Shown in pieces: positions 1 through 64,000 of a DNA stretch of 64,000 bases. The notes under the pieces were generated by a model. The model did no database searches and had not been told where the DNA came from. It saw nothing but the letters and a program-made list of their open reading frames with translations. The first letter of the stretch is position 1. The number at the start of each line of letters is the position of its first letter. The position numbers were made by a program, and so were the translations under genes. This stretch comes from Folioceros fuciformis (taxonomy: Eukaryota). The stretch lies in assembly GCA_049999805.1 (NCBI GenBank), contig JBNGIO010005679.1:1-64000 (forward strand). The letters run 5' to 3'.

Positions 1-655
1 TGGCTAAATTGGACGGCAATGGTGTATGGGGGGGAGGACCTAATGCCTATCAAATCTTTGCTTTGGTGGACTTGGGAACAACTTTTGATTGTAATAGAAG
101 ATATAAGGGTATCAGCACTGCGCAAGTTTAAGTGTAAGGATTGGAGGCTTGCTGGTTTCCTTTCTCTAAGAAAAAAGGTGTTATGGAACCACTCTTTGCT
201 CATGGAAAGGTGATTATAGTGACTGGTTCTATTATTAGAATAGGCGGCTTAGAAACGAAGGAGAGAGGGAGGCCCTCCTCACCTTAGAGATATATATTTT
301 TGTATATCTGTATTTTTGTATATGTATTTAGAGATATGTATATCTTTGTAAACAAGGTAAGTTGTCATAATCAAATTTTTTTCCACAGAAAAACAAAGAA
401 AAGTGAAAAGATGCTCTCTTGTCACTTAGGCCTCTAACAAATGAATAGCCAACTCTCTAGTCACTTGGACCACTATATCTTGATATTACAAACTTATTTA
501 GAGGCATTTTAGTAAGCATAGTACAAATTTTGGGAGACATGTTCGTGCCATTACCTGGTGAGAAGCAAACCAAAACCATTACTCCAAACAAGCCCCCACA
601 TCTTAGATATGTTCACCACACCTATGAATCTCATTTGATTGCTATAGACTCTGTG

Positions 656-728
656 TGATGAGTACAATATGCACTTGGCTCTTTGTGCTCTTTTTGATGA
701 GTCCAATATGCACTTGGCTCTTTGTGCT
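656..728. repeat. ~39-bp tandem direct repeat (2 copies) in AT-rich decayed block
   Basis: gatgagt(a/c)caatatgcacttggctctttgtgct occurs twice in tandem. Confidence 0.85.
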
Positions 729-2310
729 GCTGGAGAACAAGTGCTATAAATGATGTCACCTAGGTCATTGCAGGTCCTCTTCATGTACTACACATGGTGA
801 TGTCTTGTAAGACAACATTAGATATGATGATGTCTTGGGATATATGTTTTGTATTTGCAAGGGCTCTCTCTCTCGTAGATGAGTCCCAAGTGCACTTGCC
901 AATTCCTTGGTGCCTTGGTGCTGTGGTGGCTCATGCATTGTTATATCTACATGTAACACACTCTTAGAGAGAAATATTGTACGTATTACTTGATTCAAAA
1001 GCTTAAAATTAATTATGTTCATAAAATTAAAATATTCTACAGATTGATTCAAAGTTAAAAGAAAAATCATTAAGCACTCCAACTGACATGGCCGGATCGC
1101 CGAGTGCGGGACTTCCGTGTACAGTAATGACACTCTAAAAACGTTAAGCCTATTTTGCGATACGTGTGTCTGGTAGTAGTAGTCTGGTACAGTTGAACGG
1201 GCATGTCACAGTACATATTGTACATATGTACATGTACATATACAGCATGTATGTATGTATTTAGAATATGTCGTGTCCTTTCCCCGTGGAGGATTCCCTT
1301 CCCTGCGATATTCGCGGCACGATGTAGAATTTTGTCCGTAGGGTTTCCTTGAATGCCGTGGAGGTGAAAATGAGGCGTCATTTGAATGTGGCGTCTGATC
1401 TCTTCCCGCGCGTGGATGCTAACGCTGAGCTTTAGTGTGGTCGAGTCTCCTCCCAAGTGAATGAAGGTGAGAGTATGTCATACCTAGTTCTGGTGTGATA
1501 TGCCAAGCTCATAGCCAGGCTACAAGGGCCTTGCACTGGGAGAGGAAATGGTATTGCAGCCAAGCGCACAGCTAGTCTACGCGGGTCGTCCACCAGGAGA
1601 GGAGACGGGACTGTGGAATTGGCGTGCAAGAGAGGGAAGGCGAAGCTAATGAATGGTTCAGCCGAAGTTGTTCATTGTCTGTAAGGATGAGAGGAAATGG
1701 GTAGGGGGATAACGTTGTTAAACAATAAACAATGGCAGGCGAGTAGAGCGAGAAAGATGGCAGGACATGCGACGACCCACGACCCGATAAAGGCACACGC
1801 GGTGGTGAGCTGGCCCGCTTGATCTCGAGAACTGCTTCGCTGAACCGTGTCTCAGACAATGTGCAAACCACAGGGCGGGCGCGGTGAGTGATGAGGATTG
1901 TGCGCTGAGACCACGAAGGCACGCTCAAGGACACCTTACTGCGGCTGCAATTCGACTGGAAGCTCAGGGGCTGGCCGGAGTCGTCGAGGTGGAAATTGTA
2001 CAGCATGTATCTGTGGCATGTCGATTGACTGCTTGTGCATCGTTGCATAGAGCCTACTAGCATAGGGCAATTATGCTGGGTTCCTGCCTGGTGCGCGTTG
2101 TGCCGCTGCCCATTGGCACTTGTCATTTGCGGCTTGGGCAAGAGTGGTTTTTCCTGGATATTTACACGATCGGAAACAGGTAGCACACCAGAGTGTCGAC
2201 GGCTTGGAAAGAAGGCTGCCTCGCAAGCTTGCTGCCAGCCTCCTCACCCACGCCCTGCCTTGTCCTTCTCATGACAGGTGGGATTTGGAAGTTCGACCTC
2301 GGGTAAAGAG

Positions 2311-3017
2311 ATGGCAGAAAAGCGTGGTGCCAATGATGAGGCCACCAGGTTAGATCCTCTCTCCCGTCAAGGCGATCTCAGCACTGCTTCTTTCGCTCTC
2401 ATGATATCAGCGCATGGATTGAGCCAAATGCAACCTTCGGATTGTGGCACAGGAACTTCCATGGTGCCCTCCCTACTGCTCTGCTGAAGAAGGGCTTGAC
2501 CGCTGTCCATGTCACCACGCTGGACGAGGTGGTGAGTGTAAACTCCTTCTTCACAGTGGCAGTCTTCATTGGGCTCTCCCTCGTGGTCCCCAACACAAGC
2601 ACACTACTAGCACCTCCGCCTCAGGACCCAGCATGCTATCCTGGCTCTCACGTCATCAAGCAGCTGCTCGTTTTTATGGTGGTATCCTTCAGCTGCTTCC
2701 AGTTTTCCAGCCTGGTGGCCCACGGCATGAAGCTTGCCATCGTTTTGAAAAATGGGGACAACAAGGAGGAGCCTCACTTCGGAGAAGTGAGCTACAAGGT
2801 GCTGAGGATCGGCATGGGCTTTTCTGCCATAGGCTCTGTATCGGGAACCGTTTTCCTCATGCTGGCCTTGCTCAACATCATCCAGTTGCGGTTTGGGAAG
2901 TTGGGTTGTGAATCCGAGAGCTGGGCGAGAACAGCTGCGATTCCCCTACTGGTGCTGGTACCTACTGGCGTCTTTATTTTCCTGTCTGCTGTGTTACACG
3001 GCCTCTTTTTCCATTGA
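2311..3017 (+). CDS. MEE60 (maternal effect embryo arrest 60)-family small multi-pass membrane protein; exons 2311-2348 and 2453-3017
   Basis: TAVHVTTLDEVVSVNSFFTVAVFIGLSL, SFSCFQFSSLVAHGMKLAI and SAIGSVSGTVFLMLALLNIIQLRFGKLGC match the family signature as recalled; a GT-AG intron at 2349-2452 joins ATG 2311 in frame. Confidence 0.75.
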
Positions 3018-4210
3018 TGCTGATTCCGTAGTTGTCGGCTCTTTCCCCGATTGTACTCTATGACACGCTGTACCTGTAACCTTCAAGCGTGAAGGAACGA
3101 CTTTGTAAAGTAATGCGCAGAGAGTCTGTGGGATGAGTCCGCAGGAAATTTCTTCGACAATTTCGCAGGAAACCTTAGGTGCAAACTTTTACGATGAACT
3201 CCTTGTAGAAAGCGATTGCAGGAGTTTTGTAGCACCCATTTACGAAGGACGGCAAAACATTACAGAAGGAATTGTGTTACAAGATTATAGTAGACATGTA
3301 CAATAGGGCGTGTCCAGAGTAGAAAGACCACCACAGAGGAACATATATCAGAGATACATACAACAGCTCAAGGCCCGAGCTAGCTAGCTAACTAAGCCAG
3401 CTACCTGGCAACCGACTGCTCCAAAGACGACTTGTGCAGAGTAAGAGATGCTGCGCTAAACCCATACTGGATGGGATAAGGATCAGAGGTTTAATGCGCG
3501 AAGGTTAAGCTTAGTTCATCATAGAAAATGATTCCCATTTTCATAAATGAGAGTGAATTTCTTCTACGGTTGATTGTCTAGCACCAGTTTCAAGGGTTGG
3601 CCATAAGACTAAAGGACAAAACGAAAAAAGTCAACTTTACAGGCAACGTCACAGCTTAATGATAACCTTAATCGTTGCTCCTCCTTTCTGCTCCTGGACG
3701 TGGATTCTCTCACCAACTGAACCCAACCTCCAAACCTAGGATCCTCCTCCGCGAGAAAACTGATAACACCTGTGCACCCAAACTTCAGACCTCTTTCTAT
3801 GCCATATCAACAGAAACTGCGAGTAACATAACCCTAGAAACTTTCAGAGAAAAGACTAGCAAAGAAACTGAGGCTACTTCTACCGCTCCCATAACTTGAT
3901 CAACGATACTAAGAGGAAAAAGATCTGACTGCGTGAGGAGCAATAATTGCCCCTGGGCCACCCAGGCAAGGCCACCCCAAGCAACAGCAGCAGAACTTTC
4001 AAAANNNNNNNNNNNNNNNNNNNNNNNNNNNNNNNNNNNNNNNNNNNNNNNNNNNNNNNNNNNNNNNNNNNNNNNNNNNNNNNNNNNNNNNNNNNNNNNN
4101 NNNNGGTCCTAAGTAGAACCTACCTAAATTGGATCCTTGAGGAAAATGTAATCACTCCATTCTTCACCCAAGATACTGATCAAATGTATGCTGAGAAGAA
4201 AGTTGGCAAT

Positions 4211-6033
4211 CTACCATGGGCCCGAACGAGTTCGCCTCAGAGCCAGAGCCCTAGATTGTGGTGCAGTCTGTTGAGCATGAGCGACCATCGCTTCAATTAT
4301 CTGCTTCAAATCAACCCGTCAGCTCAGAGACCTCACACAAGCTCAGGAACTGCCACCTATAGCGACTCGAAACACACCTGCTTCTTCTTCAGTTCTTCCT
4401 CCTGCTACCAACCGTGGAAAAAGGGAAATCAGGACAAGCATCACGAGAAGTAGACGATCCTATACAGCGAAAAGATGATGGCGTAGCATACCTGTAGTTT
4501 CCTCAGCCTCAAGTTCTCCTCTTTCAGCTGTGTAACCTCAGCTTCCAACTCGACAGTGTACGCCTGGAGTCAATTTACAAACTCATCAGAATCCTGAATG
4601 GGACCAATCTGTTTGAGACTGCTATTCTATGGCTTAGCTGCTAGGTGACGGCTAAGCCTACCATAAGATGTCGTGAACAACATCTCCACCAATCCGAAAA
4701 CAGGGCAGCAAACAGGAGCTCTGCCACAACATCAAGGCTCGACAGCACAAAGAAGGGATGTGTAGTGGCACACATTAGTCCATATAGCCTGTGTAGTCAG
4801 CACTCTAAACGCTAGAATAGAGGGTTGCTGATAATCGACCTGCTTGCGAGCCCGTGATCGAGCAGCAGACTCCCGGTTCTTGATCATGCGACGTTGGCGC
4901 CGCTCCACAACCTTTTCTACTGGCCCATCTGGAACCCTCTTCCTTCCCCTGAAGCCGTCTAACCCGTAGCCGCCACCTATTGGAGAAAGGCTCAATCCAT
5001 TCCCACCATTGCCCATGCCATCAGAGATGGGGCTGGTGGGAGACGCCGGGGCGAGCGCCAAGGTGCTTATTCCGGGTCCTCCACCAAGTCCTATACCCAG
5101 CCCTCCTGCCATGCTGTTGGCCAGACCACCTCCTAACGGACCAAGAGCTACCGGACCGCCGTTGCCCATCCTCTTGGCAGCATTGACATAAGCGGCAGCC
5201 TCCGCTTGCTGCTGCGCAAGAAGCACTTGCTGCTGCTGGGTTCGGTATTGATCACTCAACCACTGCACCTGCTGCTGCTGCTGCTGTTTGAAAGCATCTA
5301 CCTGCATGGCGTCAATGGCATTTGCCTGCGACAGAGTGAGGGCGGGATGAATCCCAGCCCCTACGTCCCGTTCTGACCCAGCGGTGCCTTCCCTGTCTAC
5401 GAAGCCTGCCGCTAAGTCAACACTGTCTCCCACATTGTCACCTCCTACAGGGGGACCAGGTGGGAAGCCAGCAGAGACAGGGGCCATAGGATTGCCTAAA
5501 GAATCTATATCATCTCGAGGTATACCAGCTTTCACCAGAAAATCCTCCAACGTCATCTCTCCCAATGTTGCGGTCCTTGCCTGCTGGGCGGTGGTGACGG
5601 TGCTGGCTGCATCGTTCGAAGCGTGGATGTCCCGCCACACCTCATCCACAGTCTTCCTGCTCAAAGTCCGAGGCAGAGAAATGGACGCCTGCCTCTGCAA
5701 GCCAGGCTGCCTGTTGAGCCCGTGTGTATCAGATGGTGACTGCTCATCCTCCACGCCCGAGGAAGCATTGTTCATGGCCGCCGCCATGGCTTGCTGCTCC
5801 TCAACCGTCCAGATGTTCCTCATAAATTCGTCCATGTTCATGGACCCAAAGTTCTTCATCTCAGGCATGGAGTTCTGGAACTCGTCCAGCGTGAGAGAGT
5901 AGATGGAACTCTGCCTCGCTAAGGTGGGGAACCCGTTGCTGAGTCCCCTCCCCAAGCTCGGGAAGGAGGCATTTAGGAGGGGGGCGTTCGAAGACATGGA
6001 GGCAGACTGCGCCGGCTGAGCCTGAGACCCCAT
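4211..6033 (-). CDS. ABI5: Group A bZIP transcription factor (ABI5/AREB/ABF-like); exons ~6033-4840, 4563-4492, 4401-4378, 4300-4211
   Basis: C1 LARQSSIYSLTLDEFQ and NFGSMNMDEF, C2 LQRQASISLPRTLSRKTVDEVWRDI, C3 TLGEMTLEDFLVKAG, basic region RRQRRMIKNRESAARSRARKQ; spliced exons give AYTVELEAEVTQLKEENLRL, EEELKKKQ and the C-terminal C4 motif LRRTRSGPW*. Exact orthology within ABI5/ABF is uncertain. Confidence 0.92.
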
Positions 6034-6436
6034 AAATCACCCAAAAAATGCAACGAAGATGCTGTAACACCGGCACCACCAGGTCTCTTCCTGTTGTTAG
6101 GACCTCAAGGATGACTGGAGCGAGTTGATACCCGTCTCTTCCCAGCAAGAAGAAGCGGCCATGTCCAAGATACGTCACCGATCTTGCAGTAACCACTCCA
6201 TACATCTAGAGCTTACCACAACTAACGCCAACCCGGTTACCAGAGCTGCTACCCACTTCATGCCCAACTGTTCCCTCCAAACAGTTGCTCGTCTACCCCT
6301 CCCAACGATCTCCCAGCTGCACGCCAACAAGAGCAGAACTTTCGATTGGTGACCCAGATCCGGGTTTGCGTCACACCTTGGCTCCCCTTACTAGACACAA
6401 GAAACACAGCCGGAGCACTCCACCTGCTTTGCCTGG

Positions 6437-6503
6437 CTTAGCCTAGCCTAGCCTAAAGTAGCCTAGCCTAGCCTAGCCTAGCCTGCACTCCACTCCACTC
6501 CAC
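6437..6503. repeat. (CTAGC)n and (CACTC)n pentanucleotide microsatellites in the bZIP 5' leader/intron
   Basis: agcctagcctagcctaaagtagcctagcctagcctagcctagcc followed by cactccactccactccact. Confidence 0.85.
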
Positions 6504-7167
6504 TCTGCCAGCAAAGGAACAAGCTTGTCAGCTCCTAATAAATGAGACTGTCTTTTCCTGGCACAGAAGCTCTCGAAGAGGGCCCGAAGAGGTTAGGACA
6601 GCCACGGCCTCGGTGGGCACCCTAGTATCGCCGCACAAACGTGACGCGCCGATGTCGAATTCGACAACAGATGCAAGAAGCGAAGGAAAGGAAGAGAACC
6701 GGTGGAAGACAGGTCAGGGACAAGCGGAAGCCTGGGGAGGGTAATGCACGGGGACGGGAACCCGACCCTCCCCCGCTCAGTCTGGCTCCGGGGTGAGGAA
6801 AAGGGAGAAGAGGGAGAGGGGAATAGCAGGAGGGGGGAGAGAGGGCGCCGTGGCTGAAGCTGCACTGCACTAACTAACAATGGGAAGGGGAGGATATGGC
6901 GGAAGGAGAAGGCAACACCGAAGTGACAAGAAGAAGAAAGCTCGCAGAAGAGCAGAAGCAGGCAGGCAGTAGAGACTGGGACTGCGTGAGGAAGGCTTCC
7001 GGAGAAGACAGGAGTTGCAGAGCTGTCTCGCTTCTACGGCGGCCTCGTGTCTAGCTAGGCTAGCCGCCTCGAGTTTCGCCGGCGTAAAGATTCGCCAGCA
7101 GCGTTACGCCCTTGGTCAAACCGCAGTTAAAGAAACGGTGCGGAAAGGAACGTTGTAGACGGCTGCG

Positions 7168-7206
7168 ACGCGTGGAGGCTAACGGGGGCAGTGGTCGACG
7201 CGTGGC
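7168..7206. promoter_or_regulatory. Paired CE3/CGCG-box-like elements (ACGCGTGG x2) upstream of the bZIP gene
   Basis: cgacgcgtgg twice, 30 bp apart (ACGCGTGG at 7168 and 7198), just upstream of the pyrimidine-rich minus-strand leader; ACGTG cores at 6639 and 7351. Confidence 0.45.
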
Positions 7207-7826
7207 CGGCCGTGACACACGAGAGATGCTTGCGTGACGGGCGAAACCGGCCAAACCCCCCCGTCTTTGGCCGCGCACGCACGCCCGGCGCAAAGAGCTC
7301 TCCGCTCTCTGCTTTCCCTACCTGCTCTCCAGATACCCTAACGGAACGGGACGTGAGTGTTTGGGCGACAAATGGAGGACAGCGGCTGGGGCTGGGGCTG
7401 GGCCTGGGGCTCCTGTCGAGAGGCACACTTGGTCACAATCGCTTCGCTTCTCATCTCCCGCTCATTTTGACTTAGGACACCCTGTTTGGTGCAGCACAAA
7501 TGGCTTTGTTCCGAACACGACTGCTGGCCCTAACCCGACTCCCAACTCCCGACTACCAACTCCCAACTCCCAGCTCCCGCCCGTTTGCATTACAAGGACT
7601 CCCGCACCCCCGAGTCTTCTACCAGCCTACTATCATGGGACACCCCAGTGCGAGATGAGCAGGAGCTAGAGCAAGGGCACGACCTCCTCTCCTCCTTGCG
7701 CTTGCCCTTGCCCTTGCCCTTATTGCACCGCTTTTGTTGCTGTTGCACCTGACAATGCAACAACCACTCAAATTCCACTGTACGATACTATTTTCTACTC
7801 TGTGCAGCGTGCTGTGTGCCCATCCC

Positions 7827-7881
7827 CTGACCCGACCTGCCCTGCCCTGACCTGACCTGACCTGACCTGATCTGACCTGAC
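7827..7881. repeat. (CCTGA)n pentanucleotide microsatellite
   Basis: cctgacctgacctgacctgatctgacctga run. Confidence 0.85.
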
Positions 7882-9956
7882 GGTTCGCTATTCCTGCACT
7901 CACAGCGTGCCAGAAACACGGTGAAAAGTGGCCATTTGAGATGGCCGTGGTGCCCAAACCCCCGTTCTCCGCATGGGCTTTCAAATTCAACGGCCCATGG
8001 TTTCGTATGCAGGCCTCGCTTCGCATTCGACTGAACTTCAATAATGCAATGGAATGGCACTTGGAACCTCCAAATCCTCCTGACACGACAAAACAAAACA
8101 GAGCCTTGTCACAGCCAACATGTAGTTACAATATGTGCCGTCTGGTCTGTTGTGAGCTCTGCCATACAAGGGTTTTAGTATGATCATAGCATTGGATCAA
8201 CACGATTTTAGGTCTGGGGTTTCAGGAAAAGGTGTTTCAGCAACAGGTAGTGTGGGAGACCACGTCTCTTGTACATGCCATTGTGATGGATAACGAGCTC
8301 ATGGTCGAAAGCCCACGGAACATGAGTCCCTTAACACATCACGTATCCCTTTCAGTATGTATAACCATATCGATTCTCGACTCCTATAGACCAGTTAGAC
8401 AGAGGAACGCTAATACTGTACTGAATACTGTGCAGTATGTACAACTTAGCCAGAAAGAAAGTTTCCGTCAGATGCCGGGGGCTAGGTCGTCCTCAGTTTA
8501 CGGTAGATAAGACATCTCCATCTTCTTTTCAATAAACCATGCAAGTCTTCTTAGCCAAAAAATCCTGTGGCATACCCAACCTCACTCCTATGGATGACCA
8601 TAATAAGGCGACGGGGGAGACTCCGGACGGTTCATCGACATTGAACTGAGAACTTCCTTTCTTCCTACCTTGGCCCTACGCAACGTACAAATCGCCTCTT
8701 CCGCAAGCATCTCAGGGTGTCGCTCGTATGCACATGCTGTGGTTAGTAACTTCAAACAACCTCCGTACTTTTTCTCAAAAGCCTCCTTTTCTGGCGGGAG
8801 CTCCTCTCCGTTTTAGGCACATACGTGTGAAATAAGAGACGGACCCAGCCGCGGCCTGACGACACCGAGCAGGCCGCAGGCATCACGCGCTGAACATGGG
8901 GCTGCATGGGGTTTCAAGAAGCGCGACGAATCCCTCCTTCCCTGGTGGCCCTGATACCTAGTTTGAAAGACACCAGATAAATCCGAGAGAATTTTTTCGT
9001 CATCAAAATCATCACCAGGCAATACAATACGACAAAGCGAAGGAGGTTCTTTCTGGACCAATGTGGGCATCTGCCAAGACACACCAGTAGATGCGCGACA
9101 CAGATGTCCATAGAAGCCCGCACCAGAAATAGGTGAAGACCATCTGACAGTGCAGGACCTTTGAGTTCAGGTTGGAACACTTGGCTCCTTGCTTCCAGCG
9201 CCCAGCATGAGCCGCACTGCACATTGCATGTCATATTAGGGCTCAATCTCCTTCACTGACTCCTCACATGGCCGTACTAGATACTACCTTACCAGGAGTT
9301 TGGCCATATCATGTGCATGCCGGCCACCACACCAGGTGTCTTCGTCAACCGCTATGCAAAATGGTTTGGATTCGCTTCAGCCTTTTCCAGGGTAGCCCCA
9401 GGCATGGACCAGGGGAGTCATTCAACGAAAAGGACAACGGTGGACAAGCACACGCCTCACATAGCGAAAGAGCCCAAAAAGCAAGCGACCCAAGAAACGC
9501 TTACTTCCAACTTTTCGTTTGCCGTGACACAACGCAATTTGCTTCTATAATGTCTTTCAATCTGCAACAAGAGAAAGATTAGGTAGATGGCAACACTTCA
9601 GCAAACTTCTTGCAACTTAGAGCTGCCACAAACAACACGAATGAGTACCTAGTTGCGTCATTGCTCCCGGGAAAACATGTCAAGCGCTAAGCTGAATCCT
9701 CTTAACGCGTCCTCACATTGCCGATACACTTAGGCCAAAAGTATATCTGGAAGGTGTTGGTAACTACGCCTAGCACTCTTACAACGTACCAAGTCACCCT
9801 TTCCCTCAACAAGGTCTCGACAAATCCTGCACACTCGGTTCTACTCTCTTCCTTGAAGGAAGCGCTGCATTGTCAGCTGCACCCAGCTCGAGGCACTACA
9901 TCCTACACTGACTATGGTACAACACAGGTGTTCGGCAACAGCGCTGCCAGTCACGG

Positions 9957-12900
9957 TCATCGTGAAAGAAGTTGCAACTCCAATAGTGCAGCTGCTGCCG
10001 CGTCAGCCACCTGTGGAAGAGGAGAGCTTCTCAACCCGAGTAATGTGTTCTCAAGTGCAAGGGAGTCAGAATTCCTTGCTAATGGAGAGGATGACTGGTT
10101 GTTCGTCAAAGACAGTCGATGCTCTCGGCAAGCCACCGATACGGCGAACAAAAGTCGCCGCTGCAGGTAAGAGAGTACATTGTGACTATGACAGTTAGCA
10201 GAGACCTCCAAGGCTTGAGCTATCTGTGCCATGTTCGAAAGGACATAACCTTTTGCAGCCTTTGGTACTGTCCTCATAAGCAAAACCAAAGACTCGGAGG
10301 CTGTTTCCGCAATGCGAGGGTCATAGCTGCCAGAGAGCTCCACAAATATGCCTGCATACCGACCTAAATCCCACATATCTTGTATGTAAGAACCCTCTTC
10401 TACACCATTAGCTTCCGCTGCTCCTGCACCGTTGGCCGTAGAGCTGCTCTTTGCTTTGCCACCCTTGCCTGAGTTCCGAAGCAGAAGTACCCGACAAACG
10501 CACAAAACAGGTTCAAGAAAATCCTCCATACCTTTGGCATGGACGAAGTCCAGCAAAGCCCCAAGTCTCCCCACAATCCGAAGCTCAGAGAGCACTTTGG
10601 TCTCCACTTCCGGAGCGCATGCAAGGAACAGGCAAAGTCTCACATCATGAAGATTGATTCCCACCAGATCTTCGCGAAGAAAATCAAAGAACTGCGACAC
10701 CAACTTCAACTGTAGGATGTCGGAAATCTTGATGCACTTAGCATCCAAAAGCATGACAAGGAGCTTCTGTGCATACATCGGGATTGGATCCTCATCAGCC
10801 ACCAATGACGAATATATGGGCAAAAACTGTTGCTTGACGACAGACTCGATTTGCTCCTTCCTTCCTTCTTTATCTGCAAGCTCTGATTCGCTAAGATGCA
10901 CAGCTCCTGCAACAGATAAATCGTCCAGAAACAAGACTAAGCTGTCAAAGAAGATCTTCAGACAAAGGAATCGCATGTCTCCATCTGTATTCTTTCTGTA
11001 TAAGAAAGCCAGGCTTGGAAGGAACCGATTTATGAACAACTCTGGGTATGACAGAAGGAATGTCGACTGCTGTGATAGAACTTCCACTATCTGTAGCAAA
11101 GTCGATTGGAATTCGTCTTGACCCTGCACACGCTCAACCGTAAGAACACACAACTTCTTAACATTAGCTGCGGTAGAGGTGAACGTTTAACTAGGCAAAG
11201 CAACGTGAGAAATTGACACGAAGTGGGCAGTCGCACCTGAAATGTAGACGACTCAACGTATTTCATGTATCCCAGTAGTCTCTTGAGAAGTTGCTCATCC
11301 ACAACCCTATCCCTGAACGTGGCACTGTTGAACAGATGTAGTACAACTGGGAACAGCGGAATAGAGCTTCGTGCTGTGGACCTCGGAATAGGCGACCCAC
11401 CATGGGCAGTCCCCGAACCCGGTCTCTTTCCATTTGCTAGCGTCTGGACATCATTCGATATGCTCTCCAAAATACCAGGAATCACACCGACTATAGTTTG
11501 AACCAGAGCTTCTGCACATTGTTGAACATACTGATCTTTGTCCTTCATAAGCTTCTCAACGGCAGGCAGCAATTTGGCATTGCAAAGAGATGGAAGCCAC
11601 CTCCGATTAATCTTACAGAGAAGTGCAGCACATACAAACGCTTTCCCACGTAGAACCTCTGGACCTTGCTCAAGAATTCCGACAATACTGGGAATAAGAG
11701 CTCTCTCTTCCAGCAGTGCCAACAGATACTTTCCCATGTTCGGAATAACACTGCTCCCCACTAAAGCCATATTGAGCAGATTTATGTTCACTTGCTGTTC
11801 CCTCACTGTCCCCTTTGCCAGGCCAGAGACGAGGTCCTTGAAAGTCAGCTTTTCCAGCACAACTGGGATTGTTGAAGGAGTAAAGCGAACCAGCCGCACA
11901 ATACATGAACCTGCTGTTGCACGCAGGGTGTCTTGCTTTCCTGCAGCTTTGTATATGTGACACAGGTTCTCCAACACTTGGTGATTGGTGAAACGAGATG
12001 CCCAATCTCCTCCCTGACTTGCAATATTCTCTATTGTCTTCAAGGCGTAGTGTTGAGTCAAATCATCCTCACCCTTCTGAAGAATGGATCCCACCAATGC
12101 AATAGTAGTACTAGGCACCTGCTTCAAAAAGCACCCCAGCATGAGAACAGAAACGCCGCAAGCAAAGATGACGTGGATTCTTTACCCTATTCCCTCAACA
12201 AAGTGGGCAACCAGAAAAAGGTAAAACCACCCACAGCAGCGTTAACTGACACCCTTACCTGCCAAGCAGAGGTTGTTCTTCCATCCTTGGATGGACTTTC
12301 CTGACCACCTGACCGAGGAGACCCATCATTCTGAGTTGCTATGTAGAAAAGAAGCTCCCCCAGGGTGGCCATGGCGCACCTGCGCACCTTATCCTGTTTA
12401 TCTCTAAGGGTATCTGTGAACACAGCTATTATCCCCGAACCTCCAAGTTCTTCTTCAATCAGAGTCGCATGGCGTATCAGAATCCCCATGACAGCGATTA
12501 GCTGCATCCGAAGGCCAGGTGGTTTCGTTACTCGTAACATTTTCACCAGCATAGGCATCAACGGTCCATTGATAAGGACGTTTGCAGCATCTATGTTGCA
12601 AGCAAGCGTCTCCAAATATTTCAGAGTGTTCAGCTTCTCGTTCAATACTGTGTTGCCATGAATACTGGACATGATCCGGCTCAGGAAGGACTCAATCTGT
12701 TCTTGAGGCAACTTCACAAACTCTGCACATGCAAGAGGGTCAACCGGAAGAAGTCTTGGGTCGAACGTGGCATCTTGAGCCTTTTCGGACCTCTTGCTTG
12801 TCATTATTGGACGAACGGCAAGGTCAGACGGGTGCCACAGACAGTGAGCAAGCGGAAGAGCCGGTTTATCCACTGCCGGGGTTGCTCGAGGCATGGGAGT

Positions 12901-15272
12901 AGATAACGACTTCTCCTGCTCTAAAGGAGCAACTGCTGCCCGCTGGCCTTTCCTGGGTATTCCAACACCAGGAGGAGTGGCAGCTACTTCGAGCCGAAGA
13001 GATTCCAACTTCGATGGATGAAGTTCCAGGGACCTCACCAGATCATCTTGACCTTGACTGTTGGAATCGGGATGGTTGTCCGTGTCCATTCCTCCTGTTT
13101 GCTGGGGTTCAGGTTTCACTTCAGCAGCAACTGAAAGCAGACCATCCATAGTTTCAGTGTCTCCAGCTGAATGAGGTGGAGTGATGGCATTGCCATTCTC
13201 GTCCTCATCAGTTGCCTCACTTTCACCTCCATCATTGAAATTTAGCTCCAAGTCATGATTTTCAATAGTTACGTCGGTATCATCTGGAACACTATTACTC
13301 ACTGGCTTCCTATAAGCTTCGCTGTCTGCCTCCCTTTGGAGGTTGGTCTTCACTATCTTTGACAGCCTAAGGAGATTGATCCCTCCATTAGTCCTAGCAG
13401 CCCCTTCTGTCAAGGGTGCCACTGATGCCACAACTTTTTCACCGTTTGGTGGATTTCTCTGGTGCATGTTCTCCAATGGTCCTGCGTCGTGGCCTCCATG
13501 ACGCCCATTTTGCATCTCAACCTTCTTGACACTGATCTGTTCCACATGTGAGTTACCTTGTCCAGAAGGATCACCAGTCCTGTGGGGTGGTTTAGAGGCT
13601 GAATCCCCATCTGACACAGGATCGACTTTTGTGGTTGCGGGCTTATAATTCAAGCGCAGAAAGTTCATGTACGCAGGCTGTGATGGCAGAGTCAACACCT
13701 TGAACTTGCTCCTCCAGAATGGATGTTCCCTCAGCTCCCTCCACTGAATCCTGTGACTTGGGTCCTTCACAAGAAGGCGGCTCACCAAGTCCTCAAACTC
13801 CTTGCTTGGACATCCCTTCAGTGGTGGGGTGGGCATGAACAGGATGGAATTGACAAGCTCCGTGAAGCTCTTTGAGACGAACGGAGGTCTTCCAGCAAAG
13901 CACTCATACATTACGCATCCGAGTGCCCATAGATCTGATCCAAAAGAGTGCACTCCTCCATCCTGAAAAAGCTCAGGTGCCATGTAACAAGGAGTTCCCC
14001 TTTTCGCTTGTGGGAGCTGTTGTTGTAAGGGGGCATAACATGGAACAAGTCAAAGATTACTTGACAGACTGTTGCAGAGAGCAGCTTAGTTCAGAGCCAC
14101 TGAGTCGTGTAACAACACAAGCACAGAGAGTAACATGGTTCACCAACCTGCTGAACAGAGCTTTTAGAGATGTCACTTAGCCTGCGAGCCAATCCGAAGT
14201 CACACAACTGCAGAGAGCAACACAAGTTCAGATCAAAGCTATCACAGATCGTGCAAAAACCATGAGTGAGGCACATCACGCAGTCTACCTTGAGTCTCCC
14301 ATCCTCATCAAGTAGCACGTTTGAAGGCTTGAGGTCACAGTATACTACACCCTTAGAGTGCAAGAACCTGCATCAGCGCCGAAATAGCCTGTGAAAAGAA
14401 ACCGAGAGTCGAATTGACTGACCAAAGCAATCACTATGCCCACTCAATACTTGCCATTCAAGCTACATTCCAGAATCTGGTGCTTCCCAGGAAAATGAGG
14501 ACACTGGTAAAGGGCAGCTCACATCACTCATGTAAAATTATTCCATGCGTTAAAGAAGAATTTCACCGATAGACTGCGAAACGCGGGGTAACGAGAGATT
14601 ACTGCAAGGCTTGCACTAGATCTCGAGCAAAATCATGTATGGATTCTTCAGGAAGCTGCGTATCCTGAGAGCAGTACTCCAAGCGTTACTAGAAGCGAAA
14701 ACCCTTAAAAGCCATGTAACAGCGTCAACGTAATCGTGCTCATTAGCCGCGGTAAGCATCGTCTACCTGGCGAAGTAGCGTCAAGAGGTCGCCCCCAACA
14801 CAGTACTCCAAAACCAGCCATAGATGGGCGGAGGTTTCATACCTGAGCGGAGACACAGCTTCAATACAGAGAAGGGAAGTGAAACGAATGGAAGACCCCG
14901 ATATCAGAAACGTACCATGCAAAAAACTTGAGAACATTGTTGTGGTCAAGGGAATGGAGGGTCCGGACCTGCAAATAAGCAAGGCAGTTCTTACCTTCAT
15001 ATGTCCACCAGACGCAAGTGGCATCTCCACAAGAGCGGAAGAGCAGCTTTACCTCTTGTAGTACCCTACTCTTCTGTGACTTTTCCACACTCTTGATGGC
15101 ATAGTACTCGATGGACTTCTTCTTCCTGCCCTTGTAGACGGTCTGCTTTCCACAGAAACCTTAGGTTACTCTCATCGTGTGGAATGGTGAAAACGACAGC
15201 ACCTGCAGCTACTCAGCAGCTCACCGAATGTTTGCCGCGCCCGATTGCCTCGTATATGTGATACTGATTCAT
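9957..15272 (-). CDS. RUK: RUNKEL / ULK4-type (pseudo)kinase with C-terminal HEAT/ARM repeats, ~10 exons
   Basis: Exon 1 MNQYHIYEAIGRGKHS; YYAIKSVEKSQKSRVLQEV; YETSAHLWLVLEYCVGGDLL; atypical catalytic loop YCDLKPSN; LCDFGLARRL; RGTPCYMAPELF; then LWHPSDLAVRP, LGELLFYIATQ, HYALKTIENI, DGDMRFLCLKIF, DEDPIPMYAQKLL; GT-AG introns. Confidence 0.93.
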
Positions 15273-16034
15273 ATGAGCCGGCTGCGCAAGGACCTCAAAG
15301 TCCCACAGTAGAGAGAGCCTGTCCGTGTGCGGACCGTGTCACACCACTCCAAGCAACCGCGGATCGGACCATCCGCCTACACGCTAGCAGAAGCAGCACA
15401 CGAGGGCAAAAAGCAGGAGTTCGCAATGCAGCTGCGGCGCTGGTTAGGGAGGCCAACAGGTACATTCCACCGCAGGCACCAACTCCCGCCAACCATGCAC
15501 GGAGAGCAACGCACACGGAGGTCCTCTGGCAAATTACACTCAAAGAAACTGCTTTCCACAGCGCAGCAGCCGCAGCAGGCAGCAAGGTGTCCACTGTGAG
15601 CGCAGATTGGAGCGCCAACTTGTGAGCCGCCACGGGTAACACGGCATTCCAAAGCCGCTCCTGGTGTGAGCAACGAGACGAATTCTTCCTCGGGCTTAGG
15701 CCCTGCTGCCAACAAGCTCCCGCATACACACTTGCCTCGGCTTGCAAATGACGAGAAAGCCTGCGATTGCGGATTTTGCCGACAAGAGGCAGCAGGCCCG
15801 CGCAGGTTTGGCCGTGGGACAGATTCAAAGTGGTAAAGCGAGGGAGAGCTGTTGCTACGCCACAGTACTGGAACCACACTTCACTCCATCTGGTTGCGGT
15901 TAAGTATCCAGCTACTTATGGATGTAGTTAGTCTGATGCGGGATCCGGCGTTCGTTGCTGTTGAGAAAAAAAAGAATACGATTCATGAATCAAAAACCCG
16001 AAGGTAGTAAAGAGACGTCTAGTCCCGTTCTCGT

Positions 16035-19000
16035 TCACACGGCTGAAGCTTGTCGATCACCGGCTGTAAGTGCCGACAAGCGCAAGGGCATGGAACGTGC
16101 TATCCCGCTCTCGTTCTCCGGTGTGATCTTAGGAGGCGGTGGCGATGCCACGGTTGCCTTCCTCCTGGCCGTCAAGGCACGCACGACGGGACCAAGTTTC
16201 TCGCTCGTTTTGATCATCAGGAAAAAGAGGACGCGGTAAAGGAATGCGTCGATGAAGAGAATGGCGAGGTTCTCCCACTTGTCTCGGCTGAGAGTGATTT
16301 GGTAAGACTCCCGCAACACGTCCTCTCCTCGGATGTTGCTACCAAATGTGAGTCCCAGGAAGTCGTTCTGGTACATGCCCTGCGCGTGCAACCAGAATGA
16401 TGATGATGAGTGTGACCTTGCCTCGAGGAAGACGCAGGCTGATGGATCTACATCCATCGCACAATTCTTTACCTGTAGGGCGTACATGTGGAAGCCGATG
16501 TAGGACATGGGGTACCGCCAGAACGGCTTGGGCATGTCATTTGGCAGGCGGAAGAAACCAGCCACAAGCAAGTAGATACCCTGCACCCGGAAGCGTGCTT
16601 GTTAGTGAGCTTGTTGTCTGGGTCGAATGCTGGTACCAGTCTGTTTGCAGCTTCCTTCGATTGCAGCTCAAACCTGAATGCCAGCGCCGGTGATGATGCC
16701 CATGAGGAAATTGGGAACGACGCTTGTTACTGCCATCATGAGGCCCTCAACCACCAGCATGCACGCAAAGAGGGAGAGGATGAAGTAGCTGAAGTGGCCA
16801 AAGCCTGGGTGGAGTTGCACCATGGAGTAAACTATGGATCCCGTAGCAAGTGAGATGAGGAAGAGGAAGGGCATGGAAGAAAGCGAGTTTGCAATCACAA
16901 ACGCGGCGACTCCGTAGTGTCCGTTCAGCCTTTCTCGGCTGAAAACCTGACAGTAAGGCCCAATTCATGATGTGAGATCTCCTTGTGGTTGGGGGGTGGC
17001 AGCTACGTAGGCAATGCGTTTGGCAACGTGCGCACTGGACTCCTGGGAGAGGAGTTGGATTCCTTACCTTCATGTCCTCAACGAACGAGGGGAATCCTCC
17101 TATTGCCATGAAAGTGAGGAAGCCGGCGATGAACGACATGCATGATGCTCTTGCCTGCATTCCGGAGAGTAGCTGGTGAGAATATTCCCCTAGGTCTCTT
17201 TTCTAGTCCACAGGTACCACCATTCTGATGACAAAGGCATACCTGAATGGAACCCTCGGTGACCCCAACTTTGTAGTAAACGGTTCCGATGCAGATGGCT
17301 AGCACGATGTAAATGGCAAGACGGAGCCAGTAGTAGCCCATGTCTCTGAACATGTTCACGAACGATCTTCGGGCGAGTGTGAAGGTCTGCTTGAAGAAGC
17401 TGGCGTGACTCCCTTTTGACTCCAACAATGCGCCGTGCTGCAGCACAATGGAATTACAGCACAGGTGGTCATGGCGAGAATGGTAGCTGGAGCAGCTGAA
17501 GCACGGAGGGAGCGGGGCCTGGCCTTATGATGGTACCATCTGAGAGATCTCGTGGACTTTGGCTCTGGCCGACATGGCGAAGTCGGATTCCTCGTATGCA
17601 TTGACAAGAATCTCCCTCCTCATGCTGGTGCTCATTGTGCTCATGGGGTCAGCTTGCTCGATATCGTCCTAGTAGCATCAGCATTTACCGTAGAGTCACT
17701 CACCAAACAGCAAGTAGGTGGAGACTGTGAAGCTGTGAAGGACATATAGTACCATTCTGAGCTTGAAGGATCCTTTGATGGTGGCCGTCACCCTGTCGAA
17801 ATCTGAGTTGATGGCTCGCAAGAAATGGTCAGATGGGTTGCGCCTAGCGGGACAGGGGAAGCCAGCGTCGGCAAAGTGCTGTGGCCAACATTTTGCAGCG
17901 TCAGCTCGCCATGGGCACGAAACTTGATGTTCCGAAAGGACTGGTGTTGTCTAAGGTTCAGAGCTGGGCGATGGCGATGGCGATGGCATACCTGGTGCGC
18001 GACACCGGCCTTCCCGAAGTAGACCGTCTGTCCCGCCGACAGAAGGAAGAGATTATCGAAAAGCTCGAACACCTCGCTGCTGGGCTGGTGTATGGAGGCG
18101 ATGACGGTGCGGCCATCGCGGGCCAGGTTCCTCAACGTGGTCACCACGAAGAAGGCAGAAGCACTGCGACGCCATGGGAAGAGCGTTGCCAACATGACTA
18201 AAGGGAGGGGGGCGGCGGCCATCTCCAATCCAGAGAGGAGGAAGGAACGTGATCAACCTACCTGTCGAGCCCGCTAGTGGGCTCGTCCAGAAACAGCAGG
18301 CGAGGCCGAGTCAGGATCTCCAACGCAATGCTCACCCGCCGCTTCTCCCCGCCGCTCAGCCCCCGCATATGCCAGTTCCCGATGGCCGTGTTGGCCGCGT
18401 CCTGTAGCCCCATCTCGTCGATCGTGGTGTGGACCAGCGCCATCTTCTCTGCCCTGGGCATGGTCTCCGGGAGCCGCAGGCTCGCCGAGTACGTGATCAC
18501 CTCCAGCACTGTGAGCGTCCCCAGCAGGGTGTCGTCCTGCGTCACGTACGCCTGCAGCCAAGGCAGGGAGATCACCACACTCGCAATCAGCGACACAAGC
18601 ACACACACAGCAAGATGCAGCGCTCGCCGATCCCCTGGGATGCCGCTCACCGATGCTCCAATCGAGAGTCTCTTCTTCTTCTTCCCGTTCAGATAGATGT
18701 CCCCCGACAGCCTGGCGTTGGGAGACAGCCGCCCTGCCACAGCCCTTTCCGATGATCACCCCGATGGACAACGGCCAACAAACAGCAAGCATCGTCGTCT
18801 CCCCGTATCTCCATACCAGCCAGAGTGTCGAGCAAGGTGGATTTGCCCGAACCCGAAGGACCCATGATGGCCGTGAAGCTTCCAGGCTCCGCGTACCCCG
18901 TGAGCTTGCGCAGCAGAACCTGGGCTGCCTCCTCCCCGGCGCCTGCTGCCATGGGTACTGTGACAGTGACATCATTCCAGGCGAGGAACGCGCCCCCGCT

Positions 19001-19111
19001 GCCCACGACCGGAGCGGGGGCCGCATTGCCTCCCCGGCTGTAACTTCTGAAGAGGGTCTGGCTGAGCGGGCTGAGCTCAGGCTGCGGCTGCACCGCCGTC
19101 AGCCCGGCCAT
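16035..19111 (-). CDS. ABCG11: ABCG (WBC) half-size ABC transporter, ABCG11-like, multi-exon
   Basis: Walker [11 protein letters not shown]-loop YVTQDD, signature [14 protein letters not shown], Walker [74 protein letters not shown]. Start ATG and exact orthologue uncertain. Confidence 0.9.
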
Positions 19112-20249
19112 TGTCTCCACCTGCTGCGAGACGGAATGGGACGCCGGAGTCGAGTATCGGTCTGGGCCGGGCCGCTGGGGCTGGGGCTGGGCTTCTAGGA
19201 GTGAGACACGCTTGAGGCCGGGCTGGAGCTGGGAGAGAGCTGGATTTTGAAGGCATGACCAAGTCCGTGCCACCAACCGGGGTCCCGCTCGAACGCCATT
19301 GATGGCTCTGGCCCCGCGTGGGTAGGTGAAGCCGCGATCGCCCACAGGATCAGATTAGGCCTTCAACTCCCGCTGCTCGGACTGCTCCGTAATCGCACAA
19401 CTGTCATGAATTCCAAGTTCTAGGACATGGTACCTACACGCTCATCGTAATGTCGACAAGGAATGTCCGTCACGGAGTCAACTCTCGCTTACGCCCCACT
19501 GCGCACGAGCCTCATCAAAGCCTATTAACTCCTCCGCATTGGCCATCCCACCACTATTACCCTCCCGGTGCCCTGAAAGCCCCGTTGAGAGATGTGGGTG
19601 GTTAGTTAGCTGGACGATCTGTAGGTCCCATGTAAAAACAGTGTCCAGCGATGCTGATGGAAGCCGAGTTTGGCAGTCAGCTTGGTTGAGCGATGGGATA
19701 TGGTACTCCGTCGTGAGTCCAGTTGACGGTCGCCATCTGGGCAGGTGGGTAGCAGCTTGGCATGCAGATGAAACTCGCCAAATTCAGTTGGCCTCTTCAT
19801 GGGATGGGCAACATTTCTTTCATGCCTCCGTGTGAAGAGCACATCCAACAACAGTTCTATCAAAAGTTTTGCCCGCAGTCCTCAACAATGTGACCGTCGT
19901 GAATGCGCGGTAATTTGGTTGGTGCGCGAATCGCGATTCGCGACCCTCCGACGCTAGGAGCTCACTGATGAGGGTCGTGTGGCCTACGTTCAATCGTCAG
20001 TCCTTCTCTGGACCCTCCCTGGCTATGGCTTGCAACCTCAATAGCTGCAGAGCTTTGAGATGCCGTAAAATTGTTCTGGAATGCATGAAAGTAAAAATTC
20101 TCAGGTCCAGCGGGGGATTGATCAGAGCCAACTACCCCACCTAATACTCAGGCCATCCGGTGCCCACCGCGTCTGCAACTCACACATTAATGGGCTGCAA
20201 AATATCGGACTGTCCCCCTATCGGACCTACATGGAACACTATTACATAA

Positions 20250-21985
20250 TTGGACTAGGCTGAAGAATTTTCTATGTAAAAGGAGTACCAATGACATTGG
20301 TTTTGTTGGGTGCAAGCTAGGCTTTTGGCAAGGATATTGATATATTGTGGAGCAGGGTACCATGTCGGTCTAGAATCGATCATTTGTAATGCAAGGCATG
20401 TTCAATCCTAAGGGACCCGTCTAGAATGGATCGTTTGTAGTGCAAGGTATGTTCAATCCTAAGGGACCAGTCTAGAATGGATCCTTTACAGTACAAGGCA
20501 TGTTCAATCCTAAGGGACCAAGTCTAGAATGGATCGTTTGTAGTGCAAGGCATGTTCAATCCTGAGGGACTGGTCTAAAATCGATCCTTTGTAGTGCAAG
20601 GCATATTCAATCCTAAGGGACCGATCTAGAATCGATTGGTTGTAGTGCAAGGCATGTTCAATCCTAAGGCAACAAGATTTGGAAGAAGTGCAATCTATTG
20701 TTCTATCTTTAGTGCTCAATACAAGATCATCATACTTATTAGTATTCCTTCAACTATTGGCAGTAGCTCACACTATTCATAGTAAATCACGATTACTCTT
20801 GAGGTTGCCTCGAGGTATGTCTTACTACATCTTGAACATGGCTACAACATCTCTTTTAACACTCAGTGTTGTGTTGAAGAGGAAGAGAAAGAAGGGAGTG
20901 CTCGGCTAGCGATATCTTGGAATTGCCTTGAGCTTTATTACATGTTACGATGTTCTCAAGTACGTGATGCACACTTGGAAGCACGGGATTGAAGTAGTTC
21001 AGGTTTGTCCATAAAAGTAGGATTTTGCTCTAAATTCAAACGGTAAAAGGCTATTCTGGTCATTGTACTTGGTTTTCGTGGTTTGGGTTTTAAAAAATAA
21101 GTGGTAAAAGGAAGATAATAGGTACGATATGACGGGATATGAATGTATCACATTTCCGTCCAAGAACCTTAAACCATGGGAACCCTAAACCGTCCACACA
21201 TGATTTTAAATGTCAATTCATACTCTTTGCACTTAGAAACCCTTGCTTTCTATCTGTATGTATGTGATTAATTTTTGAAACCGTGGGTTTCAAGGATACA
21301 AAACCTACAGGCTTTCTTTTGTGGCTTATTAAGTATAACAAAGAGATATGTTCGATAGATCCCACTAATCTTGAATTATATATTACTCGGTGAGATAACA
21401 TTGAAGAATTCTTGTGATTTGTGAAGAATGGATGATTTGTTTAATGGGTTGAGATGTGCTAAATGTTTTTACAAATCTCCTCCTGTAATGGCAACCTAAG
21501 CTACCACTAGAATCGCATCCAACCAAGATATGAACTCAAGACTTATTGTAGAGTTGTGACAACTAATACCTCTTCTTTAAGAAGTCATTTAAAGATGAGT
21601 AGTCTTCTTAAAGATAAGTGGTGTGGATGGAAGGATCTGGATATTAGCAATGCCTAGTAGAAACTAGCATACCCCCTAAAAGAGGCTACAACAAAAAGCC
21701 TTGAGTATTGAGAGGAAATGACTTAGTAGTAAGTCTTGAGCTAAGTAAGCTTATTAGATAATTAAGGGTAGTTAGGAGAAGATTATCAACCTCTAGCTCA
21801 CAAACTACCTTGCAACTTAGTACAATATTGTAAAAGTTAACTAATCATGAGAGGTGTGTAAGTAATCTTCACTAGAGTATGAGGAAGCTAGTATTTGGCT
21901 TGCTCGGAGAGGGGCCATCATTATATCTGCTATATTTAAATGTGTAAAATATTCTTCTTAAAAATAAAATATTCTAGTTTATAGT
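20250..21985. mobile_element. AT-rich, CpG-poor decayed repeat/TE block between the divergent ABCG and ARID genes
   Basis: Abrupt composition change, internal minisatellite, no intact ORF; family not identifiable. Confidence 0.45.
20368..20668. repeat. ~51-bp minisatellite, ~6 copies
   Basis: Unit gtctagaatggatcgtttgtagtgcaaggcatgttcaatcctaagggacc repeated with point variants. Confidence 0.92.
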
Positions 21986-22337
21986 TGCTACGTTGGGTGT
22001 CGTCCTCTAATGATGTAGGAAATCGAGTTCGGTCAGGCGAGGAGAAGTTAGGGAGTAGGACACGAATACGGGGCTGCCACGCAGGCAAGAATGAGTTTGA
22101 GGCTGGAGGCGGCCCCTTCTTGCTCCGGTTGGGTTGGGGTTTGCACCATCTGGCGATTCGATATCATGATGATGCGCGAATCGCGATGAATGTCGTTGGG
22201 GTTTCCAGGGTTTGAATGCGGCGCGCAAGCCAGGGAATGCATGGGCTGGACGCTTCGGATGCCGGTGGGAGTGCTGGATTGGGAACGGCCGGCTGCGGTA
22301 TAGTCGGGACGGATGTGATTGCGGCCGCGGCGGGTGG

Positions 22338-25300
22338 ATGCTACTAGCCCGGCCACCAGTTGCAGACCAGGAAGGAATGATGCTTGGCCAGCAGAAGCGC
22401 GCGCTGGATGGGGCTGCCGATGTGCAGGAGGAGCAGCCTTCCAAGTACCGCAAGCCCAGCGATGATACCAAGGCCCAGGGCGNNNNNNNNNNNNNNNNNN
22501 NNNNNNNNNNNNNNNNNNNNNNNNNNNNNNNNNNNNNNNNNNNNNNNNNNNNNNNNNNNNNNNNNNNNNNNNNNNNNNNNNNGAGCTGGTGGAGTGTAGC
22601 AAGAACCAGCGGCTGAGCGAGGCGATTGGACTCGAAGATGGTTCCGCGTTTCTTTCTGACCTAAGTGGTGCTGGTTCAGGTGATTCGGGGTCAGCATTGC
22701 TCCACTCCAAATTCGGAACTCTCGTTTCGCACGCCCAAGAGAATGAGCTTGGCGATGGTGGAAGGAAGGGGAGGGCGGGCTCGGGCTCGGGCTCGGGTCC
22801 GGCTGCGGGTACAGCTCGGTCTGCGCGGGGCTCGGGTCCATCTGGGTCCAGCGGGCATCGCAATTCGCGCTGCAGGCAAGGCAGCGAGGAGGTGGAGGCC
22901 GATCAGGCCGTGTGCCGAGAGACTGTGGAGAAGGAGTTGGAAGCGGATCAGGCTGTGTTTTTGGAGACTGTGAAGAAGGAGTTGGAGGCTAAGCGGTCGA
23001 AGCGCCTCAGGCCGTTGCCCGTCGTGGTGGCAGGGAAGGAGGTGGATCTGTACAACTTCAACGTCAAGGTTCGGGAACTCGGGGGCTATTGCAAGGTGAG
23101 TGCCGACTCACTGTGGGGGAATGTGGCGGAGGAGCTAGGGCTTGAAAGGGTATGTGGGCCCGCCGTTAAGTTGGTTTATTTCAAGTATTTGCGGAAGCTG
23201 GAGAGTAGAAAGTCGGCGGCAGCGGGGGCGAGGATTGGGCCTGCACTGTCGCAGCACCTTGCCGTTCCGGGCGGGGAGTTGAGCAATGGGAAGCGGGAAG
23301 CCAAGGCGGTGGAACAGTCTGGAGACAGTGAGTCCTCTAAGGAAGAGGCCGAGGAAGGTGGAGCCAAGGGTGAGGGCGGGGGCCTGCGAGAACAGCGGCC
23401 CTGGTTGCCTGATGTGCGTGAGGGGAATCCAGCCTGGCCTNNNNNNNNNNNNNNNNNNNNNNNNNNNNNNNNNNNNNNNNNNNNNNNNNNNNNNNNNNNN
23501 NNNNNNNNNNNNNNNNNNNNNNNNNNNNNNNNNNNNNNNNAATCCAGCCTGGCCTGCGTCTGGCAGTCTCAGTCGAAGCGGTTCAGAGGGGGCGGGTATT
23601 CTGTTTGCGGACGGGGCCATCGAGGAGGGTGACGGGAGAGGAGGGCTGGGGCAGAGGAGGTTGGACACGTTGGTCCATATGCTGCAGTGGATCAGACGAC
23701 TGGCCGTGGATCCGAATGACCCGTTAAAGGGGCAGGGTGAAGCTGGTTCGGGTCAGGATGCGGAGTGGGTTCGAGAGTGCCTGGCAACGGCCCAAAGAGT
23801 TCGTGGGTTGTTGTGGAAGAAACGAGATGAGCCCAAAGCGAGGAACGGTGGTGGTGATGGATTTCATGGCCAGGTAGGAAACAATGTGTGTATCGCTCCT
23901 CATGCTGATAGCGAGTGACAGTAGTGTAGTGTGTAGTACTTCTGGTTGCTTTGTTCTGATTCGCGTACACTGCAGAACAAGCAGACTTCGCGAGGTTATT
24001 ACGAGGAACCTGCCCAACCAGATATACAAGCTCTCGACAAGTTGAGATCTACTAAGGAGCGGATAATACACTACGGGTTGCAACCTCCTCAAAGTAGTAG
24101 TCAGAGGTCTAGCTCTAGCACCCTCGGACACCATAACAACAACCGGCGGTCGTGTTCACCGCCTCCTGTGTTTTACATCGGAAGTGCGGATGATCGGAAG
24201 GACGTGAAGATGGGGCACCTTCATCAAGCGGAAGTACCCGAGTGGAATCCTCATGCCATTCCCCCAATCGCATCTGCTGCCGAAGCCGATGGATCCCTTG
24301 TGGAAGGATGTGCCTTCACTCAGGAAGGAGAGAATGACGTGCGGAGGTGGTTTGGAACTCGAGTTTGGCCTCGTTTGGGTTTTGATAGCGTTGTAAACGA
24401 ACACAGGGTAGGGGCAGGTAGGTCAGACGTTTGCTCTTGCGAGGAAGTGGAGTCCATCGAATGTGTCAGACTTCATGTGCACGAGGAGAAGGAAAAATTG
24501 AAAGCAGAGCTGGGCAGTGCATTTGACTATTGGAAGTTTCAGGAGATGGGCGAAAGCGTGGCTGATCAGTGGACAAACGAAGAGCAGCATGCTTTCACAG
24601 CTCTTGTTAGAATGAACCCTGCGATATTGGGTAAGAATTTCTGGGATCAACTGCCTGTGGCTTTTCCCAACAGAAGCATGAAGGAGCTAGTTAGTTACTA
24701 CTTTAATGTGTTTATCTTGAGGAGACGAGCTATTCAGAACAGGCTTCTCGAAGAAAAACTGGACAGTGATGATGATGACAAGGAACTGCCAGTGACTGAT
24801 TCTGAATACACCGACGAGTCCGACAGTGGTGAGGACGGTGAGGAGGAAGTGGAGGACACCACAGGGGAAGATGAGGCGGAAATTATCACAGAAAGTCCAG
24901 TTACAAAGGGCAATTCCCCAAGGCACCCGCACTTCACTGAACTGGAAGCAAGTCTCAACTACAGCACAAGCAAGACTGAGGTTGATGGTTTGGATGCAGT
25001 TCTGGGACTCCCTCCCACAGTAGTGTCAAGGCTCGATGATGCGGAGAGTCAGCTGTTACGGTTGGGTCAGAGAAATCTCAGGGACGCGGCGCATCTACGA
25101 GCTGACTGGGGGCACGAGCTTCATGGTACTGTGAAGCATCACATGGAGGGAGTCAATTCGATCGCTGAGGATGCCCTACAGCAGGTGGAAGGATGGGAAG
25201 CTCTTCACTGGGATGAGACTGACCATGACTTCGCCAAGGTGAAGCAGGAGGAGAACGTCCGCGAAGATTGTCCAAACTCATTTCAGACTCTACGAGGATG

Positions 25301-25367
25301 CAAGCACGAGGGAGGTTCGGGCCAAGTGCCACCTATTCCTTGCAGCTCAGAACGGAATGACGTGTGA
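22338..25367 (+). CDS. ARID + ELM2 + SANT/Myb-like chromatin protein (ARID1/ARID2-like); intron 23874-23975; two N gaps inside
   Basis: ARID domain RPLPVVVAGKEVDLYNFNVKVRELGGYCKVS...WGNVAEELG...VKLVYFKYL; MLQWIRRLAVDPNDP; ELM2 MGHLHQAEVPEW; C-S-C...SIECVRLHV; SANT WTNEEQHAF...FWDQLPVAFPNRSMKELVSYYFNVFILRRRA. Start and C-terminus approximate. Confidence 0.88.
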
Positions 25368-26404
25368 CAGTCTGAGGAGCACTCCAGGAATGGCGTAGAC
25401 TTCGAGAGGGTACGGATCCCGAAACCTGTTTCATGAAGAGAATACTTTGGCGTCCGCTGCCGCTCCACACACCTGTGTCTGTTGGCAAGAGTAAACATCT
25501 GGCAGCAGGGTCCTCACGGAAGACGGTAGTACCAGTGTCGGGAGCAGGTAGGTGTTCGATACTTTACGTCAGATACCTCGGTAAACAATGAGACTTGAAG
25601 GTAGCCAGGTCTGGCCTCAGCGTCGGCGAAGGGGTAAGGCAATACCGACAGATTTAGATTTGGCAGCGTTGGAACCCGGACAAGACTAACTTCGCACCTC
25701 TGGTATAAGGAGTTGTGATCTTTATATAGTCCTCATCCAGGGTAACCGCGTGTGCAAGTGGTGATGATTCGCGCATAGCTGTGCACGTCATGTCTCTTGC
25801 CCCTTGCTGGATCTGGATTCTGCTTTGCAGGTGAGTCTGTATTTTGGTCGTCCTATTGTCTGTGGATAGCCTGCAACGGACCCACGGCGAAGGCGGTGGA
25901 AACCCAGGCCATCGCGCGCACTGGCTTCGAACACCAAGGACAAGCCATTTCACCATGTATGTTTGCCTAGCCGGAGAATCGAGAGGATAGGCTTGACGGC
26001 AAAAATATCTTTCTTGTAGGCTACTGGGGACTACAACCTGTTCCTCTAAGTTTGGCACGTGCCTTACTGACCCTCTCATCAAACATTGTTGCCCTCGACG
26101 GGGGTGCCCCTACCTGGGGGGGATCGAGACACGCCCGGCAACTTCTTGCATTAAAACGTATCCCCCTCAGAATCACACCCCGCGATAAATTACTTTTAAG
26201 GTAACCCATTCACCTTCTGACCGAGTAAGCAGGGCCGGAAATGGAGAGACAACATCTACACCAGAGACTGTCTGGTCCCGCACGCGTACTGAGCTGATAA
26301 AAGTAACTGAAAGTAAAGATTAATACCTAAAAGCAAAGTTTTATATCTTATTTTCATATGTTTATTTCTTGTAGGTAACAAGATGGAAAAATCCATCGTT
26401 AGGG

Positions 26405-27085
26405 CTAAACCCTAACACTTAAAACCTAATGACTACTAATAAAACCTAATGACTAACCCTTAAAACCTGATGACTCACCCTTGAAACCTAAGACTACTAA
26501 TAAAACCTCATGACTACTAATAAAACCTAATGACTAACCCTTAAAACCTAATGACTAACCCTTAAAACCTAATGACTACTAATAGAACCTAAAATTGACT
26601 AACTCTTAAAACGTAATGATTATTAATAGCACCTAAAATATCATAGTCCATTCTATTTCATTAGGCTAAAATATCACAGTTTAAGTGGTCCACATTATTT
26701 CTAGACTCGGACTAACCCTGAAACCTAATGTCTGCCAATAGCACCTAAAATATCATTGGTCCACAAAAAGAAAGATCTACCTACCCCTTAATTCATGGTC
26801 TTCTGGTTAACCCTTGAAACCTAATAACCAACAATACTTAATAACTATCAATAGCATCTAAAATATCATGGTCTACCTATCCCTGAAATCTAATCATTAC
26901 CAATAAACCCTAAACCCGGTCTAACTCCTGAAGCCTAATGATTATTAATAGTACTTAAAACTAATGACTACTAATAAACCTTAAACCCGGTCTAACTCCT
27001 GAAGCCTAATGATTATTACTAGCACTTAAACCTAATGACTACCAATCAACCCTAAACATAGACTAACCCCTAAAACCTAATAACT
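26405..27085. repeat. Degenerate telomere-like 20-21 bp tandem array (aaaacctaatgactactaat / aaaacctaatgactaaccctt)
   Basis: Many aaacctaa/aaccctaa cores with two alternating unit types, decaying rightwards. Confidence 0.8.
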
Positions 27086-27127
27086 ATCTCTTTTACCAAT
27101 GTTGATGCTATTTCTTCTGCCAATGTT

Positions 27128-27325
27128 GTCCTATATATGGCATTCGCTAACACTCACTATAGAGCAATGGAAACCCACTATCCTATATATGGCATTAGCT
27201 AACACTCACTATAGAGCAATGGAAACCCATTGTCCTATATACGGCATTCGCTAACACTCACTATAGAGCAATAGAAACCCATTGGCATTCGCTAACACTC
27301 ACTATAGAGCAATAGAAACCCATTG
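27128..27325. repeat. ~52-bp minisatellite, ~4 copies
   Basis: tcctatatatggcattcgctaacactcactatagagcaatggaaaccca repeated; last copy partly deleted. Confidence 0.9.
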
Positions 27326-27546
27326 TCGAATGAACATTATAACTCAGGAAAGAGGACCATTCCACATTACAATACACGAAAGAGGATGACTAAGCCCATT
27401 TTTCTTGTTACGAATCGTCTTAATGCAGGTTGCAGGTCTTCTAAAACTTGGAAAATGTCGTGCACATGTCGTCTTGGGTCTCAATGGCAAGGGGAACCCT
27501 CAATGTCCAGCCTATAGAGAAATGTACTTGTGAATATTCAATCTAA

Positions 27547-27693
27547 AATATCAAGTTGATATAAATAGAATTTTTCATTCTTTTAAGTGCATATTTCAAG
27601 TTGATACAAATAGAATTCTTATTATTATTTTAAATACATATTTCAAGTTGATACAAATAGAATTCTTATTATTATTTTAAATGCATATTTCAA
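27547..27693. repeat. ~45-bp AT-rich tandem repeat running into an N gap
   Basis: atatttcaagttgatacaaatagaattcttattattattttaaat repeated at least 3 times before the 400-N gap. Confidence 0.85.
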
Positions 27694-28093
27694 NNNNNNN
27701 NNNNNNNNNNNNNNNNNNNNNNNNNNNNNNNNNNNNNNNNNNNNNNNNNNNNNNNNNNNNNNNNNNNNNNNNNNNNNNNNNNNNNNNNNNNNNNNNNNNN
27801 NNNNNNNNNNNNNNNNNNNNNNNNNNNNNNNNNNNNNNNNNNNNNNNNNNNNNNNNNNNNNNNNNNNNNNNNNNNNNNNNNNNNNNNNNNNNNNNNNNNN
27901 NNNNNNNNNNNNNNNNNNNNNNNNNNNNNNNNNNNNNNNNNNNNNNNNNNNNNNNNNNNNNNNNNNNNNNNNNNNNNNNNNNNNNNNNNNNNNNNNNNNN
28001 NNNNNNNNNNNNNNNNNNNNNNNNNNNNNNNNNNNNNNNNNNNNNNNNNNNNNNNNNNNNNNNNNNNNNNNNNNNNNNNNNNNNNNNNNNNNN

Positions 28094-30930
28094 TTGAATG
28101 ACTTTGGCTACTTGTATGTAACTCATACTCTCAGTTTATTTATATGGTTCTAGTTCATATTCATAGTTAGTTATCTAGCTAGAATCATTATCCATTGTTC
28201 ACTACTTGGCTTGAGTTTGGTTCCATAGTTCCGCTTATAGTATACAATCCAACTATTAAAGTAAAAAGGATGCTTAGAGTTTTAGTTCTATTTATCATAT
28301 ACAATCCAATTATTAGAGTAAAAAAATGCTTATAGTTATAATTCTGCTTATTGTATACAATCTAGCTATTAAGGTAAAGAGATGCTTAGAGTTAAGGGTT
28401 TGGTTGGAAGAGTTTATGATTTGGTTCGAAGAGTTTTCTCAACTAAAAAGTATCTATGATATTTATTCATTCTTCAAGCAATCTTTCAATCGCATGGAGG
28501 AAGACCTTCAGCCCTCTCGCATTTCAAAAGATTATAGGGTGAACTTAGGAAGGCTCTCTCACATTTTTCATAGTTCTAGGGGCGAACTTGGGAGAACCCC
28601 TTGCATTTCTTATAGTTCTAGGGGTGAACTTGTAGTAAAGAGATTGCTTGCCATGGAGGAGCCTTACTAAGAGCTTAGTTAGGACTCACCAATGGGGTTT
28701 AACTGAGCGCTTAGTAGGGTAATGAAGAAGCATTATTAGACGCTTACTTGGCCCCCACCAACAAAGTTAGGGATTAGTAGGGTAAAGTTCGTTAAGCTTA
28801 TTAGCCATAATATTGCTATTCTATAGTACGAGCAATTCTAAGCTCATCTTAGTTCCCACCACTTTCAAGATTGTTCCTTTATGGGGTTATGAGTCAATAG
28901 TTTTTGCTGTGGAGGTAATTTTTGATGTCCATCCACATTGGGTTGCACTTTAAGTAGACTTGGAGAATGTGTTCAATATTATTTCATAGTTTGGCATGTT
29001 TGATAAACTCAAACACATGGGTGAGTAGTTGGTAAACCTAATTTTCCTTAATTTGCTCTTTTTATGCATTTGTCTCTAACCTCTATTACTAACATGCACT
29101 CTTGTGGAAAGGGATTTCAATGCTTGATTCAATAGGTAACATGGAAGGGGAACCCTCTAACGGGATGCTTTGTTTGTCGTGACAAATTTCAAGGCTTTAT
29201 CTTCATTTGTCTCATAGTGTGGGAATATGTGTAATCATAATATGAATATATCTACACATATTATGTGCAGAACCTACCTATCTCTTTGGGACTAGAGACA
29301 AACTTAAGCTGATATTTGATCTCTTTGCTGTAAAGCTCTCTTACCTCAATTTAAAGGTCACAATTGATAAGTGTAGCATTTGGTCCCCTTACAGTAAATT
29401 TTCTTTGCTTTGCTCTCTAGAGAGAGCTATTGCTTCTCAACATTGTCTAAGAGTTTTGGGTGTTCTAGTTAGGAGTACAACCTTTACTTAGAAATAGTGA
29501 ACAAGGCTTCGGTAGAGGATTTGGTGCACATTTGCAAGTTTTCTCTGCTCAGAGACTCGTAACTTGCATTTGATTTCTCTCCTTTGTTTTGCAAGGCAAT
29601 CTGAGTGCTTTCTTCATATGGTTGCCCTCTCATGGCCTTTTTATTGAGCTTGAGGAATTTCAACTAATAGCTTATATAGGTTTAGGGACATCATCAGCTT
29701 GGTCACTTTTGACTGCATGATTGGTGATTTGGCCATGTAATAGGCATTTCTTCTTGTTTCTTTTAGGGGCACTGGTGGATTGAGCTTAGAAATCTTTGTA
29801 TTAATGACTTTCCTACAAAGCGAAGCTCTCTCTACCCCATCTTGTCCTCACATTTCCTAATTTGGGCCTACTGTGGAGGCTTTTGTCAAGGGCATTGAGG
29901 AGGGGAATTTTCTTGCTAATCTCCTTCCCAACTTGTTAGGGCCTGCCTCTTTATTTTTTGAGAAGAGGACTACCTTACCCTCTTTTTGCTTGCATGCTAA
30001 GGCTAGGCGTTAGGGCCACAAATGTCCTTAATGGAAAACAATTACTGGCAGGTTGGGTTGGCTCTCCTCCATGCTTCTTTTATTTCTAGCCTATTGGGGC
30101 TTGATTCCACTATTGCTGTATAAAAGGGAGTTAGAGCTTGGCTTATGGGGCCTCTCTTTTATTACTTTGGGATGTACTTAGATCAATGTCCTCTGCACAT
30201 TACTATGCACAACACCATCCGGGATGTCATGCTCTACATTGCTATGGAAGGCAGTTTTTCCTAGACATGAAGAACCCTTACTCCTTGCCTAATGGGGTTT
30301 TCCTCTAACTCACCTATTTTGGACTGAGGGAGAGTTGGGTTTTTGTTGTACATGTGGTTGCTATTAATCTAACCTAGGACTACATTTGTGAACATGTTAT
30401 TCTAAACCATCCAAGATGGATGGTGGAAGGTTGTGCAATAGCCAAGACCCACAAGTACTTCCGAACATAGGACCCACATGTGCTTTTCTATGTAGGATGG
30501 CCACATGTTCATCCCCCTAGCCATCCGCACCCATGGCCCCAGACCCATGGGCAAGGATGTCACCATGTTTGTCAAAGCAAGCAGCATGGCCTATTGCCGT
30601 CCTAAGATTGAGATTAGTCTTTTCCTTTCCTGTATAGTTGCTAGCTTTAGACAAAGGATATCCATGACTGTATAGTTGTTTTCTTCATGCAAAGAATATC
30701 CCTCATTCTAGAGAAGGCATTGGCTACTATTACACAAAGAACATTAGTGAGGGCATGAAGCATATTCTTGAGATCCCATAGTGGGTAGCTTCTTTTAGGT
30801 ACACCCCTAACCACAAAATTTTGGTATGGCTAGTCCTCCTGGTGTAAGTGCCCTTCACCTTTCTCTGAAATTTTCACCTAGAGCTTCACAATGAAGGCTT
30901 CATATTTCTTTATGATAAATTAATATATAT
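28094..30930. mobile_element. Heavily decayed TE-derived block, family unassigned
   Basis: CpG-poor, TAG/CTA-rich, short internal duplications (e.g. atagttctaggggcgaactt / atagttctaggggtgaactt), no intact ORF. Confidence 0.45.
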
Positions 30931-32911
30931 AAGTGTGGGGGCTGGCCTTAGGGGATCCGGATCTTGAAATAACCTGGTCTGGCCTGGACGTGAGGAGAGC
31001 GGGTGAGTGCAATTGGACGTGACTAGTTTACGGAAAAGGGTAACTTGACCGTTTGAAATATGTGCGTATTGTGTTGGACGGCTAAAATAAGGTTGGTGAG
31101 TGCGTGTAACGTGTTTGGGTTTCGGTGACGCCGCGCAAGCAAGAAGTCGACGAGAGAGCGCTTCTGGAAGGTGCGTGCCGTCACAAAAGGGAACGTGGGA
31201 GAGTGACCGCGGCCAGGAGATAGACTTACGACGGATTACGGCGACTACATGAGCAGTGTGTGAGGGATCATGCAACAGCGAGTGGGATAGATGCTGGTTC
31301 CCCTGGCCTCGTCACTTGTTTGTTCGCCTCTCGGCAGATGCGCCGGCATATAACCTTCCGAGAGTCGGAGATGCATACAACTGTAACAAGCTAGTCTAAG
31401 ATGGCCCGTAATCCTCCGAGAGTCCAAGAATTCGAGACAGGTGCCAATCTGCAACACCAACGAAGAACAAAACCCTAAGCAAGCAAGCAAGCAAGCAAGC
31501 AAACAAACAAACAGGCAAGCGGCCAGCCAGACCTTGGCCCACGCCCGAGACCAGATTCGGATAATCTTCGCTCTCCTCTCCTCTCCTCCTCTCAGCCAAC
31601 ACGGAGGCAGAGATTGAGACGGAGCTTCTAATCGAAGGCAAGACGCGGAGGCGGCTGCAGCCGCGGCCTCGGCTGCGTGGCAAACCCTAGAATTGCACAG
31701 CAACAAGTTGCTTTGTCCGGCCACGACAATCAGGAAGGACAAAGGACAGCCGACGCCCCTAAACAGCCCCCATTTATGCTCGCTAAGCGAATCACGGCCT
31801 AAAGTCCGGGAATCATGAATATATGTGTATCAGCGCGCGCATATTCTTCCATCAGGAGCTGGAAAGGCTGTGCGCAGTACAGTAGAGTGAAAAGGCAAAG
31901 ACGGGGTCGGGGCCCGGTCCTGGCATTATCTATCATAATACCCGTCCTCGACTTGTTTTACCTTTCTCTATACACTAACTAGAGTATGGTACACGCATTT
32001 ATTAGGGAATGCGGCCGTGGGTAGAAAGAGAAGAGGGGTGTGGGGCAGAGTGTGGAGAGAGACAGAGGGAGGGAAGGGTCCGATGGCGAGGTCGAGGTCG
32101 AGACCGAGGCCGGAGGCGGACTGGGTAGGCGGGCGTGCAGCGGCGCGTGACAGATTCTCTGGACGTTGTGCTGGACTGGTGACTCCACTCCGGGACTGCG
32201 CTGTTGGCTCTTGCCTGTTGGCTGCTGCCGTGGTGGAAGGAATGCCTTCGATGCCAGCTATTTCCAGGCGCCCTTGGAAGGTGGCGGTGTGAAGGGGGCT
32301 TTTGGCCGCAAGGCAAGTGCGTCGTCCACTGTCGTCGTCAGAGCGAGGAGGCTGGAGGCGTGAGTGCTGCTGCTGCTGCTCCTGCTGCTGCGGGTTGCTG
32401 CTGCTGCTGCTGCCCACCACCCTGTCGCTGTTGCAGCCTGGCGATGGCCCGAGTCCTGAACATCTTCCTTGCTGGAGCACGCGAATGAGGCGACTCTGCT
32501 CTGCACCGCCTCTGCTTGCTCCGCTGCGCTTTGCTGCGCTGCATCGCGCTTTTCGCCGCCGCTTCTGCCCTAAGCTCTTGTTCCTGTTCCTGCTGCTGCT
32601 GCCGCCGAGGCCGGCGTTTCGCCTCGCCCGCCGCCCCTCTCTGCTGTTTGTTGCTCTTGCCGCAGCTCCGTCCTTGCTCGGCTCGCAGCTGCCTGCTCTG
32701 CCGCTCCCTTTTCTGCTGCTCGCCTTTCGCCTTTCCGGCGACGTGAGGTGAGCTGAGGCGGTGAGATATGGGCGGCGCTGGACCCTAGCAGAGAAGGCGG
32801 GAGTCAGGGAGNNNNNNNNNNNNNNNNNNNNNNNNNNNNNNNNNNNNNNNNNNNNNNNNNNNNNNNNNNNNNNNNNNNNNNNNNNNNNNNNNNNNNNNNN
32901 NNNNNNNNNNN

Positions 32912-35900
32912 CACTCTTAGGGCTGGGGGCGGAGGGGGCCACGCTCACAATTCTCCGCCCACGCGGGATGGGGTGGCGCAAGAATTGGGACTGCTGCTGC
33001 GTAGTCGCGGGAGGTACGATAATCTCATGATGGGCAGGGACGTGCCGCAGCGTAGCGGTAGTGCGCCGCCCAGCGTCGAGGGGTCTCTGGCGGCCATGGG
33101 AGGCTTGTTGTCGCATCAACCGTCTTCGGCAGTGCGTTTGCCCAAGCACGGGGGTATCGACGGCCTTGATCTCTTGGACAGCGAACAAGAACTGCGCTCG
33201 GACCCTGGCTACCTGGCCTACTACTACACCCACATCAATCTCAATCCAAGACTGCCGCCGCCTATCACGTCGTGGGACAATCCGCGGCTCGCCCAGCGCT
33301 TGTCGTCAGCGGCTGGGGCTCTTGGGGGTATCGGGGATAAGAGGAAGGGCAGGTCTCTGGATGATGCCGCCAGCAAGTCGCTTTTCTCGACCCAGCCCTT
33401 GTCCACGCACCGGGAGGAGCCCGAGCATTTGGAGGATGAGAATTCCCCCATAGGAAATCTCGTGAGGCAGAGCTCTGCGGATTGGGCTGAAAGAAGGGGG
33501 GACGGCCATGTCGCTCTGTCTAGCATGGGTCTGGCCGTTCGACCCAAAAGTTTAGTGGATCTGATCCAGGTGTGTCATTCTTTTCCTTCCTGCAGCGGGC
33601 CTTCCATGTTCTCCCCCTTCCTCACCTCCCACTCTTGTCAAACGACGGAGTTGTGTGAGTCTTATTTGCTGGCCTGGGGGCAGCCGGCTGGAGAGTGAAA
33701 GGCTTCCCACCTTGATGATGATGACTTGTGCTCGTGTTGTTGCTCTGGTGTGAGTGGGGTGAGGTGAGGTGATGTGAGATGGGACAAAAACATGGTTGTG
33801 GTGAGGTGGTGACGGCATGAGGCGTGAGGCTTCTTTTGTCTTTGGATTGGGAGCTTTAAACATCCTTATTTTGTTGTGGAAGAGGAGCTTTTGATGCGCT
33901 ACTTGTTCGTCTTCTGGATCTCGTCTTAAAATCGCTCTTTGCAGGAAGATTTCCCTCGAACACCGTCACCTGTGTATAATCATTCCCGATCTTCCAGCAG
34001 AGCTGCCAATGAAGATGGGGTGGATGAATTGCAGCTCGCACACTTGCGAGATGCGGCTATTATGGGCCCCGTACCTGTTGCAGATCTGAGTGCAGTGGTA
34101 GCGAGTTTGTCTCGCTCGTCAACTCCCAACCCTGGCGGAGTGCAACTGCATGCAGGCCCAACCGCAGGTGTCACGTCTACAATGCCGTCTGCACCTATTC
34201 CAAGGTTAGCCTCTTCAGATGATACGAATGTATCCGTAAGGTCTGCGAGCCCTGGCAGTGCTATGATGGCTGCAGTCGGGCTCACTTCAGGTTTGAGCAT
34301 GTCTGGCTCTGAGTTGCGAAGTGTCTCTCTTGGCACAGCAGCTAGCGCTGGTGCGGCTGAGCTGGCTGCTGCGCTCCAAGGCTTCAACCTGTCAGATGGG
34401 CGTGCAGCTGCAGCTGATGAGCATGAGAATCTGCACCAGCACCAACAACAAGAGTTGCAGCAGGAGCAGGGAGATCATCAGCAAGTGCGCTCTCAGCAGC
34501 AGCAACAACAGCATCAACAGCATCAGCAGAGGCAGCAAAGGCTGCAGATTGCCCAGGCCCAGGCCCAGGCCCATGCTCAGGCCCAAGCCCAGGCCCAGGC
34601 CCAGGCCCAAGTTCATTCTCATGCGATGGCTTACTCCCAGGCTTTCCAGCAACAGCAGCAACAGGCTTATGCAGGTGTGGACCAGGGCTACAGGAGCCAA
34701 ATGAAATTTGGCATTCCGAGCATGACTCCCCAAGCACAAGCTGCTGGGATTCAGCAATCTGGAATGACCGCTCCAGACATGTATGCTGCAGCGATGTCGT
34801 ACATGAGTCCATTCTATCAAAACCTGCACTCAGCGGCTGTTTATGCCCCACAGTATGGACTTGGTGGATACCCCTTGAATCCAAACATGATTGCTCCAAT
34901 GTTTGCTGGCTATCCCGCACCAGGGCCACTAGGATTTGAAGCAGCCGCCGCAGCAGCTGCTGTGGCTGCCAGCATGGGGGTGCGGACGGGAGTTCCTGGT
35001 TCGCCAGGTGCTACAGCTGGAGTAGATTTGCACCATATGTACAAGTACTCACCCCAGCAAGGTCTTTCGGGAGCTGTGCAGGATCCGTACTTCCAGTACG
35101 TCAGGGTTGCTGATGAGAATGTTCGAGCTGCAGCTCTGAAGGATCCCTCAGTCATTAGAGGTTACATGGGCGGAAATCATGACATAATGGAGCTCCAGAA
35201 GAATCAACTTGGTCCGATGCTTGGCTATTCTCCTGATCAGAAGGGCCAATATCAAAGAAGCGGGGCAATCGGTGTCCCTATTGCTAGCAAAAGTGGTTCA
35301 GTGAGTCCAGCGTATTATGGTAGTCCCCCAGGGGTTGGGCTCGTCATGCCGTACCCAAATTCGCCTTTGGCAAGTCCAGTACTGCCGGGCTCACCTGTTG
35401 CAGCAGGTCCCGTTCGACGGGATGACAGGGCCATGCGCCTTGCGGGTGGTACGAGCAGGAATGCGTCTGCTGTATCTACATTTTCAGGCTGGCAACCTCC
35501 GAGAGGCACTGATACGGGAGATGAGATCCGAGGATCCTCTTTGCTGGAAGAGTTCAAGAACAGCAAAACTCGTCGATTTGAGCTCTCTGACATTGCAGGA
35601 CATGTCAGTGAGTTCAGGTATTACGGACTCTCCTTTTCGTTCGCGGGGGTGTCGTCTCTTTGAACAGCTTTGCAATCAGACACATTGATCGTTGTTTGGT
35701 TGTGTTTGCAGCGCTGACCAGCATGGGAGCAGGTTTATTCAACAAAAGTTGGAAACTGCAAGTCCTGAGGAAAAGGCTATGGTATTCCAGGAAGTTTTAC
35801 CAAGGGCTGTGCCTCTGATGACTGATGTCTTTGGAAACTATGTGATTCAAAAGGTATGTCATCAATTGTATTGTGGGTTACGTATTTTTCCTTTTCAAGT

Positions 35901-37302
35901 CGCGTTTTTTTTTTTTGCTGTATTTGCTCCATATGCTTTAAGCGGAAGTTGTTTGGCCCAGTTTTTCGAGCATGGAACTCAGCAGCAGAGGCGAGAGTTA
36001 GGAAACAAGCTCGTTGGCAATGTGTTGTCCCTGAGCCTTCAGATGTATGGATGCCGTGTAATCCAAAAGGTACTAAGAAGTCAATGCTTACATTTGTAGT
36101 CGACAGTTATCGTTATGGTCTTGGAGTACTTGACCTGGGTGAATTTTTCAGGCCTTGGAGGTGGTGGACGTTGATCAGCAAACCCAACTAGTTTCTGAAC
36201 TTGATGTGCACGTCATGCGATGTGTCCGTGATCAAAATGGCAATCATGTTATACAGAAATGTATAGAGTGTGTTCCTCCAGACAGGATCCACTTTATTAT
36301 ATCGGCTTTCTACAATCAAGTGGTCAACCTTTCCACTCATCCATATGGTTGTCGAGTAATTCAGGTAAATGCCTGTACAGGCAGTCTCTCCTGTTGATCT
36401 AGTGCAGATGTTTGTAAATGGAGGTTTGCTATTGCGTGCCCCTTCTGGACTTGACTCCGCATTTCTCTGCTGCAGAGAGTACTGGAGCATTGCACGGATG
36501 AGCAAAAGCAACGTGGTATTATGGAAGAGATTCTTCGAGCCACTTGCACCCTTGCTATGGATCAGTATGGCAACTATGTGGTGCAGGTTTGTAACGTCTG
36601 GATGTTGATGATAAGGAAGTGTTTTGTTGGTGTATTTATCAATCTTTTTCCGTGTGCAGCATGTGCTCGAACATGGTCGTGGGCATGAGCGCTCCGAGAT
36701 CATAACGAAACTGGCTGGTCAAATTGTTCAAATGAGTCAACATAAGTTTGCATCAAATGTGATTGAGAAGTGCTTAGAGTTTGGGGGCCCTGCAGAGCGC
36801 CAGATCTTGATCAATGAGATGCTGGGTCACACGGATGAAAATGAGCCTCTGCAGGTACTGACACATTATGAAAGACGTGCATAATTGTTTCTTCAGTTTT
36901 TAAGAGAAGATGACTCGCATGGTGGCTTTGGTTTTTGTCTTATTCTTTTCATTACGTCTGTTGATGCAGGCAATGATGAAGGACCAGTTCGCAAACTATG
37001 TGGTTCAAAAAGTTTTGGAGACTTGTGATGACCAACAGAGAGAAATGCTCCTCGCACGCATTAGAGTGCATCTACATGCGCTGAAGAAGTACACGTATGG
37101 AAAGCACATTGTAGTCCGGGTCGAGAAGCTTGTGACAGCAGGAGGTTCGCAACTGTCCCATACCTGAATTCCTTGACTTATGTCCCTTTTGCTTCGGTTT
37201 TCCGTTGGCTGTAGGTGGATCAGACGGCGTCAGTGCTGTGGTACTGGTTCTGTTGCAGAGAGAAGAAGTGCTACGTACATGGCACACCTGCCAGCCCAGT
37301 GA
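32912..37302 (+). CDS. Pumilio/PUF RNA-binding protein (APUM1-6 class) with NABP region and 8 PUF repeats; start codon probably lies in N gap 32812-32911
   Basis: [85 protein letters not shown] repeats [51 protein letters not shown]; last exon 37259-37302 gives [14 protein letters not shown]. Confidence 0.95.
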
Positions 37303-39035
37303 AGGCTTTGCCAGTTGCCCTGAGAGCACGGGGTGATCATCTGAGGTTTGGCAAGGGATGCCCACTTGGATCATGCCCGTGTTTGCGAGGTGAGACCTTT
37401 TAAGGAGATGGAGGCTTCAAGGCAAATCTTTGGCTGCTGGGGATTCTCCTGTGTAAGTAATGGTGATGGCTTGTTGCCTTTCTAGCAGTATATATAGTGT
37501 TTGTGTCATATTCTACCCATTTGCATGCTGTGACGGCGCGGATTTGTATCCAAACGGCTGGAGGAGAGAAAAAATGCAGCTTGTACCGGGATGTATCTTT
37601 TGTAGCCCGTCCTTGGTTTGTGTATTTAGAGGCTCTTCTGAGACAGCCTGTACTAGACGATTTATTGGTTTCCAGTCAAGGTGACCCATCGATTGCCTGG
37701 AGGGTCCATCTACTAGAGAGCAGCTGGTGGCGGAGTATCTCATCTTCAAATTGCTGGAATCAGGTTTAGGGCCTGGGCAGTGTAAAAAGTGAGGGTCTTT
37801 AGTGTCCAACTGTACAGACTCACTCATGTAGGTCGAATTTCAACATCTTGGAATGGTGGCTATACTAGATTGCTACTCCGAGGGGAGACGACTTCAGGCT
37901 CAGCGGGTCAATTGTGTCATGGGCCTTAGTGCTGTACATATGGTCCATCTCTGAGTGTTGGCTGATGGGCTGTGTATACTTTGCCCATCGTGATGTGGTC
38001 TACTTAGGCAGCCACAAATTTTGTTTGTTGCTTTTTTTTCTATCTTTTCTGTTCAGTTGTTGGCCTATTCAGAGTAAAGTTATGTTTGAAGTCCTCTAGT
38101 AGTGAGATTATGGAGCCTAGGTTTGTAAATCAGTGTTGTTGATATGTGTGGATTATTGACTTGAAATCGGTGATCCGAGACTTTCGGAGGACTCCTTAGC
38201 GAAGGATTGTTGAACCTAGAGATTAGTCATTTGTGCTGGCCGATTGCCTGTCTAACCGTGATAGCATTATTTTCTCACGGCTTTGTTCCTAGTTGAATTA
38301 TTCTCACTTTTGGGGGTTTAACCCCAGAGCGGTGAGGCGACAAGTCGTTCCGTTTGAGTCTATCGACTTTGTTCGACAGCGTTTCAGATCCTACCTTGAT
38401 CTCCTAATTCATATGCGTGAATTTTACTCCTAGAGTAAAATTTTACGGTTAAAGTGACACCCAATCACAGATGGCCATGTACCAGATATTGTATGCCATT
38501 CGTGAAGGTGGCCCCGTAAACACGAAAGGCCTTAAACTACGCTAATCTAAAAATAAAAATAAACCCGATTTAACCCACTGAAAATGAACCCGGTTGTTTG
38601 CCAGGTTTGCGGAACAAAAAATTAACCCGATTATTTGCAGGGTTTGCCATATTCGGACCAGCCCGGGCTCGGGTTCACGTAAATTCGCCCTTACTCTTCG
38701 GCCGGTCACAAGGTTCGTGTAAAATCCCTTACTCTTGAAGTAAGGCTTAGTTGTCTCTTGACCGCACGTACAGCACTCCGAAAGGCTTCCTCAAGAGGTA
38801 CTACCTACACATGCTCTCCAGGCTCTGCGGTGTGCCCTGCGCATAGGGGAGGGGCCTGCACTGGTCTTCGGGTTAGGCTTCGTGCGAGAACGCTCACCTC
38901 ATGACTCATTACTCTGCGCTAGACGAGAGGAAGCGCTGCTAGTTCTGTCGCGCCATGTACATGTACGCGCTAGTGCCTGGACTGGAGGCGTGCTTTCTTT
39001 TGCATCAATTCAAGCTGTGTGCCGGAAGCAACGAG

Positions 39036-39060
39036 AACCCTAAACCCCTAAACCCTAAAC
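39036..39060 (+). promoter_or_regulatory. Telo-box cluster near the probable start of the CPL4 transcription unit
   Basis: aaccctaaacccctaaaccctaaac. Confidence 0.5.
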
Positions 39061-40734
39061 GAGCCAGTACGACCTGTTGGCAAGCACCGAGGAGTGCTCG
39101 GATCCGCTCCTCGTCTCGGTCAAATTTGAACAAGACTATATATGAATGTAGGCGGTTAGAAGATGAGAAAGTACGACAAGGGCAATAACCCGCTCTGCCG
39201 GCAAGGAGACGAGCCAGTGCGGCTTTCAGAGAGGTAAGAGAAACTGCCGCAGAAAAGTGACCACGGAGTTTGATGAGCTTGAGGTTGCTGGGCTGGATGG
39301 GCTAGTTAACTCAGTGCCGAGGATGTTGGATAATAATTGGCGACTTAGGACCACATGGTTAGTAGAGATAGGAGTTGGGCTTGACTTGGGAAACATGGTG
39401 ATGCAAGCTGGGGCTCGTGAGCAATCTCAGCACCCTGGAGGAAGGACACGATGCAGCAGCCCTTGGCTGAATAGAACCGCAATGCTGGATGGACCACATG
39501 AGTGGTAGATACGGCGTCAAGCTCAGGGGAGGCTCTATATTGCTATGGAGCACTGCAGCTTACGCTGTGGGGAATTCTGTTGCTCAGGATACGCGCAGTG
39601 AAATGGATATAGCTGTCCGATGCTGGGTCCCGGGAACGAACTTTGATTGCACTACGCTTTCTTATTCTTGTTGGCCGAAGCAGGAAGCGTGGCTGATTTC
39701 AATTTTCGTTGGGTTGGAATTTCAGTGCTAGGAGAGCGAATGTTTTGTTGAAAAGAAGGCAGCCCCATCCCCACCCTTATGTCTAGTTTCAGGACCAAGT
39801 TGCTTGATAGTTTCTGACTGTGGTACGTTCGTAGCACTGCCCTTTCTCTTCCTCCTGCAGCTGATGAAAGTGTGTAAATATTGTTCCTTGTGCATCTACT
39901 CCAACGTATTTCTGGAGTTTAGCTTTCCACCAGTAAGTTTTCCTGGTTGTCAAGGAATCCTTATGGACTTGGTTTCAGGACCACTGGTTTCACAGGGCGC
40001 AGCAAGGAGAGCAGATCTTGCTGAGTAGAAGGCATTACCATCCCCAGCCCCATGGCTGGCTTCGGGGGCAAGTTACTTGCTACCTTTTCCATTGGTCCCT
40101 GTCCTGATTGTGTAACAGGAGGCTCTCTCTCGAGATTAAGGAATCCTTGTGAGCTTGGTTTCAGGAGCACTTCAGGCTACGGGGACAGAGCCGCTGTTCC
40201 ATCCTTGGATTTCTTCCTGTTTTCTTGTCCTTCGAGCTCTCTGATGCTCTCTAAATGTGTCCACATCTGTCCTTGAGAGATGTGGGGTTCACGACTGAAC
40301 ACATGAAATCGTCAAGCATGAGACTGACTTAGCGCTTGTTCCCTTGGTTGTCACAGATGCTCATACTAGAGCCCAAAGCGCGGAAGGTTCCTGGATGTGG
40401 AGACGCAGCTCAGGAGCAGTGCCAGGAAGAGGATAGGCACTGGCAGGCATCTACCGAAACTGGGGAAGCAGCATGGAGCGGAGGCAAACACTGTCAACTG
40501 TTCCGAAAAGTTGAGGTGAGTTTTAAGAAAACAGTCCAGCCCAATCCAGAGCTGTCGCCATATTGAGATGTGTCCTGTGATACAGAAGTGCAGATATGTG
40601 CGGGAAACCGTGGGAAAGTCACGCGATGGAGTCCAAGTTCCTCCAGAGTCCTTAACGATGAGAAGGCGATTCAGATGGTTTGCAGTGTGGTAGTATAATA
40701 CGAATCGACTGGTTAGAGGTTTAGTATTTTCAAA

Positions 40735-42962
40735 ATGAGTATGCCTGGGTCTCCTGTCTCATCGTCGTCGGGGGACGACTTCGCGGCTTTGGTGGAAAGG
40801 GAGTTGCAACTGATGGACAACGAGCAGGAAGAGGCAGAGACTACAGAGGGGGCAGGGGAAGGGGAGTACGACGAGGCAGACGAGGCGGATGAGGCGGGGA
40901 ACGCAGTGAAGCCTGAAGTCGATATGGATAATGAATCAGAGCAGGGTCCTGATCAGGGGAGGAAATTAGGGCTGGAACGGCAAAGTACCAGTTGTCCTCC
41001 TCACCCCGGCTTTATGTGGGATGTTTGCATTCGATGTGGCAAAGAAAAGCCCTACTCGTCAGGGTCAAGTGTCTCCCTTCGCTACATGCACGAGGTCAGT
41101 TGGTTTTCTCGGGCGCTAATGGGTGCACCAAATGTTGTCATCGCTATGAGTTGTGACCATGCCGAATTTCAGGGGTTGGAACTGACCTCATCAGGAGCTG
41201 AACGAATGCGTTTTGATGAGCTGGCGAGGTTGAAGGCAAGCAAAAAGTTGTACCTGGTACTGGATTTAGATCACACACTCCTCAATTCTGCGAGGTTTGT
41301 GGAGGTGACCCCGGAGGAAGAAGCATACCTAGCGACAGCGTATGCCCAGGATATGTCAGTGGTTACCCAGCCTCAAGGTACGCTTTTGGTGAATTAGGTT
41401 GAGCCTATTGTGAAGTGCAGAGTTGGGGCTTCGATTTATCTGTGATTGTCCTCCTCCTGACTGGACGGACGGCCAAATTCTGCCCTCGTTCCTTACTGTG
41501 TGCAGCGTTGGGAAAATCAGGGGAAAGGCAATCTGCGCTTAATAACAAAGCCAGTTTGCATAGGCTGGAGCATTTCCAGATGTGGACAAAAATTCGCCCG
41601 TTTGTACATAAATTTCTGGAAGAGGCGAGTAAGCTGTTCGAGATGTACGTTTATACCATGGGCGAGCGGATATATGCACTGGCCATGGCTCGAATACTGG
41701 ATCCGACTGGACGGTTGTTTGGGGACCGCGTGATTTCTCAACGGGACAGCACCAAGCGGCATACCAAGGATCTGGACATTGTCTTGGGGGCAGAGTCAGC
41801 CGTAGTCATACTGGATGACACAGAAAGGGTATGTTAAGGTGGCCTTTGTTTTCGTTCATTTTCTCTGCAGGGTATATGAGGTTGCCTCATGTCGTGGAAA
41901 CTTGGAAGAGTGGTTAATCAGCAGGCTTTTGCTTGACTTGTTTCGTAGGTTTGGCCAAAGCACAGAGCAAATCTGGTTTTGATAGAAAGGTATCACTTTT
42001 TCAGCGCCAGCTGCCGGCAGTATGGTGTTCATTGTGAATCTCTGTCTCAAAGCCAAAGGGATGAGAGGGAGTTCCAAGGCACTTTGCAGACTGTCCTTGA
42101 CATCCTTCGGAGTGTCCATGCCGAGTTTTTCAACCCCAGGAGTCAGCAGGTCGTTAGGGAGAGAATGTGTTATATGTCGTCGTATGCTGTTATTAGTTCT
42201 GGAGTAGGGTCGGTGAACCTTTAAGTGACGTAGTGACGAATCCCAGTCTCTTTGTCGTGTGCTGCAGGGTGCGAACGGAAGACATGTGGACGGATTCGCG
42301 TCAAGGGACGTGAGACAGGTAGCTGTTATTTGAGTTCAAAGCTAATTAAAAAGGCCCATTACTTTGTTCTTAGTCCGCTGCGGAGTAGCTGCATGCCATA
42401 GTCGATCCACTTATGTACAGCCACTTGTGTGCAGATCCTGGAAGACGCTCGTAGTAGAATTCTAAAAGGATGTGGCATAGTTTTTAGCCGCATTATCCCA
42501 ACAGAATATCCAGAGCCTGAAAAGCACCCGTTCTGGCGGTTAACAGAGGAGTTGGGTGCACAGTGCTTTGTCACGGTGAACGAGCGGACCACCCATGTTG
42601 TAGCGTTAGACCGCACAACGGACAAGTCTCGATGGGCCAGGAGCCGAGGAGTGCACCTTGTCCATCCCAGCTGGGTGGAGGCCGCTCAGTATCTGTGGCG
42701 GAAGCCGGCAGAGGAAGATTTCCCAGTCGGACCTTTCGAGCCGGGCGACAAGATTCTATCGTCAAGCTTCGTGAAGACGGTGGAGGTGGTAGGAGCACCA
42801 CGAACAGCGTGTGTGGACTCTGTGGAGGGTGCGTCCCTGAACCACAGTGCTTCTGATGAAGCTAGGAAACGGGCTTTGGAGTCGGAGTCGGAGCCTGCGT
42901 CGGGCATCAGACCCCAGACAGAGCAGTCCGAGTCCGTTGGGAAGAAGCAGAAACTTAAATAG
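40735..42962 (+). CDS. CPL4: RNA polymerase II CTD phosphatase-like (CPL4/FCP1-type: FCPH + BRCT), multi-exon
   Basis: SSSSGDDFAALVEREL, CPPHPGF..CIRCG, KLYLVLDLDHTLLNS (DxDxT), WTKIRPFVHKFLEEASKLFEMYVYTMG, VVILDDT, IERYHFF; BRCT LKGCGIVFS...THVVA...LVHPSWVEAA.YLWRK. Confidence 0.92.
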
Positions 42963-44018
42963 CAGGTTGTACATTAATTCTTCCGCTACAAGTTATACGC
43001 CGTACTACCCCAAGGATGATTTGACGTAAATTGATAGTCCTGAAATTAGAATTGTTTTGTTATTCAAATGCGAAATGTTAAAAAAATTGAAGTGACTTAA
43101 CGCGAAATCGAGGAAAAGCTAGTCAGCTTGGCCAGGCAGCTCAGTGGTCGACCAGCTGCAACGCCGACACGCCTCGGCCACTGCACCCCAAGCCTCCTCC
43201 GCCACCGCACCCTTCGGTCTGAGTACCTGAAGATCTGTTGCAGAAGCAAGGAAGCTGCTGAAGTCGGTCTAAAGCCTCGAAAGAAGACATGACATGCCCA
43301 TCATGAACGCGACAAAATGTTGGGTGATTGACTCGTCCAGACTGCCGTTTTAACAAAAATATTTATTTCAAATTAGCAGTCATGAGTTCAAACTTGGCTT
43401 CTATTTCTCAATATCAAAACCTTGATTTTTCTCTAGAAAACTCTGTTATGAAAACAAACTTTAATTTCAATCAAGAAAACTTCATTCACATTTCACTTAA
43501 TTGAGTTTAAGTGCGCCGGTCTACTCAACAATTGCGCAATCAGGCTGCAAGTGTGCAGCGGTAGACCACGCACCCAGGTTATAGGAGTATTGTGTTGCTG
43601 TCTTTTCTATATCGAGTTTTCTATTTCCTTATGTTATTGATGTAAGAACACTTGTATAGTTTACTAAGAAAACTTAAAGATACTTCAAATGTGTCACACG
43701 CAGATGACGTGAAAACCCCAAGATTGAAGGATGTGGATGTAGTAATTGATTAAGAGGCAAACCCTGAAGAACTTGTGTTTGTGTAGGAGGGCATTATGGA
43801 ATGAGTGAATGTGTATAGTGTTTTTTAGAAATGATGTCTATTTGTGGCTAAATGTTAAACACATTAAGTGTATTTTAAAAAATCATTGAGTCAATAAATC
43901 ACCATATGTTTTACCATTATTATTGAGTGAGTATGCCGTTTCTACCGGCGTATCTTCAAAGGAAAACAAGAAATTCATTACTTGAATAGGTAGATGACAA
44001 CAGCCACATCGAAGTCCT

Positions 44019-44096
44019 TACTACTTAATTCAAAAAAATAAGGACTACTTAATTCAAAAAAATGACTACTTAATTCAAAAAAAAGGACTACTTAAA
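44019..44096. repeat. ~22-bp tandem repeat (actacttaattcaaaaaaa), ~3.5 copies
   Basis: Direct reading. Confidence 0.8.
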
Positions 44097-44647
44097 TTTT
44101 TTTTTAAAGGACAAGTTTAAAAATAGATATGTCAAGCGAACCTAGTTTTTGAGAAACATGATTAAAAATGGATAACTGATTGGGATACCAATGGTTCCGA
44201 AATGTACCAAACAGGCTTTGTGGAATACAACCGTTTAGCACAAACCTCTCATGATGCAAGAAAGAGCTCATGTGGTTTGTCCCCCGGTCAGTCATTTGGA
44301 TTTGCATTTCGGCTCACAGTCAAGTGGTTCACATGAAGAAGACCATAGAGACCTATTACATAATCCCTCATCTTATCCACAACCACAAAAGCCAAGTGGT
44401 GTTGATGGGCATTCAAGTATGCCTAGTTCTCAAGGTAGGCAAAACATGGAACCTAAGAAGTAGTCAAGGTCTCGTAGTGATGGAGACGTAAATAATCATA
44501 TGTCCGTTGTACGGCTCTTAGAGAGCCTTACGAGCAATGTAGAAAATAGAGAAGGCTAGAAAATTGCTTGATTACAGAGCTTGACTCAAACCATCACTAT
44601 ATTGCCAAGTCCTCTAGGAAACAAGTGATATGAAATGATAGCACCTT

Positions 44648-44747
44648 TGTTACGGCACATAGGACCACGAGCAAAACCAATGTTACAGCATGCGGGAGCA
44701 CGAGCAAAACCAATATTACGGCACACGGGACCACGAGCAGAACCATG
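44648..44747. repeat. 33-bp tandem repeat, ~3 copies
   Basis: ttacggcac...ggaccacgagcaaaaccaat unit repeated with variants. Confidence 0.75.
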
Positions 44748-45359
44748 GGAGACCGGAGAAGAGCCTCGTCATGATCTTGGCACACAGACCTATAGGACCT
44801 GCGGCCTGCATCTGAGTTGAGTTCTTGATTGGGATTTACTAATAGGGTTTGGTTAGCTAACATAGTCTAGCCTTATCTATGGTTAGTTCTATCCCTTGCT
44901 AGCTCTTCTAGCTGCAGTCCTCCATCGCGGCGATGGCTGCTCCTCTATGCACTGATCAGGTGCGATAACATACTCTTCCTTGGATCACAGTCTAGCTACC
45001 TACCGTGACAACCTTCCTAACCTTGTGCTGTACTCACTCTCACTTACACTTTATTCACTCTCACTCACGCTTTCGATTGTTTCATCATCATTCGGAAAAG
45101 TGTTCTAAATTACCTCATGTGTCTTTGCACTACAAAGCATGTGCGATGGTAGAAATTCTTCGAACGTGTTCTACATACTTGGGAAGCTCAAGCTCGTTTC
45201 TATCCTCATGGTCATAATACCACCACTATGAACTAAGGGCATGGCATTGTGAGCTCTTACACCACTCCTTTTCCTGTATGCACATATTATGTAGAATAAG
45301 ACATCTGTAGACGAAAAAATGTTTGGAAATGGCCTCGCCAAGTGCGAGACTTGGTGTTT

Positions 45360-48212
45360 TTTTTTGTGTTTAGGGTTTAGGGTTTGAGACCGGTTGAGGT
45401 GGCAAGGAAGTTAGGGCTAACTCCGGGGGAAGAATCTTTTCTGGGCTGGGAAGAGATTTTCAGAGCCATCCCTTTGGTGGCAAATTTACAGGAGGAGGAT
45501 CTGGCCAGGGTGCGCACACTGCTGGGAAGGGGAATAGCTACTAGAGGCGCACCCCAATAGGTGGATTTATCAGGCCTGACCACGACCATGGTTTGGGCAC
45601 AGGTGGACATGCTAGACCAAGCCGCACGGGTGCTGACTTGGTTGAGCATGCAGGGGCAGAAGGAAGAGGAGACGAAGGGCAAGCTGTCTGAGGCCGAAGC
45701 AAGCCGGCAGCAACTGGAGGAAGCTCAACAGGCCCTTAGTGCAGCTAAGGAACAGGCACAAGAGGAAGCACACCGGGCCCGGGAGGAGATGCAAACTCTA
45801 AAGGATCAGCAGGAGCTACTTCTGACCCAAGTTAAGGAGGTTCATGAAGCTGATTAGGAGATGCAACATGAGCTGTTGAGGGCCCAGGAGCAGGAGGTGG
45901 CTGCAGTGGAGAAAGTTCGGAAACTTATGTAAACGGGAACAGGACAAGGCCCGAAGTCGGGTAAAAGGAAAGGGGAAGGCTAAACGAAGTAGTAAGTCCA
46001 CAACTGAGATAGCCGAGGTTGCTCTGGTCAGAGGGAGACAGGACAGTCCTACCAGGGTAGAGGAAGCAACGACCATCGAGGAACCTGCAACCGGACAGGT
46101 TGAAGTGACAACCCACAACTGGACGGGCTAGAGTGACAACCCGCACCAAGAGGGCGGGACTAGAAGGAGCGGCGGCCAAGGGGGTGGAGGATCCCCCAGT
46201 ACCTCTGGAGAGCAAAAGACAGGCAGTTCGGGGTAGCCCATGGGAGGAGGGGCACCTCATCTGTAGCAGAAGGCCAGATTGTATTACAGCATCTGGATGA
46301 AGCGACTTATGTTCCTGGCCTCTGTGTGAATGGAGATCGTGTGCTTAACCTGACTGTCCATGTGCGTGTAGAAATAGGAGGGACAAGGGCTTACTGCCTA
46401 CAATTGAGGACTCATAGGGGATGCTTCTCCCACTGCTTTCGAGTGTGGGGACTGCCTCCTTATTATTCGGAGTTAGTCTTGGAGAAGCTGATGAAGGAGG
46501 CGCGAGCATGGGTGGAGCAAGAACTCGTGATGGTCCTCAGCAACAGGTGGTCGGACGGTGGGGGAAGAACTCCTCGGCGGACCCACCTCAACAGGAGGAG
46601 TTAGGTGGCAGTGAAAGCGAAATAGAGGTTTTATGGCAGGATCTGCTTGACTAGAGGAGAGGAAGGAGGGCCCAGGGGTTTGGCAATCGAGAGAGGGGAA
46701 TGCGACGGCCGGATAAGAGGTGAGCACGGCGATAGGATAGGCCAGAATTCATTGCATCATAGAGTAGTATTCAGTAGGATCTAGAGAAGATGCTTTCTTG
46801 GACCTAACGCCGCTCATAATTAAGAGTTTGAAGACTGAACTTAATGGTGGTTGCAGTCATGCCGTCGTGTGTACAAAGAGGCCTGTTGGCGCCTTACTAA
46901 GCAGCAAAAATCGGCGACTTGTTCCAGTTAAGGTACTCGTGTTGTCCATGGCTAGATGGGGAAGGTCTGGGTGGGTAGCGTGTGCGCGACACTCCTAAGG
47001 AGGAGTTGAGAGTTTTTGCTCCACAACGAGTGGTGAGGGGGACGAATCAGCAAAACCTTTGCTGAGTGGAACGTTACCTTCCCTTATTCCCCGAATCGTT
47101 CGTTGTGCTTCGAAGTGGGAAGTGAGGGGGGACAAATCCGCGAGCCGCGCGGAGTGGAAGGGGAGACTCTCCTTCCCTTATTCCCTGAACAACTGTCTGT
47201 GCTCTGTAGCCGAGGAGAGGGGGACGAATCTGCCATTTATGCGGAGTGGAAGAGGAGCACCTCCTTCCCTTATTCCCTGATCCTTCGACTGCGTTTCAAA
47301 TCAGGTGGTGAGAAGCGTGTGTGAAGAAACGGAGTGCTAAAAGTGTTTGCGAGAAGAAGAAGAGCGAGTGAGTGAGAAGAGAAAGAGCGAAGGAGTGAAT
47401 GTGTGTGAAGGAGACTGACTGGCCGTGAGCTGAGAGAGGGGAACGAATCCGCCGCTGTGCGGAGTGGAGGGAGAAACTCTCCTTCCCTTATTCCCTGAAC
47501 CGGGGTTTGCGGAGGAGTGAGCTGGGAGGCATGGGAGTCTTGGAAGGTTGCTGGGCCTGCCGCGCAGCTACGGACCCCAGGGGAAAACCGCTGAGTGTTG
47601 GCGAGGTGATTGGGAAAGTGTGTGGAAGCTTGGAAGGGATTCTTGGACGATTTCCGAGAGGTTTCGAAATAGGTGCGAACGGTTGTTGAGGCTGGTTGAA
47701 GTTGGTAAGAGGTTGTAAAGAGTTGCAAAAGATTCGTGGGGGATTTGCGACGTTACTAGAAGATCAAAGGTCCTTGAGAATAAGCCTGTATGGAATAAGG
47801 GTGTATTGGAACTTCTGGGGTGTATGTGTGTGTGTGTGTGTGCACGTGTTTGGGTGTGTGAGGAAGTGTGGTGATCTGCGGAAACTGGTTTCCTAAAGGA
47901 TTAGCACCTACCTGTGTGAGAAGCATCTACTAAGACCTGACCCGTGCGTCTGGAAACCCTGGAGTAGAAACCCACAGTGGCGCATGCACTGGAATATAAT
48001 TAGTTAGGGTTTAGGGTGGGATTCACCACGGTCGTGGAAGCTACTGGGTGGTCGCCGAGGCCACAACCGCGGTCGTAGAGTACGGACCAGAGTCATAGAG
48101 TAGGGTCCGCGATAGCTGGACTAACTGGGGGTAGTGGTAGGGCGTGGTTAGTAGGAGAACTGGTAGTAGACAAGGCTTGCCTTGGGTAAAAGTCCGTATT
48201 AGAAGAAAAGTG
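45360..48212. mobile_element. Decayed element with a stop-interrupted coiled-coil ORF (~45400-45930) and internal sub-repeats; probably LTR-retroelement derived
   Basis: EEETKGKLSEAEASRQQLEEAQQALSAAKEQAQEE frame broken by TAG codons; ggggacgaatc...ccttcccttattccc(c/t)ga repeated at ~47037, 47127, 47219, 47438; tagggtttaggg at ~45371 and ~48005. Confidence 0.45.
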
Positions 48213-48700
48213 TGTTACTTGGCACAACTCATTCCCTTGGCGAATCCCATGGCTACAATGACATAGAGGGTTTGTGTGGGCCTCGTGGTGTCCTCGGACA
48301 CAACATTTTACTCCACACTTCCCCTTAGGGTTTCCATCTTCCATAAGTTGTTCCTGTTTCCACAACCTTTACCGGCTCCCACTACCAGTTGCTCCCTCTA
48401 CGACAACTTTTCTCATTCAATAACTGTAATCGGGCTTCAACTACCTCCATTCTCAGACTAAGTCCACAAACTATGACACTCTACTCCCGGTTCGACCTCG
48501 ATCACAAAATGACTTTATGTCTATGGGGTCCCCCCTTATATAGGCTTTTGCGACTTGCCCAAAGGCCAAAGGCCGAGGAACAATCAGCGCTCTGGTCCAA
48601 GGACCAGTTATTGGTCAAACCAAACCCAAAACAAAAAACTCATAGGCCAAGGAACTTTTAAGCATAAATACCTAAGCATAAATACCTCGGCCTACCCACA
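48213..48700 (-). mobile_element. Solo LTR (488 bp)
   Basis: TG...CA termini; flanked by a near-identical 5-bp TSD (aagtg 48208-48212 / acgtg 48701-48705); cctatataagggggg TATA context on the minus strand. Confidence 0.65.
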
Positions 48701-48727
48701 ACGTGACTCTATTTCACACCAAACTTA

Positions 48728-49115
48728 GCAATCAGCTATTGCTTTATCCTCAACCGAAGCAGAATATGTATCACTTACAGACTTTGCTAAGGAGGCTGAA
48801 TGGGCAACATCATACCTCAAGGATCTTCATCATGAGCAAGCCAGTCCTACTACTGTGTATTGTGATAACAACTCTGCGATTGCCCTTGTTGCCAACCTGC
48901 GTTTTCATGCTCGTACAAAACACATCGAGATCAAACATCATTATGTTAGAGATGCAGTGGCACGAGGAGTCATACAAGTAAAATATATACCAACAGCGGA
49001 GAATACTGCAGATATCATGACAAAGTCACTACCCAAGCTCAAGCATTCGCATCACATGGAATCCCTTGGTATACGAGACTTCAGCTATTTGTTACCAAGA
49101 ACAGGAGTAAGGTAA
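48728..49115 (+). mobile_element. Ty1/copia RNase H domain, N-terminally truncated
   Basis: QSAIALSSTEAEYVSL...VYCDNNSAIALVANLRFHARTKHIEIKHHYVRD...ENTADIMTKSLP. Confidence 0.92.
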
Positions 49116-49991
49116 ACAGTGGTGACAATCTGACCTGTTTGGAATTGGGGGGATGGGGACCTCAGTCCCCTGGTTTTATAGTTTATCATAATTTTAGCTG
49201 TGAGACCCAGCTCTAAAGCTGTCCTCTCATCAGTCCTGCCATGTGTTCTGCAGCACATACATACAGATTAGTTGGTCAGACTTGCTTTTGTCTATCACCA
49301 TCACAGCCATGGATGAATCATCACAGTGTTTACCTAATCATGGCACTTTAGGGGTTTGTTGTCTTCTGTGGGAGCTGTCTCCCGTCTGCTGCATCAATCC
49401 TTTCTACTTCTGTTTCTTCCTTCACGTTTTCATCAGCAGGCAGTGGGGCAGATTGCCTCGCGCCATCTAACCTTCATCCCTCCGAGGGGGTCTGGGTTAG
49501 GCGGGTCCAGGAGTTCAGCCACTATCTCTTTTTTCCTTCACAGCTGAATTTGCCCTGCCTGTTTCCTGCACCTTGCGCACAGTCACGCTGGCTGCCACCT
49601 CCACTTCCTAGCCGCAGCTACTGATGTAGTGCTGTAGATTGAAAGGTCTCCACTGCAAAGCCCTTGTGTTTCTAGCACCAGCTGCAACCTCTTCCTGTTT
49701 CTTCACCGCACGTTTCTTCCTTGGGACAGCACCCTCTCCATACCTTTCAGGCCTGTAGCGCGCACCGCTTCTTGTAGTCATTTTCTGCTGCTGCCACAGT
49801 ATGAGCAAACAGAAGGAGGCGAGGATGGTGGCCACAATCGCAAGTAGCTGCGACATGGAGTCACAGTCGTCGCTTCAGCTCCCAGCGCGTAACAGTGCGA
49901 GCTCTGGCTAACGAGCGTGTGCGATAACGGGAGAGGGCGGCGCTCGACTCTCATCTAAAGGAAGATGCACACTGCCTAGGTTATGTGGGAG

Positions 49992-50708
49992 TGTTGAAAA
50001 TAACCCGTTGTTATGGGTAACCTAGGAGTATGCATGAATAGATGACCTAATTAGTTTAGGGCTTGGCTATAAATACCTTTACCTTTTCATTATTAATTAT
50101 TCTCTCATTAATTATCATGCTGGATTCTTTTGATATCTATCTCTCACTACACGCACAAGATGTCAAGCTGTCTTGACTGCTATTCAGCATCTTATATTCC
50201 TGTTACAACACCATCCTGTGATCCTGCTTCCGCTGGCAGGGAGCGAGGAGACACGAAGCGCCACTGTCCAGACAGCTGCGACTTTTCATTCAGATTCGAA
50301 GGGGCACAATTCCATATTTTGTTGAGTTATCGAGCTCTATATGAGCTAAACTCATGTGGTGTTAGTTATCCCAGTTGGGTTCATACTAGACTAGTTCTAG
50401 TTATTAGTGAACTTAGGATAGTGTCGATTATCCCATATTGAACCTGGAAGTTGTGTAGCCCTAAATGTACTACTTAAATGGAGACCTCGGACCTCCATAG
50501 TAAGACAGTGGTGATGTGTATTGTTTTCATGGTTGTGATCACCAATACCACCCTCTCTTCTCTCCTCTCCTACACTTGCACGTAGACTGGAGTCGATCCT
50601 ATTGACATATTTGTCCCTTGCATCTTTAGTGTCTTCTGTTGTTTGATAGGCCAACTAACCTGTCATATTCAAGCGACATGACGGTTAGAAACCCTAAAGA
50701 ACTCAACA
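49992..50708 (+). mobile_element. Ty1/copia LTR (717 bp), single copy in the window
   Basis: TGTTGA...TCAACA terminal inverted repeat; preceded by PPT-like tatgtgggag; ctataaata TATA at ~50067. Confidence 0.75.
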
Positions 50709-50969
50709 GTAACGTTTCATGTTTGAAAGTGCACTAAGTTTCTTTTGCAGGACATATACGTTTCATGGAAGGTAGATGAAGGAAGAAGCATGCTGTTGAC
50801 CAGATAGGTGCTCACCTGCCCCTCTCATGCCTCCTCCTTCGTCTAGCCTCCTGTCACGCATTGTTAGCATTAGCTGCATTTAAGATAACACACATGTTTT
50901 AAGCACGAAAATGCATCATTTTTGTCTTCCCAAAACCATAGTTTAAAGGTGGAGACTTAGCTGGCTTGC

Positions 50970-53900
50970 ATGTCCAGATTCGATTACGATGATAGTGACG
51001 ATAGTGACATCAATCGCCACTCCTCTTCCAGTTCAGAAGAAGGTGAAGTCGACCAAGCTGCATATTTTGCATCCTTCTTTTGGTCGAACCCTCCAGTAGT
51101 TCCCATCATCCTTGCTGCACAGTCACACACAAACATGTCAAACCCGTCATTTACATCAGACTTGAAAGAGAAAGATCGGTTTAACGGTAGTAAGTACCCT
51201 GTGTGGAGAGTGCGTATCAAGGCCATCCTTATAGCACGAGGTGTCTGGAATGTGGTCAGCAGTTCATTTGTAGAACCTGACTCAGCCACAGGCACTCAAG
51301 CTGATAAGGATAGGTGGGAAGCACATAACCAAGTTGTTGTAGCAGTCTTGGTCAATGGATTGGACTCCATACTTGTCCCTAACATAGAGTATCTCACAAA
51401 GGGCATAGAGATATGGAACCAGTTAGAAAAGACCTATCAGGTCACGAATATAATGCAACAATGCGCTGTTAGGCAAGAGTATCATACGTTAAGAATGAAA
51501 GAGGGAGAGAAAGTGGGTCCTTACTGTACTAAGTTCCACCACTTATGTGCTCAGCTCGCTTCATTGAAGTACAAGATTGCTGAGGAACATGCTGTTGTGC
51601 AGCTGCTGAGCAGCCTGCCTGCATCCCTTCAGCAATTTGTCAGCTCGTATAATGGGCCTTTGTGTACAGCACAGGCTGCTGTAGCCGCCGAGAACGCAAG
51701 CACCCTCACAGTTGAAGATGTGGTGGCTGCCTTGCATCAGGAGGAGCACAGTCGCCTGTTTTCTACCGGTAGCTCTAAGCCAAAGGCAGATAAAGTGTTG
51801 ATGGCCAGGTTTAAACCTAACGGGCAGAAGGGTAAGCCTAACCAGGCGAACAAACGTGATTCCGGATCATCCAGCTCAACTCCTAAGAAGACAGGCAACA
51901 GGAACTGGTGTGGTATACCCGGCCACCACGGCCAGAGACTGCCGTAAAAAGAAGGCGGGGGAACCCCAGAAGAAGGCATCCACCAGTGTTGCTGTTAAGG
52001 ACAAGAGCTCAAACGACTCTTCCTCATCTGCAGAGAACGTCAAAGGAACAGTCAGAATCTACACAATATGTCTCTCAAACTCCTTCCATGATAAGGACAA
52101 TTGGTACTTGGATTCAGGTGCAACTGCCCACATATGCAAGGACAAGGACTTGTTCTCGTACCTGGACAAGACAAGACAAGACAAGACTGACCTGATACTG
52201 GAAGATGTTTTGTATGTCCCACGAATGGCGAAGAACCTCATGTCCTTGAGCAGGCTAATGAGTCTAAAACTGTACAGCATGTTAGCAGACAGAACTTCCT
52301 GTTCGTTCCACACTATCTCTGTCCCGCACAAGCTAGTGTTCAAAGGCCTTCCTGACTGTGATCTGTACCGTTTGGACATTCACTGTAGGTCTCAACCTGC
52401 AGGTCTGTCAACAGGCACAGGTTAGCTAGATTCACAAGTGTTAGCTTCTCTTTGGCATGCCAGGCTTGGTCATGCCAAAAGGGCAAAGCTCATTGACATG
52501 GCTGGAAAGGACTGTTATCGAGAACCCTTCCCTAGATGCTTCAAGGACCTTCCGATTTGTGAAGCCTGTATACTTGCTAAGCAGAAGGAACAGCCATTCT
52601 CAAGCACACTTGCACATAGGGCCAGTCATGTGTTAGAACTCATACATGCTGACATATCTGGGAAAATTCACGAGCCATCACTTGGAGGTTCTCGGTATTA
52701 CCTTGCCCTTACTGACGATTATAGTCGATACTCGTGGACCTTCCCCATGCAGCTAAAAAGTGATACTTTCCAGCTGTTCAGAGACTGGCTTCCTGTGGTG
52801 CAGCGACACACTGGACAGGTTGTTAAATGGCTTCGAACTGACAATGGCACTGAATTCATCAATGCACAGTTTGATGCCTTTCTGCAGGAGTATGGGATTC
52901 AGCGTCAGCTGACAATTCCCTACACACCACAACATAATGGAGTTGCCGAATGTAAAAATCAAACCTTACTCGGCATGACTCGCAGCATGTTACTTTGGGC
53001 AGGACTCCCACAAGGATACTGGGCAGAGGCAGTGGTGGCTGCCACCTATATACTGAACAGGATGTTTACAAGTTTTGTCAAAGGGCAGACCCCCTATGAG
53101 GTACTCTGGAAATGTAAGCCCAACATTCTTCATCTCCGAGTCTTCGGCTCTCGGGCTTTCGCCTATATCCCTGCCAAAAAGAGGAGGAAGTTAGACAATC
53201 GGGCACAAGGTCTTATTTTCGTAGGATACAGCGAGAATGTCAAAGCTTACAAACTTTATGACAAGCATAGACATACCATTGTTCTGGCAAGGAGTGTCAC
53301 CTTCTTGGAACCACATGCACCTATGGGTGAGCCACTACCTTCAGAGGGAGTAACTCCAGCTCCAGATGGAGTGACTGTAGCTTCAGAGGAGGTAGAAGAC
53401 TCAGCAGATCTGGATGAGTCAGATCCAGCACTTGACCCTCCTGTGGACTATCCCCAAGATGACGCTGGCCCTGTTGATGATGCTCTACCAGCACCTGACC
53501 ATGTTCTACCTGTACCAGAACGACCTGATGTGTTAGTACAGGATTCTGTGGAGCAGGATGTTTTTTCAGAACATGAACAATTCGGTTTTGATCACGTTGA
53601 TTACCAGCATGAAGATCTGTTTGATGAAAATGCCTCCTAGGATCCTCCTACACATGAGGAGCACGTTCCAGATGTTGATGAGCTGCCTGTACAGGAGCCT
53701 CGACGCTCCACACGAATGAAACCAGCCAGGTCAAAGTGGATAGAACCACCATATCAATCCATCGATTTCAGGCACTCCACTTCAACAGCAACAGTCCTTT
53801 TACCAGATGAGCCCAAGACCTTATCACAGGCGTTCAATGGTCCAGAAGCTGCACAATGGCGTGTGGCAATTGAAGACGAATATCAGTCGTTGATCAAAAA

Positions 53901-54897
53901 CAAAACCTGGACTCTAGTTGACTTGCCACATGGTAGGAAGCCCATCTCAAGTAAGTGGGTATTTAAATTAAAGCTGAATGCCAAGGGTGAGGTTGCCGGA
54001 TTCAAAGCCAGACTTGTGGCGAGAGGTTTCACACAAGTCGAGGGACTCGACTATCAGGAAACTTTCTCACCTGTTGTGAGGGCTCAGTCCATCCGGATGA
54101 TCCTTGCACTTGCCACAGAGTACCACTTAGACCTCCAGCAGATGGACGTGTGCACGGCCTTCTTGTATGGAGACTTGGACGAGGATCTGTATATGCAGCA
54201 ACCTGAGGCATACGTGGATCAGAAGCACCCACACAAGGTGTTAAAACTCATGAAATGTATATATGGTTTAAAACAGTCTGGTAGGGTGTGGTACATTACG
54301 ATTCACATCTACCTTCTTAGCATCAACTTTGTGCAGAGCACGGCTGACACAAACGTGTATCGGCTTACCAAAGGGGCAGAGTACGTGGTCCTGGCACTAT
54401 ATGTAGACGACGTGATTCTAGCCACCAACAGCCAGCCATTGTTGTTAGAAGTGAAAGGCTTGCTAAGCAAAAAGTTTGAAATGAAGGACATAGAAGCCCT
54501 CAGATTTTGCTTAGGGATCCAGATCATTCGTAATAGACCTGAGAAGCTTATGGTCATACACCAGCTCAAATACATTAACGAGATACTGCAAAGGTTCAAG
54601 TTAGAGGAATGCCGACCTGCTACAACACCAGCAGCAGTAGGAGTCAAGCTCACAACCCTGATGTGCCCTCAGACTGCCCAGGAGAAACAAGATATGGTAG
54701 GAGTTCCTTATAGGCACACTGTGGGAAGCCTTATCTTTGTGGCAAATTGGACGAGACCTGATGTACAATACGCTGTAAGCAGAGTCTCCCAATTCCTGGA
54801 AAATCCAGGGAAGGCACACTGGATTGCAGTAAAACGGATATTTAGATACCTCAAGGGCACCATGTATCATGGGCTGGTATACAAAAGCAGCAGGTAG
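50970..54897 (+). mobile_element. Ty1/copia gag-protease-integrase-RT, degenerate (frameshift in zinc knuckle, in-frame TAG stops, truncated before RNase H)
   Basis: Gag FNGSKYPVWRVRIKAIL...LLSSLPAS; broken knuckle NWCGIPGH/TARDC; protease WYLDSGATAH; integrase LWHARLGH..C..C, IHADI, LRTDNGTEF, PQHNGVAE; RT FKARLVARGFTQ, QMDVCTAFL, IYGLKQS, LYVDD, KRIFRYLKGT. Confidence 0.96.
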
Positions 54898-56206
54898 GAT
54901 AGACTTATCAAAACAAAAAATCACTCCAACACACACCTTAGCAGGGAGTTCCTAGTCATCCTATTTGGATAGTAAGGGGGATAAATATATGGCTTTCTCG
55001 CCTATGAGAGTATTTGTTGACCTTACTTATTTTGCATATACGATTAAGACCCCAGCCATATAAGATTAAGAATAATGTGTTCACACATGGTATCTCACCC
55101 ACCATATAGGATTAAGAATAACATGTTAGCAAATAGTGTCTCATGTTGGATCAGTAGCAACCATATAGGCAAGACTTGATCTTCTTGCTACTCGATTTGG
55201 TTACATAATGTATTATTCAGTTAATATTGGTTGTCTTAATTTTGGGTTTGAAACACATGTTTAAGACTATCTAGATGAATTAGATATTTATTAATAAATA
55301 ATTATATTACATATATCAAGAAAGAGTTAGAATTAATTAAATGCAATTGAATTACAGTAAGTGAATTGGAAGAATGCTGGTTAGTGTGGGACATTGATGT
55401 AGCTATACAGTGGCACTTGCTCCATAGACATGATGGAGTCGGTTTCAAACTCTACATAGGAGACGTGTCTTGAACCAAGCAATTGGGGTGCAACGTGTGA
55501 CTTGGGCATAAATGGGCTTGGGTGATAAATAGGATGCCAGTTCGAAGTGAGGTTGTGGTTGTTCACTCCTTGATGTGTGGTGTGCTATGGCAGAGAGGTA
55601 GATGCGTAGTTGGATTGAGCGTAGAAGGCAGCTGCTAGTGCTTTTTATTTTCACCGCACTTGAGAGAATATGAAGTTTTTAGACATTATGGGTGTTATCA
55701 CTTTGCAAACGGAACTACAAGAGTAGAGGTGGCATGGTCTGGATGTTGAAGACCAATCGTGTAGAGTAGTTGATGCAGAAGGATAATGCATGACAACAAT
55801 ATAAAGAGGAAATATCGCTAAGTGGCTACTTTGCCTTTATATATTTCAATGGACAGGTTAATTATTAAGACTTAATAAAATTTTGCACCTAGGTTTGTAA
55901 GGTGCAACTGGAATGGATTTATGGAAGGCATTGGTTTTATATATATCTTGGATTAATTAGGGAGTGTTATGACAACTTGTTGCGCACTAAAGAGGAATTC
56001 GCTCGTGCTTCACTAGTCTTCTCAAATAAAGTGCGAGGATGGACCCTCGCTGATGGATTGTCCGCAATATTTGGTAGGAATATAGAAAGTCGAACGAAGA
56101 GAGCAATAACATCAACATTATGGACAAGACAAGGCATTGAAGAAGAGCTTCGACTCACCACCTTGCTGAAGGGGTAGAAGGACCGCTTGAAGCGAGAATA
56201 CAAAGC

Positions 56207-56333
56207 AAAACTAAGAATGGGTGGTGAACTCATCACATCAAAGAGCCCAAAACTAAGAATAGGTGGTGATCCCATCGCATCAAAGAGCCCAAATCTAAGA
56301 ATGGGTGGTGAACCCATCACATCAAAGAGCCCA
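56207..56333. repeat. 42-bp tandem repeat, 3 copies
   Basis: aaaactaagaatgggtggtgaacccatcacatcaaagagccc unit. Confidence 0.9.
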
Positions 56334-56403
56334 AGCATTTAGAGGATCTCTCTCTTGTATAGTTACTGACTTTAGGCAGATATATCTATCCATCTATAGA
56401 AGG

Positions 56404-56658
56404 TGTTGGCTAATGAAGAATACATGACATCAATTAATGAAGGGCAAGTAGCTTCTTTGACTTCATGGTGGGTAGGCCCTTTCATATTCGTAACCATGAA
56501 GTTCTTGGAACCATGGTTAATGTCAATGATATGTTGGCTAATGAAGAATACATGACATCAATTAATGAAGGGCAAGTAGCTTTTTTGACTTCATGGTGGG
56601 TAGGCCCTTTCATATTCTTAACCATGAAGTTCTTGGAACCATGGTTAATGTCAATGAT
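56404..56658. repeat. ~128-bp near-perfect tandem duplication
   Basis: tgttggctaatgaagaatacatgacatc...catggttaatgtcaatgat occurs twice with a few substitutions. Confidence 0.92.
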
Positions 56659-57419
56659 GGTAATCATAGGCTAGCCTCCTCGATGAAGTGCCCTTCATTG
56701 AGTTGTCCCGTTTTCTTTTAAGGATAGATGAGTTTCATCTCTCCTTTTGTAAGAAAGTCTCCAGATTTTTTTTTTCCCCAAACAAGACTTAGCATGCATG
56801 ATTTTTGGCAATTGCATGTTTAAATCCTCATTCCTATATTATGGAGTGCCCCATTTGGATGTTAGGTCTGCTTGAGATCACTGATAAAATCTTGATAATT
56901 ATAATAAGTGAAAATAATAATCTCATTCATAATTAAAGATACTAATAATAATAATATATTTACCCTAACGATATAGGTAGACCGAGTCCTATATGTACTG
57001 CACAGTTGTTTTGGCCCATCATGACGGACAGCGGGTGAGGACTGCGCCTTCCCTTTCGGAATGTGTTGTAGGTGGTACCGAGACCACTGTCATTTCTGAT
57101 GGAATACATTCCGTACATTGATAAAGAGGGTGAAATCGGGTTCCGGAAGTCTTTGTCGTTTACTTTGTGAACGGCCCCTGCCAACGCTGTCTTTTTGTGT
57201 CTGCACTGTTCCACCGCAACCACTAGACTAGGCGCTTTCTACCCACCAGGGATGTCGGCCAGTTTCGCGACAGAAGTGCCATCTGTTCTTTTCCCCAATC
57301 CTCTGGGTCACGGGTGTGTTTCTGGCACAGAGGTGCCATCTCACGCTCGACAGAGATGTCGGTGGACAGCCTCGAACCAGTCCTTGAGTTCAAAAATCCC
57401 GTCTCCTCCTTCATCCGGG

Positions 57420-58030
57420 TGTGCACGATGCGGAGCCATTGCACCCTAATGGCTTAAATAACGTCACTGGTGGGCACCTTGTTGGTGAACATGTACGCGA
57501 GATGTGGTGAGCTTGAAGATGCCCAGGTCCGCCAGGGTTTGGACAGCTTGGCCACAGAATGTTGTGCACGACATGGAATGTTCTCACGGCTGGTCATGTT
57601 GGGTTTGCCTAGCATAAGGGGGGCAAGGTATGACATGAAACGAGTTCGATTCTACATGCATCTGCAGGGGCAATGGGCTGGCTAAGTTTGTGTGCAAAGC
57701 TTGCGTGCGCGGTGGACGGGAAGCCTGGTTCTTCAAAGCTGGCACATGCTGCTGCTGTGTTGCTTGTCTTGACGGTGAGAGTCATGTCAGCTCATGGTTA
57801 GGCAACGCTGATGCTGAGAAGAGGGGAGGTCCTTGTCAATCAGTTTGGTGGTGAGGCATCATCTGTCTCACTAGTTTTTGCGGGACCGGGCCTGATTGTG
57901 TAGAGCTGGCGCATGCTGCTACTGTGTTCCTTGTCCCGAAAGTGAGAAACACCTATCAGCTCGTGGTCACGCCGATGTCGAGCTGCGTTGATGCTGACAG
58001 AAGCGATACCCTTTTCAACCAGTTTACTGG
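57420..58030 (+). pseudogene. Degraded PLS-class PPR gene remnant
   Basis: VGTLLVNMYARCGELEDAQ at ~57470; VCKAC and KLAHA fragments; diverged internal duplication agctggc(a/g)catgctgct(g/a)ctgtgtt at ~57737 and ~57904; frames broken. Confidence 0.55.
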
Positions 58031-60505
58031 CTCTTCACAGCAGAGGAGGGACAATCGGCAGATTTCAGTCAGTCCAGAAGCAGCACGACTCAGACCGGTA
58101 GCTGACATAAATGTGTGTACGTTTGAAGTCAGCACCGTGATCGGCCAAGCTCTGGTTTTCCTGAAAATGAAATACAACCCAGATGATGTCCAAGTCGTTC
58201 AGGTCGAATTGATTTGGGCTGGTGGACTCCTCCAAGGGGTTGGTTAGTTACTGACAACATTTCTCAGTAGTGCAGGAATGATTTTCCTCCAGTGGTGAGT
58301 ACGATATTGCCCAAAGATTGGCGGGATGGAAAAGATGAAGCGAGGTGATGTCACTTATTTGAGCACCCAATGCTTTTCCCTATGGTCATTGTATGTACAG
58401 AGTTGGGATTTTAGCATATAGACCACGATGGTTGTGGGGCTTTGGAGCCGGGCTTTTGCCAATGTTTGCTCACCACGAAATACCGTGCAGAAAATTTGGG
58501 TACTGTTGGTGGTGCTTGCCGTGGATGTTTGGCTGTAGTTAGTAGCACTCGTGTTTTGAGTAGCTGCGAATATGGTCGTCTTGCTTCACCAGAATGCAGG
58601 GTTGGGTAAAGGAGAGGGAAGGTCTAGCAAGCCGCCAATTTGGCTTGATCGGCAGCGATGACATGAAGATATTATGCTGTTGTGCGTGCATCTTCTTTCC
58701 GATTCCAGTACTGTGCCAGGACGTGGGGGGCATGCGGACCAGCATGTCCATGCCATCCGCATCGGAAGGTGAGACGGCAGTTTTGAGTCGGTCCCAATTG
58801 CAAGAGTTCACGAGCCGAGCGACTTTCAAGAAACGGTCCAGTCCAATCCGGAGCCGTTACCATGGTTACGTGTCCTGAGGCGCAGAAAGTTCGCTGTTCG
58901 GGAATCCCGAAGTGATTGAGGGAAGGTCACGAGACGGAGTCCAGGTTCTTGCACCGTCCCGAACCCTGAGCCGAATATGCAGTGGCAGCGTCCCGCGCAG
59001 AAGTAGGTGTTAGGAACCCGAAACTAAGATGTCCATGATTCCAGCTTGCTCGATTGACATCAAGAGGCATGAATGAAGCCGTGAATCCCTCTGGACCTGC
59101 AGGAAAAGCCTTCCCGTGCCGGGCCGGATCGGTTGCATGACTGTCAGTCAATCAGGTGAAGGTGATGAAGCGGGCAACACGAAACGCCTGGCAATGCGTG
59201 CCAACTCGTAGCGAACTTGTTTCGAAATTTGTGACTGTCCCATGCACGCAGAGCCGTATGTGCCAAGTGGCGATTCCCCGAGTCCCAGGCTGCAAATGCA
59301 GCGAAGAGCCGAGCGCGCAGTCCCCATGTGCAGCGTTACGGAACTATCACTTTCCTTCAAGCCTGTTGCAACATAACACATGCACGTATGTACATTGCAG
59401 GCAAGGAAGGGACGCATTCGGGTGGGTGGCCGGGTGTTATCAGCGGTCCTATACTGCGCTTGCATCTGCTGTGCGTGAAAGAGATGCTCTGGGACTGTAC
59501 TCCTTCGCAACCTGGCCGGCTATGGCCTTGGGTTTGCAATGCGCCGAGCTCACAACTGGCAACAACAAGAAGACGAAGAAAACACTACTGTTCAGCTGTG
59601 CTAAAGCCTAAAGGACACAATCAATCAGGCTCTGTCACGCAGTTGCAACCTTGGAGAGGAGCAGATCGGAGGACGACAGTGCCACCCGTTCCCGCCTCTG
59701 CGATCGCTGTGAGTCTGCGACAGATGCAAAAGGAGAAGAAGCGTGGCTTGTTCCCGCCCGGCATTGCGCTTAGGTTGCAGTGCAAGGTTCCCGCGGATAG
59801 TTGGAGGAGGTGTTACCCGGCCCCGGCGGCGGACAGGACAACGCATGAGTTGGGCCCGCGCAGATTAGTAGCTCATTTATTAAAGCATTAAATGGTGGGG
59901 GTGGCAGGCCTTCCCCGGGCGACCCCGCCTGGTAGGTAAACCAAGCGGTTTCCGCCATCCCCGTGGAGAGATGCGAGGAAGCGTCCAGCCCGTGGGCATC
60001 GGCGTTGGCGGAGGCCACCGCAAGACGCCACGACAGGGCAGAGAGCAGGGAGCAGGGGCAGAGGCAGGGAGCAGGGCAGGGCAGGGCAGGGCATGGCATC
60101 CCGTACCGGCGCGGGTACTTCCGCGTACGGCCCCTAATTCCGCACCACCGACGTCAGTCGCGGGCATGGAAGGTGCCCCAGGTGCCATGTGCATCTCGTC
60201 CGGGCGGCACTCGGGGCTGGGAGTCATCAGGGACGGCACGGGAAGGCAAGAACAACCACAGGCCTCCTCCGGATACCACCGGGGGCTATGGCACTGCTTC
60301 CCTGCTGAGTCGCTGGCAAAGCACGCCGCTCGCCCTTGGCTCGCAATGGAGCTGGGGCAGGCACCATCGCTTTCATCGCTCCCTTTAAGGCGACCGCGGC
60401 CCAGCCAGGCTACGCTGTGTTCATGTTCGTCTCAGAGTCTCGGCCTTCCTTCAGCTCCTCGCCGGCCCCTGCTCTCTCTCTTTGTACGTGCTTCCTGTTG
60501 TAGCC

Positions 60506-62251
60506 ATGGCTGCCCAGCAGCAGCAGCTGCAGGAGCAGGAGCAGGCGCATTCCGTTTGTGTGCCTGCGGGGTCGCTGGAGACGACGACGCCGCACACCGT
60601 CGTGGGCGATGGATCCGTAGTTGACGGCAAGAGCGATTGCAAGGCCCCGGAGCCCAGCCACGGGAGGCTGCTTCCTTTGGGGAAGTTCCTCATCGTGTAC
60701 GGCTGCATGTCTACCGGGACGCTGCTGGGCGCGCTGGATCAGACGGTGGTGGCGACCATCCTGCCCCAAATCTCCACTGACTTCGGTGCGGCGCGGGACA
60801 TTTCCTGGGTGGGCACGGCCTTTCTCCTCACCTCCACCTCCTTCCAGCCCATCTTCGGATCCCTCTGCGACGTCCTTGGCCGGAAGCCCGCCTTCCTGCT
60901 CTCCATGCTGCTCTTCGCGGTGGGCACGCTGGCGTGCGGGGTGGCGCCCGGCATCATCGCCCTGGTGCTGGCGCGGGCGGTGGCGGGACTCGGCGCGGGC
61001 GGCCTCATGACCACCGTGTTTTTTTTCATCTCGGACGTGGTGGTACTACGGCACCGGGGGAAGTACCAGGGCATCCTTCAGGCTGTGAACGGTTTCGGAA
61101 GCTTGCTCGGCCCGCTCGCCGGGGGGATCTTCGTCAAGACCCTCAGCTGGAGATGGGCCTTCTACTTCCAGGTGCCCATCGCCGGGGTTGCCTTCGTCGC
61201 CTCCCTCTTCTTCCTGCCCAACACCGGCAAGCCCACGGGGTCCCTGCGCGAGCGATTCAGGACGCTGGACTACACCGGGATGCTGCTCCTGGTATCCGGC
61301 ACCTGCGTCTTCATGACGGGCATCACGTACGGCGGATCGACCTACCCCTGGCATCACCCCATCATCATCTCCCTGCTGGTGGCCGGCCCCCTGATCATCC
61401 TCGTCTTCGTGTACAACGAGTCCCGTGCCACCGTGCCCATCATCCCCGGCAGCATCTTCAGCATCGCCGCCGTCGACCTCATCTTCTGCGCCAACTTCCT
61501 CTTCGGCCTCGTCTTCTTCTGCTCGCTCTACTACCTCCCGCTCTACTTCCAGGTGGTGTTCCGTCAGGACGCTCTGCAGTCCGGCATCTCGCTCGTCCCG
61601 CTCACCGTCACCTGCATCTTCTTCTCCTGGTGCAGCGGCCTCATGACCTCCCTCACGGGGAACTACAAGGTGTCGCTCGTCGTGGGCTACACGCTCATGC
61701 TGGTGGCATCCGGGCTCATCTTCACGCTCGACAAGCACACGTCCTACAGGCTCGTCATAGTCTACATGTTCATCATGGGGTGCGGGATGGGCTGCCAGCT
61801 GCAGAACTCCCTGGTGGCTGCCCAGTCTGCCGTGCGGAAGAAGGACGTGGCTCGCACCACCGCCGTGCGCAATTTCTTCAGGAACTTCGGGGGCGTGTTC
61901 GGGCTGGGGATCTCGTCCGCCATCCTCAACACCACTCTCAAAGGCGGCATCAACGGCATTCTGGGCCCCATCCTACCCGATGTCACCACGGATCAGATTA
62001 TCGTCTCGCCCCTCGACCTGTGCCTTTTGGGCTTGATCGACGAGCACGAAGACATCGCCGTCGACGTCTACGTCAAGGCCCTCAGGCTCGTCTTCCTGGT
62101 GTGGATCCCGGCTTCCGCGGTCTGCTTCGTCTGCGGCTGCGTCGTCCCGTCCTACGATCTGGACCGCGCCGACGACGGCGAGCCCCGACGAAAACCGTAC
62201 CTCTGCTCGCCGCCCAGGCATCCGGCCGTCGCGGCAGAACCCAAGCTTTAG
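60506..62251 (+). CDS. MFS drug:H+ antiporter-2 (DHA2, 14-TMS) family transporter, intronless CDS
   Basis: LGALDQTVVATILPQISTDF, SWVGTAFLLTST, motif A-like GSLCDVLGRK, ARAVAGLGAGG, RGKYQG, motif C GSLLGPLAGG, WRWAFY, YYLPLYFQVV, FFRNFGG; many hydrophobic segments; codons end overwhelmingly in C/G. Confidence 0.92.
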   Translation: MAAQQQQLQEQEQAHSVCVPAGSLETTTPHTVVGDGSVVDGKSDCKAPEPSHGRLLPLGKFLIVYGCMSTGTLLGALDQTVVATILPQISTDFGAARDISWVGTAFLLTSTSFQPIFGSLCDVLGRKPAFLLSMLLFAVGTLACGVAPGIIALVLARAVAGLGAGGLMTTVFFFISDVVVLRHRGKYQGILQAVNGFGSLLGPLAGGIFVKTLSWRWAFYFQVPIAGVAFVASLFFLPNTGKPTGSLRERFRTLDYTGMLLLVSGTCVFMTGITYGGSTYPWHHPIIISLLVAGPLIILVFVYNESRATVPIIPGSIFSIAAVDLIFCANFLFGLVFFCSLYYLPLYFQVVFRQDALQSGISLVPLTVTCIFFSWCSGLMTSLTGNYKVSLVVGYTLMLVASGLIFTLDKHTSYRLVIVYMFIMGCGMGCQLQNSLVAAQSAVRKKDVARTTAVRNFFRNFGGVFGLGISSAILNTTLKGGINGILGPILPDVTTDQIIVSPLDLCLLGLIDEHEDIAVDVYVKALRLVFLVWIPASAVCFVCGCVVPSYDLDRADDGEPRRKPYLCSPPRHPAVAAEPKL

Positions 62252-63275
62252 TTTCGTTACTTAGCCTAGCCCATTTTTTTTGGCTGCTCTGTTACGCCGG
62301 CCTGGCTTCATTTCCGTTTGAGACATACCCGGCTTTTCATTCAGAGCTCGGAGTCCTCTACTCCACACTTCCAGGCGCAGTCTAGCTCCTCTGCTCTTCA
62401 GACCTTCTTGTGAATTACTCTTCTCTATCAAGGTATGAGGCTTGCCTAGGCAGCAGTGCTCTTATACATTTTGCCACTTGCACATGGCATGAGCTCTGTA
62501 ACGGAATACATGCTACCAGGGTCTCTCTCTCGCTGTAGTTCAACTGCATTTTCACAGTGGGAGTCCAGGGCTATGATGCTTGCCAGACCAGCAATCAACA
62601 CACCCACGCATGCAAGGCCCACCTGGTACACGAAATTACAAGCTCCGCACTGAGCAAAGAGGCACATAGTCGTTCGTTGCTGAATGCGTTAGTACAGGAC
62701 AACATAGCCCACCATCTACAAACATGAAGCGGAGCCATGCTATTAAAATTGGCATCGCTATTACAGAAGCAAAGCCTCTATAACAGGCTGTCCAAGACCA
62801 GTTCCTGCTAAGGACACCTGCTCTTCACATACATAGTCTACAACACTTCAATCTCACCACACAAATTCCATCTTCAGACCGTCTCGCGATTGTTTGATGA
62901 TACTCCGCCGCACGGACCCCAGTGTCTTATTGCTTTGTATCAGACACACATGTGTGCATCGACTTCCTGTTGTAGTGATGTATAGGGAGAGGGCTAGCTG
63001 TTGCACGGAGCCATGGCTCTCTGGATCACGTACCAACTGACTCTCACGAAAGGCAGGGCAGAACCCAGTTGGTGGGTGCAACATACTGTACATACATCTG
63101 CAAGGAATGGCGGCCTCTGCACGACGATGTCCTTCTGGGGACAGAGGTGCGGGGGTGGCCGGAAACATCAATGTCAGGACATGTGTCAGTTGGCGTGAAT
63201 TTTTAAGCACAGACCGCATCAGGAGGATTTGTGCCTGACCAGTCGTCTTTGCGAAGAAATTAGCGGCCTTCGTGG

Positions 63276-64000
63276 ATGGCGGACCTGGCTGGGTGTGGCC
63301 CACCAGGGAAATGGAGCTCGCTGGCCGCTGGCCCCTCTTGGGGGTCTGTAGGATCGCAAATGGAGGTGTCGTCGGAAACCGTGCGCAAGCTATGCCGGCA
63401 GGGGCGGCTCGACAAGACCGTTGAGGCTTTGGGAATTATGGTGCATTCCGATTGTCACGTCTCCAAATCCCTCTTTCATACGGTCCTCAGAGAATGTGTG
63501 GTCAAGAGGGATCTGGCTCTGGGTCGCCTAGTGCATGCTCTGTCTGTGAAGGTGGGATACGAGTCGGACACGGTCTTATGCAACCACATCCTGAGAATGT
63601 ATGGTTCTCAAGCCAGGTTGGGGGAAGCGATGGATGTGTTCACCATGGTTGCCAAACCGGATGCCTTCACGTGGTCTGCCCTGATATCTGCGCATGTGAA
63701 ACACGGGGAAGATAAGCAGGCCATAGAGCTGTATCGTCGGATGCGCGGGTCCAATGTGATGCCAGATGGCCATGTCTTTGTAGCAGCACTTCAGGCTTGT
63801 GCACGAGGGGCAGACTTGGAATCTGGGCAGCTGGTGCATGCTGATGTGGTGGCCACTGGCGTTGAGCCTGACTTGTTCGTCTGCAGTGGCTTGGTGGACA
63901 TGTACTCGAAGTGTGGCAACTTGGATGGCGCTCAGAGAGTGTTTGACGGGGTGCCTTTCAAAGATGTGGTGATGTGGAATACCATGATAGCAGGATATTC
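63276..64000 (+). CDS. PLS-class pentatricopeptide repeat protein (probable organellar RNA-editing factor), 3' incomplete
   Basis: Open frame from ATG 63276 (alternative 63360) to the window end: LCRQGRL, VLRECVVKRDLALGRLVHA, NHILRMYG, DAFTWSALISAH, FVAALQACA, GLVDMYSKCGNLDGAQRVFD, DVVMWNTMIAGY. Absent from the ORF track, presumably because it has no stop in the window. Confidence 0.93.
   Translation, partial: MADLAGCGPPGKWSSLAAGPSWGSVGSQMEVSSETVRKLCRQGRLDKTVEALGIMVHSDCHVSKSLFHTVLRECVVKRDLALGRLVHALSVKVGYESDTVLCNHILRMYGSQARLGEAMDVFTMVAKPDAFTWSALISAHVKHGEDKQAIELYRRMRGSNVMPDGHVFVAALQACARGADLESGQLVHADVVATGVEPDLFVCSGLVDMYSKCGNLDGAQRVFDGVPFKDVVMWNTMIAGY

Follow-up and report, generated by a model that had tools for sequence, protein, structure and literature searches.

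The question raised by this locus is whether a transporter gene of fungal appearance, lying among plant genes of the hornwort Folioceros fuciformis, is a genuine plant gene of fungal origin, and from which fungi it came. The window, i.e., the whole stretch of DNA analyzed (64,000 nucleotides), corresponds to bases 1-64000 of an 89,457-base contig in a draft assembly of 7240 contigs. The MFS coding sequence (CDS) at 60506-62251 (+) is 1746 bp long, intronless, and without internal stops, and all four signature motifs listed in a preliminary description were found in its 581-aa translation. Pfam assigned this protein to MFS_1 (PF07690; 182.6 bits against a gathering cut-off of 33.4), with additional matches to TRI12 and Sugar_tr. 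The EmrB/QacA model TIGR00711 scored best of 62 NCBIfam families, at 206.7 bits and below its curated cut-off of 230.2; the model was made for prokaryote annotation, and we therefore term the hornwort protein DHA2-type. The 87-Mb assembly contains one copy of the gene: a single match reached 664 bits, and the four remaining ones stayed at or below 27 bits. A Tilletia protein used as query against the same assembly returned the same locus. GC3 of the CDS is 0.89, above the 0.41-0.79 of the 13 other ORF segments measured within the window, in agreement with the C/G-ending codons described earlier. GC3 was nonetheless rejected as proof of foreign origin because a nearby plant gene is also high (0.79 in the first ABCG exon in the window). 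The alleged dissimilarity to neighboring multi-intron genes held only in part, since the PPR genes alongside likewise consist of one long ORF each (932 and 1263 aa). The short N-terminal polyQ tract was dismissed as a notable feature: it amounts to an ordinary run of four Q codons, and the + strand of the window has 5 runs of at least 4 CAR triplets.

An AlphaFold2 model built from a 149-sequence alignment had a pLDDT of 89.2. Its helices were grouped into 14 long segments, each with a 19-residue hydropathy of at least 1.1, which is the helix number of DHA2 transporters, and Foldseek ranks 1 to 10 were all occupied by 14-helix-type pumps (EfpA, MHAS2168, EmrB, QacA, and NorC). The proposed identity as a DHA2 pump was thus borne out at the level of a DHA2-type protein, with 14 helices, DHA2 folds as the closest structures, intact motifs, and a score short of the TIGR00711 cut-off. 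As to the likeness to Azr1, Sge1, and aflT drawn in the preliminary description, none of the searches gave a sequence bearing one of these names. The predicted structure indicated no substrate. Asp78 in TM1 (60737..60739, +), the likely proton/substrate site, is D in 139 of the 149 aligned proteins. The alignment also located G118-x-x-x-D122-x-x-G125-R126-K127 (60857..60886, +), Arg157 in TM4 (60974..60976, +), which is the motif B arginine and R in 149/149 proteins, and a glycine-rich segment in TM5 (residues 196-207; 61091..61126, +) with G202, P203, G206, and G207 each in at least 90% of the 149. We take the first of these stretches to be MFS motif A and the last to be motif C, the antiporter motif. 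By register, D78, F106, and R157 correspond to QacA D34, Y63, and R114, the register being inferred from the match start, at which query residue 73 aligns to QacA 29. In TM13, the sole acidic residue is D447, where the helix begins.

The best 120 of 1187 matches (E<=1e-20) comprised 103 named proteins, 103/103 of them fungal, 11 unnamed ones, and 6 with a JGI label only. The top six of the listed matches were from Tilletia and Testicularia (41-45% identity, 398-489 bits; next match, 387 bits), and a HMMER scan of 1.84 billion representatives also ranked a Tilletia protein first (489 bits; next, 352). There was no plant among the 103 named best matches from a database without the hornwort protein itself, and one clade member was labelled Adiantum. 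In the word-based searches, which scored 8000 candidates, two known clade members were absent among the matches listed, so more may be missing and absence weighs little. The search of shorter proteins recovered no close fragment (best, 221 bits and 36%). In a pattern-limited scan of GTDB, the 53 prokaryote loci matched had identities of 34% or less. The metagenome pattern scan (80 loci) gave at most 38% identity over the best segment, with 35% for the top-ranked locus, and none of these loci was a member of the hornwort-plus-smut clade described below. A named amoebozoan appeared in none of the match lists, and the ten unnamed clade neighbors looked up were all fungal clusters by name (10/10). 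Two short signatures link the hornwort protein to smut fungi. Residues 49-62, preceding TM1 (60650..60691, +), are identical at 14/14 positions to the Tilletia walkeri protein, and this pattern matched 10/272 proteins collected, solely the query and proteins of Tilletia or Testicularia; the C-terminal DGEP signature (62174..62185, +) is common to the smut clade.

Trees were computed with FastTree (269 proteins) and with IQ-TREE LG+C20 (55 rows x 526 columns, chosen from those 269 and further search matches), and the two topologies agreed on the hornwort placement. In the IQ-TREE LG+C20 tree, the hornwort protein was sister (100/100, stem 0.76) to a smut clade, itself supported at 100/100 and consisting of Tilletia, Testicularia, two unnamed Logan proteins, and one protein labelled Adiantum nelumboides. 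The joint group was sister to a Dikarya-plus-chytrid clade, with enclosing fungal nodes at 99/93, 96/95, 97/87, and 100/100. AU tests, whose constraints were chosen after a tree had been seen, rejected the query outside fungi (p-AU 5.4e-5), together with the two closest Glomeromycotina matches, Ambispora and Geosiphon (p-AU 2.5e-12), or as sister to Tilletia alone (p-AU 5.5e-4). The first test discards a bacterial donor, and the second discards a Glomeromycotina donor as far as these two matches are concerned. Nesting in fungi upholds the fungus-to-plant transfer of a DHA2-type pump proposed in the preliminary description; the Mucoromycota source hinted at there was not supported, smut fungi being nearest. 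A Ustilago maydis cluster protein fell in the ordinary Dikarya/chytrid clade of a 34-row tree; joining it to the hornwort-plus-smut group was not rejected (p-AU 0.076), and this group may therefore have originated as a fast duplicate on the smut stem. The smut-type clade is patchy, with Tilletia, Testicularia, and three rows of uncertain origin. The protein labelled Adiantum nelumboides (MCO5588232.1), which nests in this clade, shares 99.7% identity with a JGI metagenome fragment and 94% with a Logan protein; given the former match, it is probably a fungal contaminant of the Adiantum assembly, or else it would be a second plant acquisition. Judged by titles, no paper on contamination of that assembly was found.

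The locus was said to be contiguous, without gaps, with plant sequence. The window holds five N runs, none of which lies between 32912 and 64000. Four of the 10 recorded sequencing runs were compared over 56500-64000, the stretch having no RNA run on record. Run X1 is DNA by guess, and X3 and X5 are RNA by guess; X3 bears the same organism label as the window and derives from a different sample and study, and X4 and X5 come from another organism. Contigs of X1 cover 56629-60900, 61026-62208, and 62262-63651 with 0 differences to the window, and both holes between them are bridged by an RNA-like X3 contig. Because the assembly may have been built from X1, this run does not count as independent support. 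The contiguity claim stands on the PPR side, where there is no N and X1 makes the join; toward the other side, the runs were compared from 56500, and the copia remnant ends at 54897. X4 and X5 contain a diverged copy of the MFS gene; the X4 sequence differs from the window at 39 letters, with 6 gaps, over 60548-61092, and at 74 letters, with 20 gaps, over 61123-62277. One-base deletions in the X4 DNA contig at 60679 and 60795 are absent from the RNA-like X5 contig and could reflect misalignment, a paralogue, or a broken copy.

Gene order on the contig is ABI5-like bZIP, ULK4/RUK-type kinase, ABC transporter, ARID, Pumilio (NABP), CPL4-like, copia remnants, MFS, three PPR-E, GH9, and HD-Zip. 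The nearest conserved upstream plant gene encodes a CPL4-like CTD phosphatase (40735..42962, +) with NIF and PTCB-BRCT domains, which matches AANG011312 of Anthoceros angustus. Downstream, the first of three tandem plant PPR-E genes (63276..64000, +, running beyond the window) is joined to the MFS 3' flank by the X1 contig 62262-63651. The comparison with A. angustus was based on rows of Supplementary Tables 24, 29, 31, and 32 of PMC7027989, and genes were placed by their numbers, an ordering consistent with the coordinates available for eight scaffold60 genes. In these rows, AANG011307-011319 read ABF bZIP, kinase, ABCG11, ARID, PUM2, CPL4, unannotated, MFS_1, PPR-E, PPR-E, GH9, GH9, and HD-Zip (PMC7027989). 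Thus, 11 of the 12 flanking models on scaffold60 have a same-domain counterpart in the same order, AANG011313 being the one without annotation. This conserved order marks the host as an Anthoceros-like hornwort and makes the Folioceros MFS gene the positional orthologue of AANG011314, an assignment by position and domain labels rather than by sequence. Both are MFS_1 genes with a probable Basidiomycota donor, on the + strand and between CPL4 and PPR-E/GH9/HD-Zip; the Folioceros locus has copia remnants upstream and three PPR-E genes downstream, whereas two PPR-E genes are annotated in A. angustus. The table rows give AANG011314 a length of 1680 bp, a span of 1687 bp, and the entry 'intron YES', in contrast to the intronless 1746 bp of the Folioceros copy. 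A spliceosomal intron cannot be as short as 7 bp, so the A. angustus intron is probably a gene-model artefact.

The transfer at this locus is already known through AANG011314, which Supplementary Table 31 of Zhang et al. 2020 gives as a Basidiomycota-derived MFS transfer and which has transcript support in the A. angustus tables (PMC7027989). Table S4 of a 2025 reanalysis enters it twice, from Ma 2022 (PMID 35235827) and Wu 2024 (PMID 39166427), with the verdict 'HGT' for the Ma 2022 row and 'NoHGT' for the Wu 2024 row, the latter because an amoebozoan sequence grouped with the query (PMC12711439). No mention of AANG011314 was found in the main texts of the literature searched, and the text of PMC8075897 contains none of the terms 'HGT', 'horizontal', or 'MFS'. 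About 33 kb downstream of AANG011314 on scaffold60 lies AANG011324, a published HGT gene for an Actinobacteria-derived membrane protein (PMC7027989, Table 31).

Several other features of the neighborhood were recorded. Broken copia remnants occupy 48729-54897 between CPL4 and the MFS gene, with gag, integrase, and RT frames at 50970-54897, where the remnants end, and a separate short pol-tail-like frame at 48729-49115 that has no Pfam match. Short tandem repeats lie upstream of the MFS gene at 56206-56658 (three 42-nt-spaced copies and a 127-nt duplication). A degenerate PPR-like remnant at 57322-58079, with a short frame at 57458-57685 by translation and low-depth X3 cover, may be the counterpart of the unannotated, transcribed AANG011313. 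The three PPR-E genes in tandem are long and intronless (L006:265-10000 and L007:1-1615).

A single X3 contig of 2168 nt spans 60297-62464 with 0 gaps and 6 differences. Several intergenic bins have no X3 cover where X1 continues, the pattern expected of a transcript, and the MFS gene is likely transcribed as an unspliced mRNA. This contig, RNA by guess, delimits a probable unspliced 5' UTR (60297..60505, +) and a probable 3' UTR (62252..62464, +), as it stops at 62464 while the DNA run X1 goes on. The acceptor-like TTGTAG reported earlier is indeed present at 60498-60503, 2 nt before the ATG, but the X3 contig crosses it without a gap, so it is not used as an acceptor there. Pentamers of the type TG[CT]AG are frequent (356 in the window, both strands). 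The read-through and this frequency leave a 5'-UTR intron unsupported, and with it the suggested domestication by such an intron: the check for spliced 5'-UTR reads gave an unspliced RNA-like contig. The intron was rejected for this single contig among the joints listed, contigs being prone to drop rare variants. All 6 X3 differences fall in 61019-61025; five of them recur in X4, and the segment lies outside the X1 contigs. They coincide with a T-run at 61019..61026 (+; codons 172-174, FFF), which X3 and X4 contradict by reading His-Val-Val, with the His at codon 172 as in Testicularia. This is the sole T-run of at least 6 in the CDS and contains 2 of its 3 TTT codons, and FFF at 172-174 occurs in 1 of the 149 aligned proteins, namely, the query itself. 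The run is probably an assembly or gap-fill error that alters three codons and leaves the frame intact. All analyses used the window sequence unchanged, T-run included.

Taken together, the MFS gene is very probably a real fungal-derived plant gene, and a smut-lineage donor (Ustilaginomycotina) is fairly probable. Overall, we read the locus with good confidence as a functional nuclear gene, present once in the hornwort genome, that was obtained in the distant past from a fungus within or adjacent to the smut lineage. The donor would have stood in or beside Ustilaginomycotina, and the transfer would predate the divergence of the Tilletia and Testicularia copies sampled; because the hornwort protein branches beside the smut clade and not within it, the tree singles out no living lineage as donor. 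That the gene belongs to an epiphytic or endophytic fungus, through contamination or a chimeric join, could be suspected from the fragmentation of the draft (7240 contigs), a GC3 unlike that of the neighbors, the local assembly error within the gene, and the two short holes in X1 cover. However, X1 contigs matching the window with 0 differences connect the gene to plant sequence on either side, the gene recurs in X3 (another sample and study) and in X4/X5 (another organism), and the same gene order surrounds it in the independent A. angustus assembly. This synteny excludes contamination for practical purposes, and we consider it extremely improbable. An old eukaryotic lineage, or a transfer from an unsampled third party (a protist or an early fungus), with survival restricted to hornworts and a few smuts, would fit the sister position of the hornwort protein, the separate Dikarya/chytrid placement of the U. 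maydis homologue, and the 'NoHGT' row invoking an amoebozoan sequence (PMC12711439). Yet vertical descent requires loss in all other plants and algae, none of which occurs among the 103 named best matches; the clade lies several supported nodes deep inside fungi, a fast duplicate of an ordinary smut gene was not rejected, and the other reanalysis row scores AANG011314 as 'HGT' (PMC12711439), which makes this origin unlikely. Still more doubtful is a route from a fungus to a hornwort and on to smuts, by which the smut-only clade would descend from a plant copy taken up by an early plant-parasitic smut ancestor. It would account for the hornwort protein branching next to the smut copies as a whole and for the absence of the clade from other sampled fungi, at the cost of two transfers where the fast smut duplicate was not rejected. 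If true, hornworts and smuts would have been associated before Tilletia and Testicularia diverged; living smuts mostly parasitize angiosperms, as stated in part of PMC6303338.

With acquisition from a fungus of or beside the smut lineage as the preferred reading, the function of the pump is less firmly indicated. In QacA, D34, Y63, and R114 interact, and the Y63F variant retains function (PMC10425836, in part). By analogy, the hornwort protein may operate as a QacA/EfpA-like drug:H+ antiporter by alternating access, with D78, paired with R157, as its one main carboxylate. D78 in TM1 would exchange a proton for a small molecule, either a monovalent cation or a neutral hydrophobic compound, and the pump would export a toxic or specialised metabolite or sequester it in the vacuole. 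We lean slightly toward such a putative efflux or detoxification role. The main functional rival keeps the same origin and assigns another job, that of an H+-coupled transporter in the tonoplast or plasma membrane that carries basic amino acids, amines, or boron, similar to yeast Vba or Atr1; it follows from the fact that few yeast DHA2 proteins are broadly chemoprotective. As described in parts of PMC3890622 and PMC4021133, only three confer broad chemoprotection and most have no shown resistance role, while Vba1-3 move basic amino acids into the vacuole and Atr1 is a boron exporter. The lack of TM13 acidic residues beyond D447, unlike QacA, points the same way, as does a member of the sister fungal clade automatically labelled 'vacuolar basic amino acid transporter 1'. 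Against this, the same clade has the efflux pump dotC, FUS6, and a 'glioxin efflux transporter' (also automatic labels), and the sole protein named Vba5 reaches 28% identity. We consider this rival rather unlikely.

These results add support for the 'HGT' verdict on AANG011314, on which the 2025 reanalysis was split, and narrow the donor to the smut lineage as opposed to the Mucoromycota symbionts of hornworts, although Supplementary Figure 82 of Zhang et al. may already show as much. Further information on the donor and on the distribution of the gene may be present in that figure, in Note 7 (PMC7027989), and in the PMC12513842 data supplements. The intronless structure matters because the gene has been tabulated as intron-bearing, and a probable three-codon error is flagged in the Folioceros assembly. 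As a single-copy gene, it provides a clean target for studies of the role of a fungal pump in a hornwort, and it hints at old contact between hornworts and smut-like fungi.

Among known systems, a fungus-derived MFS transporter was reportedly found in Selaginella by Richards et al. 2009, which is likewise a fungal MFS gene in a seed-free plant. No Selaginella protein occurs among the 103 named best matches of the hornwort protein, so the two cases are probably separate events. The bacterial pumps QacA, EfpA, and EmrB share with it the 14-helix fold (Foldseek TM-score 0.69-0.73, query length), the TM1 aspartate, and motifs A, B, and C; they differ in an identity of 18-24%, the hornwort protein lacks the extra TM13 acidic residues of QacA, and it branches apart from prokaryote-type rows. 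The yeast DHA2/DAG proteins (Atr1, Azr1, Sge1, and Vba1-5), likened here by description, have the same fungal 14-spanner MFS architecture, and their substrates include drugs, amino acids, and boron according to parts of PMC3890622 and PMC4021133. The smut MFS clade (Tilletia walkeri, T. indica, T. caries, T. horrida, and T. maclaganii and Testicularia cyperi PWZ01212.1) differs in its longer proteins (649-725 aa, with long N- and C-tails, against 581 aa) and in a His within the general fungal RGKYQG, which the hornwort protein retains, and resembles the latter in 41-45% identity and in the pre-TM1 and C-terminal signatures.
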